DNA of 64,000 bases from an uncultured Actinomycetota bacterium (GCA_963743915.1 CAVURN010000001.1:480001-544000); one strand, 5' to 3'; shown: positions 1-64,000, counted from the stretch's first letter. Made by a program: numbers and translations. The notes: generated from the letters alone by a model not told the origin.

Positions 1-777
1 CCAGTGGTCGTACAGCTGAGGATTCCGGACAGGGACGTCCGGCGTGAGCCGGCGGGCCAACGTGATGCTGTCGTCGCGAGCGGAGCTGATGTCCGGTGCG
101 CAGACCAGCAGGCGGTGGTGCCCCGTCAGATCAGCGGTGAGGGCGCAGAACACGGCATCGGCGAGGTCCCTCACGTCGATGAAGGCGCCGTACTCCCAGA
201 AAGGTGACCATTCGAACTCGGGATTGGAGGCTCGCGCGTCGGTGATGAACGCGTAGGTGGAATCGTCGAAGACGCCGGGCGGGCGGAGGCACACGGTGGG
301 GATGTCCGCAGTCCGTGTCAGCTGCTCGCACAGGTTCTCGCCGTCCAGCTTGGACTCCGCGTACGCGCCCCTCGGATGGGTGGGGTGCCGGTCGTCGATG
401 GGGTAGTACTGGGGGAGCCCTTGACCGAGAAAGCAACCCAACACATCGACGCTGCTGAGGTGGACGACGCGGGCCCGACGAAGGCGTGCCGCAGCCAGGA
501 CGTGGCGGGTTCCGTCGACGTTCGTGGCGAAGACCTCATCGTGCGCGACACGAGTCACAGTGGACGGCACGACCGGTTCGGACTCCTCGGATTCCTCGAC
601 TGCCGCGAGGTGGACGATGGCGTCACATCCGGTAGCGCGTGCGCTGACGAGCTCAGCATCGAGGAGGTCGTCGCCCTCGAGCAGGTCGAGGCCGACCCAG
701 TCGACATCGGCCTGCGTGAGGACGTGGACCACGGCTTGTCCGACGAGCCCCCGGTGACCGGTGACGAGGACCTTCAC
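1..777 (-). CDS. NAD-dependent epimerase/dehydratase (extended SDR), 3' end runs off the window
   Basis: Manual translation from GTG at 777: MKVLVTGHRGLVG (Rossmann motif) ... IVHLAA ... NVDGT ... HLSS ... YAESK (YxxxK). The start overlaps the upstream GNAT stop (GTGA). Not in the ORF track because it has no stop in the window. Confidence 0.85.
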   Translation of the reverse strand, partial: MKVLVTGHRGLVGQAVVHVLTQADVDWVGLDLLEGDDLLDAELVSARATGCDAIVHLAAVEESEESEPVVPSTVTRVAHDEVFATNVDGTRHVLAAARLRRARVVHLSSVDVLGCFLGQGLPQYYPIDDRHPTHPRGAYAESKLDGENLCEQLTRTADIPTVCLRPPGVFDDSTYAFITDARASNPEFEWSPFWEYGAFIDVRDLADAVFCALTADLTGHHRLLVCAPDISSARDDSITLARRLTPDVPVRNPQLYDHW

Positions 778-1361
778 GAGCCCTGGCTCTCGGGCCGCCG
801 GGCGGTCCTCGCGCGCCACTCCCGGTCGAGGACGGCGAACAGGAACTCGCTGCCCCAGGCGCCCTTGAAGAAGATGTTCTCGATGAAGTGTCCCTCGCGA
901 CGCATCCCCATCCGCTCGAGCAGGGCCGCCGCCGGGGCGTTGAGTGCGTCGGTGACGGCGACGACGCGGTGCAGGCCGAACGCGTCGAAGGCGTGGTCGA
1001 GGAGCCCCTCCAGCGCCTCGGTGGCGTAGCCCTGGCCTTGGTGAGCCGGCGCAAGCGTGAAACCCACCTCGGCCTGCCGTGGCTCGTCGGCGTCGACCTT
1101 CAACGCAAGGTCCCCCACGAGTCCACCCCCCAACCGCCTCTCGAGCGCGAACTGGAACCACTCGCCGGGCACCCCCGGCGTGGCTCCGCGCAGGGATGCG
1201 ACGAAGTCGTGACCGCGCTCGAGCGTGAAGTCGCTCCAGCTCTGGTAGCGGGCGACGTCGGGGTCCGCGCGGTAGGCGACGAACGCCTCCACGTCAGCGG
1301 TGACGAATGAACGCGCCAGGAGCCGGCGGGTCTCGAAGTAGGTCGTGGGTTCGTCCGTCAT
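774..1361 (-). CDS. RimJ/RimL-type GNAT N-acetyltransferase
   Basis: ETRRLLARSF, EVGFTLAPAHQGQGYATEAL, NAPAAALLERMGMRREG motifs. Confidence 0.9.
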   Translation of the reverse strand: MTDEPTTYFETRRLLARSFVTADVEAFVAYRADPDVARYQSWSDFTLERGHDFVASLRGATPGVPGEWFQFALERRLGGGLVGDLALKVDADEPRQAEVGFTLAPAHQGQGYATEALEGLLDHAFDAFGLHRVVAVTDALNAPAAALLERMGMRREGHFIENIFFKGAWGSEFLFAVLDREWRARTARRPESQGS

Positions 1362-1371
1362 GGAGCCAACG

Positions 1372-1746
1372 CTAGGACCAGAGGAACCGGGCGAGGTACC
1401 AACCGGCGACGGCGGCAGCCAGGCCGACGACGAGGCTCGAGGCGATGTTGATCCCTGCTTCGACGAAGGAGCCGTCTTCGGCCAACCGGACGGTCTCGAA
1501 CCCGAACGTGCTGTAGGTCGTGAAGCCGCCGCAGAAGCCGGTCCCCGCGAGGGCGACGAGCTCGGGTGATCCGGGACCGAAGGCTGCCGCGCCGAGGACG
1601 ACGCCGAGCAGCAGCGAGCCGGTCACGTTGATGGTCCAGGTCCCCAGGGGGAAGGCGCTCTCCCGTCGCGTCTGGATGGCCTGGTCGAGCAGCCACCGGC
1701 TGGGGGCCCCGACCGCCGCCCCCAGCATCACGAGGACCAGGGTCAA
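1372..1746 (-). CDS. crcB: Fluoride channel Fluc/CrcB
   Basis: [37 protein letters not shown]; TTG start overlaps the DUF190 stop. Confidence 0.92.
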
Positions 1747-2090
1747 GCGCCCGACTCCGTACGTCCGACGTACTTGATGACATTGACCGGGTCCAAGATG
1801 ACCAGTCCCTCCTGGATCAGCTCGTCCAGCTGAGGAAGGAAGGCTTCGATGCGGTCCGCAGCGTCGATGATGATGATGGCGACGGGAAGGTCCGAGCTCA
1901 GGCTGAGGATCCGCGTGGTGTGGACGCGAGACGATGCCCCGAACCCTTCGATGCCGCGCATGACGCTGGCACCGGCCAACCCGGCCTGGTGAGCGCGGTG
2001 CACGATCTCGGTGTACAGGGGGTGATGGTGCCACTGGTCCGTCTCGCCGATGAAGATGGTGAGCCGCATCGACTGGCCTTGGAGCTTCAC
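1743..2090 (-). CDS. DUF190 family PII-like protein
   Basis: [32 protein letters not shown]; usual position between fluc genes. Confidence 0.9.
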
Positions 2091-2100
2091 AGTTCCTCCG

Positions 2101-2604
2101 TCATCTCGTGCGTGGGGTGATCCCGGCGGCGGTTCGGGCCAGGGCGATCCCAGTCCAGCTGGCTGCCAGAGCCACGATCAGGGTGCCGAACAGGTATCCG
2201 AGGGCGAGGAGTCCTTGGTCCTCCCTGAGGAGGGCATGGGTCTCAGCGGCGTAGGCGGAGAACGTGGTGAACCCACCGAGGACACCGATCCCGAGGAACG
2301 GGCGTGCGTATCGGCTGGGACGCCACACGTCCAGCAGGTACACCATCAGCGCACCCAGGATCAGACAGCCGGTCACGTTCTCGACGAACGTCGCCCAGGG
2401 AAAGCCTCCGGTGACCGGTGGCCACACCTCGTTGAGTGCCCACCGCGCCGCGCCGCCGATGGCTCCTCCGGCGCCGATGACCAGGGCCACGTCCCACCGA
2501 CGGTGCCGAGCGACCGCACCCGTGGCCCTGTGGAGGACATCAGGTCCGTCGGTCAGGTCGGGATCGATCGGCAGCGGGTCGTGCCTCTCCGCGTCGTCGG
2601 TCAC
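2101..2604 (-). CDS. crcB: Fluoride channel Fluc/CrcB (second subunit)
   Basis: [34 protein letters not shown]. Confidence 0.92.
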
Positions 2605-2670
2605 TTCGCGAGCCTATCCATCGGACGCGCGGCCGCCGGCGCCGTCGGCCGCTGCCCGCACTTGGGACAG

Positions 2671-2688
2671 ATAACCCCAGGGGGGTAT
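2671..2688. promoter_or_regulatory. CsoR-type operator (C-tract/G-tract pseudo-palindrome)
   Basis: ATAACCCCAGGGGGGTAT just upstream of csoR, overlapping a TATAGT -10-like hexamer. Confidence 0.65.
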
Positions 2689-2720
2689 AGTACAGCTCAG
2701 GCTCCGGAAGGACGAGGACC

Positions 2721-3020
2721 ATGGCCACCCAGACCGCTCCGCACGGCTACATCCACAAGAAGGACGAGTACCTCGCACGTCTGCGCCGCATCGAGGGGCA
2801 GGCCCGCGGGCTGCAGCGCATGGTGGAGGAGGAGAAGTACTGCATCGACATCCTCACCCAGGTGTCGGCGATCACCAAGGCTCTGCAGTCGGTCAGCCTC
2901 GGGCTGCTCGAGGAGCACATCGAGCACTGCGTGGTCGACGCCGCACGGTCCGGTGGTCCGGATGCTCAGCAGAAGCTGGATGAGGTCAACGCCGCCATCG
3001 CGCGGCTCGTGCGTTCCTGA
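2721..3020 (+). CDS. csoR: CsoR family copper-sensing repressor
   Basis: RLRRIEGQARG, YCIDILTQ, HIEHCV (Cys-His-Cys ligands). Confidence 0.92.
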   Translation: MATQTAPHGYIHKKDEYLARLRRIEGQARGLQRMVEEEKYCIDILTQVSAITKALQSVSLGLLEEHIEHCVVDAARSGGPDAQQKLDEVNAAIARLVRS

Positions 3021-3041
3021 CGCAGGACCTACAGTGTGGAC

Positions 3042-3215
3042 ATGGTCCCCTACCTGATCGGCGCCCTCGTCACCGCCTTCCTGGTCTTCCTGGTGGTCGG
3101 TGCGCTGACCGGTCGGGTGAAGGCGCAGAGCTGCTGCAGCCTCACGAGTGACCCCGACACCGACCTCCGCATGCGCGGATCGGAATCGCCGTCGGAGGGC
3201 GACCTGCTCAGGTGA
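3042..3215 (+). CDS. Small membrane protein (57 aa) with SCC motif
   Basis: Manual translation MVPYLIGALVTAFLVFLVVGALTGRVKAQSCCSLTSDPDTDLRMRGSESPSEGDLLR; GC3-rich codons; TACAGT 6 nt before ATG (leaderless geometry). Confidence 0.65.
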   Translation: MVPYLIGALVTAFLVFLVVGALTGRVKAQSCCSLTSDPDTDLRMRGSESPSEGDLLR

Positions 3216-4095
3216 TCGATGCGGCGTAGATGCTGGCGATCGTGGCATCCAGCATCTTGTTGAACTCGTCGTCGCTCTGCTGCGCCGACAGTCCCTCGGT
3301 CAGTGCTCGCGAGAAGCTTGCGACGACGCCGTGGTTGCGCGCGAGCCGCGCGTTGGCGTCCTCGCGGCTGTAGCCGCCGGAGAGGGCGACCACGCGCAGC
3401 ACCTTGGCGTGCTCCACCAGCTCGGAGTAGAACCCGTCTGCCTCCGGCAGCGTGAGTTTCAGCATGATCTGCTGTTCGTCCGGCAGCGACCCGAGCTCGG
3501 AGAGGATCCCGGCCTTGAGCAACGCCTCGGCCTCCGCCTTCTCCGGGCTCTTGATGTCGACCTCTGGCTCGATGATCGGGATGAGTCCGGCGTCGAGGAT
3601 GCGGCGCCCCACCTCGAACTGCTGGCTGACGACCGCGTCGACACCAGCACTGTTGGCCAGCTTGATGACCGAGCGCATCTTGGTCCCGAACACCTGGTGC
3701 GTCTTGGCCCTGTCGAGCAGCGCGTCGAGGTCGGGCATGGGCTTCATGACCTGGGCGCCGTCGGCTTCGTCCGCCAGCCCCTTGTCCACCTTGAGGAAGG
3801 GGACGACGCCCTTGTCCTGCCAGAGATACTCTGCCGACCCCTTGCCCTCGATCTGGCGGTCCATCGTCATCTCGAAGAGGATGGCGCCGATGATCCGGTC
3901 ACCGTTGAAGGCAGGGCTGGTGACGATGCGCGAACGCATCTCGTGGATCCGGTCGAACATCTCCTGCTCGCCCGAGTAGGTGTCCTCGTCGAGGCCGTAC
4001 AGCTTCAGCGCCTTGGGCGTGCTGCCGCCGCTCTGGTCGAGGGCCGCGATGAAGCCATTGCCACTCCGGATCTTGGAGCGCATGTCGTCGGTCAC
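3208..4095 (-). CDS. fda: Fructose-bisphosphate aldolase class I
   Basis: GFIAALDQSGGSTPKAL, FLKVDKGL, PIIEPEV, VVALSGGY; start GTG 4095. Confidence 0.93.
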   Translation of the reverse strand: MTDDMRSKIRSGNGFIAALDQSGGSTPKALKLYGLDEDTYSGEQEMFDRIHEMRSRIVTSPAFNGDRIIGAILFEMTMDRQIEGKGSAEYLWQDKGVVPFLKVDKGLADEADGAQVMKPMPDLDALLDRAKTHQVFGTKMRSVIKLANSAGVDAVVSQQFEVGRRILDAGLIPIIEPEVDIKSPEKAEAEALLKAGILSELGSLPDEQQIMLKLTLPEADGFYSELVEHAKVLRVVALSGGYSREDANARLARNHGVVASFSRALTEGLSAQQSDDEFNKMLDATIASIYAASIT

Positions 4096-4242
4096 GAGGG
4101 ATCCCTTCTCCTGGAGCGGACGTCCGCTGCCGCTGCCTTCCCCCATTCTGGTCGACCGCCAGGGGGGCGACGCAACCGGTCGCGCGGGGCTGGTGGGTGT
4201 GGGAGCGTGTTCCGCTGAGGACGAGATGATCCGGAGGATCCC

Positions 4243-4737
4243 GTGAACCAGGCATTCCGCAAACACCTCACTGCCGGCGAGGTGGACCTGATCGAGGCCA
4301 CCAAGCCGGAGAACCTCCGGACTCTGGACGAGGACGACCTCGGGGACCTGCACGACCGGGTCCGGCGGGCCAGCCGGAAGTACCGCACGCTGCACCGTCG
4401 ACAGGCGAGCGCGCAGGTCTCTGCGGACCGGTCGCGCGGCAAGGCGTCCGCGAAGAACCAGCGGTCCGCGGTCAAGGCCGAGGTCTTCGAGGACGCACTG
4501 GCTCGCGTGAGTCGCGCGCTCGCAAAGGTCGCCAAGGAGACGTCGGCCGAGCTGAAGGCGGAGCGGTTGGCGGCGGCACGGGGTGACAGCACCGGCCCGG
4601 TGGCGTCGTCGACATCGGACCAGACAACCTCTGGCGGACGCCGGCCGGCGAAGCGCAAGACCCCCGTCTCCCGCAAGAAGACCGCGTCCACCCGGGCCAA
4701 GGGCGCACGGCGACAGGCCCGTCGGGACGCCCGCTAG
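4243..4737 (+). CDS. Hypothetical protein with basic Lys/Arg-rich C-terminus
   Basis: 164-aa ORF with GGAGG RBS and good codon bias. Confidence 0.75.
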   Translation: MNQAFRKHLTAGEVDLIEATKPENLRTLDEDDLGDLHDRVRRASRKYRTLHRRQASAQVSADRSRGKASAKNQRSAVKAEVFEDALARVSRALAKVAKETSAELKAERLAAARGDSTGPVASSTSDQTTSGGRRPAKRKTPVSRKKTASTRAKGARRQARRDAR

Positions 4738-6041
4738 GCCCCTGCGTCCTCCGCGGACTCCGCAGCGCGGCGGGCCCGCACCTCTCGCTCCCGCACGGCA
4801 TTGGGGTCGGTGCGCTGGTCGAACCGCCACAGGGACGGCAGCGCCACCGCCAGCAGCCCGCAGGCGGCGACGCAGGCCACCCCTCCGCTCACGATCGAGA
4901 AGCGCAGGGACGTCAGTGCGGCCACGCCGGAGGCGCGCACCTGGCCGAGGGTGGGGCCGACGGAGTAGCTGAGCAGCTCGACCCCGGCCATGCGTCCGCG
5001 CACCTCGTCGGGGATCGTCTGGTTCCACATGGCCGTACGGAAGATGCCCGACACCATGTCGCCGGCACCCGCGACCATGAGCCAGAGCAGTGCCCACCAG
5101 ATGCTGTCCGCCAGCCCAAAGGCCGCTATGCCGGCTCCCCAGACCGCGGCCGCCAGCAGGATCGCCCGCCCCTGCTTGTGGATGTGGTTGGTCCACCCGC
5201 TGGTCAAGGTGGCGATCAACGACCCCACGAAGGGAGCGGTGTACAGGAGCCCGAGCGCCCACTCCGCGTCGAGGTCCTCGGCAACGAAGGGAAAGAGCGC
5301 CATCGGAAAGGCGAGCAGCATCGCTGCGGTGTCGACGAGATAGGTCCCGAGCAGGTCCTTGCGACTCCACGCGTAGCGGAGGCCCTCGCCGATGTGACGC
5401 AGACCCACCTCGGCAGCCTCGTTGATCGTGGGCACCGGGGCGAGCTTCCACAGCAGGACCAGGCTGATCGCGTAGGTCGAGACGTCGACCGCGTAGGCGA
5501 GCGACGCGTCGTAGCTGGCCACCAGGATGCCGCCCAGAGCGGGACCAGCGAGTGACGCGACCTGCCACCGGAGGGCCGACAAGGCACTGGCGGCGGTCAG
5601 CTGGTCATGGGGGACGACCCGTGGCGTGATGGCGTCCAACGATGGGCGCTGGAGGGAGTCGAAGGTCGCGAACAGGGCCGCCACCAGGTAGATGAGCCAC
5701 AGCTGCGGTTCGGGGAAGAGCGCATTCACCAGCAGCAAGGTCGAGCACACCATCAGCGCCAGCTCGGTGACGAGCACCATGAGCCGGCGGTCCACGGCGT
5801 CCGACAGCGACCCGCCCCACAACCCGAAGACGATGAGAGGGACGAGCTCGCAGGCGCCAAGCAGACCAACTGCTACATACGAGTCGGTCAGGTCCTTCAC
5901 CTGGAACGGCAGCGCCACGTAGGTGATGAAGCTGCCGAGGCTGGTGATGACGCCCGAGCCCATGATGAGGCGGAACTCACGCGACGTGCGCAGCGGTGTG
6001 ATGTCGACATGCAGGCGCCGAAGCCGCTCACTCCACGCCAT
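4734..6041 (-). CDS. MFS transporter (EntS/DHA3-like)
   Basis: About 12 TM segments, GSLSDAVDRR motif A, DITPLR N-terminus. Confidence 0.9.
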   Translation of the reverse strand: MAWSERLRRLHVDITPLRTSREFRLIMGSGVITSLGSFITYVALPFQVKDLTDSYVAVGLLGACELVPLIVFGLWGGSLSDAVDRRLMVLVTELALMVCSTLLLVNALFPEPQLWLIYLVAALFATFDSLQRPSLDAITPRVVPHDQLTAASALSALRWQVASLAGPALGGILVASYDASLAYAVDVSTYAISLVLLWKLAPVPTINEAAEVGLRHIGEGLRYAWSRKDLLGTYLVDTAAMLLAFPMALFPFVAEDLDAEWALGLLYTAPFVGSLIATLTSGWTNHIHKQGRAILLAAAVWGAGIAAFGLADSIWWALLWLMVAGAGDMVSGIFRTAMWNQTIPDEVRGRMAGVELLSYSVGPTLGQVRASGVAALTSLRFSIVSGGVACVAACGLLAVALPSLWRFDQRTDPNAVREREVRARRAAESAEDAGA

Positions 6042-6051
6042 GCGGCAGAGA

Positions 6052-6885
6052 ATGGCCGGAGCGGTCGAGCAGGGTCAACCGATTTCGGGGTCCACGAGGG
6101 GGAGGTCGAGAGCAGAGTCGAGCCGGAGGAGGCTGGCGTGCGACATCCGTCGCTGCGTCGCTGAGCCGCGCTGCTGGAGGAGCGCTTGGTGGCCGTGTAT
6201 CTGCATGGGTCGGCGGTGCTCGGTGGGTTCCGATGGGATCGGAGCGACTTCGATGTGCTTGCCGTGCTGGAGGGGAGCCTGTCCGACGCCGAGGTCGAGG
6301 GGATCGTCGCAGGGCTGGCCGGCCTTCTTGGTACCCGGGCAACGGTCTCGAGATGAGCATCCTCACCCTTGCGAGGCGCGTGACCCACACCTTCCGGAAC
6401 CGTTCTTCCAGCTGCACGTGGGAACGGAGGGCTGGGACCGCGGCTCAAGGTCGGTCGACGGACGCGCCCGCGACGGTGACCCCGACCTCGTCCTGCACCT
6501 GCTTGTCTGTCTGGCTGCCGGCGACGCGGTGATCGGCCAAGCTGCCGCCGCGGTGCTGGCAGCTCCGTCTGTCGACGCGGTGCGTGGCGCGGTGCTGGAG
6601 GAAATCAGATGGTCACTCGCCCACGATCCACCCCCGGAGTACGTGGCGCTGACGGCGGCCCGGGCTTGGTGCTACTTGACCACCGGCCGCGTGACGTCGA
6701 AGGGCGAAGCGGGTCGGTGGGCGATGGACCAGGTGGCACCGAGAAGCGACGCCGCTGCCGTGCTTGCGGCGGCCGTGGCGCGGCAGGCAGGGGCGCAGAG
6801 GGGTCCCACGCGCGAGCAGGCACAGGTCTTTGCGCGTGACGTGCTCGAACTGCTGGACGACGAGGGCGCCCTCGGCGAGCCCTAG
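6052..6885 (+). pseudogene. AadA-like nucleotidyltransferase with DUF4111-type C-terminus, frameshifted (start uncertain)
   Basis: LVAVYLHGSAVLGGFRWDRSDFDVLAV in one frame, GLEMSIL in a second, DPDLVLH...LTAARAWCYLTTGRVTSKGEAGRWA in a third. Confidence 0.7.
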
Positions 6886-6905
6886 ATCTCAGGCGGTAGC
6901 GCCCA

Positions 6906-8300
6906 CTACGGGCCGGGCCCACCCCGATGGTGTCTCGGTCCTGCGGGGGTTCGCTCGCGGTGCTCCCAGTCCATCGGCGGCACTATGTGCTGCCAGGGCT
7001 CGGTCCGGAACTGCCGTCCGGTGGGTGTTGTCCAGACCATGCAGCCGTCCAGCTGCATCTCTGTCTGCCAGCCGGGGGTGTGCTTGAGCCGGTGATGGCG
7101 GCGGCACAGGACGGCAAGATTGGCCGCCGTGGTGCGACCCTCGGGCCACGGGATGGAGTGATCAAGGTCTGTGCCAGAGGCGGCGCCGACAGCGCTTCGT
7201 CGACAACCGGGGAAGCGACACGTCATGTCGCGTGCCCGGACCGCTCGGTCGAGCGGTGTTGAGGGCCGGTACTGCGACTCTGCGACGTCGGTGAGGACGC
7301 CGCTGTCTGGGTCGCAGGTGAGTCGTCGCCAGCTCGAAGGGGGCAACCAACCCAAGAGCGGGCCGCATGCGGTGGGGACCTCCCCGGGGCTGTCCGGGCT
7401 CAGCAGGCCGCGCAAGGTTCCTGCAGTGACCGGTCCAACTCCCGACACCCATCCCGGCTCGTCCGACTCACCGGCAAGGACGTCTGCGGGGACCACGACC
7501 TGTACCGACACCTGCATCGGGGGAGCGCGTCCGACCAGCAGGTCGAACAGGGCATCGCTTCGGCGCTGATCCATTGTGCGGAGGTCTCCGGGCACCGACT
7601 CGTGCGCGACGGCGTTGACGGTGTCGAACACGTGCCGTGCCTGGATCGCCGGCATCAGGGCGGTCAGCTCGGCGACACCGTCGCCGAGCGGCGTGAAGGT
7701 CACGCGCCGGTCAGCGACCGCCTTCACTCGGCGACGCTCGGCCACCTCCGGCGCTGCTGCGATCACGCGACGCGACAACCATGCCCGCAGCTGCGTGACG
7801 GTGTGGGCGGTGCCGTACTCGACAGCGGCGGTCACCAGCGGCTCGATGGCGAGCATGCCGACCGTGTCCGGCTCGCACAACGGCGCCACACCACCAGCGA
7901 TTTCGCTGACCTTTCGGGCATCGAGGCGTCCCTGTTGCCAGGCATCGGCCAGCAAAGGGTGAGCAGACGCATCCAGCGCCGTGGCGACGCGACGGGTCGC
8001 CGCCACGCGCGTGCTTGCCAGCAACACCCCTACCTCGTCAGCGACGAACTCCACCAGACGGCTCTCGTGTTGCGGTGCAGGCAACGACTGTGCGGCGCGC
8101 GCTGCGTCAAGTCGGTGATCCTCGGCCTCTGCCGCACGCACCATCGCCACCATCACCTGCGCCTGCATGGCCTGGACGCTGTTGCCCATGGCCTCGAGCC
8201 GGATGAGGGCCTCACGCAGTCCGTCGTCAGTGCACTCCGACACGTCTCCGTGGATCAGCAGGCGTGCCTGCTCGATGCGCGAATGCAGGTCGATGGCCAC
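6906..8300 (-). CDS. DUF222 (13E12-repeat family) protein with C-terminal HNH endonuclease
   Basis: RDMTCRFPGC, DLDHSIPWPEG, NLAVLCRRHHRLKH; start GTG 8300. Confidence 0.9.
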   Translation of the reverse strand: MAIDLHSRIEQARLLIHGDVSECTDDGLREALIRLEAMGNSVQAMQAQVMVAMVRAAEAEDHRLDAARAAQSLPAPQHESRLVEFVADEVGVLLASTRVAATRRVATALDASAHPLLADAWQQGRLDARKVSEIAGGVAPLCEPDTVGMLAIEPLVTAAVEYGTAHTVTQLRAWLSRRVIAAAPEVAERRRVKAVADRRVTFTPLGDGVAELTALMPAIQARHVFDTVNAVAHESVPGDLRTMDQRRSDALFDLLVGRAPPMQVSVQVVVPADVLAGESDEPGWVSGVGPVTAGTLRGLLSPDSPGEVPTACGPLLGWLPPSSWRRLTCDPDSGVLTDVAESQYRPSTPLDRAVRARDMTCRFPGCRRSAVGAASGTDLDHSIPWPEGRTTAANLAVLCRRHHRLKHTPGWQTEMQLDGCMVWTTPTGRQFRTEPWQHIVPPMDWEHRERTPAGPRHHRGGPGP

Positions 8301-8306
8301 GACTGC

Positions 8307-8329
8307 ACTGTGCCACCTGCCACTGACAA
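8307..8329 (-). promoter_or_regulatory. RecA-NDp/PafBC-type DNA-damage promoter
   Basis: TTGTCAGTG-N8-CACAGT, 6 nt before the GTG start. Confidence 0.65.
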
Positions 8330-8393
8330 GAGGGCCACGGGAATCTGGCGGCCGGAGACGGCGTTGTGCCGCGGTCGTCGACGAGAGGAAGAG

Positions 8394-9044
8394 ATGTCTG
8401 AAGATGCCCTCACCGCTGTCGAGGAGTTCGATCGTCAACTCGACCGGCTCGCGTCAGTTCTGCCGGTCGCGCTCGGAGTCGATCCCCACCACTTCACGCA
8501 GTCGCTCGCCCCGCTCAGGGCTGTAGCGGCGGAGGTGGCCCCACGTGGATCGTCGGGGGCGGGGTCGGCGTTCGTCCTCATCCCGGACGTTGCGGGCGTC
8601 GACTTCGACAGCCTGGTGCCGTTGCTGAGCCTCGAGGGATCCCGCCGGCCTGGGATCGTCGACCGCAACCACGGCCCCGAGGGACTGCGCCCTTACCGAC
8701 CCCTGCCCGAGCTGAGCGTCCCGGAGGCCGTTCCCTACCTGCTCGTCGACGTCGAGAGGGGTGAGGAGTTCTGTGACATCCGCCCCGGTGACGCGGTGGC
8801 GGAGATCGTCCGACGTGGACGCTCACCGCTCACCATCTCCGAAGGGATCGTGCTGCATCTCGTGCGTCCCGATCTGCTGCAGAAGAACCGGTGCTACATG
8901 CTCGCCGGCTCACGGCGCGGCGACCGCCGGGTGCCCGCACTATGGATCTCACAGGGAGCGCCCAAGCTGGGCTGGTGCTGGGAGGGCAATCCGCACTCCT
9001 GGCTCGGCACCGCGTCCGCCGCGGAGCGGCGGGGTGCGACGTGA
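8394..9044 (+). CDS. DUF5701-like family protein
   Basis: EFDRQL N-terminus; GSRRGDRRVPALWIS..PKLGWCWEGNPHSWLG C-terminus. Confidence 0.75.
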   Translation: MSEDALTAVEEFDRQLDRLASVLPVALGVDPHHFTQSLAPLRAVAAEVAPRGSSGAGSAFVLIPDVAGVDFDSLVPLLSLEGSRRPGIVDRNHGPEGLRPYRPLPELSVPEAVPYLLVDVERGEEFCDIRPGDAVAEIVRRGRSPLTISEGIVLHLVRPDLLQKNRCYMLAGSRRGDRRVPALWISQGAPKLGWCWEGNPHSWLGTASAAERRGAT

Positions 9045-9098
9045 CGGCGGGCCTGTGGATTTCGCATGTCGGAAGCGTCGGCCGGGCATGGTCACGGC

Positions 9099-9515
9099 AT
9101 GAACTTCATAGACCTTCCCGAGGGCTGGGACACAGAGCCGATTCACACCGACGACCGCGTCGCCGACATCCTCGACCTGCTGATCAGCGAACGCGATCGT
9201 CGCGCGGGTGCCGTGCTCGTCGTTCTCTGTGACGAGCGAGGGTACTTCGTCGTCGCCAACGTCGTGGAGGACCTCAGACCGCCCATGGAGGCCGAGGCCA
9301 AGCGACACCTCGTCGGGGTCTTCGCGGCCGCGACCGAGCAGCTGGAGCAACGGGCGGGCCTCATGGTGGCGATCGCCCGTGCCGACGGGCTGAGCCTGAC
9401 CCAGGACGATCGCGAGTGGGGACCGGTGGTTCGTGACGTCTGCGACGCTGCCGACATCGAGCTGCTCGGGGTGCACCTGGTGACACTGCACGGCACACGC
9501 CGGATCGCTGCGTGA
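9099..9515 (+). CDS. Hypothetical protein (possible degenerate RadC/JAB-like fold)
   Basis: 138-aa ORF ending in DDREW..VRDVCDAADIELLGVHLVT. Confidence 0.7.
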   Translation: MNFIDLPEGWDTEPIHTDDRVADILDLLISERDRRAGAVLVVLCDERGYFVVANVVEDLRPPMEAEAKRHLVGVFAAATEQLEQRAGLMVAIARADGLSLTQDDREWGPVVRDVCDAADIELLGVHLVTLHGTRRIAA

Positions 9516-9516
9516 G

Positions 9517-10530
9517 CTACGGGCGCGACAGGCCCAGGTCCCGGGTCTGCTTGCTGATCGACTTCCACTTCGCGCGTTCCTCCGCCATCAGGCGGGCGTT
9601 GCCGCGTCGTTCCTGGTAGGCCGCCTCGCGCAGCAGCTTGCGGTAGCTCTGCAGCCGGCGTTCGGGCAGCGTGCCGTCGTCGACCGCAGCAAGCACGGCA
9701 CACCCCGGCTCGGAGTCGTGGGCGCAGTCACCGAACCGACAGTCGGCGGAGAGCTCCTCGATCTCGGGAAAGACCTGCTCGAGCCCATCGGTGCTGGCCA
9801 GCCCGATACTGCGGAGCCCCGGCGTGTCGATGACGAAGGCGCCGTTGGGCAGGGGAAGCAGCTCGCGGTGAGCGGTGGTGTGCCGACCCTTGCCGTCAGT
9901 GCGGGTACGGCTGGTCGCCATCATCTCGTGCCCGAGCAAGGCATTGAGCAGCGTCGACTTGCCGGCACCGGAGGGACCCAGGAGGGCCAGCGTCTCACCG
10001 GGCGCCGCCAGCGACGCCACGGAGTCGAGCCCCTCGCGGTCGAGTGCGCTCACCGTGACGACGTCGGCTCCCACCGCGGCCCGCTGGATGGCCGCCACCA
10101 GGTCATCGAGGTCGACAGCGAGGTCGGTCTTGGTGAGCACGACGACCGGTCGGGTGCCCGCCTCCCAGGCCAGGGCCAGCAGGCGCTCGATCCGGCCGGG
10201 TGCGGGGTAGGGCTCACAGGGTTCACAGATCGCCAGCACATCGACATTGGCCGCCAGGACCTGATGCTCGCTGCTGCCGGGGTAGACCGAGGCGCGCGTG
10301 ATGGCGTTGTGACGTGGCAGCACCTCGGCCAGCCAGGTCTCTCCACCCTCCACACTGACCACCACCTGGTCGCCGACGCAGGGCATGGCGGCAGGTGACT
10401 GGTGGGCAGCTGCCGCCACCGCCGGGGACCACCGGGCGCGCACCGTCTGGCCCCCGACCAGCACGTCACACACCCCGCGGTCGACACGGCTGACCCGGGG
10501 TGTCGGGTCGGGGACAGGGGAATCAGACAC
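9517..10530 (-). CDS. rsgA: Ribosome small subunit-dependent GTPase A, paralog
   Basis: TKTD, GPSGAGKSTL, GRHTT, DTPG, CRFGDCAHDSEPGCAV zinc finger. Confidence 0.92.
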   Translation of the reverse strand: MSDSPVPDPTPRVSRVDRGVCDVLVGGQTVRARWSPAVAAAAHQSPAAMPCVGDQVVVSVEGGETWLAEVLPRHNAITRASVYPGSSEHQVLAANVDVLAICEPCEPYPAPGRIERLLALAWEAGTRPVVVLTKTDLAVDLDDLVAAIQRAAVGADVVTVSALDREGLDSVASLAAPGETLALLGPSGAGKSTLLNALLGHEMMATSRTRTDGKGRHTTAHRELLPLPNGAFVIDTPGLRSIGLASTDGLEQVFPEIEELSADCRFGDCAHDSEPGCAVLAAVDDGTLPERRLQSYRKLLREAAYQERRGNARLMAEERAKWKSISKQTRDLGLSRP

Positions 10531-10649
10531 GGCTCGACGGTAGGCGCCGGTGCGGAGGTACCGCCAGGGAATATTGCGGAATATTTGAGATATCAAGTAC
10601 CTTGACCCGTGGTAAGAGCCTTCCGCCCCCCGATCGTGCAGGAGTCCCG

Positions 10650-11654
10650 ATGCCCGCCGTCACCGTCGACAACGTCCTCGCCCTTCCACGCGTCTCGACG
10701 ATCGACCCAGCCGTCGACCGGCCGCGCCCGGTGGTCAGCGTCACCTCGGCCCCCTCGGGGTTCGAAGGAGAGGGCTTTCCGGTGCGTCGGGCCTTCGCCG
10801 GCGTCGACCTGCGAGCCCTCGACCCGTTCATCCACATGGACCAGATGGGCGAGGTCGACTACGCACCGGGTGAGCCCAAGGGCACTCCGTGGCACCCGCA
10901 CCGCGGTTTCGAGACGGTCACCTACATGATCGACGGGCTCATGCAGCACCAGGACTCGAACGGTGGCGGTGGCCTGATCAGCGACGGCGACACCCAGTGG
11001 ATGACGGCGGGTGCCGGCATCCTGCACATCGAGGCGCCACCGGAGCACGTCGTCGTGTCCGGCGGGCTCTTCCACGGCCTGCAGCTGTGGGTGAACCTGC
11101 CTCGCTCGCTCAAGTACGCCCCGCCCCGCTACCAGGACATCACCTCCGCCAAGGTCGGCCTGCTCAGCTCCGACGACGGTGGCGGCCTGATCCGCCTGAT
11201 CGCCGGCGAGCTCGACGGGCACGCCGGACCGGGCGTGACGTACACGCCCATCACGCTCCTTCACGCGACGATCGCCCCGGGGGCGCAGGTCACGCTGCCG
11301 TGGCGCGAGGACTTCAATGCGCTCGTGTACGGGCTGTCTGGCAAGGGCTCGGTCGGCGCCGAGCGGCGTCCCCTGCACTGGGGGCAGCTCGCCGTCTACG
11401 GCGAGGGCTCCTCGATCACGATCAGCGCCGACGAGCAGCAGGACGCCGGACACTCGGCGTTCGATGTGTACGTCCTCGGCGGACAGCCCATCCGTGAGCC
11501 CGTGGCCGCCTACGGTCCGTTCGTCATGAACACCAAGGACGAGCTGGTGCAGGCGTTCGAAGACTTCCAGGCTGGACGCCTCGGCACCATCCCGGCAGCT
11601 CCGGACGACCGAGTGCCTCACGGGGACGTCGAAGGCTCGACGCCCGACGCCTGA
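10650..11654 (+). CDS. Pirin family protein
   Basis: DPFIHMDQMG, HPHRGFETVTY, MTAGAGILHIE, GPFVMNT. Confidence 0.95.
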   Translation: MPAVTVDNVLALPRVSTIDPAVDRPRPVVSVTSAPSGFEGEGFPVRRAFAGVDLRALDPFIHMDQMGEVDYAPGEPKGTPWHPHRGFETVTYMIDGLMQHQDSNGGGGLISDGDTQWMTAGAGILHIEAPPEHVVVSGGLFHGLQLWVNLPRSLKYAPPRYQDITSAKVGLLSSDDGGGLIRLIAGELDGHAGPGVTYTPITLLHATIAPGAQVTLPWREDFNALVYGLSGKGSVGAERRPLHWGQLAVYGEGSSITISADEQQDAGHSAFDVYVLGGQPIREPVAAYGPFVMNTKDELVQAFEDFQAGRLGTIPAAPDDRVPHGDVEGSTPDA

Positions 11655-11682
11655 CCGCGCAGGTTCGCCTTCGGCGCGGTCA
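11652..11682 (+). terminator. Hairpin after pirin, possible terminator
   Basis: TGACCGCGC...GCGCGGTCA 9-bp stem between convergent genes. Confidence 0.45.
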
Positions 11683-11859
11683 CCGCTTGCGGGTGTCCGT
11701 CACGGATCGGCGAATGACGTGCGTTCCTGGGCCGCTTCAGACCTCCAAAGCGCAAGTGATCCTCCATTCCGGCCATCTGCACCCATGAGGAGTCCCAGCC
11801 ATGCATCCTCACGGGCGCTCGGCGCCGGGAGCGCCACCCTCAGACCCGGCGGCTGTGCC

Positions 11860-12598
11860 TCAGACCTTGGTGCGGTCCCAGCCCGGACGGGGGTCGCGGT
11901 TACCCGGCCCGCTTCCTGCTCGCGTGCGGTAGACCACGTAGGGGCGGAAGAGGTAGCCGAGGGGCGCGCTGAAGGCGTGCACCAGCCGGGTGAACGGCCA
12001 GACCAGGAACAGCGCCAGGCCCGAGAGCGCGTGCACCCGGAAGGCCAGGGGTGTGTCGGCCATCAGCTCACCCTGGGGCTGCAGCAGGAAGATCGAGCGG
12101 AACCACACCGACACGGTCTCCCGGTAGTTGTACCCGTCCCCCAGCACACCTGCACCGGTCATGGTGGCGACCATGCCGAGGCAGATCGCAGCGACGAGGA
12201 ACACGTACATGGTCTTGTCGTTCTTCGTGGTGGCCGCGAACACGGGGCCGCTCGTGCGGCGGCGGTAGACCAGCAAGGCCACGCCGACCAGCGTCGCGAT
12301 GCCGGCCAGGCCGCCCAACGCGACGGCGTTGACGTGGTACATGTCCTCGCTGATTCCCAAGGCGTGTCGTCCACTCCTCAGGGATCATCAGGCCGATCAC
12401 GTGACCGCCGACGACAGCCAGCATCCCGAGGTGGAACAGCGGGCTGGCGATGCGCAGCAAGGAGCGTTCGTAGAGCTGGGACGAGCGGGTGGTCCAGCCG
12501 AACTTGTCGTAGCGGTAGCGCCACACCATGCCGACGACGAACACAGCGATCGTGACGTACGGCAGCACGTCCCAGAGCAGGATCTCGGTGGCCGTCAT
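11860..12598 (-). CDS. narI: Respiratory nitrate reductase gamma subunit (frameshift near 12360)
   Basis: WRYRYDKFGWTTRSSQ, PLFHLG in ORF 12068-12598; WPFTRLVH in ORF 11860-12360. Confidence 0.9.
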
Positions 12599-13254
12599 CG
12601 GCGGGCTCCCATGGTCAGGTCGGAGGAGCCGACGCCAAAGGGCGTCAGCGTCAGATCGATCGGACCGGCCATCCCCACGCTCTCGGTGGGCGGCCCGCTG
12701 TGCGCGAGACGCGCCATCAGCTCACGATCCTCCGGCGTCAGCTCGGAGGTCGTCGAGAGCACTGCCGACACGACGTCGGCGTAGGGAGATCCGGCGTTCT
12801 CGAGTGCCGCGTGCAGCAGCGCGATGACCCCCCGGTGCTCGGCCAGCAGGGCGTTGCCCAGCTCCGCGTCGCCGGAGGCAGCGAACTCGAGCACGACGGC
12901 GAGGTGGTCGGGCAGCTCGGACTCGTCGATGGTCAGGCCGACCTCGCGGTACACCTCTTTGAAGTGGAGGAGCGCCATCCCGCGGTTGCGGGTGTCACCG
13001 TGGGTCCAGTACGTAAGGTAGGGCGAGCACTTGCGCCGCATGTCGAATGTCTCGACGTAGTGCTGCTGCACCCGCATGAGCTCGGTCGAGGTGACGTAGT
13101 CGAGGAAGCGGCCCAGTCTGGTTGCCGGTCCGTGCGGGAGCGTGCCGAGCACGTCACCGATGACCGGGACGAGCTCGAGCGTCGACTCCTCCGGGTAACG
13201 GAGGAGCACGGAGCAGACCTGCTGGACGTACGAGCGGTCCTGTCCGTCCATCAT
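12595..13254 (-). CDS. narJ: Nitrate reductase molybdenum cofactor assembly chaperone
   Basis: LLRYP, YVETFD, YLTYWTHGDTRNRG, ELPDHLAVVLEF. Confidence 0.88.
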   Translation of the reverse strand: MMDGQDRSYVQQVCSVLLRYPEESTLELVPVIGDVLGTLPHGPATRLGRFLDYVTSTELMRVQQHYVETFDMRRKCSPYLTYWTHGDTRNRGMALLHFKEVYREVGLTIDESELPDHLAVVLEFAASGDAELGNALLAEHRGVIALLHAALENAGSPYADVVSAVLSTTSELTPEDRELMARLAHSGPPTESVGMAGPIDLTLTPFGVGSSDLTMGARR

Positions 13255-14922
13255 CGGCCGTCCTCTCCACCGTCGCCCGGGAACAGCCCGGTTGGTGGCT
13301 CCCTTGCCGTCCCAGTTGAGCAGGTTGATCCGTCCCTGTTTGCTGGAGGTGTCGAGCACCCCCTCGGACGTCTGCCGCACCTTCAATGCGTGGAAGTTCT
13401 CGACGGCGACGGGAACGGGCACACCGGACGCCTCGCCGAAGGGGCCGGACCCGTACATGCCGGGTCCCTCGTCGTAGTCGAGCGAGCAGCCGATCTCCTC
13501 CAGCTGCTTGGCCTGCTCGGTGTGCGCGGCCGGGATGACGTACCTCTCCTCGTACTTGGCGATCGCGAGCAGGCGGTACATCTCCAGCACCGTCGCCTCG
13601 TCGAAGCCGACGGCCTCGGCGATGCTGGTGTCGACCTCGCGGCCGAGGTTGACGTCACGCATCGTCGAGCGCATGGCGGCGAGCCGTCGCAGCACGGTGT
13701 CGATGACGTCGGTGTCGCCGGCCGTGAAGAGCTCGGCCAGGTACTCCTTCGGGATGCGGAGCGAGTCGATGGCACCGAACAGGTTGCCGGCGTCCTCACC
13801 GTCGTTGCCGGTCTCGGTGAGCGCGTCGACCACAGGAGACAGCGGCGGGATGTACCAGACCATGGGCATCGTCCGGTACTCCGGGTGCAGCGGCAGCGCG
13901 ATCTCGAACTCCTTCGCCAGCCGGTAGACCGGGGACTTCTGGGCCGCAGCGACCCAGTCCGGCGGGATGCCGTCCCGTTCGGCTGCCGCGATCACCTCGG
14001 GGTCGTGGGGGTCGAGGATCAGGTCGAGCTGGGCCCGGTACAGGTCCTTGTCGTCCTCGACGGCGGCGGCGTCCAGCACCCGGTCCGCGTCGTAGAGGAA
14101 GAGGCCGATGTAGCGGAGCCGACCGACGCAGGTCTCCGAGCACACCGTCGGCATGCCGACCTCGACCCGCGGGTAGCAGAACGTGCACTTCTCGGCCTTG
14201 CCGGTCTTGTGGTTGAAGTAGACCTTCTTGTACGGGCAGCCGGAGACGCACATCCGCCAGCCGCGGCAACGGTCCTGGTCGACCAGGACGATGCCGTCCT
14301 CGGCCCGCTTGTACATGGCACCGGAGGGACAGGAGGCCACGCACGACGGGTTTAGGCAGTGCTCGCAGATCCGCGGCAGGTAGAACATGAAGGCGCGCTC
14401 GAAGTCGAGGGCGACCTTCTCGGACACCTGGTCACGGATCTTCACCAGGACCGGGTCGTCGGCGATGACGTCAGGGCCCCCACCGAGATCGTCGTCCCAG
14501 TTGGCCGACCACTCGATCTTCATCGGCTTGCCGGTGATCAGCGACTTGGGTCGGGCCACCGGGGTGTGCTCGCCGAGGGGCGCAGAGATGAGGGTGTCGT
14601 ACTCGTACGTCCACGGCTCGTAGTAGTCCGACAGGCTCGGGAGCTTGGGGTTGGAGAAGATCGAGGCGAGCTTCTTCCAGCGTCCGCCTCCCTTGAGGCG
14701 TAGCCCACCGCGCTTCGTCCGTTCCCACCCGCCGCGCCACCGCTCCTGGTCCTCGTGGGTTCGCGGGTAACCGAGGCCCGGCCGGGTCTCGACGTTGTTG
14801 AACCACACGTACTCGACGCCGGTGCGGTTCGTCCAGGCCTGCTTGCAGGTGACCGAGCAGGTGTGGCACCCGATGCACTTGTCGAGGTTCATCACCATGC
14901 CCATCTGGGCCATGACCTTCAT
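13251..14922 (-). CDS. narH: Respiratory nitrate reductase beta subunit (reads into narJ through a probable indel near 13300)
   Basis: DKCIGCHTCSVTCK, CEHCLNPSCVASCP, CRGWRMCVSGCP, KCTFCYPR. Confidence 0.93.
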
Positions 14923-17900
14923 CAGTACACGACCTCCTGTGAGCGCCTACGGATCACCGTGACTTCGTCCCGCTGGTTGCCCGTCGGTCCGAGGTAGTTG
15001 AAGAAGAACGACAGCTGCGCGTAGCCACCGACGAGGTGGCTCGGCTTCAGCATCAGCCGCGTGAGCGAGTTGTGGATGCCCCCGCGCAACCCCGAGGTCT
15101 CGGCGCGAGGGACGTCGACCACCCGATCCTTTGCGTGGTACATGAACACCGTCCCTTGAGGCATCCGGTGCGACACGATCGCCCGGGCCACGACGACGCC
15201 GTTGCGGTTGTACGCCTCGATCCACTCGTTGTCCTTGACACCGATCTGCTCGGCGTCCTCGACGCTCATCCAGATCTCCGGTCCGCCTCGCGAGAGCGAG
15301 AGCATGAAGAGGTTGTCCTGGTACTCGGAGTGGATGGACCACTTCGAGTGCGGCGTCAGGTAGCGGACCGTGACCTCCTTGCCGAGACCGCTGCTCTGGT
15401 CGCCGAAGATGCGGTGCATGTTGAGCGGCGGCCGGTAGATCGGCAGCTGCTCGCCGAGCTCGGTGAGCCAGTCGTGGTCCAGGAAGAAGTGCTGGCGACC
15501 GGTGAGCGTGTGCCACGGCTTCAAGCGGTCGACGTTGATGGCAAAGGCCGTGTAGCGGCGACCACCGTGCTCCGACCCGGACCACTCGGGGCTGGTGATC
15601 ACCGGGACCGGACGAGCCTGCGTGTCCGGGAAGGTGATCCGCTTGCCCTCGTGGTCGAGTGCGAGGTCGGCCAGCTGTCGCCCGGTCCGCGCCTCCAGCT
15701 GACGGAACCCCTCGACCGCGACGCGGCCGTTGGTGGTCCCCGACAGCGCCAGGATCGTCTCGCAGACGTGGGTGTCCTTGACGAGAGACGGACGCCCGGC
15801 CGCGACGCCGTCCGGGATGACCCCGTTGGTGCGGGCCAGCGCCTCGACCTCGGGCACCGGCTTGATGTTCACGCCCTTGGTCAGGGTGCCGAGCTTGTCG
15901 ACCAGTGGCCCGAGCGCCGACATCTTGGCGCCCACCTGCGTGTAGTCGCGCTGCACCACCACGAACTTCGGCATCGTCACGCCGGGAACCGCGTCCACCT
16001 CGCCGCTGCGCCAGTCCTGCACGATCCCGTGCGGCACGGCCATCTCGTCGGGGGTGTCGTGCAGCAGCGGCATCATCACGACGTCCTCGCGCTGCTCGAG
16101 ATGACCGGCGGCGAGGTCGGACACCTTGCGACCCAGGGCGTTGAAGATGTCGTGGTCGGACTTGGTCTCCCACGGCGGGTTGATCGCCGGGGTGAAGGCG
16201 TGCACGAACGGGTGCATGTCGGTGCTCGACAGGTCGTGCTTCTCGTACCAGGTGGCTGCCGGCAGCAGCACGTCGCTGTACAGACCGGTGCCGGTCATCC
16301 GGAAGTCGATCGAGACCAGCAGGTCGAGCTTGCCTTCGTCGGACGTCTCGCGCCACGCCACGTCGCGAGGACGTTCGTCCGGTGCGACCTCCTCGGCGCG
16401 CACGGCATTGTCGGTGCCGAGCAGGTGACGCAGGAAGTACTCGTTGCCCTTGCTGGAGGAGCCGAGCAGGTTGGCCCGCCAGACGGTCAGCACGCGCGGC
16501 CAGTTCTCGGGGGCGTCGGGGTCGTCGATCGCGAACGAGACCTCACCCGAGCGCAGCTTGTCCACGACGTGGTCGGCCGGCTCGACCCCCGCCGCTCGTG
16601 CCTCGTCGACGAGATCGAGGGAGTTGCGGTTGAGCGAGGGGTAGGAAGGCATCCACCCGGCCCGCGCCGACTGCGCCAGCGTGTCGATCGCGGTCATGCC
16701 GTTCCAGCGACCGCTGCCGAGTGGCGAGGCGAGGGTGTCGGCCGGCAGCCCGTCGTACCGCCACTGACCGGTCTGCACGTACCAGAACGCCGTCCCGATC
16801 ATCTGACGCGGCGGACGTTGCCAGTCGAGGCCGAAGGCGAGCTGGGCCCAACCGGTCACCGGACGGCACTTCTCCTGGCCGACGTAGTGCGCCCAGCCAC
16901 CCCCGTTCACGCCTTGGCAGCCGGTCAGCGTGACCAGGGCCAGGAACGTGCGGTAGATCGTGTCGGAGTGGAACCAGTGGTTGGTACCGGCGCCCATGAG
17001 GATCATGGACCGCCCACCGGAGTCCTCGGCGTTCTGGGCGAACTCACGGCCGATCCGGATCGCCTGCTCGGCCGGGACGCCGGTGATCTCCTCCTGCCAG
17101 GCCGGTGTGTAGGGCTCGGGATCGTCGTAGCCCTGCGGCCATTCGCCTGGCAGGCCGTCACGGCCGACGCCGTACTGGGCGAGCATGAGGTCGAAGACAG
17201 TGGTGACCGTGTGCTCGCCGAGCTGCGCCGACGGGACGCCTCGGCGGATCACCCCGCCACCTTCGTTCTGCTCCTGGGCCATGTCGAAGCGGGGGAGCAG
17301 CACCTCGGCGGTTCCCGTGTTGTCCGCTCCGTGGAGCGAGAGGGCCGGCACGACACCCTCGAGGTCGAGGTTCCAGTGGCCCTTGCCGCTCTCGCTGAAG
17401 CGGTCGCCCAGCGATCCGTTGGGGACGTGCGGGCGTCCGGTCGCGGAGTCGACCATCACCGGCTTCCACGCCGCAGCCTCGGTTTCGATGCCGAGGTCCT
17501 CGGCGGTCACGAACTTGTCGGGCACCCAGGCGCCGTCCTTCTCGCGCAGCTTCACGAGATAGGGAAGATCGGTGTAGGTCTGCACGTACTCCACGAAGCG
17601 CGGCACCTGACGGTCGACGAAGAACTCCTTGAGCAGCACGTGCCCCATCGCCATGCCGAGCGCTCCGTCGGTCCCGGGATGCGGGGCGAGCCACTCGTCG
17701 GCGAACTTGGTGTTGTCGGCGTAGTCCGGGCTCACGACGACGACCTTCTGGCCGCGGTAGCGAGCCTCGGTCATGAAGTGGGCATCGGGTGTGCGGGTGA
17801 CCGGGACGTTCGATCCCCACATGATCAGGTAGCTGGCGTTGAACCAGTCGGCTGACTCCGGCACGTCGGTCTGGTCGCCGAACACCTGGGGCGACGCGAC

Positions 17901-18599
17901 CGGCAGGTCGGCGTACCAGTCGTAGAACGAGAGCATCGCGCCGCCGAGCAAGCTGATGAAGCGGGCACCCGCGGCGTGGGAAGCCATGGACATGGCGGGG
18001 ATGGGGGAGAAGCCGAAGACCCGGTCGGGCCCGTACTTCTTGATGGTGTGGACGTGGGCCGCCCCCACGATCTCCGCGACCTCTTCCCAGTGGGCGCGCA
18101 CGAGACCACCCTTGCCGCGCGCCTTCTGGAACCGACGTCGCTTGGCGGGGTCGTCGACGACCGCCGCCCAGGCGTCGACCGGGTCCGGATGCACCTTCTT
18201 GGCATCGCGGTACATCTCGAGCAGGACGCCCCGGACGTACGGGTAGCGGATCCGCGTCGGTGAGTAGGTGTACCAGCTGAAGGCCGCCCCACGGGGGCAT
18301 CCGCGCGGCTCGTACTCAGGGGACTGTGCGCCGATCGACGGGTAGTCGGTCTGCTGGGTCTCCCACGTGATGATGCCGTCCTTGACGTACACCTTCCAGG
18401 AGCACGAACCGGTGCAGTTGACGCCGTGCGTCGACCGGACCACCTTGTCGTGGCTCCACCGGTCCCGGTAGAAGACGTCGCCCTCCCGACCGCCCTCGTG
18501 GGTGATGGTGCGCAGGTCCTCCGACACCTCGGAACGACGCAGCAGCCCTCCGGCGCGCAGCAGCAGGTCGGCGGCCGGGCCGTCGGTGCGAGCAGTCAT
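14922..18599 (-). CDS. narG: Respiratory nitrate reductase alpha subunit
   Basis: STHGVNCTGSCSWK, EPRGCPRGA, SFYDWYADLP, GPTGNQRD. Confidence 0.97.
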   Translation of the reverse strand: MTARTDGPAADLLLRAGGLLRRSEVSEDLRTITHEGGREGDVFYRDRWSHDKVVRSTHGVNCTGSCSWKVYVKDGIITWETQQTDYPSIGAQSPEYEPRGCPRGAAFSWYTYSPTRIRYPYVRGVLLEMYRDAKKVHPDPVDAWAAVVDDPAKRRRFQKARGKGGLVRAHWEEVAEIVGAAHVHTIKKYGPDRVFGFSPIPAMSMASHAAGARFISLLGGAMLSFYDWYADLPVASPQVFGDQTDVPESADWFNASYLIMWGSNVPVTRTPDAHFMTEARYRGQKVVVVSPDYADNTKFADEWLAPHPGTDGALGMAMGHVLLKEFFVDRQVPRFVEYVQTYTDLPYLVKLREKDGAWVPDKFVTAEDLGIETEAAAWKPVMVDSATGRPHVPNGSLGDRFSESGKGHWNLDLEGVVPALSLHGADNTGTAEVLLPRFDMAQEQNEGGGVIRRGVPSAQLGEHTVTTVFDLMLAQYGVGRDGLPGEWPQGYDDPEPYTPAWQEEITGVPAEQAIRIGREFAQNAEDSGGRSMILMGAGTNHWFHSDTIYRTFLALVTLTGCQGVNGGGWAHYVGQEKCRPVTGWAQLAFGLDWQRPPRQMIGTAFWYVQTGQWRYDGLPADTLASPLGSGRWNGMTAIDTLAQSARAGWMPSYPSLNRNSLDLVDEARAAGVEPADHVVDKLRSGEVSFAIDDPDAPENWPRVLTVWRANLLGSSSKGNEYFLRHLLGTDNAVRAEEVAPDERPRDVAWRETSDEGKLDLLVSIDFRMTGTGLYSDVLLPAATWYEKHDLSSTDMHPFVHAFTPAINPPWETKSDHDIFNALGRKVSDLAAGHLEQREDVVMMPLLHDTPDEMAVPHGIVQDWRSGEVDAVPGVTMPKFVVVQRDYTQVGAKMSALGPLVDKLGTLTKGVNIKPVPEVEALARTNGVIPDGVAAGRPSLVKDTHVCETILALSGTTNGRVAVEGFRQLEARTGRQLADLALDHEGKRITFPDTQARPVPVITSPEWSGSEHGGRRYTAFAINVDRLKPWHTLTGRQHFFLDHDWLTELGEQLPIYRPPLNMHRIFGDQSSGLGKEVTVRYLTPHSKWSIHSEYQDNLFMLSLSRGGPEIWMSVEDAEQIGVKDNEWIEAYNRNGVVVARAIVSHRMPQGTVFMYHAKDRVVDVPRAETSGLRGGIHNSLTRLMLKPSHLVGGYAQLSFFFNYLGPTGNQRDEVTVIRRRSQEVVY

Positions 18600-19303
18600 G
18601 GGGTTTCCTTCGTCTCGTGGTCGGTGGTTCCTGTGAGATGGGCGACGCAGAGGCCGGGACGGGCGTCGACGTCGAAGCGGTCGACCGACAGCTGTGAACC
18701 GACGGCCGTCAGCGAGCCACGCAGCAGACCGAGGTGGATGTCGCAGACACCGGGGAAGGCGTCGCGGATGGCGGCGTAGGGGCAGGCACGCAGATAGATG
18801 CGGTCGCCGAGCGGCTCGGTGGTCGCGTCGAACCCCAGGTCGCTGAAGAGCTGGGTGACCTGCTCGACGGCCTCCTCGGCGGAGGGCGTGGGGTGCAGCC
18901 GTCCCTCGCTCACGAGGGCCTCGGCCCACAGCAGGCCCGCCTCGTCGACGGAGCGCTGGTCGGGCTGGCCGAGGATCGACAGCTCGTTGGCGAGGGCGGT
19001 CGCCAGCGTCTTGTAGGCGTCCTGGTGGACGGGCTCGCCCGGCGCGAGGGCGTAGAGGATGCGTGGTCGACCCCTGCCACCGCCCCGCTCGGTCTCACGC
19101 GTCACGACGCCGAGGTGCACCAGGAGCTCAAGGTGACCGCGGACGGTGTTCACGTGCAGCCCCACGTCCTCAGCGACTTCGGCCACCGACAGCGGACTGG
19201 ACGCCTCGCGGATCGCACGCAGGACGGCCTTGCGTCCCTGGCGTGACTCACGGTCGTCGGGCACTGCCCCTCGCGTTCGCGCTGCTGTCGTTTCAATGGG
19301 CAC
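18596..19303 (-). CDS. HTH regulator with C-terminal Cys cluster (ArnR/SufR-like)
   Basis: wHTH LHVNTVRGHLELL..GRGRP; C-terminal CPY..VCDIH..LC; stop overlaps the narG start. Confidence 0.8.
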   Translation of the reverse strand: MPIETTAARTRGAVPDDRESRQGRKAVLRAIREASSPLSVAEVAEDVGLHVNTVRGHLELLVHLGVVTRETERGGGRGRPRILYALAPGEPVHQDAYKTLATALANELSILGQPDQRSVDEAGLLWAEALVSEGRLHPTPSAEEAVEQVTQLFSDLGFDATTEPLGDRIYLRACPYAAIRDAFPGVCDIHLGLLRGSLTAVGSQLSVDRFDVDARPGLCVAHLTGTTDHETKETP

Positions 19304-19334
19304 GCCTCATCCTGGTCAGCCGCGGCGGTTGAGT

Positions 19335-19440
19335 CTCGGGACTTTGGTCCTGTGACGTCACATCGCGCCACCTTCTGATCTGAGTCTCCCGCATCTTGCC
19401 ACGGCGCGGTCATGGTTTGACACGGGACTGGAGTACCTGA
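19335..19440. promoter_or_regulatory. Two DosR/DevR-like boxes plus a TGTGACGTCACA palindrome in the divergent nar/narK promoter
   Basis: CTCGGGACTTTGGTCCTGTG (19335-19354) and CACGGGACTGGAGTACCTGA (19421-19440) compared with the consensus TTSGGGACTWWAGTCCCSAA; palindrome at 19351-19362. Confidence 0.55.
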
Positions 19441-19501
19441 ATCCATGGAGTGAGTGGGCCATAACGTGGATGGGTCAAGGTCATCGCAGAAGGGACCAGC
19501 C

Positions 19502-20710
19502 ATGACGGAGCCGACAGTTGTGACGGCAGCAAGTGATCGAGAGAACTCGCACGCTGGGCGCATGCTGGCCTTGGCCACCATCGGATTTGCCCTGACCTTC
19601 TGGGCCTGGGCCCTGCTGGGCCCCCTGGGCACCGCACTGCGCGAAGACCTCGGCCTTACCGCGTTCCAACAGGCCGTGCTGGTTGCCGTCCCCGTCATTG
19701 TCGGATCCCTGGGGCGCATTCCGGTCGGTGCGTTGACCGACCGCTTCGGTGCCCGCGTCATGTTCACCATGATGTCCCTGCTGACCATTCTGCCAGTGCT
19801 CTACCTGGGCTTCGTCGCAGACAGCTACGCGGAGTACCTCGTCGGTGGGTTCTTCCTGGGGCTGGGAGGGACAACGTTCGCGATCGGGATCCCGCTGGTG
19901 AACTCCTGGTTCCCACCTGAGCGACGTGGCACCGCGCTGGGGGTCTTCGGCGTTGGAATGGGGGGCACCGCGATCTCGGCATTCACGACGGTGCAACTCA
20001 CCAAGAGCATGGGGGACGGCTTTCCCTTCGCTCTGGTGGCGGTTCTGCTCGCCGGGTACTCGGTTCTCGCCTGGCTGCTGATCCGCGACCGCGCTGATCG
20101 GGTCATCGCGGCCGGTTCCATGGTCTCGCGGACCTGGAACACGCTGAGAATGCGGTCAACCATCGAGCTTGGGCTGCTGTACGCGGTCTCTTTCGGAGGG
20201 TTCGTTGCCTTCAGCGTGTATCTGCCCTCGTACCTCAAGACCGCCTACGGACTCACCCAGGGCGATGCGGCGCTCCGAACTGCTGGCTTCGTCGTGCTTG
20301 CCGTAGTCATGCGTCCGATCGGTGGCTGGCTGTCCGACCGCTCCCACCCAGTCAAGGTTCTGTCAGTGTCCTACGCACTGGCGACTGCACTGGCCGTGCT
20401 GGCCTCGCTCGAGCTCAACCTGCTGCCTCAGGGAACGGTGGCTCTCCTCGGACTCGCCGCGGTGCTCGGCCTGGGGACCGGTGGTGTCTTTGCGCTAGTG
20501 GCCCGGCTGGTACCAGTGCAGAGCGTGGGATCGGTGACCGGCGTGGTGGGGGCTGCAGGTGGGCTTGGGGGCTTCTTCCCACCGTTGGTCATGGGCGCCA
20601 TCTATGGCGCAACGGGCGACTACTCCGCCGGATTCGTGATGCTCGCCGCCACGGCACTGGTGGCGTTGCTCTACACCTGGCTGGTGATCCGGAGGCGGCT
20701 GGCAATCTGA
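19502..20710 (+). CDS. narK: NarK-type nitrate/nitrite MFS transporter
   Basis: GSLGRIPVGALTDRFG, FFLGLGGTTFAIG, GAAGGLGGFFPP nitrate signatures. Confidence 0.9.
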   Translation: MTEPTVVTAASDRENSHAGRMLALATIGFALTFWAWALLGPLGTALREDLGLTAFQQAVLVAVPVIVGSLGRIPVGALTDRFGARVMFTMMSLLTILPVLYLGFVADSYAEYLVGGFFLGLGGTTFAIGIPLVNSWFPPERRGTALGVFGVGMGGTAISAFTTVQLTKSMGDGFPFALVAVLLAGYSVLAWLLIRDRADRVIAAGSMVSRTWNTLRMRSTIELGLLYAVSFGGFVAFSVYLPSYLKTAYGLTQGDAALRTAGFVVLAVVMRPIGGWLSDRSHPVKVLSVSYALATALAVLASLELNLLPQGTVALLGLAAVLGLGTGGVFALVARLVPVQSVGSVTGVVGAAGGLGGFFPPLVMGAIYGATGDYSAGFVMLAATALVALLYTWLVIRRRLAI

Positions 20711-20711
20711 C

Positions 20712-21827
20712 TCACGTCGACTGCGACGTCGGGGTGCCCCGCGGAACGGGGCTGGGCCGGCGAAAGTTGACCTGCGGCGTGCCGCGGTCCTGGAGGACAG
20801 TCCGGTAGACGTTCACCAGCATTGCCACAAACGTGAGCGCCCAGGCCGGAAATGCCACGGCGAACAACCAGAACCGGCCGATCCCCTCGACGATCGGCAG
20901 CGAGTTGGCCTGCCCGATGTAGATCCCGGCGACGGCGTACATGCCCAGCGGGAACACGATGCTCCACAGAGTGGCTTCGTAGCGCAGCGGCAGTCGATTC
21001 GACCCATGGCGCCACCAGCCAGCGGCTATCAGCGCGGGTATGAGCCACGTCGCGAAGGCCCAGAACATCACCGAAGCACCAGCAATGAGTCCCCTCGTCA
21101 CGTCGACCATGGGCGCGCTGTCCATCTCGACTATCCGGGCGCCCGCGAGAACCGTGATGGCGCAGGCCCCCATCGCCACCCAATAGGGAGGCGTGAGTTC
21201 CTCAGGCCCGAAGGGATAGAGCATCATGCGGGCAGCAACAAACACTCCAGCCGCGCCGTAGAGGAAGACCCCTACGGACCAGGCAAAGACGGCGACGACA
21301 GCAAGTTCGCGGCGCCATGAGTCCATCACCGGTTCCAGGGTCGCCGCTGCGGTGGCCACCGATTGGCTCGCGACCACCCAGATGAACCATGTGCCGTTGG
21401 CCGTTGCCACGAGAGGGCGCTCGGATCGACTCAGCACCGCGCTCCACGGAATCACATAGCCCAGGCACAGCCAAAGGAGCACCGACAGTAGAAAGAGAAT
21501 GGTCGTCGCCGCGTACCAGCCCTCGGTGCTCAGCCGCACACCGAGCACGTTGGTACCGGCAATCAGCGTGAAGAATCCGAAGGCGCGTCGCGGGTCCTGG
21601 AAGTCGTCGATCACCGCCGAGCGGAACCGGACGAAACGCCAGACATTCAGGACGAGGAGGAGTAAGTAGGCGCCGGCGGCGATTGCCATCAAGGCCAGCG
21701 ACGCGCTGCGCAGATCGAGCAGGTGCAGCCCGACGGACACGATGCCGGTTCCCATGACCAGTGCGAAGTATCCCGGAGTGAGGCCTTTGACCGCCACATC
21801 GAGCCGTGACAACTGCGACGCTTGCAT
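20712..21827 (-). CDS. SLAC1/TDT (tellurite resistance/C4-dicarboxylate) family channel
   Basis: PGYFALVMGTGIVS, WFIWVVASQS, PPYWVAMGACAI, WSIVFPLGMY. Confidence 0.88.
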   Translation of the reverse strand: MQASQLSRLDVAVKGLTPGYFALVMGTGIVSVGLHLLDLRSASLALMAIAAGAYLLLLVLNVWRFVRFRSAVIDDFQDPRRAFGFFTLIAGTNVLGVRLSTEGWYAATTILFLLSVLLWLCLGYVIPWSAVLSRSERPLVATANGTWFIWVVASQSVATAAATLEPVMDSWRRELAVVAVFAWSVGVFLYGAAGVFVAARMMLYPFGPEELTPPYWVAMGACAITVLAGARIVEMDSAPMVDVTRGLIAGASVMFWAFATWLIPALIAAGWWRHGSNRLPLRYEATLWSIVFPLGMYAVAGIYIGQANSLPIVEGIGRFWLFAVAFPAWALTFVAMLVNVYRTVLQDRGTPQVNFRRPSPVPRGTPTSQST

Positions 21828-21853
21828 GCACGCAGGATAGTTCGACCGGTCGG

Positions 21854-24085
21854 TCAGGGGGTGAAGCGTCGGAGCCGCAGGGAGTTGCCCATCACGAACA
21901 GGCTCGAGCAGGCCATGGCCAACCCGGCGATGATCGGGTTGAGCAGGCCGGCGGCGGCCAGGGGTATGGCGGCCACGTTGTAGGCGAAGGCCCAGAACAG
22001 GTTGCCCTTGATCGTGCGCGAGCACGCGGCGCGAGAGGGAGATGGCGTCGGGGGCGGCGCGCAGGTCACCGCGCACCAGCGTGAGGTCGCTGGCCTCCAT
22101 GGCGGCGTCGGTGCCGGTGCCCATGGCCAGACCGAGGTCGGCAGTCGCCAGCGCCGGAGCGTCGTTGACTCCGTCGCCCGACCATCGCGACGGTGCGGCC
22201 CTCGCGCCTGCAACGCGCCGGACGACGTCGACCTTGCCCTCGGGGAGCACCTCGGCGACGACCCGCTCGATGCCGACCTGCGGCGGCGACCGTGCGCGCG
22301 GTGGCCTGGCTGTCTCCGGTGAGCAGCACCGGTTCGAGCCCGAGGGATCGCAGCTCGCGCGACCGCCTCGGCGCTGGTCGGCTTGACCGTGTCGCTGACG
22401 ATGACGAGGCCCCGGACCTCGACCGTCCCAGGCGACCGCCGCGACGGTCTGCCCGGCGTGCGCCGCCACCTGCAGGTCGGACTCGAGGACATCCGGCACG
22501 TGCAAAGCCCACTCGGGCAGCCAGCTCGGGCGACCGACGACCACGGCGTGTCCGTCGACGACGCCGACGACGCCAAGGCCTCCGTGGCTGGCGAAGTCGC
22601 TGACAGGGGGGAGCGCGCCGACGACGTCCTGCGCATGCCCGGCGATCGCGCGCGCCACCGGGTGCTCGGACGCGTGCTCGACGGCGCCCGCGATACGGAG
22701 CACCTCGTGGTCGTCGGTCCCGGGGACGGACGCGACGCCCGTCACGGCCATTCGGCCGGTGGTCACGGTGCCGGTCTTGTCGAGGACCACGGTGTCCACG
22801 CGTCGCGTGGACTCCAGCACCTCGGGACCGCGGATGATGATGCCGAGCTGGGCTCCGCGCCCGGTGCCGACCAGCAGGGCCGTCGGCGTCGCGAGACCGA
22901 GGGCGCACGGGCAGGCGATGATCAGCACCGCGACGGCGGCCGTGAAGGCCTCGGACGGTCGACCCGGTCGCGACGTACCAGCCCATCCAGGTAGGGCCGC
23001 GGCGATCGCGATGACCACCGGGACGAAGACCGCGGAGACCCGGTCGGCCAGGCGCTGGACCGGTGCCTTGCCTGCCTGGGCCTGGGAGACCAGCGCGGCC
23101 ATCCGGGCGAGCTGGGTGTCGGCGCCGACTCGGGTCGCTCGCACCGTGAGGCGTCCGCCGACGTTCACCGTGGCGCCGACGACGGACTGGCGCCGGCCGA
23201 CACCTCGACCGGAACACTCTCGCCGGTCAGCATCGAGGCGTCGACGGCGGACGAGCCCTCGATCACCTCGCCGTCGGTGGCGATGCGCTCCCCGGGTCGC
23301 ACGACGAACACGTCGCCGACCACCAGCTGCTCGACCGGGATGCGCTTCTCCGCCCCGTCACGCAGGACAGAGACGTCCTTGGCGCCGAGCTGCAGCAGCG
23401 CCCGCATGGCAGCACCCGAGCGGTGCTTGGCGCGCCGCTCCAGGTAGCGGCCGGCGACGATGAACACGGTGACGACCGAGGCCACCTCGAGGTAGATCTC
23501 CTCGCCGCCGGACGCGGTGAGCGACAGCTCCATGGTCATTCCGGGCATGCCGGCATCACCGATGAACAGCGCGTAGAGCGACCAGACGTAGGCCGCCCCC
23601 ACACCCATGCTGATCAGCGTGTCCATCGTCGTGGTGCCGTGTCGCAGGTTCAGCACGGCAGCACGGTGGAAGGGCCACGCACCCCACACCACGACGGGAG
23701 AGGCCAGGGTCAGGGCCAGCCACTGCCAGTTGGTGAACTGCAGTGCGGGCACCATCGACATGAGCAGCACCGGTAGCGACAGGGCTGTCGACACCATCAG
23801 CCGCCGGCGCCAGAGCTCGGTCTCGGCGTCGGGGGCGTCGTCGTCGGCGGACCCGTTCTCCGCCTCCTGCGGCGTCGGAAGCGCGGCCTGGTACCCGAGC
23901 CGCTCGACGACGTCCACCAGGTCGTCGGTGCTGACCTCAGAGCCGTCGAGACTGACGTGGGCGATCTCGGTGGCGTAGTTGACGGTCGCCGACACGCCGT
24001 CGAGCCGGTTGAGCTTCTTCTCGATCCGGGCAGCGCAGGACGCGCAGGTCATGCCTCCGATCGCGAGCTCGACCGAGTCGCTCAT
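21854..24085 (-). pseudogene. copA: Cu(I)-translocating P1B ATPase, multiply frameshifted (probably assembly errors)
   Basis: [35 protein letters not shown] and YN motifs spread over ORFs 23165-24253, 20712-23168 and 21854-22636. Confidence 0.88.
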
Positions 24086-24291
24086 GGCGCCAGGGCGTAG
24101 CCGGCCTCGTCGACGGCGGTCGCGACGGCCTCGCGGGGGAGGGCATCGGTGCTGACGACGGTGAGGGCACCGGTGGCCAGGTCGACCTCGACCTGTTCCA
24201 CGCCTCCGATCGCGGAGACCTCGTCGGTGACCGCCTGCACGCAATGGCCGCACGTCATGCCGGTCACGGTGTACGTCGACGTCGTCGACAT
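24082..24291 (-). CDS. copZ: Copper chaperone CopZ
   Basis: GMTCGHCV HMA motif, 69 aa, stop overlaps the copA start. Confidence 0.92.
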   Translation of the reverse strand: MSTTSTYTVTGMTCGHCVQAVTDEVSAIGGVEQVEVDLATGALTVVSTDALPREAVATAVDEAGYALAP

Positions 24292-24333
24292 GGGAGCCTC
24301 CTCGGTGTGCGGGCGGGCGCAGCCCACAGTCGT

Positions 24334-24361
24334 CAACGGAAGACTAGAGCCCGGTGTTCCC
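24334..24361 (-). promoter_or_regulatory. SigR/SigH-type promoter upstream of copZ
   Basis: Minus strand GGGAAC-N18-GTTG. Confidence 0.55.
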
Positions 24362-24363
24362 GA

Positions 24364-24747
24364 CTACGCCCCGGCGGGCTTCTCCCAGGCGCGGACGACG
24401 TCCCGCAGGGAGATGATCCCCAGGACGTCGCTGCCGTCGACCACCACGAGGTGGCGGAACCCTCCGCGGCGCATGGCTTCGGTGGCCTCATCCAGGCTCC
24501 AGTTCGGGGAGCCGTAGGCGGAGTCGGTCGTGAGGTGGTCGCCGGCCGAGCTGCCGTCGGGGTCGAGGCCGGCCGCGACGGCGCGGACGACGTCGCGCTC
24601 GGTGAGGATCCCCGGACCTGAACCGTCGGGGTCGTGCACCACCACCGACCCGATGTTGTGATCGGCCATCAGCTTGCTGGCGGCGCGGAGGGAATGACCT
24701 GGACCGATCGTCACCACATCGGTCGTCATGGCATCGGAGATGATCAT
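24364..24747 (-). CDS. CBS-domain protein
   Basis: GILTERDV, FRHLVV..GIISLRD tandem CBS. Confidence 0.9.
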   Translation of the reverse strand: MIISDAMTTDVVTIGPGHSLRAASKLMADHNIGSVVVHDPDGSGPGILTERDVVRAVAAGLDPDGSSAGDHLTTDSAYGSPNWSLDEATEAMRRGGFRHLVVVDGSDVLGIISLRDVVRAWEKPAGA

Positions 24748-24825
24748 GGCGCACCCTCCTCGGGTCGAGACCCCCATCGTAGGTCGTCAGGCCGGCCCCG
24801 GGACCCGCCCTGGCAGACTGCGCGG

Positions 24826-25587
24826 GTGACTTCGCGGCTCCGCACCCCGACCGTGGTGCTGGCGTGGATCCCGGTCACGCTCTGGCTGGACCAGTTCGCG
24901 TCGCTGGGTCAGCAGCGACTGCTGGGTCTGGGCACCTGGGCGCTGCTGCTGTGGCTGCTGCGCGACGAGTCGCTTCCCGTCTGTCTGCAGACAGCAGTCG
25001 TGGTGGTCTTCGCCACCGCTGTGGAGTACACGTTCTCACCGTGGTTGGAGGTGTACACCTACCGTCTCGACAACGTCCCGGCCTTCGTGCCACCCGGGCA
25101 CGGCCTCGTGTACCTGGCCGCCCTCTGCCTGGGCCGCACGGACTTCTTCCGAAGGCACGCCCGAGGACTGGTGACGCTCACGGTCGTGCTGGGCGGGCTC
25201 TATGCCGCCTGGGGCATGAGCCCGTGGGCTCCCCGCCAGGATGTCCTGGGACTCTTCTGGTATCTGTGCCTGCTCGGCTTCCTGGCCTGGGGCCGCTCGC
25301 GACTTCTCTACGTCGGTGCCTTCGTGGTGGTGACCTACCTCGAGCTGATCGGAACGTGGATCGGCACCTGGGCCTGGCAGCCGTACGACCCGACGGGGCT
25401 GGTCAGCATGGGCAACCCGCCGAGCGGTGCTGCCGGCGGGTACGGCTGGTTCGACCTCGCTGCCATCACCCTCGCGCCCGTGCTGGTGCGGTGGTGGTCA
25501 CGCGCTCGAGGACTCCCCGAAGTGCTGGAGCAGCCCTCGGTGCAGCCGCCCGTTGGACGAGAGCGCGTTGCCACCGACCATCGGTGA
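24826..25587 (+). CDS. Hypothetical integral membrane protein
   Basis: Multiple TM segments; YTYRLDNVPAFVPPGHG, GNPPSG. Confidence 0.8.
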   Translation: MTSRLRTPTVVLAWIPVTLWLDQFASLGQQRLLGLGTWALLLWLLRDESLPVCLQTAVVVVFATAVEYTFSPWLEVYTYRLDNVPAFVPPGHGLVYLAALCLGRTDFFRRHARGLVTLTVVLGGLYAAWGMSPWAPRQDVLGLFWYLCLLGFLAWGRSRLLYVGAFVVVTYLELIGTWIGTWAWQPYDPTGLVSMGNPPSGAAGGYGWFDLAAITLAPVLVRWWSRARGLPEVLEQPSVQPPVGRERVATDHR

Positions 25588-26334
25588 CCGACCGTCGAGT
25601 GCGGTGATCGCACCACCCGCCTCCTCGACGACCGGGATCAGCGCCGCCATGTCCCACCCGCTCAGCTCAGGCTCGACGGCCACGTCGACCGACCCCTCGG
25701 CCACCATCATGTGCGACCAGAAGTCGCCGTAGGCCCGTGACCGCCACGCGCGGCGGAGGAGGTCGTCGACGGCTCGACGTCGCCCGCCGACCTCCCACGC
25801 GGGGTCGTTCCACTCCGAGAACGACACCGAGGCGTCACCCAGCTCCGTGACGCCGGAGACGGCGATCCGTCGGGCCCCGTCACCGGCGTCCAGCCAGGCG
25901 CCGCCGCCGCGCGCCGCCCACCACCGTCGACCGAGCGCCGGAGCGCTCACCACACCCACGACGACATCGTCCGAGCGCTGACTCGGGGCGTTGACGGTGA
26001 GCGCGATGAGGGTGGCCCACACCGGTACCCCGCGGACGTAGTTCTTGGTTCCGTCGATCGGGTCGAGCACCCAGTGCCGGTCCGACTCACCAGAGACTCC
26101 GTACTCCTCGCCCATCACGGCATCTCCGGGGCGCGCGTCGGCGAGCTCGGCCCGCAGGCGGACCTCGGTGGCCTGGTCGGCGTCCGACACCGGCGTGAGG
26201 TCGGGCTTGGTCTCCACGCGAAGGTCGAGCGAGCCGAACCGCTCCAGCGTGAGGGCGTCCGCGACGTCGGCGAGGGCGAGCGCCAGCGCCAGGTCGTCGG
26301 CCCACGGCGAGCCGCTCCACGGTGCGTCGGTCAC
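25498..26334 (-). CDS. hisN: Histidinol-phosphatase (IMPase family)
   Basis: KPDLTPVSDAD, GEE, DPIDGTKNYVRGVPVWATLI, WDMAAL. Confidence 0.92.
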   Translation of the reverse strand: MTDAPWSGSPWADDLALALALADVADALTLERFGSLDLRVETKPDLTPVSDADQATEVRLRAELADARPGDAVMGEEYGVSGESDRHWVLDPIDGTKNYVRGVPVWATLIALTVNAPSQRSDDVVVGVVSAPALGRRWWAARGGGAWLDAGDGARRIAVSGVTELGDASVSFSEWNDPAWEVGGRRRAVDDLLRRAWRSRAYGDFWSHMMVAEGSVDVAVEPELSGWDMAALIPVVEEAGGAITALDGRSPMVGGNALSSNGRLHRGLLQHFGESSSA

Positions 26335-26426
26335 GGCGGCAGCCTAACCACGCAAAAGGTGTTCCCGGCCGGAGCACTCGGGCTAGCCTGCGCAAGGGCG
26401 CGTCCGACGCGCCGGGAGGGGCGTCG

Positions 26427-26915
26427 ATGCCCGAGACGGTCTTCGGTCTGCCGTTGCACCCGCTGGTCGTGCACGGCGCCGTCGTGCTGGTCCCGGTCGC
26501 CGCCATCCTCACGATCCTCATCGCCGTGAGCCAGGACCGTCGGACCCGTTGGGGCTCGTTGACGTGGCTGCTGACGACGGCCGCACTGGGCGCGACGATC
26601 GTCGCCAAGCTCACCGGCGACGAGCTCGGGCAGACGCGTTATGGCGACGTGCTCCCGATCAAGACGGCTGAGCACGGCGGGCACGGGACGACCGCAGTCT
26701 GGTTCACCCTCGGGCTCTGGCTGGCGGTGACGGCACTGCTGCTCGTCGACCTCGACCGCCGTCGCCGGCAGGGGTACGGCAGCCCGGTGCTCGTCACGAC
26801 TGTCGCGGTGGCCGCCATCATCGCGGCGATGGCAGCCACCGGCCAGGTGGTGCTGACGGGGTGGACGGGCGCGGAGAACCAGTGGGGAACCACCCAGGAG
26901 TTAGCGCCCGGTTAA
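26427..26915 (+). CDS. DUF2231 family membrane protein
   Basis: GLPLHPLVVH..VVLVP; TG..GA..W C-terminus. Confidence 0.8.
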   Translation: MPETVFGLPLHPLVVHGAVVLVPVAAILTILIAVSQDRRTRWGSLTWLLTTAALGATIVAKLTGDELGQTRYGDVLPIKTAEHGGHGTTAVWFTLGLWLAVTALLLVDLDRRRRQGYGSPVLVTTVAVAAIIAAMAATGQVVLTGWTGAENQWGTTQELAPG

Positions 26916-26978
26916 GGAACCGCTGTGCCGACGCAGTGCTCCTTGCCCGGCGACCCGAAAGGTGGATGAATCCCTCCC

Positions 26979-27431
26979 ATGCCGGAAACCCTTGGGGGCA
27001 TCCCCGTCCACCCGCTCGTCGTGCACGCTGTCGTCGTCCTCATCCCGCTGGCTGCGCTCGGCGTCATGGCGATCTCGGTGGTCCCACGTTGGCGCGAACG
27101 GTTCGGCGTCCTGGTGGTGGCTGCGGCCGCCGTCTCCACGGCTCTGGTGCCCCTGGCGACCGAGAGCGGTGAGACTCTCGAGGAGACGGTGGGCGAGAGC
27201 GCTCAGCTCGAGCGGCACGCCGAGCTCGGCGAGGGGATGATCTGGGGGGCCATCCCCCTGCTGGTGATCGCGGTCGCCCTGTGGTGGCTCGGCAGGCAGG
27301 CAGGCAAGGACCAGCCGCCCCCGCGATGGCTGACCATCATCGTCCCCATTCTCGGCGTCGTCGTCGCGGCCGTCGCGCTGGTGCAGGTGGTGCTGATCGG
27401 GCACAGCGGAGCCAAGTCCGTCTGGGGTTAG
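26979..27431 (+). CDS. DUF2231 family membrane protein (tandem paralog)
   Basis: GIPVHPLVVHAVVVLIP, SGE, HAELG, GHSGAKSVW. Confidence 0.85.
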   Translation: MPETLGGIPVHPLVVHAVVVLIPLAALGVMAISVVPRWRERFGVLVVAAAAVSTALVPLATESGETLEETVGESAQLERHAELGEGMIWGAIPLLVIAVALWWLGRQAGKDQPPPRWLTIIVPILGVVVAAVALVQVVLIGHSGAKSVWG

Positions 27432-27445
27432 CGCTCACCCAGAAG

Positions 27446-27467
27446 TGTCAGTGGTGGGTGGCAAAGT
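27446..27467 (+). promoter_or_regulatory. RecA-NDp/PafBC-type DNA-damage promoter
   Basis: TGTCAGTG-N8-CAAAGT, 6 nt before ATG 27474. Confidence 0.65.
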
Positions 27468-27473
27468 GCCGGT

Positions 27474-28775
27474 ATGAGCGTGACGGCAGACACTGCGACG
27501 GAGGCCCCGACGGGTGAGCTTCTGCTCGGCGTGCGGGAGCTCATCGCGCTTCAGACCCCCGTCGCAAGCCAGAGCGAGGGCGCCCTGGAACAGCAGCTTC
27601 TCGACCTCGAGCGGGCGGCGAGCTCGTTGGCCGCTCAGCAGGCCCGCGTGATCGCGGAGCTGGACGCGAGGGCGCGTTCTGCTGATGAAGCTGAGCGTCT
27701 CGAGCCGAGATCGGTGTTCCCTGCCGGACGGTCGGAGTTCGTGGCCGACCACGTTGCGGTGGTGCTGTCGTGCACGAAGGCCGCGGCTGGTCGTCGTTAC
27801 GACACCGCCGTCGAGGCGGTCCGGCTGCCCTCCTTGATGGCCGTGTGGTCGGCAGGGCGCATCGACGAGCGCAAGGTTGCGGTGATTGTCGACGGGTTGC
27901 GTGATGTCGACCCTGTGTTCTCCGATGCCCTTGCCACCGAGGCTGCTCGGCACGCGACCGAGCGAACTGCCCCACAACTGCGTGCTTGGCTCGCTCGTCG
28001 AGTGATCGCCGCGGACCCAGGTGGCGCCAAGCTGCGCCATGCTCGAGCCAGCTCCGGGCGTCGCGTCACTCTCACCCCGCTGGCTGATGGCATGGCGGAA
28101 GTCGCTGCCTTGTTGCCCGCCGTCCAGGCGCGCCAGCTCTACGACACTGTGAACGCCGTCGCGTACGACGCCGGGGCAGGTGATGCCCGCACCGCCGACC
28201 AGCGTCGTGCAGACGCGCTGATGGATCTCGTGTGCGGTCGCGCTGACCCTCCACGCATTCAGCTGCAGGTCACGGTGCCTTCGGACACTCTCCTCGGTGA
28301 GGCGGCCCAGCCCGGCTGGCTCGCTGGCGTTGGTCCGATCACGGCTGATGACGCACTGGCACTGGCTGGCGCCGATGAGGCAACGTGGCGCCGACTGCTG
28401 ACCGATCCCGAGACGGGCACCCTCACCGACCTGTCCGAGACCACGTACCGGCCGTCACGCCGGCTCGATCGGGCGGTGCGTTCCCGCGACCAGATCTGTC
28501 GGTTCCCGGGGTGCCGTCGCCCCGCCGCCACCACCGCGTCGGGGACTGACGTCGACCACACCACACCGTGGCCGCGAGGGACCACCGCGGCGTCGAACCT
28601 GGCAGTGCTCTGTCGTCACCATCACCGTCTCAAGCACGCCCCGGGGTGGCGGGTGGAGCATCATCCGGGCGGCACCTTGACGTGGACCACCCCCGGCGGT
28701 CGGACCCTGACCACGAGTCCCTGGGTCTACACCGACGTCCAGGATCCCGACCCGCCTCCGGATCGCTGGCCATGA
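27474..28775 (+). CDS. DUF222 protein with HNH endonuclease
   Basis: RDQICRFPGC, DVDHTTPWP, NLAVLCRHHHRLKH. Confidence 0.9.
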   Translation: MSVTADTATEAPTGELLLGVRELIALQTPVASQSEGALEQQLLDLERAASSLAAQQARVIAELDARARSADEAERLEPRSVFPAGRSEFVADHVAVVLSCTKAAAGRRYDTAVEAVRLPSLMAVWSAGRIDERKVAVIVDGLRDVDPVFSDALATEAARHATERTAPQLRAWLARRVIAADPGGAKLRHARASSGRRVTLTPLADGMAEVAALLPAVQARQLYDTVNAVAYDAGAGDARTADQRRADALMDLVCGRADPPRIQLQVTVPSDTLLGEAAQPGWLAGVGPITADDALALAGADEATWRRLLTDPETGTLTDLSETTYRPSRRLDRAVRSRDQICRFPGCRRPAATTASGTDVDHTTPWPRGTTAASNLAVLCRHHHRLKHAPGWRVEHHPGGTLTWTTPGGRTLTTSPWVYTDVQDPDPPPDRWP

Positions 28776-28778
28776 CCG

Positions 28779-29795
28779 TCATGGAGTTCTCTCCTCCTGG
28801 GTGGCACCCGGATCCGAGCGGCTGCTGAGCAGCCGCCGTAGCGAGACCAGCCTCACCGGATCAACCCCGCTGGAGACCACGTACTCGTCGAGTGCGCAGT
28901 GCTCATCGTCGTGCGTGCATCCGCGAGGACACTCCGCCGCACCTTGCTCCAGGTCTGGAAAGGCGTGCAGGAACCGGCTGAGGTCGACGTGCGCGAGGCC
29001 GAACGAGCGGATTCCTGGTGTGTCCACGACCCAGCCCGACGGGGGGAGCGGGAACGCAACCGCCGACGTGGAGGTGTGGCGTCCGCGACCCGTCACGGCG
29101 TTGACGATGCCGGTGGCGCGGGACGCGTCGGGCACCAGTGCGTTGACCAACGTCGACTTGCCCACGCCGGAGTGCCCGAGCAGGACGGTGGTCCTTCCGT
29201 CGAGCAGGTGGTGGATCTCCTCGAGCGGCTCGTCGCGGCTGCGCAGCACCAGTGGCACGTCCAACGGTGCATACAGCTCCACGAGTTCGGTCGGATCGGC
29301 CAGGTCGGTCTTGGTCACGATGATGAGAGGCGCCAGGCCCCCGTCGAAGGCGGCGATCAGGGCTCGGTCGATGAGCCGGGGTCGAGGTTCGGGATCTGCG
29401 GCGGCCACCACGACCGCCAACTGGTCGGCGTTGGCCACCACCACGCGCTCGACCGGGTCCGTGTCGTCAGCCGATCGACGCAGCACGGTGCTTCGGGGGT
29501 GCCGACGGACGATGCGGGCCAGAGCGTCGTCGCCACCGGACACGTCACCGATCACGTCGACCCGGTCGCCGACGGCCAGCCCTTTGCGCCCGATCTCCCG
29601 CGCCTTGACGGCATAGACCTGGCAGGAAGGCTCGTCGAGCAGCACGGTGGTGAACCGACCGCGATCGACGGCCGTCACCATCGCCGGCACCGCCTGTCCG
29701 TGCTCAGGTCGGACCTTGCTGCGCGCCCGGGACTTGCCCTTGCCCGGCCGGACCCTGACATCGTCCTCGTCGAGGTCGCGGTGGCGGCGGGTCAC
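28779..29795 (-). CDS. rsgA: Ribosome small subunit-dependent GTPase A (core actinobacterial copy)
   Basis: DEDDVRVRP, TKTD, GHSGVGKSTL, GRHTST, CPRGCTH..C. Confidence 0.93.
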   Translation of the reverse strand: MTRRHRDLDEDDVRVRPGKGKSRARSKVRPEHGQAVPAMVTAVDRGRFTTVLLDEPSCQVYAVKAREIGRKGLAVGDRVDVIGDVSGGDDALARIVRRHPRSTVLRRSADDTDPVERVVVANADQLAVVVAAADPEPRPRLIDRALIAAFDGGLAPLIIVTKTDLADPTELVELYAPLDVPLVLRSRDEPLEEIHHLLDGRTTVLLGHSGVGKSTLVNALVPDASRATGIVNAVTGRGRHTSTSAVAFPLPPSGWVVDTPGIRSFGLAHVDLSRFLHAFPDLEQGAAECPRGCTHDDEHCALDEYVVSSGVDPVRLVSLRRLLSSRSDPGATQEERTP

Positions 29796-29838
29796 GTGGT
29801 TCAGACTACGCATCCGGCCGCGGGCTAGGGTGCGACGC

Positions 29839-30633
29839 ATGTGCGGCCGATACGCCTCCGCGAAGGACCCGGACGCGCTCGTCGAGGAGTTCGAGGTCGA
29901 CGAGTCGCTGGTCGACAAACCGTTGAAGCCCGACTACAACGTCGCTCCGACCAAGCCGGTCTACGCCGTCGTCACACGGGGGCTCGGCGAGACACCCGAA
30001 GGCGAACCGCCGCCGGACGTCGAGCGACAGCTCCGTGTGGTGCGGTGGGGGTTGGTGCCGTCGTGGGCGAAGGACCCCTCGATCGGCTCTCGCATGATCA
30101 ACGCCCGCTCCGAGACGGTGGCCGACAAGCCCGCCTTCCGACGCGCCTTCGTCAAGCGACGTTGTCTGCTGCCGGCCGACGGCTACTACGAGTGGTACAC
30201 GCCCACCGGTGACGACGTGCCTCTCACCGCGAAGGGCAAACCGGTGAAGCAGCCGTTCTACATCCACCGGGAGGACGGCCACAGCCTGGCGATGGCGGGG
30301 CTGTACGAGTGGTGGCACGACAAGACGCGGGAACGTGACGACCCGGAGGCGTGGCTGCTCACCACGACCGTGATCACGACGTCCGCGACAGACGCGGTCG
30401 GCCGCATCCACGACCGGATGCCAGTCGTGGTCGCGGAGCCGGACTGGGAGCAGTGGCTCGATCCCCGGGTGGGGGAGCGGGAAGTGGTCGAGAGGCTCAT
30501 GCAACCCGCGCACAGTGCACCCCTCGCCGCCTATCCGGTGTCGGTGCGCGTCAACAGCGTGCGCAACAACGGGCCCGAGCTCATCGAGCCGCTTCCGCGT
30601 GGACGAGGCGGTGCCGGGAACCGTGGACGGTGA
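29839..30633 (+). CDS. SOS response-associated peptidase (SRAP/HMCES)
   Basis: N-terminal MCGRY, YNVAPT, WGLVPSW, INARSE, IHDRMP. Confidence 0.95.
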   Translation: MCGRYASAKDPDALVEEFEVDESLVDKPLKPDYNVAPTKPVYAVVTRGLGETPEGEPPPDVERQLRVVRWGLVPSWAKDPSIGSRMINARSETVADKPAFRRAFVKRRCLLPADGYYEWYTPTGDDVPLTAKGKPVKQPFYIHREDGHSLAMAGLYEWWHDKTRERDDPEAWLLTTTVITTSATDAVGRIHDRMPVVVAEPDWEQWLDPRVGEREVVERLMQPAHSAPLAAYPVSVRVNSVRNNGPELIEPLPRGRGGAGNRGR

Positions 30634-30668
30634 CGGGGCGTGGCCCCCCGCGCCGTGAGAGCGTCGAC

Positions 30669-31334
30669 GTGACACAGCTCGTGACCGTCACCACGTCCGT
30701 CGGTCCCGCCCGCTGGCACCTGGACGCGGCACCCGGCCGGGTGCGTGCGGTGCTCGCCCTGGGGCACGGTGCCGGCGGAGGCGTCGACGCGCCCGACCTC
30801 CAGCTGCTGGCACGACGGCTGCCCGAGGTCGACGTGACAGTCGCCCGGTTCGAGCAGCCCTGGCGGGTCGCTGGACGCTCGGTCGCGGGCCCGCCCCGCC
30901 AGCTCGACGCTGCATGGAGCGAGGCCCTCCCGGCGCTGCGGGCGCACACTCCCGAGCCACCCCTGGTGGTCGGAGGAAGGAGCGCCGGTGCCCGCGTGGC
31001 CTGCCGTACGGCTGCCCCGTCGGGCGCTGGTGGCGTGCTGTCCCTCGCGTTCCCGCTCCATCCACCGGGGCGTCCGGAACGCACCCGGGCCGCTGAGCTG
31101 GTGACCGACTGTCCGCTCCTCGTCGTGCAGGGGACCCGGGACCCCTTCGGGAGCGCGGACGAGGTGAGGGCCGTAGTCGGCGGCGGGGAGGCCGAGGTGG
31201 AACCGATCACCGGGGCCGACCACTCACTGCGGGTGGCGCGAGCGGGGCCACTCACGCAGGGGGAGGCGGACGAGCTGATCTTCGTGGCTGCTCGCCGCTG
31301 GCTGGTGCGTCTGGTGAGTGGGACGCTCTCCTGA
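30669..31334 (+). CDS. Alpha/beta hydrolase family protein
   Basis: HGAGGG, GGRSAGAR, FPLHPPG, QGTRDPFG, ADH. Confidence 0.9.
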   Translation: MTQLVTVTTSVGPARWHLDAAPGRVRAVLALGHGAGGGVDAPDLQLLARRLPEVDVTVARFEQPWRVAGRSVAGPPRQLDAAWSEALPALRAHTPEPPLVVGGRSAGARVACRTAAPSGAGGVLSLAFPLHPPGRPERTRAAELVTDCPLLVVQGTRDPFGSADEVRAVVGGGEAEVEPITGADHSLRVARAGPLTQGEADELIFVAARRWLVRLVSGTLS

Positions 31335-31343
31335 CAGGGCCGG

Positions 31344-31371
31344 GGAATCATCAAGGGCGCCGAGGGCGTTG
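31344..31371 (+). promoter_or_regulatory. Autoregulatory SigR/SigH promoter
   Basis: GGAAT-N19-GTTG directly upstream of sigR. Confidence 0.6.
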
Positions 31372-31373
31372 AG

Positions 31374-32018
31374 GTGAGCATGATCTGGGCACCCCCCTTT
31401 GCGTTACCGTTGCAGGCGATGACAGCGGAAGAGACCGTCGAAGAGCGTGCCGCCCGGTTCGAGCGTGACGCGTTGCCCTTCCTGGACCAGCTGTACGGCG
31501 CCGCGCTGCGCATGACGCGCAATGCCAGCGATGCCGAGGACCTCGTGCAGGAGACCTACGCGAAGGCGTTCGCCGCTTTCCACCAGTACAAGGACGGCAC
31601 GAACCTCAAGGCTTGGCTGTACCGGATCCTGACGAACACGTTCATCAACTCGTACCGCAAGAAGCAGCGCGAACCGCAGCAGACCGGTACCGACGAGATC
31701 GAGGACTGGCAGATCGCCCGGGCCGAGTCGCACACCTCGAGCGGATTGCGGTCGGCGGAGATCGAAGCGCTCGACCGGCTGCCCGACTCCGACATCAAGG
31801 AGGCGCTGGCGAGCCTGTCGGAGGAGTTCCGCATGGCGGTCTACCTCGCCGACGTCGAGGGCTTCGCCTACAAGGAGATCGCGGAGATCATGGATACTCC
31901 GGTCGGAACCGTGATGTCCCGTCTGCACCGAGGGCGTCGGCAGCTGCGAGCGATGCTCGAGGACTATGCACGTGAGCGCGGTTTCGCCGCCGCCGGCACC
32001 TCTGGAGATGCGTCATGA
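31374..32018 (+). CDS. sigR: ECF sigma factor SigR/SigH
   Basis: [43 protein letters not shown]; followed by a ZAS anti-sigma factor. Confidence 0.93.
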
Positions 32019-32311
32019 GCAATGGCGACGCCCACGAGCTCGACTGCTCCGACGTCGTGGAGGCGGTGTACCTCTACCTCGACGGGGAGCTGGCGACCGA
32101 GGCGATCGAGGAGATCAAGCAGCATCTCGACGAGTGCTCGCCCTGCCTGCGCGAGTACGGCGTCGAGCAGGAGGTCAAGTCCCTCATCGCCAGGAGCTGC
32201 TGCGAGTCGGCCCCGGAGCAGCTGCGGGTAGCGATCCAGCAGCGGCTCGAGGTCGTCCGGACGCAGATGTCGTACACCGAGGTCACCACCTACCGACCCC
32301 TGACCGACTGA
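32015..32311 (+). CDS. rsrA: Zinc anti-sigma factor RsrA/RshA
   Basis: HLDECSPC (HxxxCxxC). Confidence 0.93.
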
Positions 32312-32335
32312 GCGGGTCCCCCCGTTCGGCGATCG

Positions 32336-32410
32336 TCAGGCGGTGGGGCGGTTGCCGTGGTTCGCGCTCTTCTTCTTGCGGTCGCGGCGCTTGCGGGCGC
32401 GCTTGCTCAT
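32336..32410 (-). CDS. 50S ribosomal protein bL37 (24 aa)
   Basis: Manual translation MSKRARKRRDRKKKSANHGNRPTA; AGGAG RBS; usual position after rsrA. Confidence 0.9.
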   Translation of the reverse strand: MSKRARKRRDRKKKSANHGNRPTA

Positions 32411-32485
32411 GATCACTCCTGGTCGTCGGGGGCAGCCGCACAGCGGATGATCGCGGCGGCGACCCCATGATTCCACACGCGACGC

Positions 32486-33181
32486 TCAGGGACCCAGCCG
32501 ACGGTTGACGGCGGCGAGCACGGCCCGCGCCACCGCATCGGTCTCGTCACCTCGCACCACCGCGCTGCCCGCCACTGACTGCGCACCGAGACGGGGCACC
32601 GAAAGCGTGAGCACGACCAGCGCGACGGCGTGTGATCCGGTCTCGACGACGGCGGCACTCTCGACCGCTGCCGGGATACCGAGCAGCTCGTCGAGCGCAC
32701 TCATCGTGGCGGACGCCACCAGGCGCGGGCGGGCGCTGGCGGCAGCGGCTCCGCGCTCGATCCCCACGAAGGTGTCACCGTCGAGGGTCAGGCGGACCTC
32801 GACCTCGATCTCGGCGCCGGTGCTGCGCACGCCGATCTCGGTGATCTCGGGACGCGCCTGCGCCTCGATCTCCTCGAGCACCTGCACCGTCTCCTCGACG
32901 TCCTCGTCACCGGCAGGAGAGGGCTCGAGGACGCTGGTCGCTCCCGGATCGTCCTCGATCTGCACGACGCTGACGATGCGGTGGTCCAGGTCGATGTCGA
33001 ACTGGGCCATCGCCAGCGACTGCACGTCGCGCACGACCTGCTTGGCGGGCTTTCCCGGCGCAGCCAGCACGTGGACCTCGGTGGGGTTCGCCTGGGCATC
33101 GGTGACGACGCTCACGGCGCGGACGCCGGGGATCTGCCGGATCGACTCTTCGAGGTCGGGAAGCAGGCGCAGGCTCGGCAT
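32486..33181 (-). CDS. Hypothetical protein; C-terminal half resembles the LeuA allosteric (regulatory) domain
   Basis: AGAAGGA RBS; EVHVLA..KPAKQVVRDVQS..DHRIVSVVQI; ends DAVARAVLAAVNRRL. Confidence 0.75.
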   Translation of the reverse strand: MPSLRLLPDLEESIRQIPGVRAVSVVTDAQANPTEVHVLAAPGKPAKQVVRDVQSLAMAQFDIDLDHRIVSVVQIEDDPGATSVLEPSPAGDEDVEETVQVLEEIEAQARPEITEIGVRSTGAEIEVEVRLTLDGDTFVGIERGAAAASARPRLVASATMSALDELLGIPAAVESAAVVETGSHAVALVVLTLSVPRLGAQSVAGSAVVRGDETDAVARAVLAAVNRRLGP

Positions 33182-33254
33182 GAAGGTCAGTCCTTCTCGG
33201 GTCAAGGTCATCGTCGGGATCACCGTGGGGGGTCGGGTGTCGGTCATGGGCAGC

Positions 33255-33705
33255 TCAAGGAAGGGTCCCACGGCGGGGGCCGTCAGGAAGCGGGCGGAGT
33301 CCGGCGACGAGCAGCCGCCGCGAGTGCAGGTCGACGGGCGGGACGGGCTCGTCGGAGTCGTCAGAGTCGCCGGAGTCGTCGGAGTCGTCAGCAGCCGGGG
33401 CTGCGGTCGCGGCGCGCCCGTCGGCGGTCTCCTGGTCGGGCAGCTCCGCCACGCCCCCGGTGAGCTCCCCCTCGAGGGCCACGAGGGTCGCGGGCAGCAC
33501 CGCTCTGGCATGGTCCACCAGCCGGCGCACGGACTCTCGCTGCAGCCATCGGAGCCGTCGGGCCTGTTCGGGGGTCAGCGACCCCTCGGCGACCGCGGTG
33601 TCCAGCGCGCCGTCGAAGGTGGCGGAAGGGGTCGGGTCGGAGAGGTCGAGCAGGGCCGCGACAAGGTCGGCGTACGCCGCCAGGCCGTCCGGCTTCGGTG
33701 CTCAA
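33255..33705 (-). CDS. Hypothetical protein (probable indel near the TTG start)
   Basis: Frame reading PDGLAAYADLVAALLDL..ARRLRWLQRESVRRLVDH..DDSDDSGDSDD; GGAGG RBS before TTG 33705. Confidence 0.6.
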
Positions 33706-33870
33706 CGTTCCCCCTCCCCGGTCGTCGGTGCCGATGGTCGGTGCGCCCCCGCTCGACACCCCCGCCCCCCTGCCTGCAGCAGGCTACGGCGTGCGGGAAA
33801 CTGCCCGGGGAGCACTCTCCGGACACATGCTCCGAACGTGTCCACAATGGTCAGGTAGTGCTACAGGTAC

Positions 33871-33886
33871 TAGCCCGTTCGGGCTA
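33871..33886. promoter_or_regulatory. Palindromic operator candidate
   Basis: TAGCCCG-TT-CGGGCTA in the divergent intergenic region. Confidence 0.45.
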
Positions 33887-33887
33887 A

Positions 33888-34160
33888 TCAAGGGCACAAT
33901 TCGGCCGCGAGTGACAGCCGTCCTTGACGGCCACACCCGTCACACCCTTCACTTCCGTAGCGGCGGTGCTCGGCCTGACGGACACCGCCGCAGACAACTG
34001 CAGAGGGCGGATCCGGGATCGGCAGCGGGTGAGGAGGCTCGGAGCGGGCGCGAGACGCCCTGCTCCCACAGCTTCAACGCGCACGAAATCCCGTTCACAG
34101 GGATCAACTTCGAAGCGGAGCGGATGCTGCGCGAGCCATTCAGCGGGGCTCGCGACATCA
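33888..34160 (+). ncRNA. Candidate structured leader or cis-regulatory RNA
   Basis: Serial hairpins GCCGTC/GACGGC, GCGGCGGTG/CACCGCCGC, GGAGCGGGCG/CGCCCTGCTCC, ATCCC/GGGAT, CGCGAGCC/GGCTCGCG; no convincing CDS. Confidence 0.35.
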
Positions 34161-34184
34161 CGTGCGAGGGGTGATTCCCACAAC

Positions 34185-34250
34185 ATGAGCAAGGTTGTTT
34201 CCGCGGTAGAGCGTTTCCTGTCCAGCGGCGCTGGTTGGTCGTGGCACTAG
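34185..34250 (+). CDS. 21-aa peptide MSKVVSAVERFLSSGAGWSWH
   Basis: Strong SD GAGGGGTGA about 10 nt before ATG; TAG stop; directly upstream of the HD-GYP pair. Confidence 0.6.
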   Translation: MSKVVSAVERFLSSGAGWSWH

Positions 34251-34306
34251 AGACTCGTCGGCTGCCGGTCCCGGATCCTCCCTCACTTCCCCCAGGAGTC
34301 GCTGGT

Positions 34307-35746
34307 ATGCAGCAGCTGCGTCGCGCAGCGGTCGTGTACGTGGCCGTCGTCACGGCTGCCGCGGTCGCTGCGCTGGTTGCTGCCCTCATCGAGGTCACCG
34401 ACAATCCCGATCACCTCGGGGTCGTGGCGGTGCTCGCTCCCATCTTCGTGCTGTCGGTCTACCTCAAGTCGCGGATGACGCAGGAGGTCGACCTCTCGGC
34501 CAACGTGCCCATGCTGATCGCCGCCTACCTGATCGGCGGATGGTCGGTCGCCTGTCTGGTCGGCGTCTCGGCGATCGTGCTCGACCGCCACCGCGCCTGG
34601 TCGCGGCTGCTCTTCAACAATGCCCAGTGGGTGCTGATGGGACTGGCCGGCGGGCTGGTCTACCAGGCCATGGGCGGGAAGCTCATGCAGGACCTCACCC
34701 CCACCGGCTTCACGGAGGATCTGCTGCCGCCGATCATCGTGTCGATCGGGGCCGTCATCGCCGTCAACGCCGCGCTGATGCTCGGGATCCTGGCCTTCCA
34801 GGAGCACATCCGTCCGGCGACGATCCTGCGCAGCATGGTGCTGACCACCGTCGGTCCCTACTTCGCGTACGGACTCCTCGGGCTGCTCATGGCCGTGCTC
34901 TGGTCCATCGGGAGCGGCTTTGCTGCTGTGCTCGTCCTGATCCCACTTCTCGTGGCTCGTTGGGCGTTCGAGCAGTACGCCGAGCAGCGCGTGGCGTACG
35001 AGGCCACCATCCGGTCGCTGGTGCAGGCGGTCGAGACCAAGGACCACTACACCCGTGGCCACAGTGAACGCGTCTCCCGCGCCTCGGTGCTCATCGCGCG
35101 CGTTCTCAGCATGCGCGAAGACCGGGTGGAGGCGCTGCGGTACGCGGGCATCCTGCATGACGTCGGTAAGCTCGGCGTGCCCACGCGGGTGCTGCAGAAG
35201 AGTGGACCGCTCAGCGACCAGGAGTTCGCCGCGATCCAGCTGCACCCGGTGCGCGGCACGGAGATGGTGCGCGGCATCGCCTTCCTGGAGGAGGCGTACA
35301 CCGGCATCCTCCACCACCACGAGCGGCTCGACGGCCGGGGATACCCGAGTGGTTTGTCGGGCGCGGACATCCCCGAGTTCGCCCGGATCATCGCGGTGGC
35401 GGACGCCTTCGACTCGATGACGTCCACCCGCTCGTACCGCGGTGCGCGGGACGTGCCGTCAGCGCTCGAGGAGCTGGAACGCTGCATCGGCACCCAGTTC
35501 GACGAACCGATGGTGCGGGCCCTGATCACCGCACTCGAGCGTGAGCCGTGGACCACTGTTGCAGCCGCCGAGCAGCGTGAGCTGGACGTCGAGCTCGTCG
35601 CCGGCAGCTACGACCACGACGACCCCACGGTCGAGCAGCCCACCGGTCACGACGCCGACGTGGCGGCGGAGGCTGCCCGCGCCGAGGCCCTCGAGCAGAA
35701 GCTTCTCCACGGTCGTGACGTCCTGGACCGGGGGGGCTGGTCATGA
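34307..35746 (+). CDS. Membrane-anchored HD-GYP c-di-GMP phosphodiesterase (canonical motifs)
   Basis: Multi-TM N-terminus; KDHYTRGHSERV, HDVGK, HHHERLDGRGYP, DAFDSMT.RSYR. Confidence 0.92.
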   Translation: MQQLRRAAVVYVAVVTAAAVAALVAALIEVTDNPDHLGVVAVLAPIFVLSVYLKSRMTQEVDLSANVPMLIAAYLIGGWSVACLVGVSAIVLDRHRAWSRLLFNNAQWVLMGLAGGLVYQAMGGKLMQDLTPTGFTEDLLPPIIVSIGAVIAVNAALMLGILAFQEHIRPATILRSMVLTTVGPYFAYGLLGLLMAVLWSIGSGFAAVLVLIPLLVARWAFEQYAEQRVAYEATIRSLVQAVETKDHYTRGHSERVSRASVLIARVLSMREDRVEALRYAGILHDVGKLGVPTRVLQKSGPLSDQEFAAIQLHPVRGTEMVRGIAFLEEAYTGILHHHERLDGRGYPSGLSGADIPEFARIIAVADAFDSMTSTRSYRGARDVPSALEELERCIGTQFDEPMVRALITALEREPWTTVAAAEQRELDVELVAGSYDHDDPTVEQPTGHDADVAAEAARAEALEQKLLHGRDVLDRGGWS

Positions 35747-37038
35747 GGTCCACATGGGCGCAGGAGTTCTCCGGCGGCTCGGTGCTCGTCGTCGTGGGCG
35801 GCCTGCTGCTGGCGGTGGCGGGGGTGGCCTCCGCGGCCACCGGGGACATCGTGGATCCCACGATCGCCGTCGGCTTCGGCGCACTGATCGCCCTGGGTGA
35901 GCTGGTGCGCGTCAACCTTCCGGGAGACCGCTCCGCAGCACCACTCGGGGCAGCGGCGGCCCTGGCCTACGCCCTGCTCGGATCCTTCCGACAGCTCAGC
36001 GGCACGGTAGAGCAGACGGAGTACGGCGTCCTCCAGGTCGTCGCCGTCTGCACCATCGCCGTCATCGTGGGTGCCGTTCCGCACATGGCGGTCGGGCATC
36101 CGCCACGGCTGGAGTCGTTGGCGCGCCGCGTGCTCGTGGCCGGCCTGGCCGCGCTGCTGTTCCGACCCCTCTACACCAACGGCAAGCTGGAAGGGATCAC
36201 TGACGGCGGCTGGCAGCTGCCCGCTCTCATGCTCGTCATCGTGCTGGTCTGCGGTGTGGCCGACGCGCTGCTCGCCGCGCTCGCGCGCGCCGGCCGCGAG
36301 AGCATGCCGTTCGGCGCGGCGGCGCGTGACGAGTTCCGCGCGCTGCTCGGGATCGGCTCGGCCATCGGCGCGACCGGTGTCCTCATCGCCCTGGCGGCAG
36401 GGGTGATGGGCTTCTGGGCGTTGCCGCTGTTCATGCTGCCGCTGCTGGCTGCCCAGTTCTCGTTCCGGCGGTACGCCAGCATCCGGGCGACCTACTTGCA
36501 GACCATCCGGGCGTTGTCGCGCGTGACCGAGGTCGGTGGGTACACCGAGAGCGGTCACGCGCAACGCGTGGCACGCCTGTCGGTCGCAGTCGGACGTGAG
36601 ATGGGCTTGTCGGAGGCAGACCTCGTCGATCTCGAGTACGCGGCTCTCATGCATGACATCGGGCAGCTCTCGCTCACCGACCCGATCCCCGGAGGTGCGA
36701 CCGTGATGGTCGCTCGCGACGAGCAGCGACGCATCGCCGAGCTCGGCGCCGAGGTGATCCGGCAGACCGGTGTCATGGATCGCGTCGCGCACATCGTGGA
36801 GCAGCAGGCCGAGCCGTTCCGGCGTCCTGGTCAACCCTTCGACGCAAGCGTCCCGGTCGCGAGCCGCATCATCCGCGTGGTGAACGCCTACGACGACCTG
36901 GTGGGTGGCTCCCTCGACACCGATCGACGGATCGCGGCGCTGGACCGGTTGCGGCTCGGAGTCGCCTACGAGTACGACCCGCACGTGGTCGATCTCGTCA
37001 GTCGCGCGGTCGAGCGCACCATGCTGGTCGACGCCTGA
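35743..37038 (+). CDS. Membrane-anchored degenerate HD-GYP protein
   Basis: TM N-terminus; YTESGHAQRV and HDIGQ present, HHE/GYP motifs absent; ATGA-coupled to the previous gene. Confidence 0.88.
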   Translation: MRSTWAQEFSGGSVLVVVGGLLLAVAGVASAATGDIVDPTIAVGFGALIALGELVRVNLPGDRSAAPLGAAAALAYALLGSFRQLSGTVEQTEYGVLQVVAVCTIAVIVGAVPHMAVGHPPRLESLARRVLVAGLAALLFRPLYTNGKLEGITDGGWQLPALMLVIVLVCGVADALLAALARAGRESMPFGAAARDEFRALLGIGSAIGATGVLIALAAGVMGFWALPLFMLPLLAAQFSFRRYASIRATYLQTIRALSRVTEVGGYTESGHAQRVARLSVAVGREMGLSEADLVDLEYAALMHDIGQLSLTDPIPGGATVMVARDEQRRIAELGAEVIRQTGVMDRVAHIVEQQAEPFRRPGQPFDASVPVASRIIRVVNAYDDLVGGSLDTDRRIAALDRLRLGVAYEYDPHVVDLVSRAVERTMLVDA

Positions 37039-37053
37039 CCTGCCCACAGTCCT

Positions 37054-37770
37054 TTGACAGAGTTCCTGCTGCTCGCTGCGGCGACGGCAGCGGCCGGGAT
37101 GCTCAGCGCCGTCACCGGGTTCGGTGGCGCTGTCATCGTGACTCCCCTCTTCGTGGCGGTCCTGGGTGTCCGAGATGCCGTCGCAGTCCTGACCGTCGTC
37201 CAGCTCGCGAGCAACGTGAGCCGTGTCGCCTTCAACCGCCACGACGTGGACCGGTCGATCGTGCTCGCCTTCAGCGCTGGCGCCGTGCCCGCCGCGGTGG
37301 TCGGCTCGTTGCTCTTCGCCGTCGCCCCCGTGCCGGCCCTGGTGCGGGCCGTCGGCGTCTTCCTGCTGGTCGCCGTGGTGTGGCTGCGGCTGGCCCCGTC
37401 GATGCCTCGGCTCGGCGGTCCGGCGTTCGCGGGGCTCGGGGCCGCGTCCGGACTCGGTTCGGCGCTGGTGGGCAGCGTCGGCCCGTTCGTGGCCCCCTTC
37501 TTCCTCTCTCAGGGGTTGGTGCGCGGCGCGTACATCGGCACCGAGGCCGCGTCCGCTGTCGTCATGCACCTGGTCAAGCTGGTCGTCTACGGAGCCGTGG
37601 CCGTGCTGACGACGAGCGGTCTGCTGTACGGTCTGGCGCTCGCACCGGCGAGTGTGGCGGGATCGTGGATGGGACGTCGCGTGGTCGATCGCATGCCGGT
37701 CGCCGTCTTTCGCGCCGTGGTGGAGGTCGGCCTCGTGGTGGCGGGGCTGCTCCTGATCCTGCGCGGATGA
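37054..37770 (+). CDS. TauE/SafE sulfite exporter family protein
   Basis: SAVTGFGGAV, ALVGSVGP, YIGTEA; about 8 TM. Confidence 0.88.
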   Translation: MTEFLLLAAATAAAGMLSAVTGFGGAVIVTPLFVAVLGVRDAVAVLTVVQLASNVSRVAFNRHDVDRSIVLAFSAGAVPAAVVGSLLFAVAPVPALVRAVGVFLLVAVVWLRLAPSMPRLGGPAFAGLGAASGLGSALVGSVGPFVAPFFLSQGLVRGAYIGTEAASAVVMHLVKLVVYGAVAVLTTSGLLYGLALAPASVAGSWMGRRVVDRMPVAVFRAVVEVGLVVAGLLLILRG

Positions 37771-37822
37771 GGCAGCGGAGGGTGCGTGGTTGGATGGAGC
37801 GTCGCGCGGGAGGGAGTGTCAG

Positions 37823-38038
37823 GTGACCGAGCAGATCCGGGCCGAGATGGTGGCCAACGTGATGTCCCTGCTCGTGTCCGACGGAGACCTGGTCGAGCCC
37901 GGTCAGGCCGTGGTGATCCTCGAGTCGATGAAGATGGAGATCCCGGTCCTGGCCGAACGCGGGGGGACGGTCGTCGCGGTCTCGGTCAGCGAAGGTGAGG
38001 TCGTCCAGGAGGGCGACGTCATCGTGGAGCTGAGCTGA
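37823..38038 (+). CDS. Biotinyl/lipoyl carrier protein (TB7.3-like)
   Basis: ILESMKMEIPV, 71 aa. Confidence 0.9.
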   Translation: MTEQIRAEMVANVMSLLVSDGDLVEPGQAVVILESMKMEIPVLAERGGTVVAVSVSEGEVVQEGDVIVELS

Positions 38039-38098
38039 CCCCGAAGGACTAGCCCGCCCGGCCTAAAGGTCGGCCCCGGTGGGGTCGAAGCCTCCCTC

Positions 38099-39298
38099 GT
38101 GGAGACCTCTGAGTTCACAACCGACGCCCTCGGGAGCGCCGACGTCATGGATGTCGACCTCCCCGAGTCCGCTGCCGACCCCCTGCCCGCGCCGGCACAG
38201 ACCCAGCAGACGGGGCCGCTGTCGGTCGAGCCCTACCTCCGTGCGCTGGTCGAGGTGGGTGGCTCGGACCTGCACTGCAAGACCGGGTCGCCGCCACGGG
38301 TCCGGATCGATGGTCGACTGCGCAAGCTGCAGGCCCCGACCCTCACCGCCACCGACACCGAGCACATGGTCGGTGAGGTGCTGCGGGACCGTCCCGACCT
38401 CTGGCAGGAGTTCCTGGCGACCAACGAGGCGGACTTTGCGCACTCGATCCCCGGCGTCGGCCGCTTCCGCGTCAACGCCTTCCGGGCGCGTGGCTCAGCG
38501 GGGCTGGTCTTCCGCCGCGTCTCCGTCGGGGCGATCGGGCTCGAGGACCTCGGACTGCCGCAGGTCGTGTCCGCGCTGTCCATGGAGCCGCGCGGCCTGG
38601 TGCTCGTGACGGGACCGACGGGCTCGGGCAAGACGACCACGCTCGCGGGCATGATCGACGAGATCAACAACAACCGCGAGGTGCATGTCGTCACGATCGA
38701 GGACCCCATCGAGGTCCTGCACTTCGACAAGCTCTCGATGATCAACCAGCGCGAGGTGAAGCTCGACACCTCCGGCTTCCACACCGCGCTGCGCGCCGCG
38801 ATGCGGCAGGACCCCGACGTGATCCTCGTGGGTGAGATGCGTGACTCCGAGACCGTCAAGGCTGCGCTCGCCGCGGCCGAGACCGGTCACTTCGTGCTGT
38901 CGACTCTGCACACGACGGACGCGGCTGAGACCGTCAACCGCATCATCGACTTCTTCCCGCCGCACGAGCAGAAGCAGATCCGGATGACACTCTCGGAGTC
39001 GCTGCGGGGGATCCTCTGCCAGCGGCTGGTGCCCCGGTCGGACGGGTACGGCCGGTGCGTCACCATGGAGGTCCTCGTCAACACCGGCCGGATCGCCGAC
39101 GCCATCGCCGACCCCGAGAAGACCGGCACGATCACCCAGCTGATCAGCGAGGGCTCGTACTACGGGATGCAGACCTTCGACCAGCACCTGGTCTCGCTCA
39201 TCCGAGACGGCGTCATCACGCTGGAAGCGGCGATGCTGGCGTCGAGCAGCCCGCACGACCTCACCGTCGAGCTGCGTCGCCTGGGCCTGGTGGCCTGA
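38099..39298 (+). CDS. pilT: Type IV pilus retraction ATPase PilT/PilU family
   Basis: GSDLH, GPTGSGKTTT, TIEDPIE, RQDPDVILVGEMRD, TGH..STLHT, GMQTFDQ. Confidence 0.9.
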   Translation: METSEFTTDALGSADVMDVDLPESAADPLPAPAQTQQTGPLSVEPYLRALVEVGGSDLHCKTGSPPRVRIDGRLRKLQAPTLTATDTEHMVGEVLRDRPDLWQEFLATNEADFAHSIPGVGRFRVNAFRARGSAGLVFRRVSVGAIGLEDLGLPQVVSALSMEPRGLVLVTGPTGSGKTTTLAGMIDEINNNREVHVVTIEDPIEVLHFDKLSMINQREVKLDTSGFHTALRAAMRQDPDVILVGEMRDSETVKAALAAAETGHFVLSTLHTTDAAETVNRIIDFFPPHEQKQIRMTLSESLRGILCQRLVPRSDGYGRCVTMEVLVNTGRIADAIADPEKTGTITQLISEGSYYGMQTFDQHLVSLIRDGVITLEAAMLASSSPHDLTVELRRLGLVA

Positions 39299-39388
39299 CC
39301 GAGGCACTCTGCCGCGGCACCGACCCACCGGCTGAAGCCTGTCCGTCCTCGCTCTGCGGGAACTCGCCGATCCGCCTAGCCTGACGCC

Positions 39389-39775
39389 ATGGCGCTCGAG
39401 GTAGGACTTCAGGCGGCGTTGGTCCACACGGTCGCCGCTGACGACACCGCGGAGGCCGTCGGCAGCGGCGACGTACCTGTGCTGGCCACCCCGCGGCTGC
39501 TCGCCCTGGCCGAGGCGGCCTGCATCGCCGGCCTCGGCGACGGGGTGCTGGCAGCCACGAGCACCACGGTAGGCACCCGCGTCGAGCTCGAGCACCTGCT
39601 GGCACTTCGGGTCGGCGAGACCGTCCGGGTGGCTGCCCGCCTCGATCACCTCGACGGGCGGCTGCTCCGCTTCGAGGTGGTGGCCACCGACGACGGGGAC
39701 CGCCTCGTGGGACGGGCGGTCATCACCCGGGTGCTGGTCGACCGCGAGCGTTTCCTGGCCCGGACACGCCACTGA
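39389..39775 (+). CDS. Hot-dog thioesterase (FlK-like)
   Basis: GSGDVPVLATP..LAEAA, TTVGT..LEHL. Confidence 0.88.
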   Translation: MALEVGLQAALVHTVAADDTAEAVGSGDVPVLATPRLLALAEAACIAGLGDGVLAATSTTVGTRVELEHLLALRVGETVRVAARLDHLDGRLLRFEVVATDDGDRLVGRAVITRVLVDRERFLARTRH

Positions 39776-39832
39776 CCCGGTGCTCCGGAGAGCAGCCGGG
39801 TCAGTGGAGGGGGAGCGGGTGCCCGCATGGCG

Positions 39833-40003
39833 TCACGAGATCCCGAGGCGGCTCCACGCCAGGGCGTCCTCACGCCAGTCGTCGGAGGGTCCCGGAGGGG
39901 TCGCCGGGCGGTCCTGCCGGATCAGCCGGACGATGGCGAGGGTGACGCCGGCGAAGCTGGCGGCCATCAGCAGAAGCAGGAACAGGGAGCTGAGCGCGTT
40001 CAT
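39833..40003 (-). CDS. Small single-TM protein (56 aa)
   Basis: Manual translation MNALSSLFLLLLMAASFAGVTLAIVRLIRQDRPATPPGPSDDWREDALAWSRLGIS; GAGAGGA RBS. Confidence 0.6.
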   Translation of the reverse strand: MNALSSLFLLLLMAASFAGVTLAIVRLIRQDRPATPPGPSDDWREDALAWSRLGIS

Positions 40004-40022
40004 GGTGGTGTCCTCTCGAAGG

Positions 40023-40166
40023 TCAGGAGTCGTCGGCGAGGCCGAGGAACGTGTCGGTGGACGCGGGGCGCGACCGCCGGTGCGAGGTGCGGACCCGGCG
40101 TCGCCGGGCCGGCGGGGCGGTGGTGAGCAGGTGCAGGGCCACTGGGCTGGGGCTGAACTGGTACAT
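40023..40166 (-). CDS. Small ORF (47 aa), possibly leaderless
   Basis: MYQFSPSPVALHLLTTAPPARRRRVR...; starts at the edge of the regulator operator. Confidence 0.4.
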   Translation of the reverse strand: MYQFSPSPVALHLLTTAPPARRRRVRTSHRRSRPASTDTFLGLADDS

Positions 40167-40238
40167 GGCAGTAAGTTTGCGGGAAGTCAGTTCCTGCCAA
40201 CAGTGGCACTCTTGACATGGTTCGTAAACTTCCTGCCA
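40166..40238. promoter_or_regulatory. AdpA/GlxA-type TGGC boxes (two inverted pairs)
   Basis: TGGCAGTAAG...GTTCCTGCCA and TGGCACTCTT...CTTCCTGCCA; TTGACA and CATAAT hexamers before the regulator ATG. Confidence 0.6.
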
Positions 40239-40248
40239 TAATGGCCCC

Positions 40249-41199
40249 ATGTTGCAGAACGTGGTCGCGCTCGCCCTGCCCGGAGTGGCGCCGTTCGAGC
40301 TGGGAGTCGTCTGCGAGGTCTTCGGGATCGACCGCAGCGACGTCGGACTGCCGGCCTTCGACTTCGCTGTGGTCTCCGAGGACGGCGCGCCGGTGCAGTC
40401 CTCCATCGGGTTCACCATTGCGCCGACGGACGGCCTCGAGCGGGCCGCACAGGCCGACCTGGTGTGTGTCCCGGCGTCCTCCACCGACCGCGAGGTGACG
40501 CCGGCGGTTCGTGAGCTGCTGCAGCAGACCGTGGCCCGTGGGGGACGAGTGCTCAGCGTCTGCAGCGGCGCGTTCACGTTGGGTGCTGCCGGGCTGCTCG
40601 ACGACCGACCCTGCACCACGCACTGGTTCCACGTCGACGAGCTGCGTGAACGATTCCCGAAGGCACGTGTCGTCCCCGACGTCCTCTACGTCGACGACGA
40701 CCTCGTCATCACCAGTGCAGGGACCGCCGCAGGCATCGACGCCTGCCTGCACCTGGTCCGCAAGGAGCTCGGAGCCGAGGCCGCCAACGGCATCGCCCGA
40801 CGCATGGTGGTGCCGCCGCACCGGGAGGGTGGCCAGGCGCAGTACGTCCAGCGTCCGGTCGCGGCGTGTGAGTCCGAGGCCATGAGTCCAGTCGTGGACT
40901 GGATGCTCGAGAACCTTGACGCCGATCTCACCATCGACGACCTGGCCGCGAAGGCGCACATGTCACCGCGAACCTTCGCCCGCCGGTTCAAGGCAGAGAC
41001 CGGCAGCACCCCGCACGCCTGGCTCACGGCGCAGCGCGTGCTGCACGCCGAGCAGCTGCTCGAACAGACCGACGACTCGATCGAGCGGGTGGCCGAGCTG
41101 GCCGGCTTCGGCTCGGCGACGCTGCTCCGTCACCACTTCGTGCGCGCCCGCGGCACGACACCTCAGTCGTACCGTCGCACCTTTCGTCAGAGTGCCTGA
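40249..41199 (+). CDS. GlxA/AdpA-family AraC regulator (DJ-1 + HTH)
   Basis: PFELGVVCEVFG, SVCSGAF, TSAGTAAGIDACLH, PPHREGGQAQY, MSPRTFARRF. Confidence 0.93.
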   Translation: MLQNVVALALPGVAPFELGVVCEVFGIDRSDVGLPAFDFAVVSEDGAPVQSSIGFTIAPTDGLERAAQADLVCVPASSTDREVTPAVRELLQQTVARGGRVLSVCSGAFTLGAAGLLDDRPCTTHWFHVDELRERFPKARVVPDVLYVDDDLVITSAGTAAGIDACLHLVRKELGAEAANGIARRMVVPPHREGGQAQYVQRPVAACESEAMSPVVDWMLENLDADLTIDDLAAKAHMSPRTFARRFKAETGSTPHAWLTAQRVLHAEQLLEQTDDSIERVAELAGFGSATLLRHHFVRARGTTPQSYRRTFRQSA

Positions 41200-41222
41200 G
41201 GTGTCCGCGTAGCCTCCCGGTC

Positions 41223-42125
41223 ATGCGGTTCTCCGTGTGGCCCGACCAGGCCCGACCCTGGAACGAGGTCGCGGCCATCGCAGACCACGCGGAGCGGTCC
41301 GGGTGGGACGGGATCTACGTCTACGACCACTTCATGCCCGGAGAACCGTCCGACGTGGTGAGGGATGGTCCGGTCCTCGAGGGCTGGACGGTGCTCACCG
41401 CCCTCGCCTGTCGCACCGAGCGGCTGCGTCTGGGAACCCTGGTGCTGGGCAACCTCTATCGGCACCCGGCGGTGGTGGCGAACATGGCGGCGACACTCGA
41501 CCACATCAGCAACGGACGCCTCGTGCTCGGGCTGGGAGCGGGGTGGCAGCAGAACGAGCACGACGCGTACGGCATCGCACTGCCGCCGCCACCCCAGCGC
41601 CTCGACCAGCTCGACGAGGCCCTGGCCGTGATCTCATCCCTGCTGCACGAGCAGCGCACCACGTTTCACGGCCACTACTACGACGTCGAGGACGCGCCCT
41701 GCGACCCGAAGCCGCTCCAGCGCAGGCTGCCCATCCTGGTGGGCAGCAGCGGGGAGAGGCGCGGTATCCCGTTGGCCGCACGGTGGGCCGACGAGTGGAA
41801 CGCGTGGTCGACACTCGAGACGTTCCGTCGGATGTCCGGGGTGCTGGACGCGTCGGCGGAGGCGGCGGGTCGCGACCCCGCGTCGATCGCGCGCTCGACC
41901 CAGGCCGAGGTGGTCCTCGCACCCGGCGACGCGTCCCCCGCGTTCGACACCGACCAGACCCTCGGGGGCAGCGTCGAGCTCGTGGTGGACACGCTGGGAC
42001 GTTACGAGGAGGCAGGGCTCGATGAGTTCATCGTCCCCGACGACGCAGCAGTCCCGATCGAAGAGCGCCTGCAGCTGCTGGAGCAGTTCCGTTCTGAGGT
42101 CGTCACACGTCTCAGGCCGGGCTGA
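41223..42125 (+). CDS. LLM-class F420-dependent oxidoreductase
   Basis: YDHFMP, EGWTVL, RHPAVVANMAATLDHISNGR..LGLGAGW. Confidence 0.9.
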   Translation: MRFSVWPDQARPWNEVAAIADHAERSGWDGIYVYDHFMPGEPSDVVRDGPVLEGWTVLTALACRTERLRLGTLVLGNLYRHPAVVANMAATLDHISNGRLVLGLGAGWQQNEHDAYGIALPPPPQRLDQLDEALAVISSLLHEQRTTFHGHYYDVEDAPCDPKPLQRRLPILVGSSGERRGIPLAARWADEWNAWSTLETFRRMSGVLDASAEAAGRDPASIARSTQAEVVLAPGDASPAFDTDQTLGGSVELVVDTLGRYEEAGLDEFIVPDDAAVPIEERLQLLEQFRSEVVTRLRPG

Positions 42126-42621
42126 CCGGGCAGCGCGAGACCAGCAGCAGGACGTGCGGCACCGGCTTCCAGTCCCGGTCCGGAACACGCTCGTACCCGA
42201 GTGCGCGGTAGAAGGATGCAGCTCGTTCGTTGGAGTCGATCACCGACAGCACGACGGCCGCGTACCCCTCGGTCGCGGCGGTGGCGCGCGCATGCGCCAT
42301 GAGAGCGGTGCCGACGCCCGAGCGCTGGACGGTCGGATCCACCGCCAGCATCCGCACCTCGAGCTCGTCGGCCGATGCGATCTCGGCGTACGGCGTGCCG
42401 GGACGACAGAGGGTGATGGTGCCGACGACGACGTCGTCGCGGACCGCCACGAGCAGCTCAGCGTCGCTCGCGCGCCCGGCGGAGTCGGCCAGCGTCGCGC
42501 GGTACGGGTCGTCGTCGCCGTACTTCAGGGCCGGCAGGTACGCCGCCAGAGTGAGCGCCGTGATGCGGGACAGGTCCTCGGGCCGCGCCGCCCGGATCTC
42601 GACGGGGCGGATCTGCTCCAC
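42112..42621 (-). CDS. GNAT acetyltransferase
   Basis: RMLAVDPTVQRSGVG, FYRALGY. Confidence 0.88.
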   Translation of the reverse strand: MEQIRPVEIRAARPEDLSRITALTLAAYLPALKYGDDDPYRATLADSAGRASDAELLVAVRDDVVVGTITLCRPGTPYAEIASADELEVRMLAVDPTVQRSGVGTALMAHARATAATEGYAAVVLSVIDSNERAASFYRALGYERVPDRDWKPVPHVLLLVSRCPVSPA

Positions 42622-42631
42622 GGGGGCGGCG

Positions 42632-42877
42632 TCAGACGTTGGTGCGCAGGCGGTTGCGCCGCTTCAGGGCGCGCCGCTCGTCCTCGGACATGCCACCCCA
42701 GACCCCCGCGTCCTGGCCGGTCTCGAGCGCCCAGGCCAAGCAGGGCTCGATGACCTCGCAGCGACGGCAGACCGCTTTGGCCTCTTCGACCTGCAGCAAC
42801 GCCGGTCCGGTGTTGCCGATCGGGAAGAAGAGCTCGGGGTCCTCGTCACGGCAGGCGGCACGGTGGCGCCAGTCCAT
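42632..42877 (-). CDS. whiB1: WhiB1/WblE Fe-S transcription factor
   Basis: MDWRHRAACRDEDPELFFPIG..C..C..C..GVWGG. Confidence 0.95.
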   Translation of the reverse strand: MDWRHRAACRDEDPELFFPIGNTGPALLQVEEAKAVCRRCEVIEPCLAWALETGQDAGVWGGMSEDERRALKRRNRLRTNV

Positions 42878-43039
42878 GCGGATGCACACTCCTTGCAGAT
42901 CACAGTGCGCCCACCGGTGTCCCGGCCCGCGCACATCCGCCTCGGTCCCTCGGGGGGTGGGGGCCGAACGGCTGATCTAGCCTTTCAGATGGTTGAACGG
43001 TCCACAAGACGAGCGAGGGCGCGACCTGGCTCCCTGCCC

Positions 43040-43055
43040 TGTCAGATGCGTCACA
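43040..43055. promoter_or_regulatory. CRP-like site upstream of whiB1
   Basis: Minus strand TGTGA-CGCATC-TGACA; whiB1 is a known CRP target in mycobacteria. Confidence 0.6.
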
Positions 43056-43087
43056 TTGCCGCAGGTCAGACCGTGGGTGACCCGCGG

Positions 43088-44017
43088 TCACACGACCACG
43101 CGGAGCGCCTTCGGGACCGAGACCAGGGTGACCCGCTCGCGCTCGCCGAGGTAGTCACCGTCGACCTGGAAGGCGACCGGTTCGGCTGCGGTGACGGTGA
43201 GTCCGGCGACGTCATGGCGGTGGATGACGTTGCCCCCGCGGGGCGGCCGGGGCCGAGCGGAGAGCATGCGACCGGCGGTCAGCACGGTGCCGGGCAGCCG
43301 CACCCGGCGAAGGGCGAGCAGATCGAGGCCGAGGTCGAACGAGGCGCCGGGGAACGGATCGAGCGGGAGCCGACCGAGGTACGTCCACGGGGACGTGTTG
43401 CCGACCAGGACAAGCGCCACGGGTTCTTCAACCGGGTCCTCGAGGTCGGCGAGCTGAAGGGGTGCCGCCCGGCGTGCCTCCCGTCCGGCCATCGTGCGCA
43501 GGGCGGTGCGGACGTAGAGCGCGTGCGTGGAGCGGCGTCCCCCCTCGCGCTTCCGTTCGACCTGCGCGACGACGTCGGCGTCGAGGCCGAGGCCCGCGGT
43601 GAAGGTGAACCAGCGCTGGTCGGCACGACCGAGGCCGAGGGAGCGCTCGCGCCCCGCGCGCAGCGCCTCGAGCAGGTGCCCCGTGGCCTCGACATGGTCG
43701 TCGGGCATCCCGATGGCGCGCGCGAAGACGTTGGTGCTGCCACCCGGGACGACGGCCAGCGCCGGAGCACCGACGTCGACCCCATCGGCCAGCAGCCCGT
43801 TCACCGCCTCGTTCACCGTGCCGTCGCCGCCGAGGACGATGACCAGGTCGACGCCGGATCGAGCCGCGTCAAAGGCCAGCTCTGCCGCATGCCCACGGGC
43901 GCGCGTCTCGAGGACCTCGAGGTGCAGCTCGGACGAGAGCGCCTGACTGAGGACGTCGCGGGCACGGGGGCTGGTGGAGGTGGCATGGGGGTTCATCACC
44001 AGCCGGGCCCGCTGCAT
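43088..44017 (-). CDS. Diacylglycerol/lipid kinase family protein
   Basis: NPHAT, GGDGTVNE, PGGSTNVFAR, QVDGD. Confidence 0.92.
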   Translation of the reverse strand: MQRARLVMNPHATSTSPRARDVLSQALSSELHLEVLETRARGHAAELAFDAARSGVDLVIVLGGDGTVNEAVNGLLADGVDVGAPALAVVPGGSTNVFARAIGMPDDHVEATGHLLEALRAGRERSLGLGRADQRWFTFTAGLGLDADVVAQVERKREGGRRSTHALYVRTALRTMAGREARRAAPLQLADLEDPVEEPVALVLVGNTSPWTYLGRLPLDPFPGASFDLGLDLLALRRVRLPGTVLTAGRMLSARPRPPRGGNVIHRHDVAGLTVTAAEPVAFQVDGDYLGERERVTLVSVPKALRVVV

Positions 44018-44053
44018 GAGCGTCAGCGTACGCCGACGGTTACGCTCGCCGCC

Positions 44054-44485
44054 GTGACGACTGACCCCGGCGAACCGGCTCTCGAGGCAGCCGCACCCCT
44101 GCCTGCCCCGGTGCGTCTGCTGTCGGTGCTCGTCGCCGTGCAGGCGGTGCTGATGGTGACGTACCTGGCGGTGGACGTGGTGTCGGCGATCCGCAGCTCC
44201 GGGGCGGAGTGGGGGGCCGTCTGGTTCGCGCTGGTGGTGCTCGGCCTCTGGAGCGTGGGCCTGCTCTGGGTGTCCCGTGGGGTGCTGGCCGGCAAGCGGT
44301 GGGCCTTCACGCCGATCCTGTTCACCCAGCTGATCTTCGGCGCCGTGGCCATCAGCGTCTTCGGTGCGGCGGACACCGTGGCCAAGATCGTGTGGGCGTT
44401 GGTGGTGGTGTATGCGGTGGTCGTCCTCCGGCTGCTCTTCAGCGGGGAGGTGCGGCAGCACCTGGTGTACTCGTCAGCCGACTGA
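44054..44485 (+). CDS. Four-TM membrane protein
   Basis: Four hydrophobic segments; divergent from DAG kinase, in the Rv3217c-like position. Confidence 0.75.
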   Translation: MTTDPGEPALEAAAPLPAPVRLLSVLVAVQAVLMVTYLAVDVVSAIRSSGAEWGAVWFALVVLGLWSVGLLWVSRGVLAGKRWAFTPILFTQLIFGAVAISVFGAADTVAKIVWALVVVYAVVVLRLLFSGEVRQHLVYSSAD

Positions 44486-44508
44486 CCGGGGAGCCCCCGC
44501 GTCCTGAA

Positions 44509-44556
44509 GGTTGGGTGCAGTATCGGGCGCTCTGGCACCACTTTCTGCACCCAACC
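44509..44556. repeat. 12-bp inverted repeat between convergent genes (REP-like or terminator)
   Basis: GGTTGGGTGCAG-N24-CTGCACCCAACC. Confidence 0.55.
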
Positions 44557-44586
44557 GCGGCCATTGCGTCGTCGGGGGTGTCCGAG

Positions 44587-45133
44587 TCAGACCGCCTCGG
44601 GGTCGCCGGTGTCGTCGAACTGCCCCCGGGCCAGGCGCTCGAGCGCCGGACCGGTGAGGCGGTTGACGGTCCAGTCGTCCATCGAGATCGCGCCGATCCG
44701 TTTGTAGAACTCGACGGCGTGGATTCCAGTCGAGCACCCACCAGTCGAGCCGGGGATAGCCGCGTTCGACACAGATCTGCGCGAGGTGCTGCAGGAGCGC
44801 CTTGCCGTAGCCGAGCCCGCGGTACTGCTCGCGCACGTAGAGGTCGTCGAGGTAGATCGAGTGCTTCGCGGTCCAGGTGAAGAAGTTGCGGAACCAGACC
44901 GCCATGCCGGCGATCTCCCATCCAGGCGCGTCCGTCGCGGCCCCGTCGTCGGGATGGTGCTCGAGGATGGTGGCCCACACCGCTGGGTCCTCGCAGAAGA
45001 GCGCCTCGGCGAAGAGCGCCTCCGTCGACTGCACCTCGTGCCGCGCCTTCTCGTACTCGGCGAGCTCGCACACCATCGCGAAGATCTCCGGCACGTCGTC
45101 GGGGACCGATGGGCGGATGCGAAAGCTCGTCAT
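44587..45133 (-). CDS. SSAT-like GNAT acetyltransferase (frameshift near 44720)
   Basis: ELAEYEK, FFTW..IYLDDLYV..RGLGYG, WVLDWN; AVEFYKRIGA continues in another frame. Confidence 0.85.
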
Positions 45134-45936
45134 GCAGGTGAACCCTTCGTGGCGCGTCGGATGCGGACGTCGCCACTCACCGTATTGACCTTGAGGTCGA
45201 GCGGAGGCACATCCCCCGTGCCCGGCGTCGGAGAGATGTCGAGCTCCGAACGCGTCTCGCCGGACAGCGAGGAGACATCGAGGAGGGCGGGGACACCGGG
45301 AGCGATCCCCACCTCGACGTCGCCCGACACCGCCTGCACCGCAAGCGAGTGCGGCTCGGCACGGTGGATGACGACATCACCGGAGAGGCTGGTGATGGAG
45401 CTCTCGCCGGCAAGGGTGCCGAGGGCGATGTCACCAGATGCGGTCCGCACGGTTGCGCCGCCGACGACGCTGTCGGCAAAGACGTCCCCGGAGGCCAGGT
45501 GCACGCGCAGCTGGCCTCCGACGTGTCGGACCCGGACATCTCCCGACGCGCCCTTGACGACCACGTCGTCCGCGACGTCATCGAGTCGGGCGTCGCCGGA
45601 GCCGGAGGCGAACCGGAGACCGGCCACCCGGCCCCTGCTTCGCAGGTCGACCGCACCGCCGTCGATGTCGAGGGTCGTCTGCGCGGGGGTGTCGACGGTG
45701 ATGTCGAGGCCCTTGCGTCGCTTCCAGCCGGAGATGCCGCGACGGCGCTCGGTGACGGTAATGCGCAAGGAGCCGTCGGACTCCTCGGAGCTCTCGATGG
45801 TGACCTGATCGGGGTCCTGCTCCCCGGTCACTCGCAGGCTGACCGCACCCGCCTGCTCGCGGACGCGGACGTCGCCGGCCCCGATGGAGATCTCGAGGGT
45901 GACTGCACCTGGCGCGGGGAAGGTCATGGCCTCCAT
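45130..45936 (-). CDS. DUF4097 beta-strand repeat protein
   Basis: Repeated SGDV/SGDA/SGDI units. Confidence 0.88.
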   Translation of the reverse strand: MEAMTFPAPGAVTLEISIGAGDVRVREQAGAVSLRVTGEQDPDQVTIESSEESDGSLRITVTERRRGISGWKRRKGLDITVDTPAQTTLDIDGGAVDLRSRGRVAGLRFASGSGDARLDDVADDVVVKGASGDVRVRHVGGQLRVHLASGDVFADSVVGGATVRTASGDIALGTLAGESSITSLSGDVVIHRAEPHSLAVQAVSGDVEVGIAPGVPALLDVSSLSGETRSELDISPTPGTGDVPPLDLKVNTVSGDVRIRRATKGSPA

Positions 45937-45947
45937 GGGGTGCTCCT

Positions 45948-46415
45948 TCAGCCTTGGACGAAGCCGGTGATCCGGCGACCGGTGGACACCGGGCCCCTGC
46001 GGGGACCGGTGGTGGGGGAGAGGTGGTGCCGCGCGGCGGCGACGAGCCAGGCATTGGTTGAGACGCCCTCCGCGTCGGCCGCGGCCTCGATCGACGCCTT
46101 GAGCGCCTCGGGCATGCGGACCGTGAGTCGCGCGGTCTCCGATCCCTCGTCGACCGGCGTCGGCGCGTCGACCCCGGGCTCGGGGCGGTAGACGAGCACC
46201 GCGTCGCGTCCGGCGAGCTGCAGGTCGAGCCGACCCTCCGGCAGCTGACGAGACGCCTCGAGCGCCACCTCCCCGAGCAGGTCGAGCAGCTGGAGGTGGA
46301 GCGCCGGAGTGAGCGCCGTGGCCATGCGGTGGGCGAGGGCCTGGGCCTGCTCGTCGTCCCCGGCGACGGCCTCGAGGGCCTCGCGGATGGCGGTGACGTG
46401 CGGGGTGGTCTCCAT
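45948..46415 (-). CDS. HicB-like ribbon-helix-helix protein
   Basis: ARLTVRMPEALKASIEAAADAEGVSTNAWL; ends RRITGFVQG. Confidence 0.85.
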   Translation of the reverse strand: METTPHVTAIREALEAVAGDDEQAQALAHRMATALTPALHLQLLDLLGEVALEASRQLPEGRLDLQLAGRDAVLVYRPEPGVDAPTPVDEGSETARLTVRMPEALKASIEAAADAEGVSTNAWLVAAARHHLSPTTGPRRGPVSTGRRITGFVQG

Positions 46416-46552
46416 CAGGACAGGTCGCTCCTCGGGGCGGCGCGGAAGAGGGTCTCGTCACGCCGCGACGCGCGGCGCCGATCTGCTCGGCGGGGCTGCC
46501 GGAGGGCGCTCTCGCGCTGTGCGGCGAGCTCGGAGCTGACGAACGGGTTCAT
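46415..46552 (-). CDS. Small hypothetical protein (45 aa)
   Basis: MNPFVSSELAAQRESALRQ..; GAGGAGG RBS; stop overlaps the next start. Confidence 0.6.
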   Translation of the reverse strand: MNPFVSSELAAQRESALRQPRRADRRRASRRDETLFRAAPRSDLS

Positions 46553-46590
46553 GCCTGCCTCCTCGGCTCGACGTCGAAGCGACGCCTCAG

Positions 46591-46631
46591 TGGTGCCTTG
46601 ATGATGCCTTGATGACGTCACTATGACGTCA
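46591..46631. promoter_or_regulatory. Four 8-bp boxes at exact 11-bp period (RHH operator candidate)
   Basis: TGGTGCCT 46591, TGATGCCT 46602, TGACGTCA 46613, TGACGTCA 46624. Confidence 0.65.
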
Positions 46632-46680
46632 CACTGCCATCGTTGTCAAGAGGGCGACGGCGATTCGCGTCCGGAGACGC

Positions 46681-46712
46681 CGACGGCCCCCTCCACGGGG
46701 AGGGGGCCGTCG
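46681..46712 (-). terminator. sodN terminator hairpin
   Basis: CGACGGCCCCCTCC-ACGG-GGAGGGGGCCGTCG perfect stem. Confidence 0.75.
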
Positions 46713-46739
46713 GGGCAGTGCAGGGTGTCAGGCGGGGTG

Positions 46740-47132
46740 TCAGGCCTTCTTGGTCTCCCAGAAGATCGTCGCGATCTCGTCGATCTTGCCGAGGAGCTGG
46801 TCGGCGACGGCCACGTCGTTGGTGCCCTTGGTGCCGGCGGCACCGGCCAGCTTGGTGGCGTCGTTGAACAGCTCGTGCAGCTGCGGGTACTTCTCGAAGT
46901 GCGGGGGCTTGAAGTAGTCGGTCCACAGCACCCAGAGGTGCTCCTTGACCATGGTGGAGCGCTGCTCCTTGATGGCGACCGCGCGGGCCTTGAAGTCGGC
47001 GTCGTCACTGCCGGCGTACTTCTGCATGCAGGCCTTCACCGACTCGGCCTCGATCTTGGCCTGGGCCGGGTCGTAGACGCCGCAGGGCAGGTCGCAGTGG
47101 GCACGGACCTCGGCGATGAGCCGCAGAGCCAT
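46740..47132 (-). CDS. sodN: Nickel superoxide dismutase precursor
   Basis: Ni-hook HCDLPCGVYDP after an 11-aa leader; LWVLWTDYFKPPH. Confidence 0.96.
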   Translation of the reverse strand: MALRLIAEVRAHCDLPCGVYDPAQAKIEAESVKACMQKYAGSDDADFKARAVAIKEQRSTMVKEHLWVLWTDYFKPPHFEKYPQLHELFNDATKLAGAAGTKGTNDVAVADQLLGKIDEIATIFWETKKA

Positions 47133-47254
47133 GAGTCGGTCCTTTCGACGGGGGTGGGCTATGTCGGCGACACTACCCCCCATGTCGGACCCGCGCAGAA
47201 GGCCCTCGGAGCGCCGTTCCGGCCTCGGCCTGCTCGCTGGCCGGACGCGCCCTC

Positions 47255-47536
47255 GTGCGGGTGCAGGGGGCGTCCATGGAACCCACCTTGCGGTCGGGGG
47301 ACGTGCTTCTGGTCCGTGCCGGGGCGCTGCCGAAGGCGGGGGACCTGGTGGTCGTGCGGCTTCCGGAGCGATCGGGCCTGGCGGTGAAGCGTGCCGTGCG
47401 GCAGGAGCCCGGCGGTTGGTGGGTCGAGCGCGACAACCCCCGCGAGGGCGTCGACTCGTGGTCCGTCGGCGCGATCCCCGACGGCGACGTGGTGGCGCGG
47501 GTCGAGCGGCGGCTGTGGCCGATCCGGCGTGCCTGA
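47255..47536 (+). CDS. sodX: Ni-SOD maturation protease (true start may be upstream)
   Basis: VRVQGASMEPTL, VKRA, DNP..GVDS; divergent from sodN. Confidence 0.88.
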   Translation: MRVQGASMEPTLRSGDVLLVRAGALPKAGDLVVVRLPERSGLAVKRAVRQEPGGWWVERDNPREGVDSWSVGAIPDGDVVARVERRLWPIRRA

Positions 47537-47595
47537 GTCCCCGTCCGGCTGTGGAACCATGGCCCAGTCCCTCACCCAGCGGAAGAGTGCGTGCC

Positions 47596-48771
47596 GTGAC
47601 CGCGTCCGACCTGCCCGTCGATCCCGTCTTCGCCATGCACCGGGGCGGCAAGATCGAGATGCGCTCGACGGCGCGAGTGCGCGACCGCGAGGGGTTGGCG
47701 CTGGCGTACACACCAGGCGTGGCCCGGGTGAGCGAGGCCATCGCCGCTGATCCCGGTCTGGCCGACACCTACACGTGGCGGTCGCACGTCGTCGCCGTGG
47801 TGTCCGACGGCACGGCGGTGCTGGGGCTGGGAGACATCGGCCCCCTCGCCGCGCTGCCGGTGATGGAGGGCAAGGCGCTGCTGTTCAAGGACTTCGGCGG
47901 CGTGGACGCCGTGCCGCTGGTCCTTGACACGACCGACGTCGACGAGATCGTCGACACCGTCGCGCGGGTGGCGCCCAGCTTCGGTGGCATCAACCTGGAG
48001 GACATCAGCGCTCCGCGCTGCTTCGAGATCGAACGCAGGTTGCAGGAGCTGCTGGACATCCCGGTCTTCCACGACGACCAGCACGGCACCGCGATCGTCG
48101 TGCTGGCCGCGCTCGAGAACGCCGCACGGCTGATCGATCGTCCACTGTCCGATCTCCGCGTGGTCGTGTCCGGTGCCGGTGCGGCCGGTGTCGCAGTGAC
48201 GAAGATCCTGCTCGAGGCGGGGATCGGGGACATCGCCGTCGGCGACAGCAAGGGAATCATCCATTCCGGTCGCACCGACCTCAACGAGATGAAGCGTCGT
48301 ATCGCTGACGCCACCAACACCGCGGCACTCACAGGGTCGATCGAGAGTGCCATGCGCGGGGCCGACGTGTTCGTCGGCGTCTCGTCCGGAACCGTCTCCG
48401 AGGCGGCAGTGGCATCGATGGCCCAGTCGTCGATGGTCTTCGCCCTGGCCAACCCGGTTCCCGAGGTGGACCCGGTGGTGGCCGCCCAGTACGCGCGCGT
48501 CGTGGCGACCGGGCGGAGCGACTACCCGAACCAGATCAACAACGTGCTGGCCTTCCCCGGCATCTTCAAGGGTGCCCTCGAGAACAACGCCACCGAGATC
48601 ACCAAGCGGATGAAGCTGGCCGCGGCTGACGCGTTGGCGAAGGTGGTGGGCGACGACGTCGCCGACGACCACGTGATCCCCAGCGTCTTCGACCAGCGCG
48701 TGGGTCCGTCGGTCGCCGAGGCGGTGGGCAAGGCGGCGCGGGAGGATGGCGTCATCCGGCGTCACCACTGA
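47596..48771 (+). CDS. NAD(P)-dependent malic enzyme
   Basis: [45 protein letters not shown]. Confidence 0.94.
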
Positions 48772-48777
48772 GGCGGG

Positions 48778-49251
48778 CTACGCGGCGTCGGTGATGTCGG
48801 CGACCTGGGCTTCGAGTGCTGCGAGGGCCGCATCGGCGTCGACGCCGATCGCGACGTCGTGCTCCCCGGCACCGAGCGTGACCCACCTCGCCAGCATCCG
48901 TTCGTCCGCGACCACCGGCAGCGCGGTGCGTGCGCCGAACGGGGTGATCGTGCCGCGTGGGTAGCCGGTCACAGCCAGCGCCTCGTCGGCGTCCGGCATC
49001 GACAACCGGTTGACACCGAGCAACGCCCGCAGCTTGGGCCAGCTGATCACCCGGTCACCGGGGACCAGCGCGAAGAGGTAGTCGCCCTCGCCTCGGCGCA
49101 CCACCATGGTCTTGACCACGTCAGCGGGCTCGACGCCGCGGGCCGCCGCCGCCTCGATGAGGCTCCGCACGGGCTCGTGCCGGATCACGGTGTGCTCGAG
49201 ACCCAGCCGTTCCACGGCCGCAATCGCCGGGGTGCCAGGGGCGTCGGGCAT
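48778..49251 (-). CDS. YbaK/EbsC aminoacyl-tRNA deacylase
   Basis: VVKTMV, TGYPRGTITPFG, LGAG. Confidence 0.9.
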   Translation of the reverse strand: MPDAPGTPAIAAVERLGLEHTVIRHEPVRSLIEAAAARGVEPADVVKTMVVRRGEGDYLFALVPGDRVISWPKLRALLGVNRLSMPDADEALAVTGYPRGTITPFGARTALPVVADERMLARWVTLGAGEHDVAIGVDADAALAALEAQVADITDAA

Positions 49252-49358
49252 GGGGGAAGGCTAGTCCTGTCTCCGGGCCTTTCGGCCGCTGTGCGCCCGC
49301 ACCGGGTGCCGGTACGGTCGCACTGTCTCTGCAGGGGGGCGGATCACGGGGGTCGACC

Positions 49359-50546
49359 ATGCGCCGCACCGCTGCCGTTCTCTCGCTCGTCCTGGCCGTC
49401 GGGGCTGCCCTCCTTGCCGGAACGGGCACCGCTCATGCCGCCACTGCGACGTCGGAGTCGCTCTTGGACGGCCTCGCGGTGGAGAGCTGGGGGGCCTGCG
49501 AGATGCCGGATGGATGGGTCTTCGTCCATCACGACGGACGGACGTCCGCCGGCGTGGCGATCGGGATGCGTCTGTTCGAGGGCTCCGATGCCGACGCGAC
49601 GGTGACGCGGACCTGGCCGCGCACCTCCCCGAGCGGTCGCGTGCCCGACCGGCACCACTGCGTGTCGGCGGACTTCGACCAGAACGGGTTGACCGACTTC
49701 TACGTGACCGCCGGTCGAGGCGGGAACAACGGCACCAAGGTGAACGGGCGAGGGAACGAGCTCTGGCTGCAGGTGTCGGAGGGGGTCTTCGAGAACCGGG
49801 CAGCGGCGTGGGGCGTCGAGGACGTCTGCGGGCGCAGTCACTACGCCGCCACCGCCGACTTCGACGGTGACGGGTGGGCCGACCTCTACGTGGGGAACGC
49901 CGTCCCCCGCGCCGTCACCCCCGACCCGTGCGACGCACAGCCTGGCAGCGAGCTGTCCCACCTCTACCTCAACGCGGGGGGCTCGGGGTTCGTGGACGCG
50001 ACGAGTGACTGGGGTCCCGCCCACAACGGTGGGGTCCGTTGTGCGGTGGCCGGACAGTTCCTGGGCGATCCGGCCCCCGACCTCGTCGTGTGCCGTTCGG
50101 CGGGACTGCTCGTGCTCGAGAACGTCCCCGGCCAGGGGTTCGTCGACCGTCGGGCCTCCCTGGGCCTCCCCGCCACCGACTGGCGGCAGGCCACCGTGGG
50201 AGATGTCACCGGGGACGGAGTGCCGGACCTGGTCGCTGCGACCGGAACGGCCGTCCGGGTCTGGTCGTCGATGCGCGGGACACCCCGCGTCGTCCTGACG
50301 TCCACCGCGCTGCGGGGGGTGGCGGTGAATCCGGCAGGGGACATCTACGCGCTCCGGTCGGCGGCAGCCACGAATCCGCAGGACGTCGTCCTCGTGCGGA
50401 ACGCGACGGGCTGGGCACCGGCTTGGGTGCCCAACGCCGGTGGGAAAGGCGACTTCGTGGTGTGGCTCGAACGGGCGGACGCCTGGTTGGTCGGCAACGG
50501 TCTCGACGACCACCTCGGTCCCATGCAGCTGGTGCAGGCGGAATAG
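49359..50546 (+). CDS. Secreted FG-GAP/VCBS-repeat beta-propeller protein (CRTAC1-like)
   Basis: Signal peptide ..TAHA; ADFDQNGLTDFYV, ADFDGDGWADLYV, GDVTGDGVPDLV. Confidence 0.8.
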   Translation: MRRTAAVLSLVLAVGAALLAGTGTAHAATATSESLLDGLAVESWGACEMPDGWVFVHHDGRTSAGVAIGMRLFEGSDADATVTRTWPRTSPSGRVPDRHHCVSADFDQNGLTDFYVTAGRGGNNGTKVNGRGNELWLQVSEGVFENRAAAWGVEDVCGRSHYAATADFDGDGWADLYVGNAVPRAVTPDPCDAQPGSELSHLYLNAGGSGFVDATSDWGPAHNGGVRCAVAGQFLGDPAPDLVVCRSAGLLVLENVPGQGFVDRRASLGLPATDWRQATVGDVTGDGVPDLVAATGTAVRVWSSMRGTPRVVLTSTALRGVAVNPAGDIYALRSAAATNPQDVVLVRNATGWAPAWVPNAGGKGDFVVWLERADAWLVGNGLDDHLGPMQLVQAE

Positions 50547-50570
50547 CGACGGAGGGGCGCCCGGAGAGCG

Positions 50571-51609
50571 TCAGCGTGAAGCGGGCACCACGTCGGCGAC
50601 GAGCCGAGCGAACGAGTCGACGTCGTCCTCGGTCGTGTCCCACGAGCACATCCACCGCACCTCGTGGCGCGCAGCGTCCCACTCGTAGAACGGGTACGCC
50701 TCCTGCAGCTTCGGGATTGCCTGCTCGGGAAGCCGGGCGAAGACGCCGTTGGCCTGCACCGGCTGGGTGATCTCGACGCCTGGGACCTGGACGACCGCGT
50801 CGTGCAGGCGTCGGGCCATGGCGTTCGCGTGCGCAGCGTTGTGACGCCAGAGGTCACCGTCGAACAGGGCAAGGAACTGCGCGGAGATGAAGCGCATCTT
50901 GCTCGCCAGCTGCATCTGCTGCTTGCGGATGTTCGGAGTGTGACGAGCGAGCTCCGGGCGGAAGAAGACGACCGCCTCCCCACCCATCAGGCCGTTCTTG
51001 GTGCCGCCGAACGACAGCACGTCAACGCCCACGTCAGCGGTCGTCTCCCGCAGCTCGACCCCCAGTGAGGCGGCCGCGTTGCAGATGCGGGCGCCGTCCA
51101 TGTGCAGGTACATGTCGAGCTCGTGCGTGGTGTCGGCAATCGCTCGGAGCTCGTCCAGCGAGTACAGCGTGCCGAGCTCGGTGGACTGGGTGATCGAGAC
51201 GACGGTGGGCTGCACGTGGTGGACATCTCCGCGTCCGACGAAGTTCTCGCGGATGAGCTCAGGAGTGAGCTTGCCGTCCTCCGTCGGTACGTCGACCAGC
51301 TTGCTGCCGAGGAACCGCTCGGGTGCCCCCGCCTCGTCCCAGTTGATGTGCGCAGTCTCGGTGCAGATCACGTTCTGCCACGGATGAAGCAGCGACTGCA
51401 GTGCGGTGACGTTCGCCCCGGTGCCGTTGAACACGAAGAAGACCTCGACCTGATCCCCCAGGAGCTCGCGAAACCTCGCCACGGCCTCCGCGGTGACGGG
51501 ATCGTCGCCGTACGAGGTCACGTGGCCCGGCGTTCACCGCGGCGAGGCCGGCCAGCACGTCGGGGTGGACGCCGGCGTAGTTGTCGCTGGCAAAACCGCG
51601 GTGGCTCAC
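50571..51609 (-). CDS. ltaE: Low-specificity L-threonine aldolase (frameshift near 51525)
   Basis: GFASDNYAG (alternative frame), YGDD, NGTGAN, HMDGAR, GGTKNG, KMRF. Confidence 0.9.
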
Positions 51610-52329
51610 GAGGGACCTCCGGAGTAGAGGCGGATGCGTTGCCCGTTCATCTTGGCCGCTGCGTCTGAGGACACGTGCACCAGGGCCTCGGCGATGTCCT
51701 CTGCGGGAACGAACGCACCCCAGTCCTTGTCCGGGTCCTTGGCCCGCATGGCGGGGGTGAGGATGGCCGGCACCACGACCACGTTGGCGGTGGCCGTCGT
51801 GCCCTTGAAGCCGTTGGCCAGCGCCAGGACGACGGCTTCGGCGGCCGCCTTGGCACTGGCGTACGCGGCGTTCTTCGACGTCGGTGCCTGGGCCTCCTTG
51901 GCCGAGATGATGGCCAGACGTCCGTGCGGCGAGGACGTCAGTGTCGCGGCGAACGACCGCGCCACGTGCACGGTGGTGCGCACGAGGAGGTCGTGCAGCC
52001 AGTCCCAGTCCTCGAGCGGCTGCTCCGGAAGTGGGGTGCCGCCTCGCCAGCCACCGACGAGGTGCCAGACGGCATCCACCGGTGCGGGCGCTGACAGCTC
52101 GGCGGCAAGTCCGTCGACAGCTGCGGGGTCGAGCAGGTCGACGACCTGTGTCGCCTCGACGCCGGAGGCCGCCGGACCGAGTGAGGCGACCAGGGTCGTC
52201 GAGGCGCTCCTGTGAGACGTCGACCAGCACGACCCGCGCGCCCTCGGCCAGTGCGGCCGAGACGACCGTGGGACCGAGTCCACCCGCCGCCCCGGTCACC
52301 AGGACCCGACGGCCGGCGAGCCGGCTCAT
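51606..52329 (-). CDS. SDR oxidoreductase (frameshift near 52200)
   Basis: VLVTGAAGGLG, then HLVGGWRGG and YASAKAA in a second frame. Confidence 0.85.
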
Positions 52330-54413
52330 GCCGCGTCCTCGATGCTGGTGCGCGCGATGACCGGGCCCAGCTTGGCGCCCAGCGACTGGTAGAACATGCT
52401 CAGCGGGAACTCGTCGGGATTGACCAGGTCCACCCACGCCTTGTGGTCGCCCTCGTCGCGCCCGGCGCGAGCGTCCGGCGTCCACTGCGACGCGAGGTTG
52501 GGCTGCACGTACCGGCTGACCAGGTCGTGAGCGGCGATCCAGTAGCGCACCTTCGAGGTGCTGATGCCGGTGCGGTAGAGGTCCTCGATCTCCAGGCGGA
52601 GGGCATCGACACCCTGAGGAAGCCGCTCCCAGTCGACGGTGAGCGTGTTGTTGCGCCACGTGATGATGCCGGCTCGGTGCAGGTGCCCGAAGAGGATCTG
52701 ACCTGCGAGACCGTCGTAGTTGCGGACGCGGCTGCCGGTCAGCGGGAAGCGGAAGAGCCGGTCGAACAGGACGCCGTACTGGACGTACTCGGCGAACGGA
52801 AACTCCCTCGACAGCTCGCCGGCCTGGTGGAAGGCGGTGAGGTCGCAGCGAAGCTCCTCCAGGGAGTACATCCAGAAGGGCAGCCGCTGACGAATCATGA
52901 AGGGGTCGAAGGGGAGCTCGCCGTGGCTGTGAGCACGGTCGTGGATGAGGTCCCAGAGCTCGAACATGTCGCGGGTCATCGGCTCACTCGCGAGCAGCGC
53001 CGTGATGTGCGGAGGCAGGTCGAGCTGGGTGAGGGACACGGCTGCTGAGACGACCCGCTGGTAGCGCTCGGCCTCGCGGTCGCAGAAGATCCCGCCGAAG
53101 GTGTTGGCCGCCGGACCCACCACGCTCACCGTCTCGGGGAAGAACACCGCGCACTCGCTGTCGTAGCCGGCGGTGTTGTCGACGAGGTGGACCGGGACGA
53201 ACTTGTCGTTCGGGAACTGCGCCGACTCCAGCTCGGCGATCCACGCCGGCCACGGCACCCGCACGATCAGCGCCTCGAAGCGGACGTCGAGGGAGCCGTT
53301 GGGCGTGTACATCGGGAAGACGGCGAGGTGCTCGATGGCGTCGGTGCGCTGCAGCTCGGGTCGGAAGAGCGCCAGGGAGGCGCCGAAGTGCGGCTTGCCA
53401 CAACCTTCGTCGACCCACCGCGCCAGGTCCGACGTGACCTGCTGCAGGTACTCGGCCTGGTGGGGGAAGTGCGGTGCGAGGCCGTCGATGGAGGACGTCA
53501 TCCGCTCGGCGATCGCCCGGACGCGCTCGGCCGGAACGGTCGCCAGGTCGACGGTCGCATCGGCGGCCTGCAGGGCGCGCAGCTCCTCGGTCGCTGCCTT
53601 GAGCGACGCCCAGTGCGGATCCGCTGCTGCTGCAGACTGTGGGTGGTCGACCTGGGCGGCGAATGCGGGCAGCGCCGTCCAGTAGGCGATGTTCTGCCAC
53701 AGCTGCGCGTGGTCGAACGCGTCGATGCAGTCGTCGCCGAAAAGGTCGGAGTCGGAGGCGACGACGACGCGTCCCCGCCCGTACTCGGCCGCCGCCAGCA
53801 GCGGTGCGGATGCAGGAGCGGCGGACTCGGCCGAGGTGGCGAGCACGGACACGTCGTCGGCAGGGGACAGCACGCCCGCGCGGTAGAAGACCGCACGCTC
53901 GACGCCGCTCAGCAGCGGGTGCTGCGCGGTCAGGCGTGCTTCGACCCAGCTGGGCGCCTGGTGGTGGCGGGCGTAGTCCTGGACGGTCGCGTGCTCGACG
54001 GCGATGCCGAAGCCCGCCGCGATCTCGGCGAGGTTGGAGCCGTACTTGTCCTGCTCGGACTCGGCGAGGATCACCAGCCCGCCTCCGCTCTCGACGAAGG
54101 AGCGGATGGTCTCGAGCTCGCTCTCGTCGTAGCGGGCCGAGCCGACACCGGTGGTGGCCTCGAACTTGGGGGTGCTCGCGTGCGGAAGCACGAGCACCGC
54201 GACGTCACGGAGCACCTCGGCTGTGATCAGGCCCTCGACGAGCGGCTCGACGGCGAAGTCGCGCCGGCGGAGCAGCTCGGCCGCCTTGGCGTACGAGCTG
54301 TCATGGGGATGGGTCGGCTGCATCTGGGTCGCCAGCTCCGGTCGAATGGTCCAGGCCTGCTGGTGGGCCTCGTCGACCAGAATGCGCAACGCGGGGGGAC
54401 GGACGACGGTCAT
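52326..54413 (-). CDS. DUF6421 family protein with extra N-terminal GATase-like domain
   Basis: C-terminal VFPMYTPNGS, IFCDREA, WDLIHDRAHSHG, LEELRCD; N-terminal ILVDEAH..GGGLVILAE..GRGRVVVASDSDLF. Confidence 0.8.
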   Translation of the reverse strand: MTVVRPPALRILVDEAHQQAWTIRPELATQMQPTHPHDSSYAKAAELLRRRDFAVEPLVEGLITAEVLRDVAVLVLPHASTPKFEATTGVGSARYDESELETIRSFVESGGGLVILAESEQDKYGSNLAEIAAGFGIAVEHATVQDYARHHQAPSWVEARLTAQHPLLSGVERAVFYRAGVLSPADDVSVLATSAESAAPASAPLLAAAEYGRGRVVVASDSDLFGDDCIDAFDHAQLWQNIAYWTALPAFAAQVDHPQSAAAADPHWASLKAATEELRALQAADATVDLATVPAERVRAIAERMTSSIDGLAPHFPHQAEYLQQVTSDLARWVDEGCGKPHFGASLALFRPELQRTDAIEHLAVFPMYTPNGSLDVRFEALIVRVPWPAWIAELESAQFPNDKFVPVHLVDNTAGYDSECAVFFPETVSVVGPAANTFGGIFCDREAERYQRVVSAAVSLTQLDLPPHITALLASEPMTRDMFELWDLIHDRAHSHGELPFDPFMIRQRLPFWMYSLEELRCDLTAFHQAGELSREFPFAEYVQYGVLFDRLFRFPLTGSRVRNYDGLAGQILFGHLHRAGIITWRNNTLTVDWERLPQGVDALRLEIEDLYRTGISTSKVRYWIAAHDLVSRYVQPNLASQWTPDARAGRDEGDHKAWVDLVNPDEFPLSMFYQSLGAKLGPVIARTSIEDAA

Positions 54414-54485
54414 GGCAGGCTCCTCGGCGAAAGGATGACGCTCGATGCGAATGGTCACCGGCAATTCTTCTGAGATCAGCGTATC

Positions 54486-54506
54486 TGACGGGAGATTCTC
54501 CCGTCA
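54486..54506. promoter_or_regulatory. Perfect 21-bp palindrome upstream of the DUF6421 operon
   Basis: TGACGGGAGA-T-TCTCCCGTCA. Confidence 0.6.
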
Positions 54507-54524
54507 CCCTGCTCAGATCCCAAC

Positions 54525-54589
54525 GAGTTGATCTTGAGGTTGGGGGCAACCACGCCGGGCGAGTCTGCCCCCAGGCTCAAGATCAACTC
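54525..54589. repeat. REP-like long inverted repeat
   Basis: GAGTTGATCTTGAG..TGGGGGCA...TGCCCCCA..CTCAAGATCAACTC. Confidence 0.65.
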
Positions 54590-54653
54590 ACCATCGCTCG
54601 ATGCGGGGCGCCCCCGGGCCGCCGCCGGGCCGCCGCCGGGCCAGCCGGTTCGG

Positions 54654-54830
54654 CTACTCGTCGTCGTCCTCGAGCCGCGCCAGCCAGGTGGCGAGCCGCT
54701 CGATCTGCGTCTCGAACTCGGGGTTCAGGTCGACGAAGACCTGCAGCTGGTCGGCGAGCCAGGCGAGGGTCACCTGCTCGTCGCCGCGTCGGCTGACCAG
54801 CTCCTCGAGACCACGGTCGGTGAAGTACAT
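54654..54830 (-). CDS. DUF6104 family protein (58 aa)
   Basis: Manual translation MYFTDRGLEELVSRRGDEQVTLAWLADQLQVFVDLNPEFETQIERLATWLARLEDDDE; usual position after kgd. Confidence 0.88.
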   Translation of the reverse strand: MYFTDRGLEELVSRRGDEQVTLAWLADQLQVFVDLNPEFETQIERLATWLARLEDDDE

Positions 54831-54839
54831 CCGCCGACC

Positions 54840-57800
54840 TCAGCGGGGAGCGAAGGCGGACTCGACCAGGGCGCGCTGCTCGCGCTCATGAGCCTGGGCC
54901 GAGCCAGTGGCCGGTGCCGAGCTCGCCGGACGGGTGATCGGGATGAGGGGCTGACCCAGCGCCTCGGCGAGGTTGAGTCCCATGAAGGGCCACGCCCCCT
55001 GGTTGGCGGGTTCCTCCTGCACCCAGCGCAGCTCCGCCTGCCCGTACCGGGCGATCGCGCTGAACACCTCGTTCGTCGGGAGCGGGTAGAGGCGTTCGAC
55101 GCGGACGATGGCGGTGTCCGTGGCGCCGGTCTCCTCCCGGTGCTTGAGCAGGTCGTAGTAGACCTTCCCCGCGCAGAGCAGCACCCGCCGGACGCCGTCC
55201 GCCGGGATGGTGTCGGGGAACACGGGCTTGAAGTGTCCTGACGTGAACTCGGAGGTCGCGGAGGCCGACGCCTTCAGTCTCAGCATCGACTTGGGGGTGA
55301 AGACCACAAGCGGACGTCGCACCGGTGAGAGCGCCTGCCAGCGCAACAGGTGGAAGTAGTTCGCCGGTGTGGTCAGGTTCGCGATCGTCATGTTGTCCTG
55401 CGCGCACAGCTGGAGGAACCGCTCCAGCCGTGCTGACGAGTGGTCCGGACCCTGACCTTCGTGGCCGTGCGGGAGCAGCAGCACCAGACCGCTCTGCTGG
55501 CCCCACTTCTGCTCACCGGACGCCAGGAACTCGTCGATGATGGTCTGGGCACCGTTGGCGAAGTCGCCGAACTGTGCCTCCCACAGGACGAGCGCCTCCG
55601 GACGCGCCACGCTGTAGCCGTACTCGAAGCCCATCGCTGCGAACTCCGACAGCGGGGAGTCGTAGACGTAGAGCTTGGCGCCCTTCTCGTAGCACCGCTT
55701 GAGTGGCTTGTAGGCCCAGCCGGTGGCCTTGTCGATGATGACCATGTGGCGCTGGCCGAAGGTGCCGCGGCGGGAGTCCTGACCGGCGAGCCGGACCGAG
55801 ATGCCGTCGGTGAGCAGCGACCCGATGGCGAGCGTCTCGCCCATGGCCCAGTCGATCGTGTCGTCCTGGACCATCTGAGCCCGGCGCTGCAGCTGCGGTG
55901 CGAGCCGGTGGTGGACGGTGAAGCCCTCGGGCAGCTGGAGCTGGCTCTGCACCACCCGGTCGACGGTCTCGGCGCTCACGGCGGTCGGGACGTCTCGCTC
56001 CGGGGTCTGCGGGGCCAGGGTGACCTCGCCGCGCTGCTCGACCTCGGTGATGGGCTCAGGGGTGTGCTCGGGATGCTCGGCGGCGTCCCGCGTCTCGCGG
56101 AACACCTTCTCCAGCTGCTCCTGGTAGTCGCGCAGCGCGGCCTCGGCCTCCTCGACGGAGATGTCGCCACGCCCGATGAGCGCCTCGGTGTAGAGCTTGC
56201 GGGCCGAGCGCTTGGAGTCGATGACCTTGTACATCAGCGGTTGCGTCAGCGACGGGTCGTCCGCCTCGTTGTGCCCGCGTCGTCGGTAGCAGATGAGGTC
56301 GATGACGACGTCCTTCTTGAAGGCCTTGCGGAACTCGAAGGCCTCCTGCGCGACGCGGACGACCGCCTCCGGGTCGTCGCCGTTGACGTGGAAGATCGGC
56401 GCCTGGACCGTTCGCGCGACGTCGGTCGCGTAGACGCTGGAGCGGGCGGCCGCCGGGGCGGTGGTGAACCCCACCTGGTTGTTCACGACCACGTGGATCG
56501 TGCCACCGGTGCGGTACCCGCGAAGCTGTGACAGCTCGAGCGTCTCCGCCACCACGCCCTGACCGGAGAACGCCGCATCACCGTGCAGCAGCACGGGAAG
56601 CACGGTGAATCCCGACTCGCCGAGCCCGATCACGTCCTGCTTGGCGCGGGCGAATCCCTCCAGCACCGGGCTGACGGCCTCGAGGTGGCTGGGGTTGGAG
56701 ACGAGGGAGACCGCGATCGACGACCCGTCGGGCGCCTTGAAGGTCCCCTCGGCGCCGAGGTGGTACTTCACGTCGCCGGAGCCCTGGACCGCCTCGAGGT
56801 CCAGGTTGCCCTCGAACTCGCGGAAGATCTGTCCGTACGACTTTCCGACGATGTTGGCCAGGACGTTGAGCCGCCCGCGGTGCGGCATGCCGATCGCGAC
56901 CTCGTGCAGCCCCTGCTGAGCCGCAGAGGTGAGGATCTCGTCGAGCAGGGGGATGACCGACTCGCTGCCCTCCAGGGAGAAGCGCTTCTGCCCGACGTAC
57001 TTGGTCTGCAGGAAGGCTTCGAACGCCTCGGCGGCGTTGAGTCGACGCAGGATGTGCATCTGGTCCTGCGGGCTGGGCCGCTCGTGCGCGCGCTCGAACC
57101 GGGTCTGGATCCACGCGCGCTGCTCGGGGTCCTGGATGTGCATGTACTCGATGCCGAGGGTCCGCGCATAGGAGTCCCGCAGCACGCCGAGGACCTCGCG
57201 CAGGCTCATGAGCGGCTCGTCCGCCGAAACCGCCGGTCGCGAACTCACGGTCGAGGTCCCACAGGGTGAGCCCGTGGTTGACGACGTCGAGGTCGGGGTG
57301 GCGTCGCTGCCGGTACTCGAGCGGGTCGGTGTCGGCCATCAGGTGGCCGCGCACGCGGTAGGCGTGGATCAGCTCCTGGACGCGGGCGGTCTTGTTGACG
57401 TCGTCCTCGTGCGAGGCGCTGATGTCGTGGACCCAGCGGATGGGCTCGTACGGGATCCGCAGCGCGGTGAAGATCTCGTCGTAGAAGTCCTGCTCACCGA
57501 GGAGCAGCTCGCTCAGGCGGCGGAGGAACTCGCCCGACTGCGCCCCCTGGATGATCCGGTGGTCGTAGGTCGACGTCAGGGTCAGGATCTTGCTGACCGC
57601 CAGCCGGGCCAGCGTCTCGGGGGACGCCCCCTGGTACTCCGCCGGGTACTCGAGGGACCCGACGCCGAGGATCGCCCCCTGGCCCTGCATGAGGCGCGGC
57701 ACCGAGTGGGACGTCCCGATGGTGCCCGGGTTGGTGAGACTGATCGTGGTGCCCACGAAGTCGTCGGCCGTGAGCTTTTGGGCCCGTGCTCGCCGGATGA

Positions 57801-58494
57801 GGTCCTCGTAGGCCGACCAGAACCCAGTGAAGTCCATCGTGTCGGCCGCCTTGACGGCCGGAACGAGGAGCTGGCGGGTTCCGTCCGGCTTGGTGAGGTC
57901 GATCGCGAGCCCGAGGTTGACGTGGTCGGGGCGCACGACCACGGGCTTGCCGTCCACCTCGGCGTAGCTCGCGTTCATCTCCGGGAGGCCCTGCAGGGCC
58001 TGCACGACCGCCCATGCGATCAGGTGGGTGAACGAGACCTTGCCGCCCCGGCTGCGCCGCAGGTGGTTGTTGATGACGGTGCGGTTGTCGATCAGCAGCT
58101 TGGCGGGGATTCTCCGGACGCTGGTGGCCGTCGGAACCGCCAGCGAGGCCTCCATGTTGGTGACGACCCGCGCGGCGGGGCCGCGCAGCACCTGGGCCTC
58201 GGCGTCCTCGGCCACCGTGGTCGGAGCAGTCGGCGCAGCGGGTGCCGGCGGCGGCACCGCGGGTACGGGCTGCACCGGGACCGGGGCGGGCTCGATGTGG
58301 ACGGCGGCGGCGTCCGGCGGCGGCGTGGGCACGGCCGATGGCCCGCCTGCCTCGCCGGGCCGGTAGTCCTCGAAGAACCCGTGCCAGGCCGGGTCGACGG
58401 AGTCGGGGTCGGCCAGGTACTGCTGGTAGAGCTCATCCACCAGCCACTGGTTGGGTCCGAACTGCGCGGTCGTGGACTGCTGCTGGCTGGTCAC
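54840..58494 (-). CDS. kgd: Multifunctional 2-oxoglutarate decarboxylase/dehydrogenase Kgd/OdhA (frameshift near 57220)
   Basis: [28 protein letters not shown]; then [36 protein letters not shown]. Confidence 0.95.
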
Positions 58495-58653
58495 CGTGCG
58501 CTGCTACCCCTTGAGTCGGCCCTCGAATCGGCGTGACGCCTGCCAGCGTATCCCCGATCCCAGGTGGGTACCGGACCGGATGTCCCTGGATTTGCGGGTC
58601 GAGGTACGGGGCCGCACCGTGGACCTGTGGCGACAGGTGGCGGGGACGGAGCG

Positions 58654-59370
58654 GTGGACGGGAGCGGGCTCGCACTGGTCACCGGTGGCAGCCGCGGCAT
58701 CGGCCGAGCCGCGGCCGAGGGGCTGGCGCAGGCGGGGTTCACGGTCGTGCTGGTCGCGCGGGACCGTGACCGCCTCATGAGCGCCGTGCGGCAGCTCGTC
58801 TCCCGGGACCACGACGTCGTCGGCGTCCCGTGCGACGTCAGCGCACCCGAGCAGGTGGCGTCGTTGCAGCAGCACCTCGAGCGCCTGGGGCCGGTGGAGG
58901 TGGTGGTGAACAGCGCCGGGGTGATGTCCGAGCGGATGTCCAAGACGCTGCGAGCGTCCCCGCAGGAGTGGCGGCGCGTCCTCGACGTGAACCTGCTGGG
59001 GGCGGCGCACGTCATCTCCACCGTCGGGCCGGGGATGGTGGCGCGGCGGCGCGGTCGGATCGTGAACGTCTCGGCCTGCATGGGTCGGTTCACCGGGTCG
59101 GGTCTGTCGGGCGGTCTGGCCCCCTATCGCGTCAGCAAGGCCGCGCTCAACGCCCTGACCCGCAACTTCGCTGCGGAGACAGGTTGGGGGCGGCGCGGAC
59201 TCCTCGTGGACGCCATGTGCCCGGGACACTGTCGCACCGACATGGGGGGCGCGGACGCGCCACGCAGCCCCGAAGAGGGCGCCGACACCATCGTGTGGCT
59301 CGCGACGCGGGAGGCCGCGGAGGCCGAGACCGGACGGATGTGGGAGGACCGTTCACCCGTCCCCTGGTAG
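58654..59370 (+). CDS. SDR oxidoreductase
   Basis: TGGSRGIG, NSAG, YRVSK, CPGHCRTDMGG. Confidence 0.92.
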   Translation: MDGSGLALVTGGSRGIGRAAAEGLAQAGFTVVLVARDRDRLMSAVRQLVSRDHDVVGVPCDVSAPEQVASLQQHLERLGPVEVVVNSAGVMSERMSKTLRASPQEWRRVLDVNLLGAAHVISTVGPGMVARRRGRIVNVSACMGRFTGSGLSGGLAPYRVSKAALNALTRNFAAETGWGRRGLLVDAMCPGHCRTDMGGADAPRSPEEGADTIVWLATREAAEAETGRMWEDRSPVPW

Positions 59371-59373
59371 CAG

Positions 59374-60447
59374 TCAGCGACCGGACTCGAGCCCCTCGAG
59401 GGTGGCGAGGACGAGGCCGCCGAGGGACGGCAGGTGGTACCCGCCCTCCTGCACGGCCACCGTGGGCAGGCCGAGCGCCGCCAGCCGCTCGCCTGCTCCG
59501 CGGTACCCGTCGACGGTGATCTGCAGCGGGCTCTCCGGGTCGTCGATCGCCGCATCCACGCCGAGGGAGACCACCAGGGCGGTCGCACCGTGGGTGTGGA
59601 CGTCGGCCGCGAGCTCGGCCACCGCGTCGAGCCACGCGTCGTCCGGTGTGCCCTCGGGGAGCGGGAGGTTGCGGTTCGCGCCGGCGCCGTCATCTCGTCC
59701 GGTCTCGTCGGCGTGCCCCACGTAGTGCGGGAACCACCCTGCCCCCGGGTCGACGTGCACCGAGCCGTAGTAGACGTCGGCCCGGTCGTAGAAGATCGCC
59801 TGCGTGCCGTTGCCGTGGTGCGCATCGATGTCCACCACCGCCACGCGCTCGTGGCCGGCGCGGCGAAACGCCTCGGCTGCGGCCGCGGCGTTGTTCAGGT
59901 AGCACGAGCCGCCGTAGCCCCGCCGGGTCGCGTGGTGGCCGGGAGGCCGGGTGAGGGCATAGGCCACCTGGTGCTCCCCCGACGTGACCAGGTCGACCGC
60001 CGTCAGGGCCGCGTCCACGGCACCGCGTGCTGCCTCCCAGGTGCCAGGCCCGATGAGAGTCATCGTGTCGTAGGCGAAGCGCCCCGCGCGTGCGTGCACC
60101 GCGACGGGTGAGCGCAGCGGCATGCCCGACAGCATCGCCTCGGTGGGAAAGACGTACGGCACCACGCGATCCTGGCCCGGGTCGACGGGGTATCCGGCGT
60201 CCTGCCATTCGGGCACGCAGGTGCGCAGCCAGTGGACGAGTGCGGCGTCGTGAACGACCTCCAGGACGGCGTCATCGTGCGCGGACGCCTCGGTGACGCC
60301 CGCGCCGGCCCCTTCGAGCGTCGCCCGGATGACCTCGGCCCGGGCCCGCACCTCGGTGCCTTCGATCGTGACGCCAACCCAGACCTCACCCTTCGGCTCG
60401 TGCAGCAGGCTGCTGTCGGACCAGACCACCGGAGTTCGTAGTGACAT
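59374..60447 (-). CDS. Histone deacetylase family / acetylpolyamine amidohydrolase-like
   Basis: RPPGHHA, GGSCYLNN, DIDAHHGNGTQ, SLGVD, QEGGY. Confidence 0.92.
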   Translation of the reverse strand: MSLRTPVVWSDSSLLHEPKGEVWVGVTIEGTEVRARAEVIRATLEGAGAGVTEASAHDDAVLEVVHDAALVHWLRTCVPEWQDAGYPVDPGQDRVVPYVFPTEAMLSGMPLRSPVAVHARAGRFAYDTMTLIGPGTWEAARGAVDAALTAVDLVTSGEHQVAYALTRPPGHHATRRGYGGSCYLNNAAAAAEAFRRAGHERVAVVDIDAHHGNGTQAIFYDRADVYYGSVHVDPGAGWFPHYVGHADETGRDDGAGANRNLPLPEGTPDDAWLDAVAELAADVHTHGATALVVSLGVDAAIDDPESPLQITVDGYRGAGERLAALGLPTVAVQEGGYHLPSLGGLVLATLEGLESGR

Positions 60448-60448
60448 G

Positions 60449-60465
60449 CGTGGAATGATTCCACG
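60449..60465. promoter_or_regulatory. Palindrome filling the 18-bp gap between divergent genes
   Basis: CGTGGAAT-G-ATTCCACG. Confidence 0.6.
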
Positions 60466-61551
60466 GTGCCTCGCTTCCGTGACCTCGATGCCGCCATCGG
60501 CGTGCTGCCCACCGGACCGACCAACTCCATGCTCGACGTGCCTGGAGTCGGCGTCGGTCACGCCAGTGTGTGGCGTGACGAACCAGAGCCTCCGGAGGGT
60601 CGTGGCGTCGCCCGCACCGGAGTGACCGTCATCGATCCGGGCGGTGACTGCTTCGGCGCTCCCGTGCCGTTCGGGGCGGTGGCGCTGAACGGGGCCGGCG
60701 AGATGACCGGGTTCATCACGGCGGGGGAGTGGGGGCTGCTCGAGTCGCCGGTGTTCCTCACCTCCACCATGCAGCTCGGTCGCGTGTACGACGCGGCGTG
60801 CCGGCTGCTGATGGCCGAGAACGCCGAGGTCGGAGCCGAGGACGTGATGATCCCGGTCGTGGCCGAGTGCGACGACTCGTTCCTCAACGAGGCGCGCGCG
60901 ATGCAGGTGCAGGAGTCGGACGTGGCAGCGGCGCTGGCGGCGGCGCGGGCCTCGATCGGGGCGTCGGAGCCCCCGGCCGAGGGCGCGGTCGGCAGCGGCA
61001 CCGGAATGGCCTGCCTCGGCCACAAAGGAGGCATCGGGACGTCGTCCCGGGTGCTCCCCTCAGGGCACACGGTGGCGGTGCTGCTGATGTCGAACTTCGG
61101 TGACTTCGCTCGGCTCACGGTCGACGGGGTCCCGGTGGGTCGCCGGATCCCCAACCCGGCCGACGCCGCCCCGGACGTGGCAGCGGACCCTGGGCCGAAG
61201 GGGTCCTGCATCGTCGTCGTCGCCACGGATGCGCCGGTCGACCATGCGGGTTGCGAGCGGCTCGCCCGGCGCGCGGGTCTGGGGCTGGCGCGCACCGGCT
61301 CGACGGCGCACCACGGCAGCGGTGAGATCTTCATGGCGTTCGCCACCGGGCTGCGCGAGGCGCGAGGTGTGGCGCCGACGGCGGTGCCCTTGGTCGGGCG
61401 CGACCTCGACCCCCTCTTCGAGGCGGTCGTCGACGCCACCGAGGAGTCGGTGCTCAACTCGATGCTCATGGCGCCCACGGTGGTCGGGCGACGGGGGAAC
61501 ACGCTCTACGGAATCGACGCTGACGTCGTGCGCGACCTGCTGCAGCGTTAG
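60466..61551 (+). CDS. DmpA/P1 family aminopeptidase
   Basis: DVPGVGVGH, NGAGEMTG, VVAECDD, EGAVGSGTG, GSCIVVVATDAP, HGSGE. Confidence 0.92.
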   Translation: MPRFRDLDAAIGVLPTGPTNSMLDVPGVGVGHASVWRDEPEPPEGRGVARTGVTVIDPGGDCFGAPVPFGAVALNGAGEMTGFITAGEWGLLESPVFLTSTMQLGRVYDAACRLLMAENAEVGAEDVMIPVVAECDDSFLNEARAMQVQESDVAAALAAARASIGASEPPAEGAVGSGTGMACLGHKGGIGTSSRVLPSGHTVAVLLMSNFGDFARLTVDGVPVGRRIPNPADAAPDVAADPGPKGSCIVVVATDAPVDHAGCERLARRAGLGLARTGSTAHHGSGEIFMAFATGLREARGVAPTAVPLVGRDLDPLFEAVVDATEESVLNSMLMAPTVVGRRGNTLYGIDADVVRDLLQR

Positions 61552-61562
61552 CGACGTGCACG

Positions 61563-62042
61563 TCACACCTGGTGCGTGGAGGGCGTGACGCTGGGCGTAC
61601 CGCTGCGCAGGACCTTCGGCGCTCGCCAGACGCCGATGGCCGCGGCGAGAAGACCGGGCACGGCGACGAGCTGGACCCAGTCTGCTGGCGTCTCCAGGAG
61701 CTGGATCAGGTCGTCGTCGTCACTCCGCCCGAAGAGCCACCACACGGTCGTGGCCACGACAAGACCGGACACCACCCCGCTCACCAGACGAGCGACCGTG
61801 GTGGTCACGTCAGCGAGCGACAGCAGCACTGCGCCCATGGCGCCGACGAGTCCGGTGACCACCCCCACGAGGAGCCCGATCGTTCCGAAGAAGAGCGCGA
61901 CGACAGGCAGGGACTCGAGATCCTCGGCGTCCGGCCCGGCGAGGAACATCATGAGGAGTCCGTAGAGGGCCGCGCCGCCGGCGCCCCACGCGATCGCCTC
62001 GCCCAGCGCTCGCAGGCCGACTCGAACGTGCCGCATGCCCAC
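61563..62042 (-). CDS. Hypothetical membrane protein
   Basis: Four hydrophobic segments. Confidence 0.7.
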   Translation of the reverse strand: MGMRHVRVGLRALGEAIAWGAGGAALYGLLMMFLAGPDAEDLESLPVVALFFGTIGLLVGVVTGLVGAMGAVLLSLADVTTTVARLVSGVVSGLVVATTVWWLFGRSDDDDLIQLLETPADWVQLVAVPGLLAAAIGVWRAPKVLRSGTPSVTPSTHQV

Positions 62043-62103
62043 CTCCGTCTGGGTTGTACCACGACCTCACCGCGCTGAGCGTGCGCTGCTAGCGTCCAGG
62101 CTC

Positions 62104-64000
62104 ATGGTCCAGCCGCCCCTCGCCCCTCAGCACCCGCACGTCCACACCGAACACGGAGTCGAGCGCCCCGACCCGTTCGCATGGCTCAAGGACAAGTTCG
62201 GCGACGAGTCATTGGCCTACCTGCGCGCGGAGCGCGCGTACTACGACGCGGAGATGCGGCCGCTCGAGGTGAGCGTCAACGAGCTCACGGCCGAGATGGC
62301 GTCACGCGTCGCCCCCGTCGAGGAGTCGGCGCGCTGGCGTGAAGGGGAGCACGACTACTTCACCCGTACTCCCGAGGGGAGTGAGCACGGGCAGCTGTGG
62401 AGGGTCGGCGCTGACGGGGTCGAGGTGCTCCTGCTCGACCAGAACGACCTGCGGGGCGACTCGCCGTACGTCGAGGTCGGTGTCTCGTTGGTGAGCCCGG
62501 ACGGACGCCTGCTGGCGTTCTCCGTGGACGTCACCGGCGACGAGGTGTACGAGCTGCGATTCCGCGACCTCACCACCGGTGCCGACCTGCCCGACCAGGT
62601 GGCGCACACGTACTACGGCGGCGCCTGGTCCCGGGACGGCTCCACCTTCTTTTACGTGGTCCACGACGACGTGTACCGCCCGTACCAGGTGTGGCGGCAC
62701 CGCATCGGCACGCCGTCGTCCTCGGACACCCTGGTGTTCGAGGACCTCGACCAGCAGTACGACGTCGTCGTGTGGGCCGACCGCGCGGGCCACTACGTGG
62801 TCATCCACACCTCCAACCGCAACACGTCGGAGGTGTGGCTCGTCGATGCACACCGTCCTGACGCACCGGCGCGGGTGGTCAGCCCTCGACGACGGGGCAC
62901 CGAGTACCGCGTCGCGCACGTGCCGGGCACCGACCACGACCTTGGCGATGGCGCCGGCCACCTGCTCGTGGTCACCAACCACGGTGCCGAGGAGTTCCGG
63001 CTGATGCGCGCCCCCATCGACTCCTCCGACCTGGACCAGTGGCACGAGGTGCTGCCGGAGTCGCCCGACACCCGGCTGCACGACGTGGATGTCTTCGCCC
63101 GGCATGTCGTGCTCTCGACCGTGCGCGGTGGACAGCAGCTGCTGCAGGTGCTGCCGCTGTCCGCGTTGGACGCCCGGACGTCGCTCGAGGAGGCTCTCGT
63201 CGTCGACGCCGGGATCCCCGGGGGACTGCTGACGCTGTGGCACAACGAGGAACCGGATGTCGGCGACGTCCTCATCGAGGTCGAGTCGTACGTCCAGCCA
63301 GCACAGTGGTGGCGGGTTGCGCTCGACAGCGGCGAGCGCACGCTGGTCAAGAGCACCGAGCTGCCCCACTACCGTCCCGACGACTACGTGCTCGAGACCC
63401 GATGGATCACCGCACGCGACGGCGAGCAGGTGCCCGTCAAGCTCGCCAGACATCACGACACTCCGCTCGATGGCACCGCACCGGTCCTCCTGTACGGGTA
63501 CGGGGCCTATGAGAGCTCGTTCTGGCCGGGGTTCGACGTCGCGATCCCGAGCCTGCTCGACCGTGGCGTGGTGTTCGCCCACGCGCTCATCCGCGGAGGT
63601 GGCGACATGGGGCGTCGCTGGTACGTCGCCGGACGACTGCTCACCAAACGCAACTCGTTCACCGACTTCATCGACGCAGCCGACCAGCTCGAGGCGCAGG
63701 GTCTCGTGGACGGCTCCCGCATCGTTTCGCGCGGGCTCTCGGCAGGCGGGCTGCTGCAGGGTGCGGTCTACGCGCTCCGTCCGGATCGCTGGCGCGCCGT
63801 GGTGGCCGAGGTCCCGTTCGTCGACGTCGTCACGACGATGTTCGACCACGACGTCCCCCTCACGGTGGGCGAGCTCGACGAGTGGGGCGACCCGCGCAAC
63901 AAGGACGAGTTCGACTACCTCGTCTCGTACAGCCCGTACGAGAACGTGCCGGAGCGCAACCGTCCGGAGCTGCTCGTCACGGGGGCGCTGCACGACCCGC
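62104..64000 (+). CDS. ptrB: Oligopeptidase B (S9A), truncated by the window end
   Basis: Manual translation: HTEHGVERPDPFAWL, YGYGAYE, HALIRGGG, GLSAGG nucleophile, EWGDP, LHDP. Confidence 0.92.
   Translation, partial: MVQPPLAPQHPHVHTEHGVERPDPFAWLKDKFGDESLAYLRAERAYYDAEMRPLEVSVNELTAEMASRVAPVEESARWREGEHDYFTRTPEGSEHGQLWRVGADGVEVLLLDQNDLRGDSPYVEVGVSLVSPDGRLLAFSVDVTGDEVYELRFRDLTTGADLPDQVAHTYYGGAWSRDGSTFFYVVHDDVYRPYQVWRHRIGTPSSSDTLVFEDLDQQYDVVVWADRAGHYVVIHTSNRNTSEVWLVDAHRPDAPARVVSPRRRGTEYRVAHVPGTDHDLGDGAGHLLVVTNHGAEEFRLMRAPIDSSDLDQWHEVLPESPDTRLHDVDVFARHVVLSTVRGGQQLLQVLPLSALDARTSLEEALVVDAGIPGGLLTLWHNEEPDVGDVLIEVESYVQPAQWWRVALDSGERTLVKSTELPHYRPDDYVLETRWITARDGEQVPVKLARHHDTPLDGTAPVLLYGYGAYESSFWPGFDVAIPSLLDRGVVFAHALIRGGGDMGRRWYVAGRLLTKRNSFTDFIDAADQLEAQGLVDGSRIVSRGLSAGGLLQGAVYALRPDRWRAVVAEVPFVDVVTTMFDHDVPLTVGELDEWGDPRNKDEFDYLVSYSPYENVPERNRPELLVTGALHDP

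What the first reader, a model, noticed from the sequence alone, without database searches (positions are those of the whole stretch)
34185..37038. Unannotated Trp-tipped 21-aa peptide heading a two-gene membrane HD-GYP operon: candidate peptide-controlled c-di-GMP system
Seen: a strong SD (GAGGGGTGA) precedes a 21-codon ORF, MSKVVSAVERFLSSGAGWSWH. It has an amphipathic N-terminus and a Gly-Ala-Gly hinge before an aromatic W-S-W-H tail. Two translationally coupled HD-GYP genes follow 56 nt later, both with large multi-TM N-terminal domains. Established: HD-GYP domains hydrolyse c-di-GMP, and an HD-GYP pair next to sigR-rsrA is described in Streptomyces (HdgA/HdgB) without a known input signal. 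Inference: the peptide is a ligand, membrane subunit or processed signal for these TM domains, and gene callers miss it because of its size. From memory (unverified), similar short peptides ending in GAxxxW occur upstream of TM HD-GYP genes in other phyla.
Basis: partly seen in the sequence, partly recalled or inferred. Interest (0 to 1): 0.8.

Follow-up and report, generated by a model that had tools for sequence, protein, structure and literature searches.

The report
Conserved Trp-ended leader ORF before hdgAB
A 21-codon gene that annotation misses sits in a folded RNA leader in front of a two-gene c-di-GMP phosphodiesterase operon, and it is conserved across several actinobacterial families, so it is probably a control element for an operon whose input signal is unknown.

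Summary
Window 34185-34250 (+) is a 21-codon ORF (MSKVVSAVERFLSSGAGWSWH) behind GAGGGGTGA. It lies 56 nt upstream of an intact MASE9-type HD-GYP gene (34307-35746), which overlaps a degenerate one (35743-37038) by ATGA.

The ORF is not chance. In 80 syntenic sigR-rsrA-hdgA-hdgB loci, 61 of the 78 with upstream sequence carry a short ORF ending G-[W/V/I]-[S/T]-W-x-stop or W-x-W-stop within 160 nt of hdgA. The background is 69 of 7123 windows. Synonymous codon variation shows selection on the amino acids.

New here: in the window's type, the ORF lies inside an RNA domain of about 280 nt. A 23-bp long-range helix closes it (11 of 23 pairs covary), and it holds a conserved 75-nt core that no Rfam family matches.

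The N-terminal parts vary from 8 to 40 residues, polar to transmembrane-like. Only the C-terminal motif and the stop are shared.

I favour a cis-acting leader peptide that governs hdgAB expression (0.45). Nothing was tested experimentally, and the mechanism is inferred.

The parts
33924..33953 (+). Promoter-like conserved block: TTGACG (33924-33929), an 18-nt spacer, then TTCACT (33948-33953)
   Evidence: Conserved columns in alignment A2. The same block is in L004. The consensus promoter scan found nothing here, so calling it a promoter is inference.
33993..34005 (+). Conserved GACAACTGCAGAG box at the 5' foot of the long-range helix
   Evidence: Nearly invariant in 9 of 9 sequences of A2/A3. 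Also present in L009 and L013.
34003..34026 (+). 5' arm of the long-range closing helix (GAGGGCGGATCCGGGATCGGCAGC)
   Evidence: RNAalifold consensus. The pair count gives 23 pairs, 97.6% of cells paired and 11 pairs with compensatory change. No shuffle of 500 reaches this, and slid controls give 36-45% paired.
34111..34187 (+). Conserved leader core: AGCGGAGCGGA, hairpin 34120-34130, covarying hairpin 34131-34136/34148-34153 with a UAGCGG loop, GACAT, then the sORF ribosome-binding site
   Evidence: Alignment A7. Covariance model R1 finds it in 12 of 81 sources, including L009 and L011, which were not used to build it (E 8.7e-15). The hairpin has 5 of 6 pairs compensatory. No Rfam family matches.
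34166..34174 (+). Shine-Dalgarno-like GAGGGGTGA of the small ORF
   Evidence: AAGGGG/AAGGAG is conserved at this place in A2 and A7.
34185..34250 (+). Small ORF, 21 aa: MSKVVSAVERFLSSGAGWSWH, stop TAG
   Evidence: This stretch of the leader alignment is gap-free while both flanks are full of indels. pN/pS is 0.54 in frame against 1.21 and 1.28 in the other two frames. It is a single copy in the window.
34261..34284 (+). 3' arm of the closing helix (GCTGCCGGTCCCGGATCCTCCCTC), starting 10 nt after the sORF stop
   Evidence: The G-U pairs fit only the + strand.
34286..34298 (+). Conserved C-rich tract CTTCCCCC followed by the hdgA Shine-Dalgarno AGGAG
   Evidence: the tract is also present in L009. 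Its function is unknown.
34307..35746 (+). HdgA-like gene: multi-TM N-terminal domain plus an intact HD-GYP domain (479 aa)
   Evidence: Pfam HD_5 8.9e-38. HDVGK, HHHE and GYP motifs and 5-6 TM segments. Homologues at 51-53% identity match Pfam MASE9.
35743..37038 (+). HdgB-like gene: multi-TM N-terminal domain plus a degenerate HD-GYP domain (431 aa), overlapping hdgA by ATGA
   Evidence: Pfam HD_5 4.1e-14. It has HDIG only, with no HHxE and no GYP. It follows the hdgA homologue in all 80 related loci.

Best explanation
**What it is.** The 21-codon ORF is a genuine, translated upstream ORF (leader peptide) of an hdgA-hdgB-type operon, and it is part of a structured 5' leader.

**The leader in the window's lineage.** It is about 340 nt long if the conserved TTGACG-N18-TTCACT block is the promoter. 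A 23-bp G+C-rich long-range helix (34003-34026 with 34261-34284) closes a domain that holds a conserved RNA core, the ORF's ribosome-binding site and the ORF itself. The hdgA ribosome-binding site follows about 10 nt after the helix.

**Proposed action (in cis).**
- A ribosome reaches the end of the ORF carrying the conserved nascent C-terminus G-[W/V/I]-[S/T]-W-x.
- It pauses or terminates slowly there.
- That event sets how much hdgAB is expressed.
- In Streptosporangiaceae the ORF stop lies about 16-40 nt from the hdgA start, so the effect could be occlusion of, or re-initiation at, the hdgA ribosome-binding site.
- In the window's type the effect could be a change in the fate of the helix-closed leader domain, through processing of the long duplex, Rho access to the C-rich 3' arm, or refolding.

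**Shown:**
- the ORF, its conservation and selection on its amino acids;
- the shared C-terminal motif;
- the helix and the core.

**Inferred:**
- translation of the ORF;
- pausing at its end;
- any effect on hdgAB;
- the signal that is sensed.
For: 1. **Conserved ORF.**
   - 8 of 80 loci plus the window match M-x-x-[ILVM]-x-x-A-[ILV]-E-x-F-[LIVM]-x(3-7)-W-x-W, followed by a stop 0-3 codons later, always just upstream of hdgA.
   - A peptide HMM gives E <= 6e-13 for these. It also finds L013 (frameshifted), and weakly L009, L011 and L003.
2. **Coding selection.**
   - Synonymous variation is seen at Ala7, Val8 and Leu12.
   - pN/pS is 0.54 in frame against 1.21 and 1.28 out of frame.
   - The Gly three codons before the last Trp uses GGG 18, GGC 10, GGT 6 and GGA 6 among 50 distinct ORF ends.
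3. **Motif across families.**
   - 61 of 78 loci against 69 of 7123 control windows.
   - Of 64 motif-ending segments, 62 have a start codon and 60 have an SD-like word. I picked the best candidate start, which inflates the SD count.
   - Lengths run from 8 to 40 aa and mean hydropathy from -0.87 to +1.62. Examples are MRKGVSWA (L056), MALAHWRWD (L004), MLKETVTPVFPGISWT (Streptosporangium) and 34-39-aa TM-like forms (Nonomuraea).
   - In the Nonomuraea-Microtetraspora set the peptide has 59% mean column identity against 88% for HdgA.
   - A free N-terminus, a fixed last five residues and a fixed stop position are what a nascent-chain or termination signal needs.
4. **Second ORF in two loci.** L003 and L004 carry a second short ORF ending in W-x-W just before the stop: NWKW-stop in L003 (a unit present twice) and HWRWD-stop in L004.
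5. **RNA embedding.**
   - The closing helix has 11 of 23 compensatory pairs and the internal hairpin 5 of 6.
   - L009 has a helix in the same place with a different sequence.
   - The core is found by R1 in L009 and L011.
6. **Losses.** 17 of 78 loci keep HdgA/HdgB but have other, shorter leaders. This fits turnover of a regulatory element.
7. **Literature.** hdgA and hdgB are among the least expressed c-di-GMP genes in S. venezuelae, and their activating signal is unknown (passages of PMC6205966 and PMC13232838). This is compatible with a repressive leader.
Against: - No experiment shows translation, pausing or regulation.
- Thermodynamic folding of the 9 leaders keeps the closing helix in every minimum-energy structure. 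It gives the same accessibility of the hdgA ribosome-binding site (0.28-0.58) with or without a ribosome held at the ORF stop or over the whole ORF. The simplest 'stalled ribosome unmasks the RBS' model is therefore not supported for the window's type.
- No terminator-like site lies in 33400-34500.
- Stop codon identity is not fixed in the window's type (TAG, TAA and TGA all occur).
- The distance from the ORF stop to the hdgA start varies from roughly 16 to 140 nt.
- In the window's type the whole peptide is strongly conserved. By my own count, the window and L008 share 14 of 20 residues, while HdgA is 50% identical.
- Its first 13 residues form a markedly amphipathic helix. That looks like a folded, functional peptide.
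- No statistically supported long-range helix was found in the Streptosporangiales leaders.
Confidence: 0.45

Rival explanations
1. **Trans-acting micropeptide.** The peptide is made and then acts on HdgA/HdgB. It could act in three ways:
- as a membrane-surface or transmembrane partner of the MASE9-type domains;
- as a small first-gene subunit;
- after processing, as a short C-terminal aromatic peptide signal.

It would thereby switch c-di-GMP hydrolysis.
For: - The whole peptide is conserved in the window's type, and residues 1-13 are amphipathic (muH 0.65; 12 of 5000 shuffles reach it).
- The Nonomuraea and Nocardiopsis forms have a TM-like or signal-like hydrophobic stretch followed by the aromatic tail.
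- A conserved C-terminus with a free N-terminus is also what processed peptide signals show (recalled: Phr, ComS/XIP).
- Galperin and Chou write that ligand binding by MASE9 probably occurs within the membrane, and that HdgA is the only characterised MASE9 protein (passages of 10.1101/2021.11.05.467447).
- The ORF is always on the same strand and directly upstream of the two membrane proteins.
Against: - Forms of 8, 9 and 16 residues, and polar or basic N-termini, exist in several lineages.
- 17 of 78 loci have HdgA/HdgB without the ORF.
- The C-terminal motif is the same across families, whereas signal peptides usually diversify.
- No export or processing genes were seen among the 8 neighbouring ORFs scanned.
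- The covarying RNA domain around the ORF is not explained by this idea.
Confidence: 0.3
2. **Trp-codon sensing leader (classical attenuator logic).** Ribosomes slow at the UGG codons near the ORF's end when charged tRNA-Trp is scarce. This couples hdgAB expression to tryptophan supply or translation stress.
For: - Trp is enriched in these ORFs: 2 of 21 residues in the window, 3-4 of 28-40 in Nocardiopsis, 4 of 28 in the second ORF of L003, and 2 of 9 in that of L004.
- The layout W-x-W-x-stop resembles the end of E. coli trpL (recalled).
- Trp-codon leaders are known in Streptomyces for trpE and trpRS1 (recalled).
Against: - Only one Trp codon is present in the Streptosporangiaceae forms.
- The Gly and the hydrophobic residue before the Trp are also conserved at the amino-acid level, which codon sensing does not need.
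- There is no terminator or antiterminator pair and no terminator-like site.
- No tryptophan-related genes were seen in the operon.
Confidence: 0.1
3. **RNA-only element.** The leader is a riboswitch or protein-binding RNA. The open frame is a by-product of RNA sequence conservation and is not translated.
For: - There is a covarying helix and hairpin and a conserved 75-nt core with invariant AGCGG repeats.
- c-di-GMP genes are often controlled by riboswitches (established knowledge).
Against: - Third-position synonymous variation, a conserved start, a conserved stop position and freedom from indels are seen only in this frame.
- ORFs with the same C-terminus occur in leaders that lack this RNA core.
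- No Rfam family matches, even at E <= 10.
Confidence: 0.04

Closest known systems
TnaC and similar nascent-peptide sensors that stall at their stop codon (TnaC; PepNL, passages of PMC11890864 read)
   Same: - A short ORF of 14-24 codons with its own SD lies in the leader of the regulated operon.
- It has conserved Trp and conserved C-terminal residues next to the stop.
- The peptide is short enough to lie wholly in the exit tunnel.
- Its conserved residues fall in two blocks: positions 7-12 and the last five.
   Different: - There is no W12-x3-D16-x7-P24 pattern.
- The downstream genes are membrane HD-GYP proteins, not tryptophanase or pepN.
- Stop codon identity is not fixed in the window's type.
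- Stalling has not been shown.
- The ORF is enclosed by a long-range helix, which those systems lack.
Trp-codon attenuator leaders (E. coli trpL; Streptomyces trpE and trpRS1 leaders; recalled)
   Same: - A short leader ORF with Trp codons a few codons before its stop.
- It lies upstream of an operon, in a structured leader.
   Different: - No terminator hairpin with a U-run.
- The residues around the Trp are conserved as amino acids.
- Many relatives have a single Trp.
- No Trp-metabolism genes lie downstream.
Small proteins that partner membrane sensors or pumps (MgrB-PhoQ; KdpF as the first gene of kdpFABC; recalled), and short aromatic peptide signals (ComS/XIP, SHP, Phr; recalled)
   Same: - An unannotated ORF of tens of codons lies next to the gene of a membrane sensor.
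- Some relatives have hydrophobic or TM-like forms.
- It has an aromatic C-terminal tail and an M-K-K start.
   Different: - The window's peptide has no TM stretch (mean hydropathy 0.14).
- Forms of 8-16 residues exist.
- No RRNPP-type receptor, exporter or protease genes were seen nearby.
- Binding has not been shown.
c-di-GMP riboswitches (GEMM-I/II) as leaders of GGDEF/EAL/HD-GYP genes
   Same: A structured, conserved 5' leader in front of a c-di-GMP turnover gene.
   Different: - No match to any Rfam model.
- This leader contains a translated ORF.
HdgA/HdgB of Streptomyces venezuelae (vnz24090 and vnz24095; PMC6205966)
   Same: - 6TM-HD-GYP followed by 6TM-degenerate HD-GYP in one operon.
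- The same order and the same neighbours (sigR-rsrA) are seen in 72 of 80 loci, by my count from the table.
   Different: - No Streptomyces locus was among the 80 fetched.
- The three Streptacidiphilus loci lack the Trp-ended ORF. They show a different conserved frame that ends CGRCAMN-stop.
- The papers I read mention no upstream ORF or leader.

Membership tests
HD-GYP c-di-GMP phosphodiesterase pair of the HdgA/HdgB type | HD-GYP catalytic domain (Pfam HD_5) with HD, HHxE and GYP motifs in the first protein; degenerate motifs in the second | tested here: met
   HD_5 8.9e-38 and 4.1e-14. The first protein has HDVGK, HHHE and GYP; the second has HDIG only.
HD-GYP c-di-GMP phosphodiesterase pair of the HdgA/HdgB type | N-terminal multi-TM MASE9 sensor domain | tested here: inconclusive
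   5-6 hydrophobic segments in each protein. The window's proteins give no MASE9 hit at E <= 0.01. Homologues P0079 and P0115 do (2.8e-6 and 2.2e-7).
HD-GYP c-di-GMP phosphodiesterase pair of the HdgA/HdgB type | Two genes in one operon downstream of sigR-rsrA | tested here: met
   ATGA overlap. The hdgB homologue follows hdgA in 80 of 80 loci. sigR and rsrA lie upstream in 72 of 80, by my count.
HD-GYP c-di-GMP phosphodiesterase pair of the HdgA/HdgB type | Hydrolysis of c-di-GMP | not testable with these tools
   Only a personal communication for S. venezuelae HdgA is cited in 10.1101/2021.11.05.467447 (passage).
TnaC-type stop-codon arrest peptide | Short ORF with an SD in the leader of the regulated operon | tested here: met
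TnaC-type stop-codon arrest peptide | W12-x3-D16-x7-P24-stop signature and a downstream tryptophanase gene (recalled) | tested here: not met
   The peptide has no Asp or Pro and ends W-S-W-H. HD-GYP genes lie downstream.
TnaC-type stop-codon arrest peptide | Ribosome stalls at the stop codon | not testable with these tools
   This needs toeprinting or Ribo-seq.
Trp-codon transcription attenuator | Two or more Trp codons near the end of the leader ORF | tested here: inconclusive
   There are two in the window's type but one in the Streptosporangiaceae forms.
Trp-codon transcription attenuator | Terminator hairpin with a U-run between the leader ORF and the gene | tested here: not met
   0 terminator-like sites in 33400-34500. 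The sequence after the 3' arm is C-rich and has no U-run.
Any described RNA family (Rfam 15), including c-di-GMP riboswitches | Match to the family's covariance model | tested here: not met
   0 matches at gathering score in the whole window. At E <= 10 in 33500-34400 the only match is a chance miRNA hit.
Small single-pass membrane protein partner (MgrB/KdpF kind) | A hydrophobic stretch long enough to span the membrane | tested here: not met
   The window peptide is 21 aa with mean hydropathy 0.14. The Nonomuraea forms do have such a stretch.
Small single-pass membrane protein partner (MgrB/KdpF kind) | Physical binding to the partner | not testable with these tools
   This needs co-purification or a two-hybrid assay.

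The most novel reading that the evidence does not exclude
The Trp-ended ORF is a new class of sensory leader peptide, defined by a nascent C-terminus G-Phi-S/T-W-x followed by a stop. It halts the ribosome in response to a cellular signal. In the window's lineage it works together with a new structured RNA domain. Together they form the missing input of the orphan MASE9 HD-GYP operon that sits next to the redox sigma factor across Actinomycetota. A bolder variant holds that the released peptide is also the intramembrane ligand of MASE9, so that one ORF acts both in cis and in trans.
Probability: 0.2. Interest if true: 0.85.

Novelty: new variant of a known kind. Interest (0 to 1): 0.66.

Why it matters
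HdgA/HdgB are conserved membrane HD-GYP proteins of actinomycetes with no phenotype, low expression and no known signal (PMC6205966 and PMC13232838, passages).

A conserved, unannotated ORF and a covarying leader RNA directly upstream give a concrete handle.
- Mutating one start codon, one Trp or one helix arm in a culturable relative would show how the operon is switched on.
- It would also show whether the peptide acts in cis or in trans.

The C-terminal motif matches none of the arrest peptides I could compare it with (TnaC, PepNL). The leader core matches no Rfam family. Either could define a new regulatory family.

The case also shows that gene callers and family libraries miss a micro-ORF found in 61 of the 78 related loci examined.

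Tried and rejected
1. **Complex prediction.** The tool asks for chains of 30 residues or more, so the window's 21-aa peptide was not sent. I sent the 34-aa Nonomuraea form (alignment A5) with HdgA residues 1-235 (alignment A6). The verdict was no answer (score 0.00). This is not evidence either way.
2. **Stalled ribosome unmasks the hdgA ribosome-binding site.** Constrained folding of 9 leaders showed no change in accessibility. The model is rejected in that simple form for the window's type.
3. **A long-range helix in Streptosporangiales leaders.**
   - RNAalifold on A4 gave only invariant, weak pairs.
   - Best duplexes between the upstream leader and the region from the ORF stop to the hdgA start were no better than shuffles (mean z -0.18 over 32 loci).
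   - An inverted repeat in L010 that covers the hdgA SD is therefore unsupported.
4. **Alternative pairing of the 5' arm, or of the hairpin's 3' strand, with the ORF's coding sequence.**
   - This was seen in a truncated alignment fold.
   - The ORF side is invariant and also fixed by the amino acids, while the hairpin side varies without compensation (my reading of A7).
   - It was not pursued.
5. **Search of predicted proteins.** The 21-aa query was too short for the tool. The 108-aa window ORF with region 69-108, restricted to shorter proteins, found nothing.
6. **SigR-type promoter (GGAAT-N17-19-GTT, consensus recalled) upstream of the leader.** None was found. The only nearby match is in front of the sigR-like gene.
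7. **Type I toxin with fold-back inhibition.** I considered this because of the 5'-3' helix. I rejected it because the window's peptide is not hydrophobic and the ORF is tied by synteny to hdgAB across families.
8. **Annotation of a Nonomuraea record in the plasmid collection.** No features are listed there.


Full report
**1. What is at the coordinates**

- One search shows GAGGGGTGA (34166-34174), then ATG at 34185, 21 sense codons and TAG at 34248-34250. The product is MSKVVSAVERFLSSGAGWSWH.
- 56 nt later, behind AGGAG, a 479-aa ORF starts at 34307. Its stop overlaps the ATG (35743) of a 431-aa ORF by ATGA.
- Both proteins match Pfam HD_5.
- The first keeps HDVGK, HHHE and GYP. The second keeps only HDIG.
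- Each has 5-6 hydrophobic segments in its first ~230 residues.
- Homologues 51-53% identical to the first protein match Pfam MASE9.
- Upstream lie a sigR-like ECF sigma gene (31374-32018) and a zinc anti-sigma gene (32015-32311).
- This is the HdgA/HdgB arrangement named in PMC6205966 (passages): 6TM-HD-GYP plus 6TM-degenerate HD-GYP, among the least expressed c-di-GMP genes, no phenotype, activating signal unknown.
- PMC13232838 (passages) says the same.

**2. Is the small ORF more than chance?**

I aligned 15 HdgA homologues and used the alignment to fetch the 80 best related loci from one genome per species.

Synteny:
- All 80 loci have the hdgB homologue right after hdgA.
- By my count from the table, 72 of 80 have sigR and rsrA upstream.

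The window-type ORF:
- A strict peptide pattern found the ORF in 8 of 80 loci (L001, L002, L005, L006, L008, L016, L018, L025) and in the window.
- In every case it lies just upstream of hdgA, is 20-23 codons long, and has the stop 0-3 codons after W-x-W.
- The HdgA proteins of six of these loci are only 49-55% identical to the window's.
- An HMM of the peptides scores these at E <= 6e-13 among 13,890 frame segments.
- The HMM adds L013 (a one-base frame shift inside the ORF). It adds L009, L011 and L003 weakly, and L004 only at E 9.1.
- In the leader alignment the ORF is a gap-free block, while both flanks are full of indels. Ala7, Val8 and Leu12 change synonymously.
- pN/pS over codons 2-20 is 0.54 in frame, against 1.21 and 1.28 in the other frames.
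- The long 108-aa frame seen in the window is not conserved.
- The ORF is single-copy in the window.

**3. Other families**

The Streptosporangiales loci also have a short ORF with a good SD that ends shortly before hdgA.

| Lineage or locus | Peptide |
|---|---|
| Nonomuraea | MLKVTVARLLTAIVLITPVVMVIGGVVPPGVSWT |
| Streptosporangium | MLKETVTPVFPGISWT |
| Nocardiopsis | ...HVNGWSWW |
| Several uncultured lineages | ...RGVAWG, ...SGTTWG |
| L056 | MRKGVSWA |

- The shared part is G-[W/V/I]-[S/T/x]-W-x-stop.
- With a pattern written after seeing these (G..W.?-stop or W.W.{0,3}-stop), 61 of the 78 loci with upstream sequence have it within 160 nt of hdgA. Controls give 69 of 7123 same-size windows in the same loci, both strands.
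- Many loci are congeneric, so the independent events are fewer. The motif still spans at least Nonomuraea, Streptosporangium, Microtetraspora, Planomonospora, Nocardiopsis, Actinoallomurus and Trebonia, plus Sporichthyaceae, Streptomycetales and Nanopelagicales-labelled MAGs. The Acidothermaceae-type ORF of L009 and L011 ends TKWS-stop and does not match this pattern.
- Codon usage shows the constraint is on amino acids. The Gly uses all four codons (18/10/6/6) among 50 distinct ORF ends.
- Of 64 motif-ending segments (the window included), 62 have a start codon and 60 have an SD-like word. I chose the best candidate start, which inflates the SD count.
- Lengths are 8-40 aa and mean hydropathy runs from -0.87 to +1.62. 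Stops are TGA 44, TAG 13 and TAA 7.
- L003 and L004 carry two ORFs in tandem. One is a window-like ORF ending in a single Trp. The second is a tiny ORF ending NWKW-stop or HWRWD-stop.
- 17 of 78 loci lack the motif. These are Thermomonospora, three Streptacidiphilus, L009 and L011 (which have the related TKWS-ended ORF), and about ten uncultured lineages with a short leader carrying a GTTACTCTAAGTGGCG-like box.

**4.

- In the window's type, a block about 180 nt upstream of the ORF (GACAACTGCAGAGGGCGG.ATC.GGGATCGGCAGC) is the reverse complement of the block that starts 10 nt after the ORF stop.
- RNAalifold on 9 leaders predicts a 23-bp helix, window 34003-34026 with 34261-34284.
- Counted on that alignment, 97.6% of cells pair and 11 of 23 pairs show compensatory change. 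No shuffle of 500 reaches the observed values, and slid controls give 36-45% paired.
- The G-U pairs fit only the + strand.
- Inside the helix lie, in order:
  - a variable region;
  - a conserved core of about 75 nt, made of AGCGGAGCGGA, a small hairpin, a hairpin with 5 of 6 compensatory pairs and a UAGCGG loop, and GACAUGA;
  - the ORF's SD;
  - the ORF itself.
- A covariance model of the core finds 12 of 81 sources. These are the 10 used to build it plus L009 and L011 (E 8.7e-15).
- L009 has a long-range helix at the same place but with a different sequence.
- No Rfam family matches.
- The helix is present in every minimum-energy fold.

**5. How it may work**

Two readings survive.

*(a) Cis-acting leader peptide.* I rate this first, for four reasons:
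- what is conserved across families is the last five residues and the stop position, whatever precedes them;
- the ORF sits in the operon's leader, and in one lineage inside a covarying RNA domain;
- tiny and duplicated versions exist;
- the element is lost in some lineages while HdgA/HdgB stay.

*(b) Trans-acting peptide.* This is not excluded, for three reasons:
- the window-type peptide is conserved over its whole length and is strongly amphipathic;
- some relatives are TM-like;
- a fixed C-terminus with a free N-terminus also fits processed peptide signals.

Further points:
- Galperin and Chou (bioRxiv 10.1101/2021.11.05.467447, passages) suggest that MASE9 binds its ligand within the membrane.
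- My one mechanistic test of (a), ribosome-dependent unmasking of the hdgA RBS, was negative for the window's type. The link between the ORF and hdgAB therefore remains inferred.
- Candidate links are processing of the 23-bp duplex, Rho access to the C-rich 3' arm, or re-initiation where the stop is close to hdgA.
- PepNL and TnaC (passages of PMC11890864; search listings) show that short ORFs can act through termination arrest. The motif here matches neither.

**6. Not in print, as far as I searched**

- Searches for HD-GYP with Streptomyces and sigR, HdgA/HdgB, leader peptide or uORF terms with HD-GYP and c-di-GMP, Streptomyces small ORF and uORF terms, MASE9 and arrest-peptide terms gave no paper whose listing or read passages describe an ORF or RNA leader upstream of hdgA.
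- I read passages only, not whole papers. bioRxiv supplements were closed.

**7. Limits**

- Other phyla were sampled only by two Bacillota plasmid loci, which lack such an ORF.
- All functional statements are inference from sequence.

Noticed in passing
window 32486-33511 (-): A 341-aa ORF is transcribed divergently from the leader and has no Pfam or NCBIfam family. Its C-terminal ~250 residues are conserved (46-83% identity) in 9 loci (L001, L002, L005, L006, L008, L009, L013, L018, L025), all of which have the window-type leader. The nearest Atlas clusters are unannotated.
   Followed up: partly
window 31344-31370 (+): A match to the SigR-type promoter consensus GGAAT-N19-GTT (consensus recalled) lies directly upstream of the sigR-like gene. 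There is none in front of the hdgA leader.
   Followed up: partly
L011 218-381: A 56-nt unit is repeated 2.9 times in tandem (99% matches) between the small ORF and hdgA in an Acidothermaceae MAG. L009 has one copy.
   Followed up: partly
L013 2834-2900: The window-type ORF is shifted in frame here. The N-terminal part MKKIVSAVEQFLQTT and the end AAWKW-stop lie in different frames. This could be a real mutation or an assembly error in a MAG.
   Followed up: no
L028, L063, L069 (Streptacidiphilus), about 40-120 nt upstream of hdgA: There is no Trp-ended ORF. Instead a conserved frame ends ...V(E/A)FF(V/A)ER(L)PL(S)CGRCAMN-stop. The three loci belong to one genus, so coding could not be tested.
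   Followed up: no
L003 984-1049 and 1138-1224; L004 3016-3081 and 3206-3235: These loci have two short ORFs in tandem upstream of hdgA. The first is window-like and ends in a single Trp. The second ends NWKW-stop (a unit present twice in L003) or HWRWD-stop (9 codons in L004).
   Followed up: partly
A4 columns 96-118 (for example L010 3295-3317); L044, L076, L078, L038 about 70-110 nt upstream of hdgA: An invariant box TTGATTACGCTTTGCTTGCGATT is found in Streptosporangiaceae leaders. A related box, GCGTTACTCTAAGTGGCG, is found in the leaders that lack the ORF. It could be a promoter or an operator, and this is not known.
   Followed up: no
window 37054-37770 and 38099-39298 (+): A TauE/SafE-family membrane protein gene and a PilT-like T2SSE ATPase gene follow hdgB. 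The ATPase is also downstream in several window-type loci.
   Followed up: no
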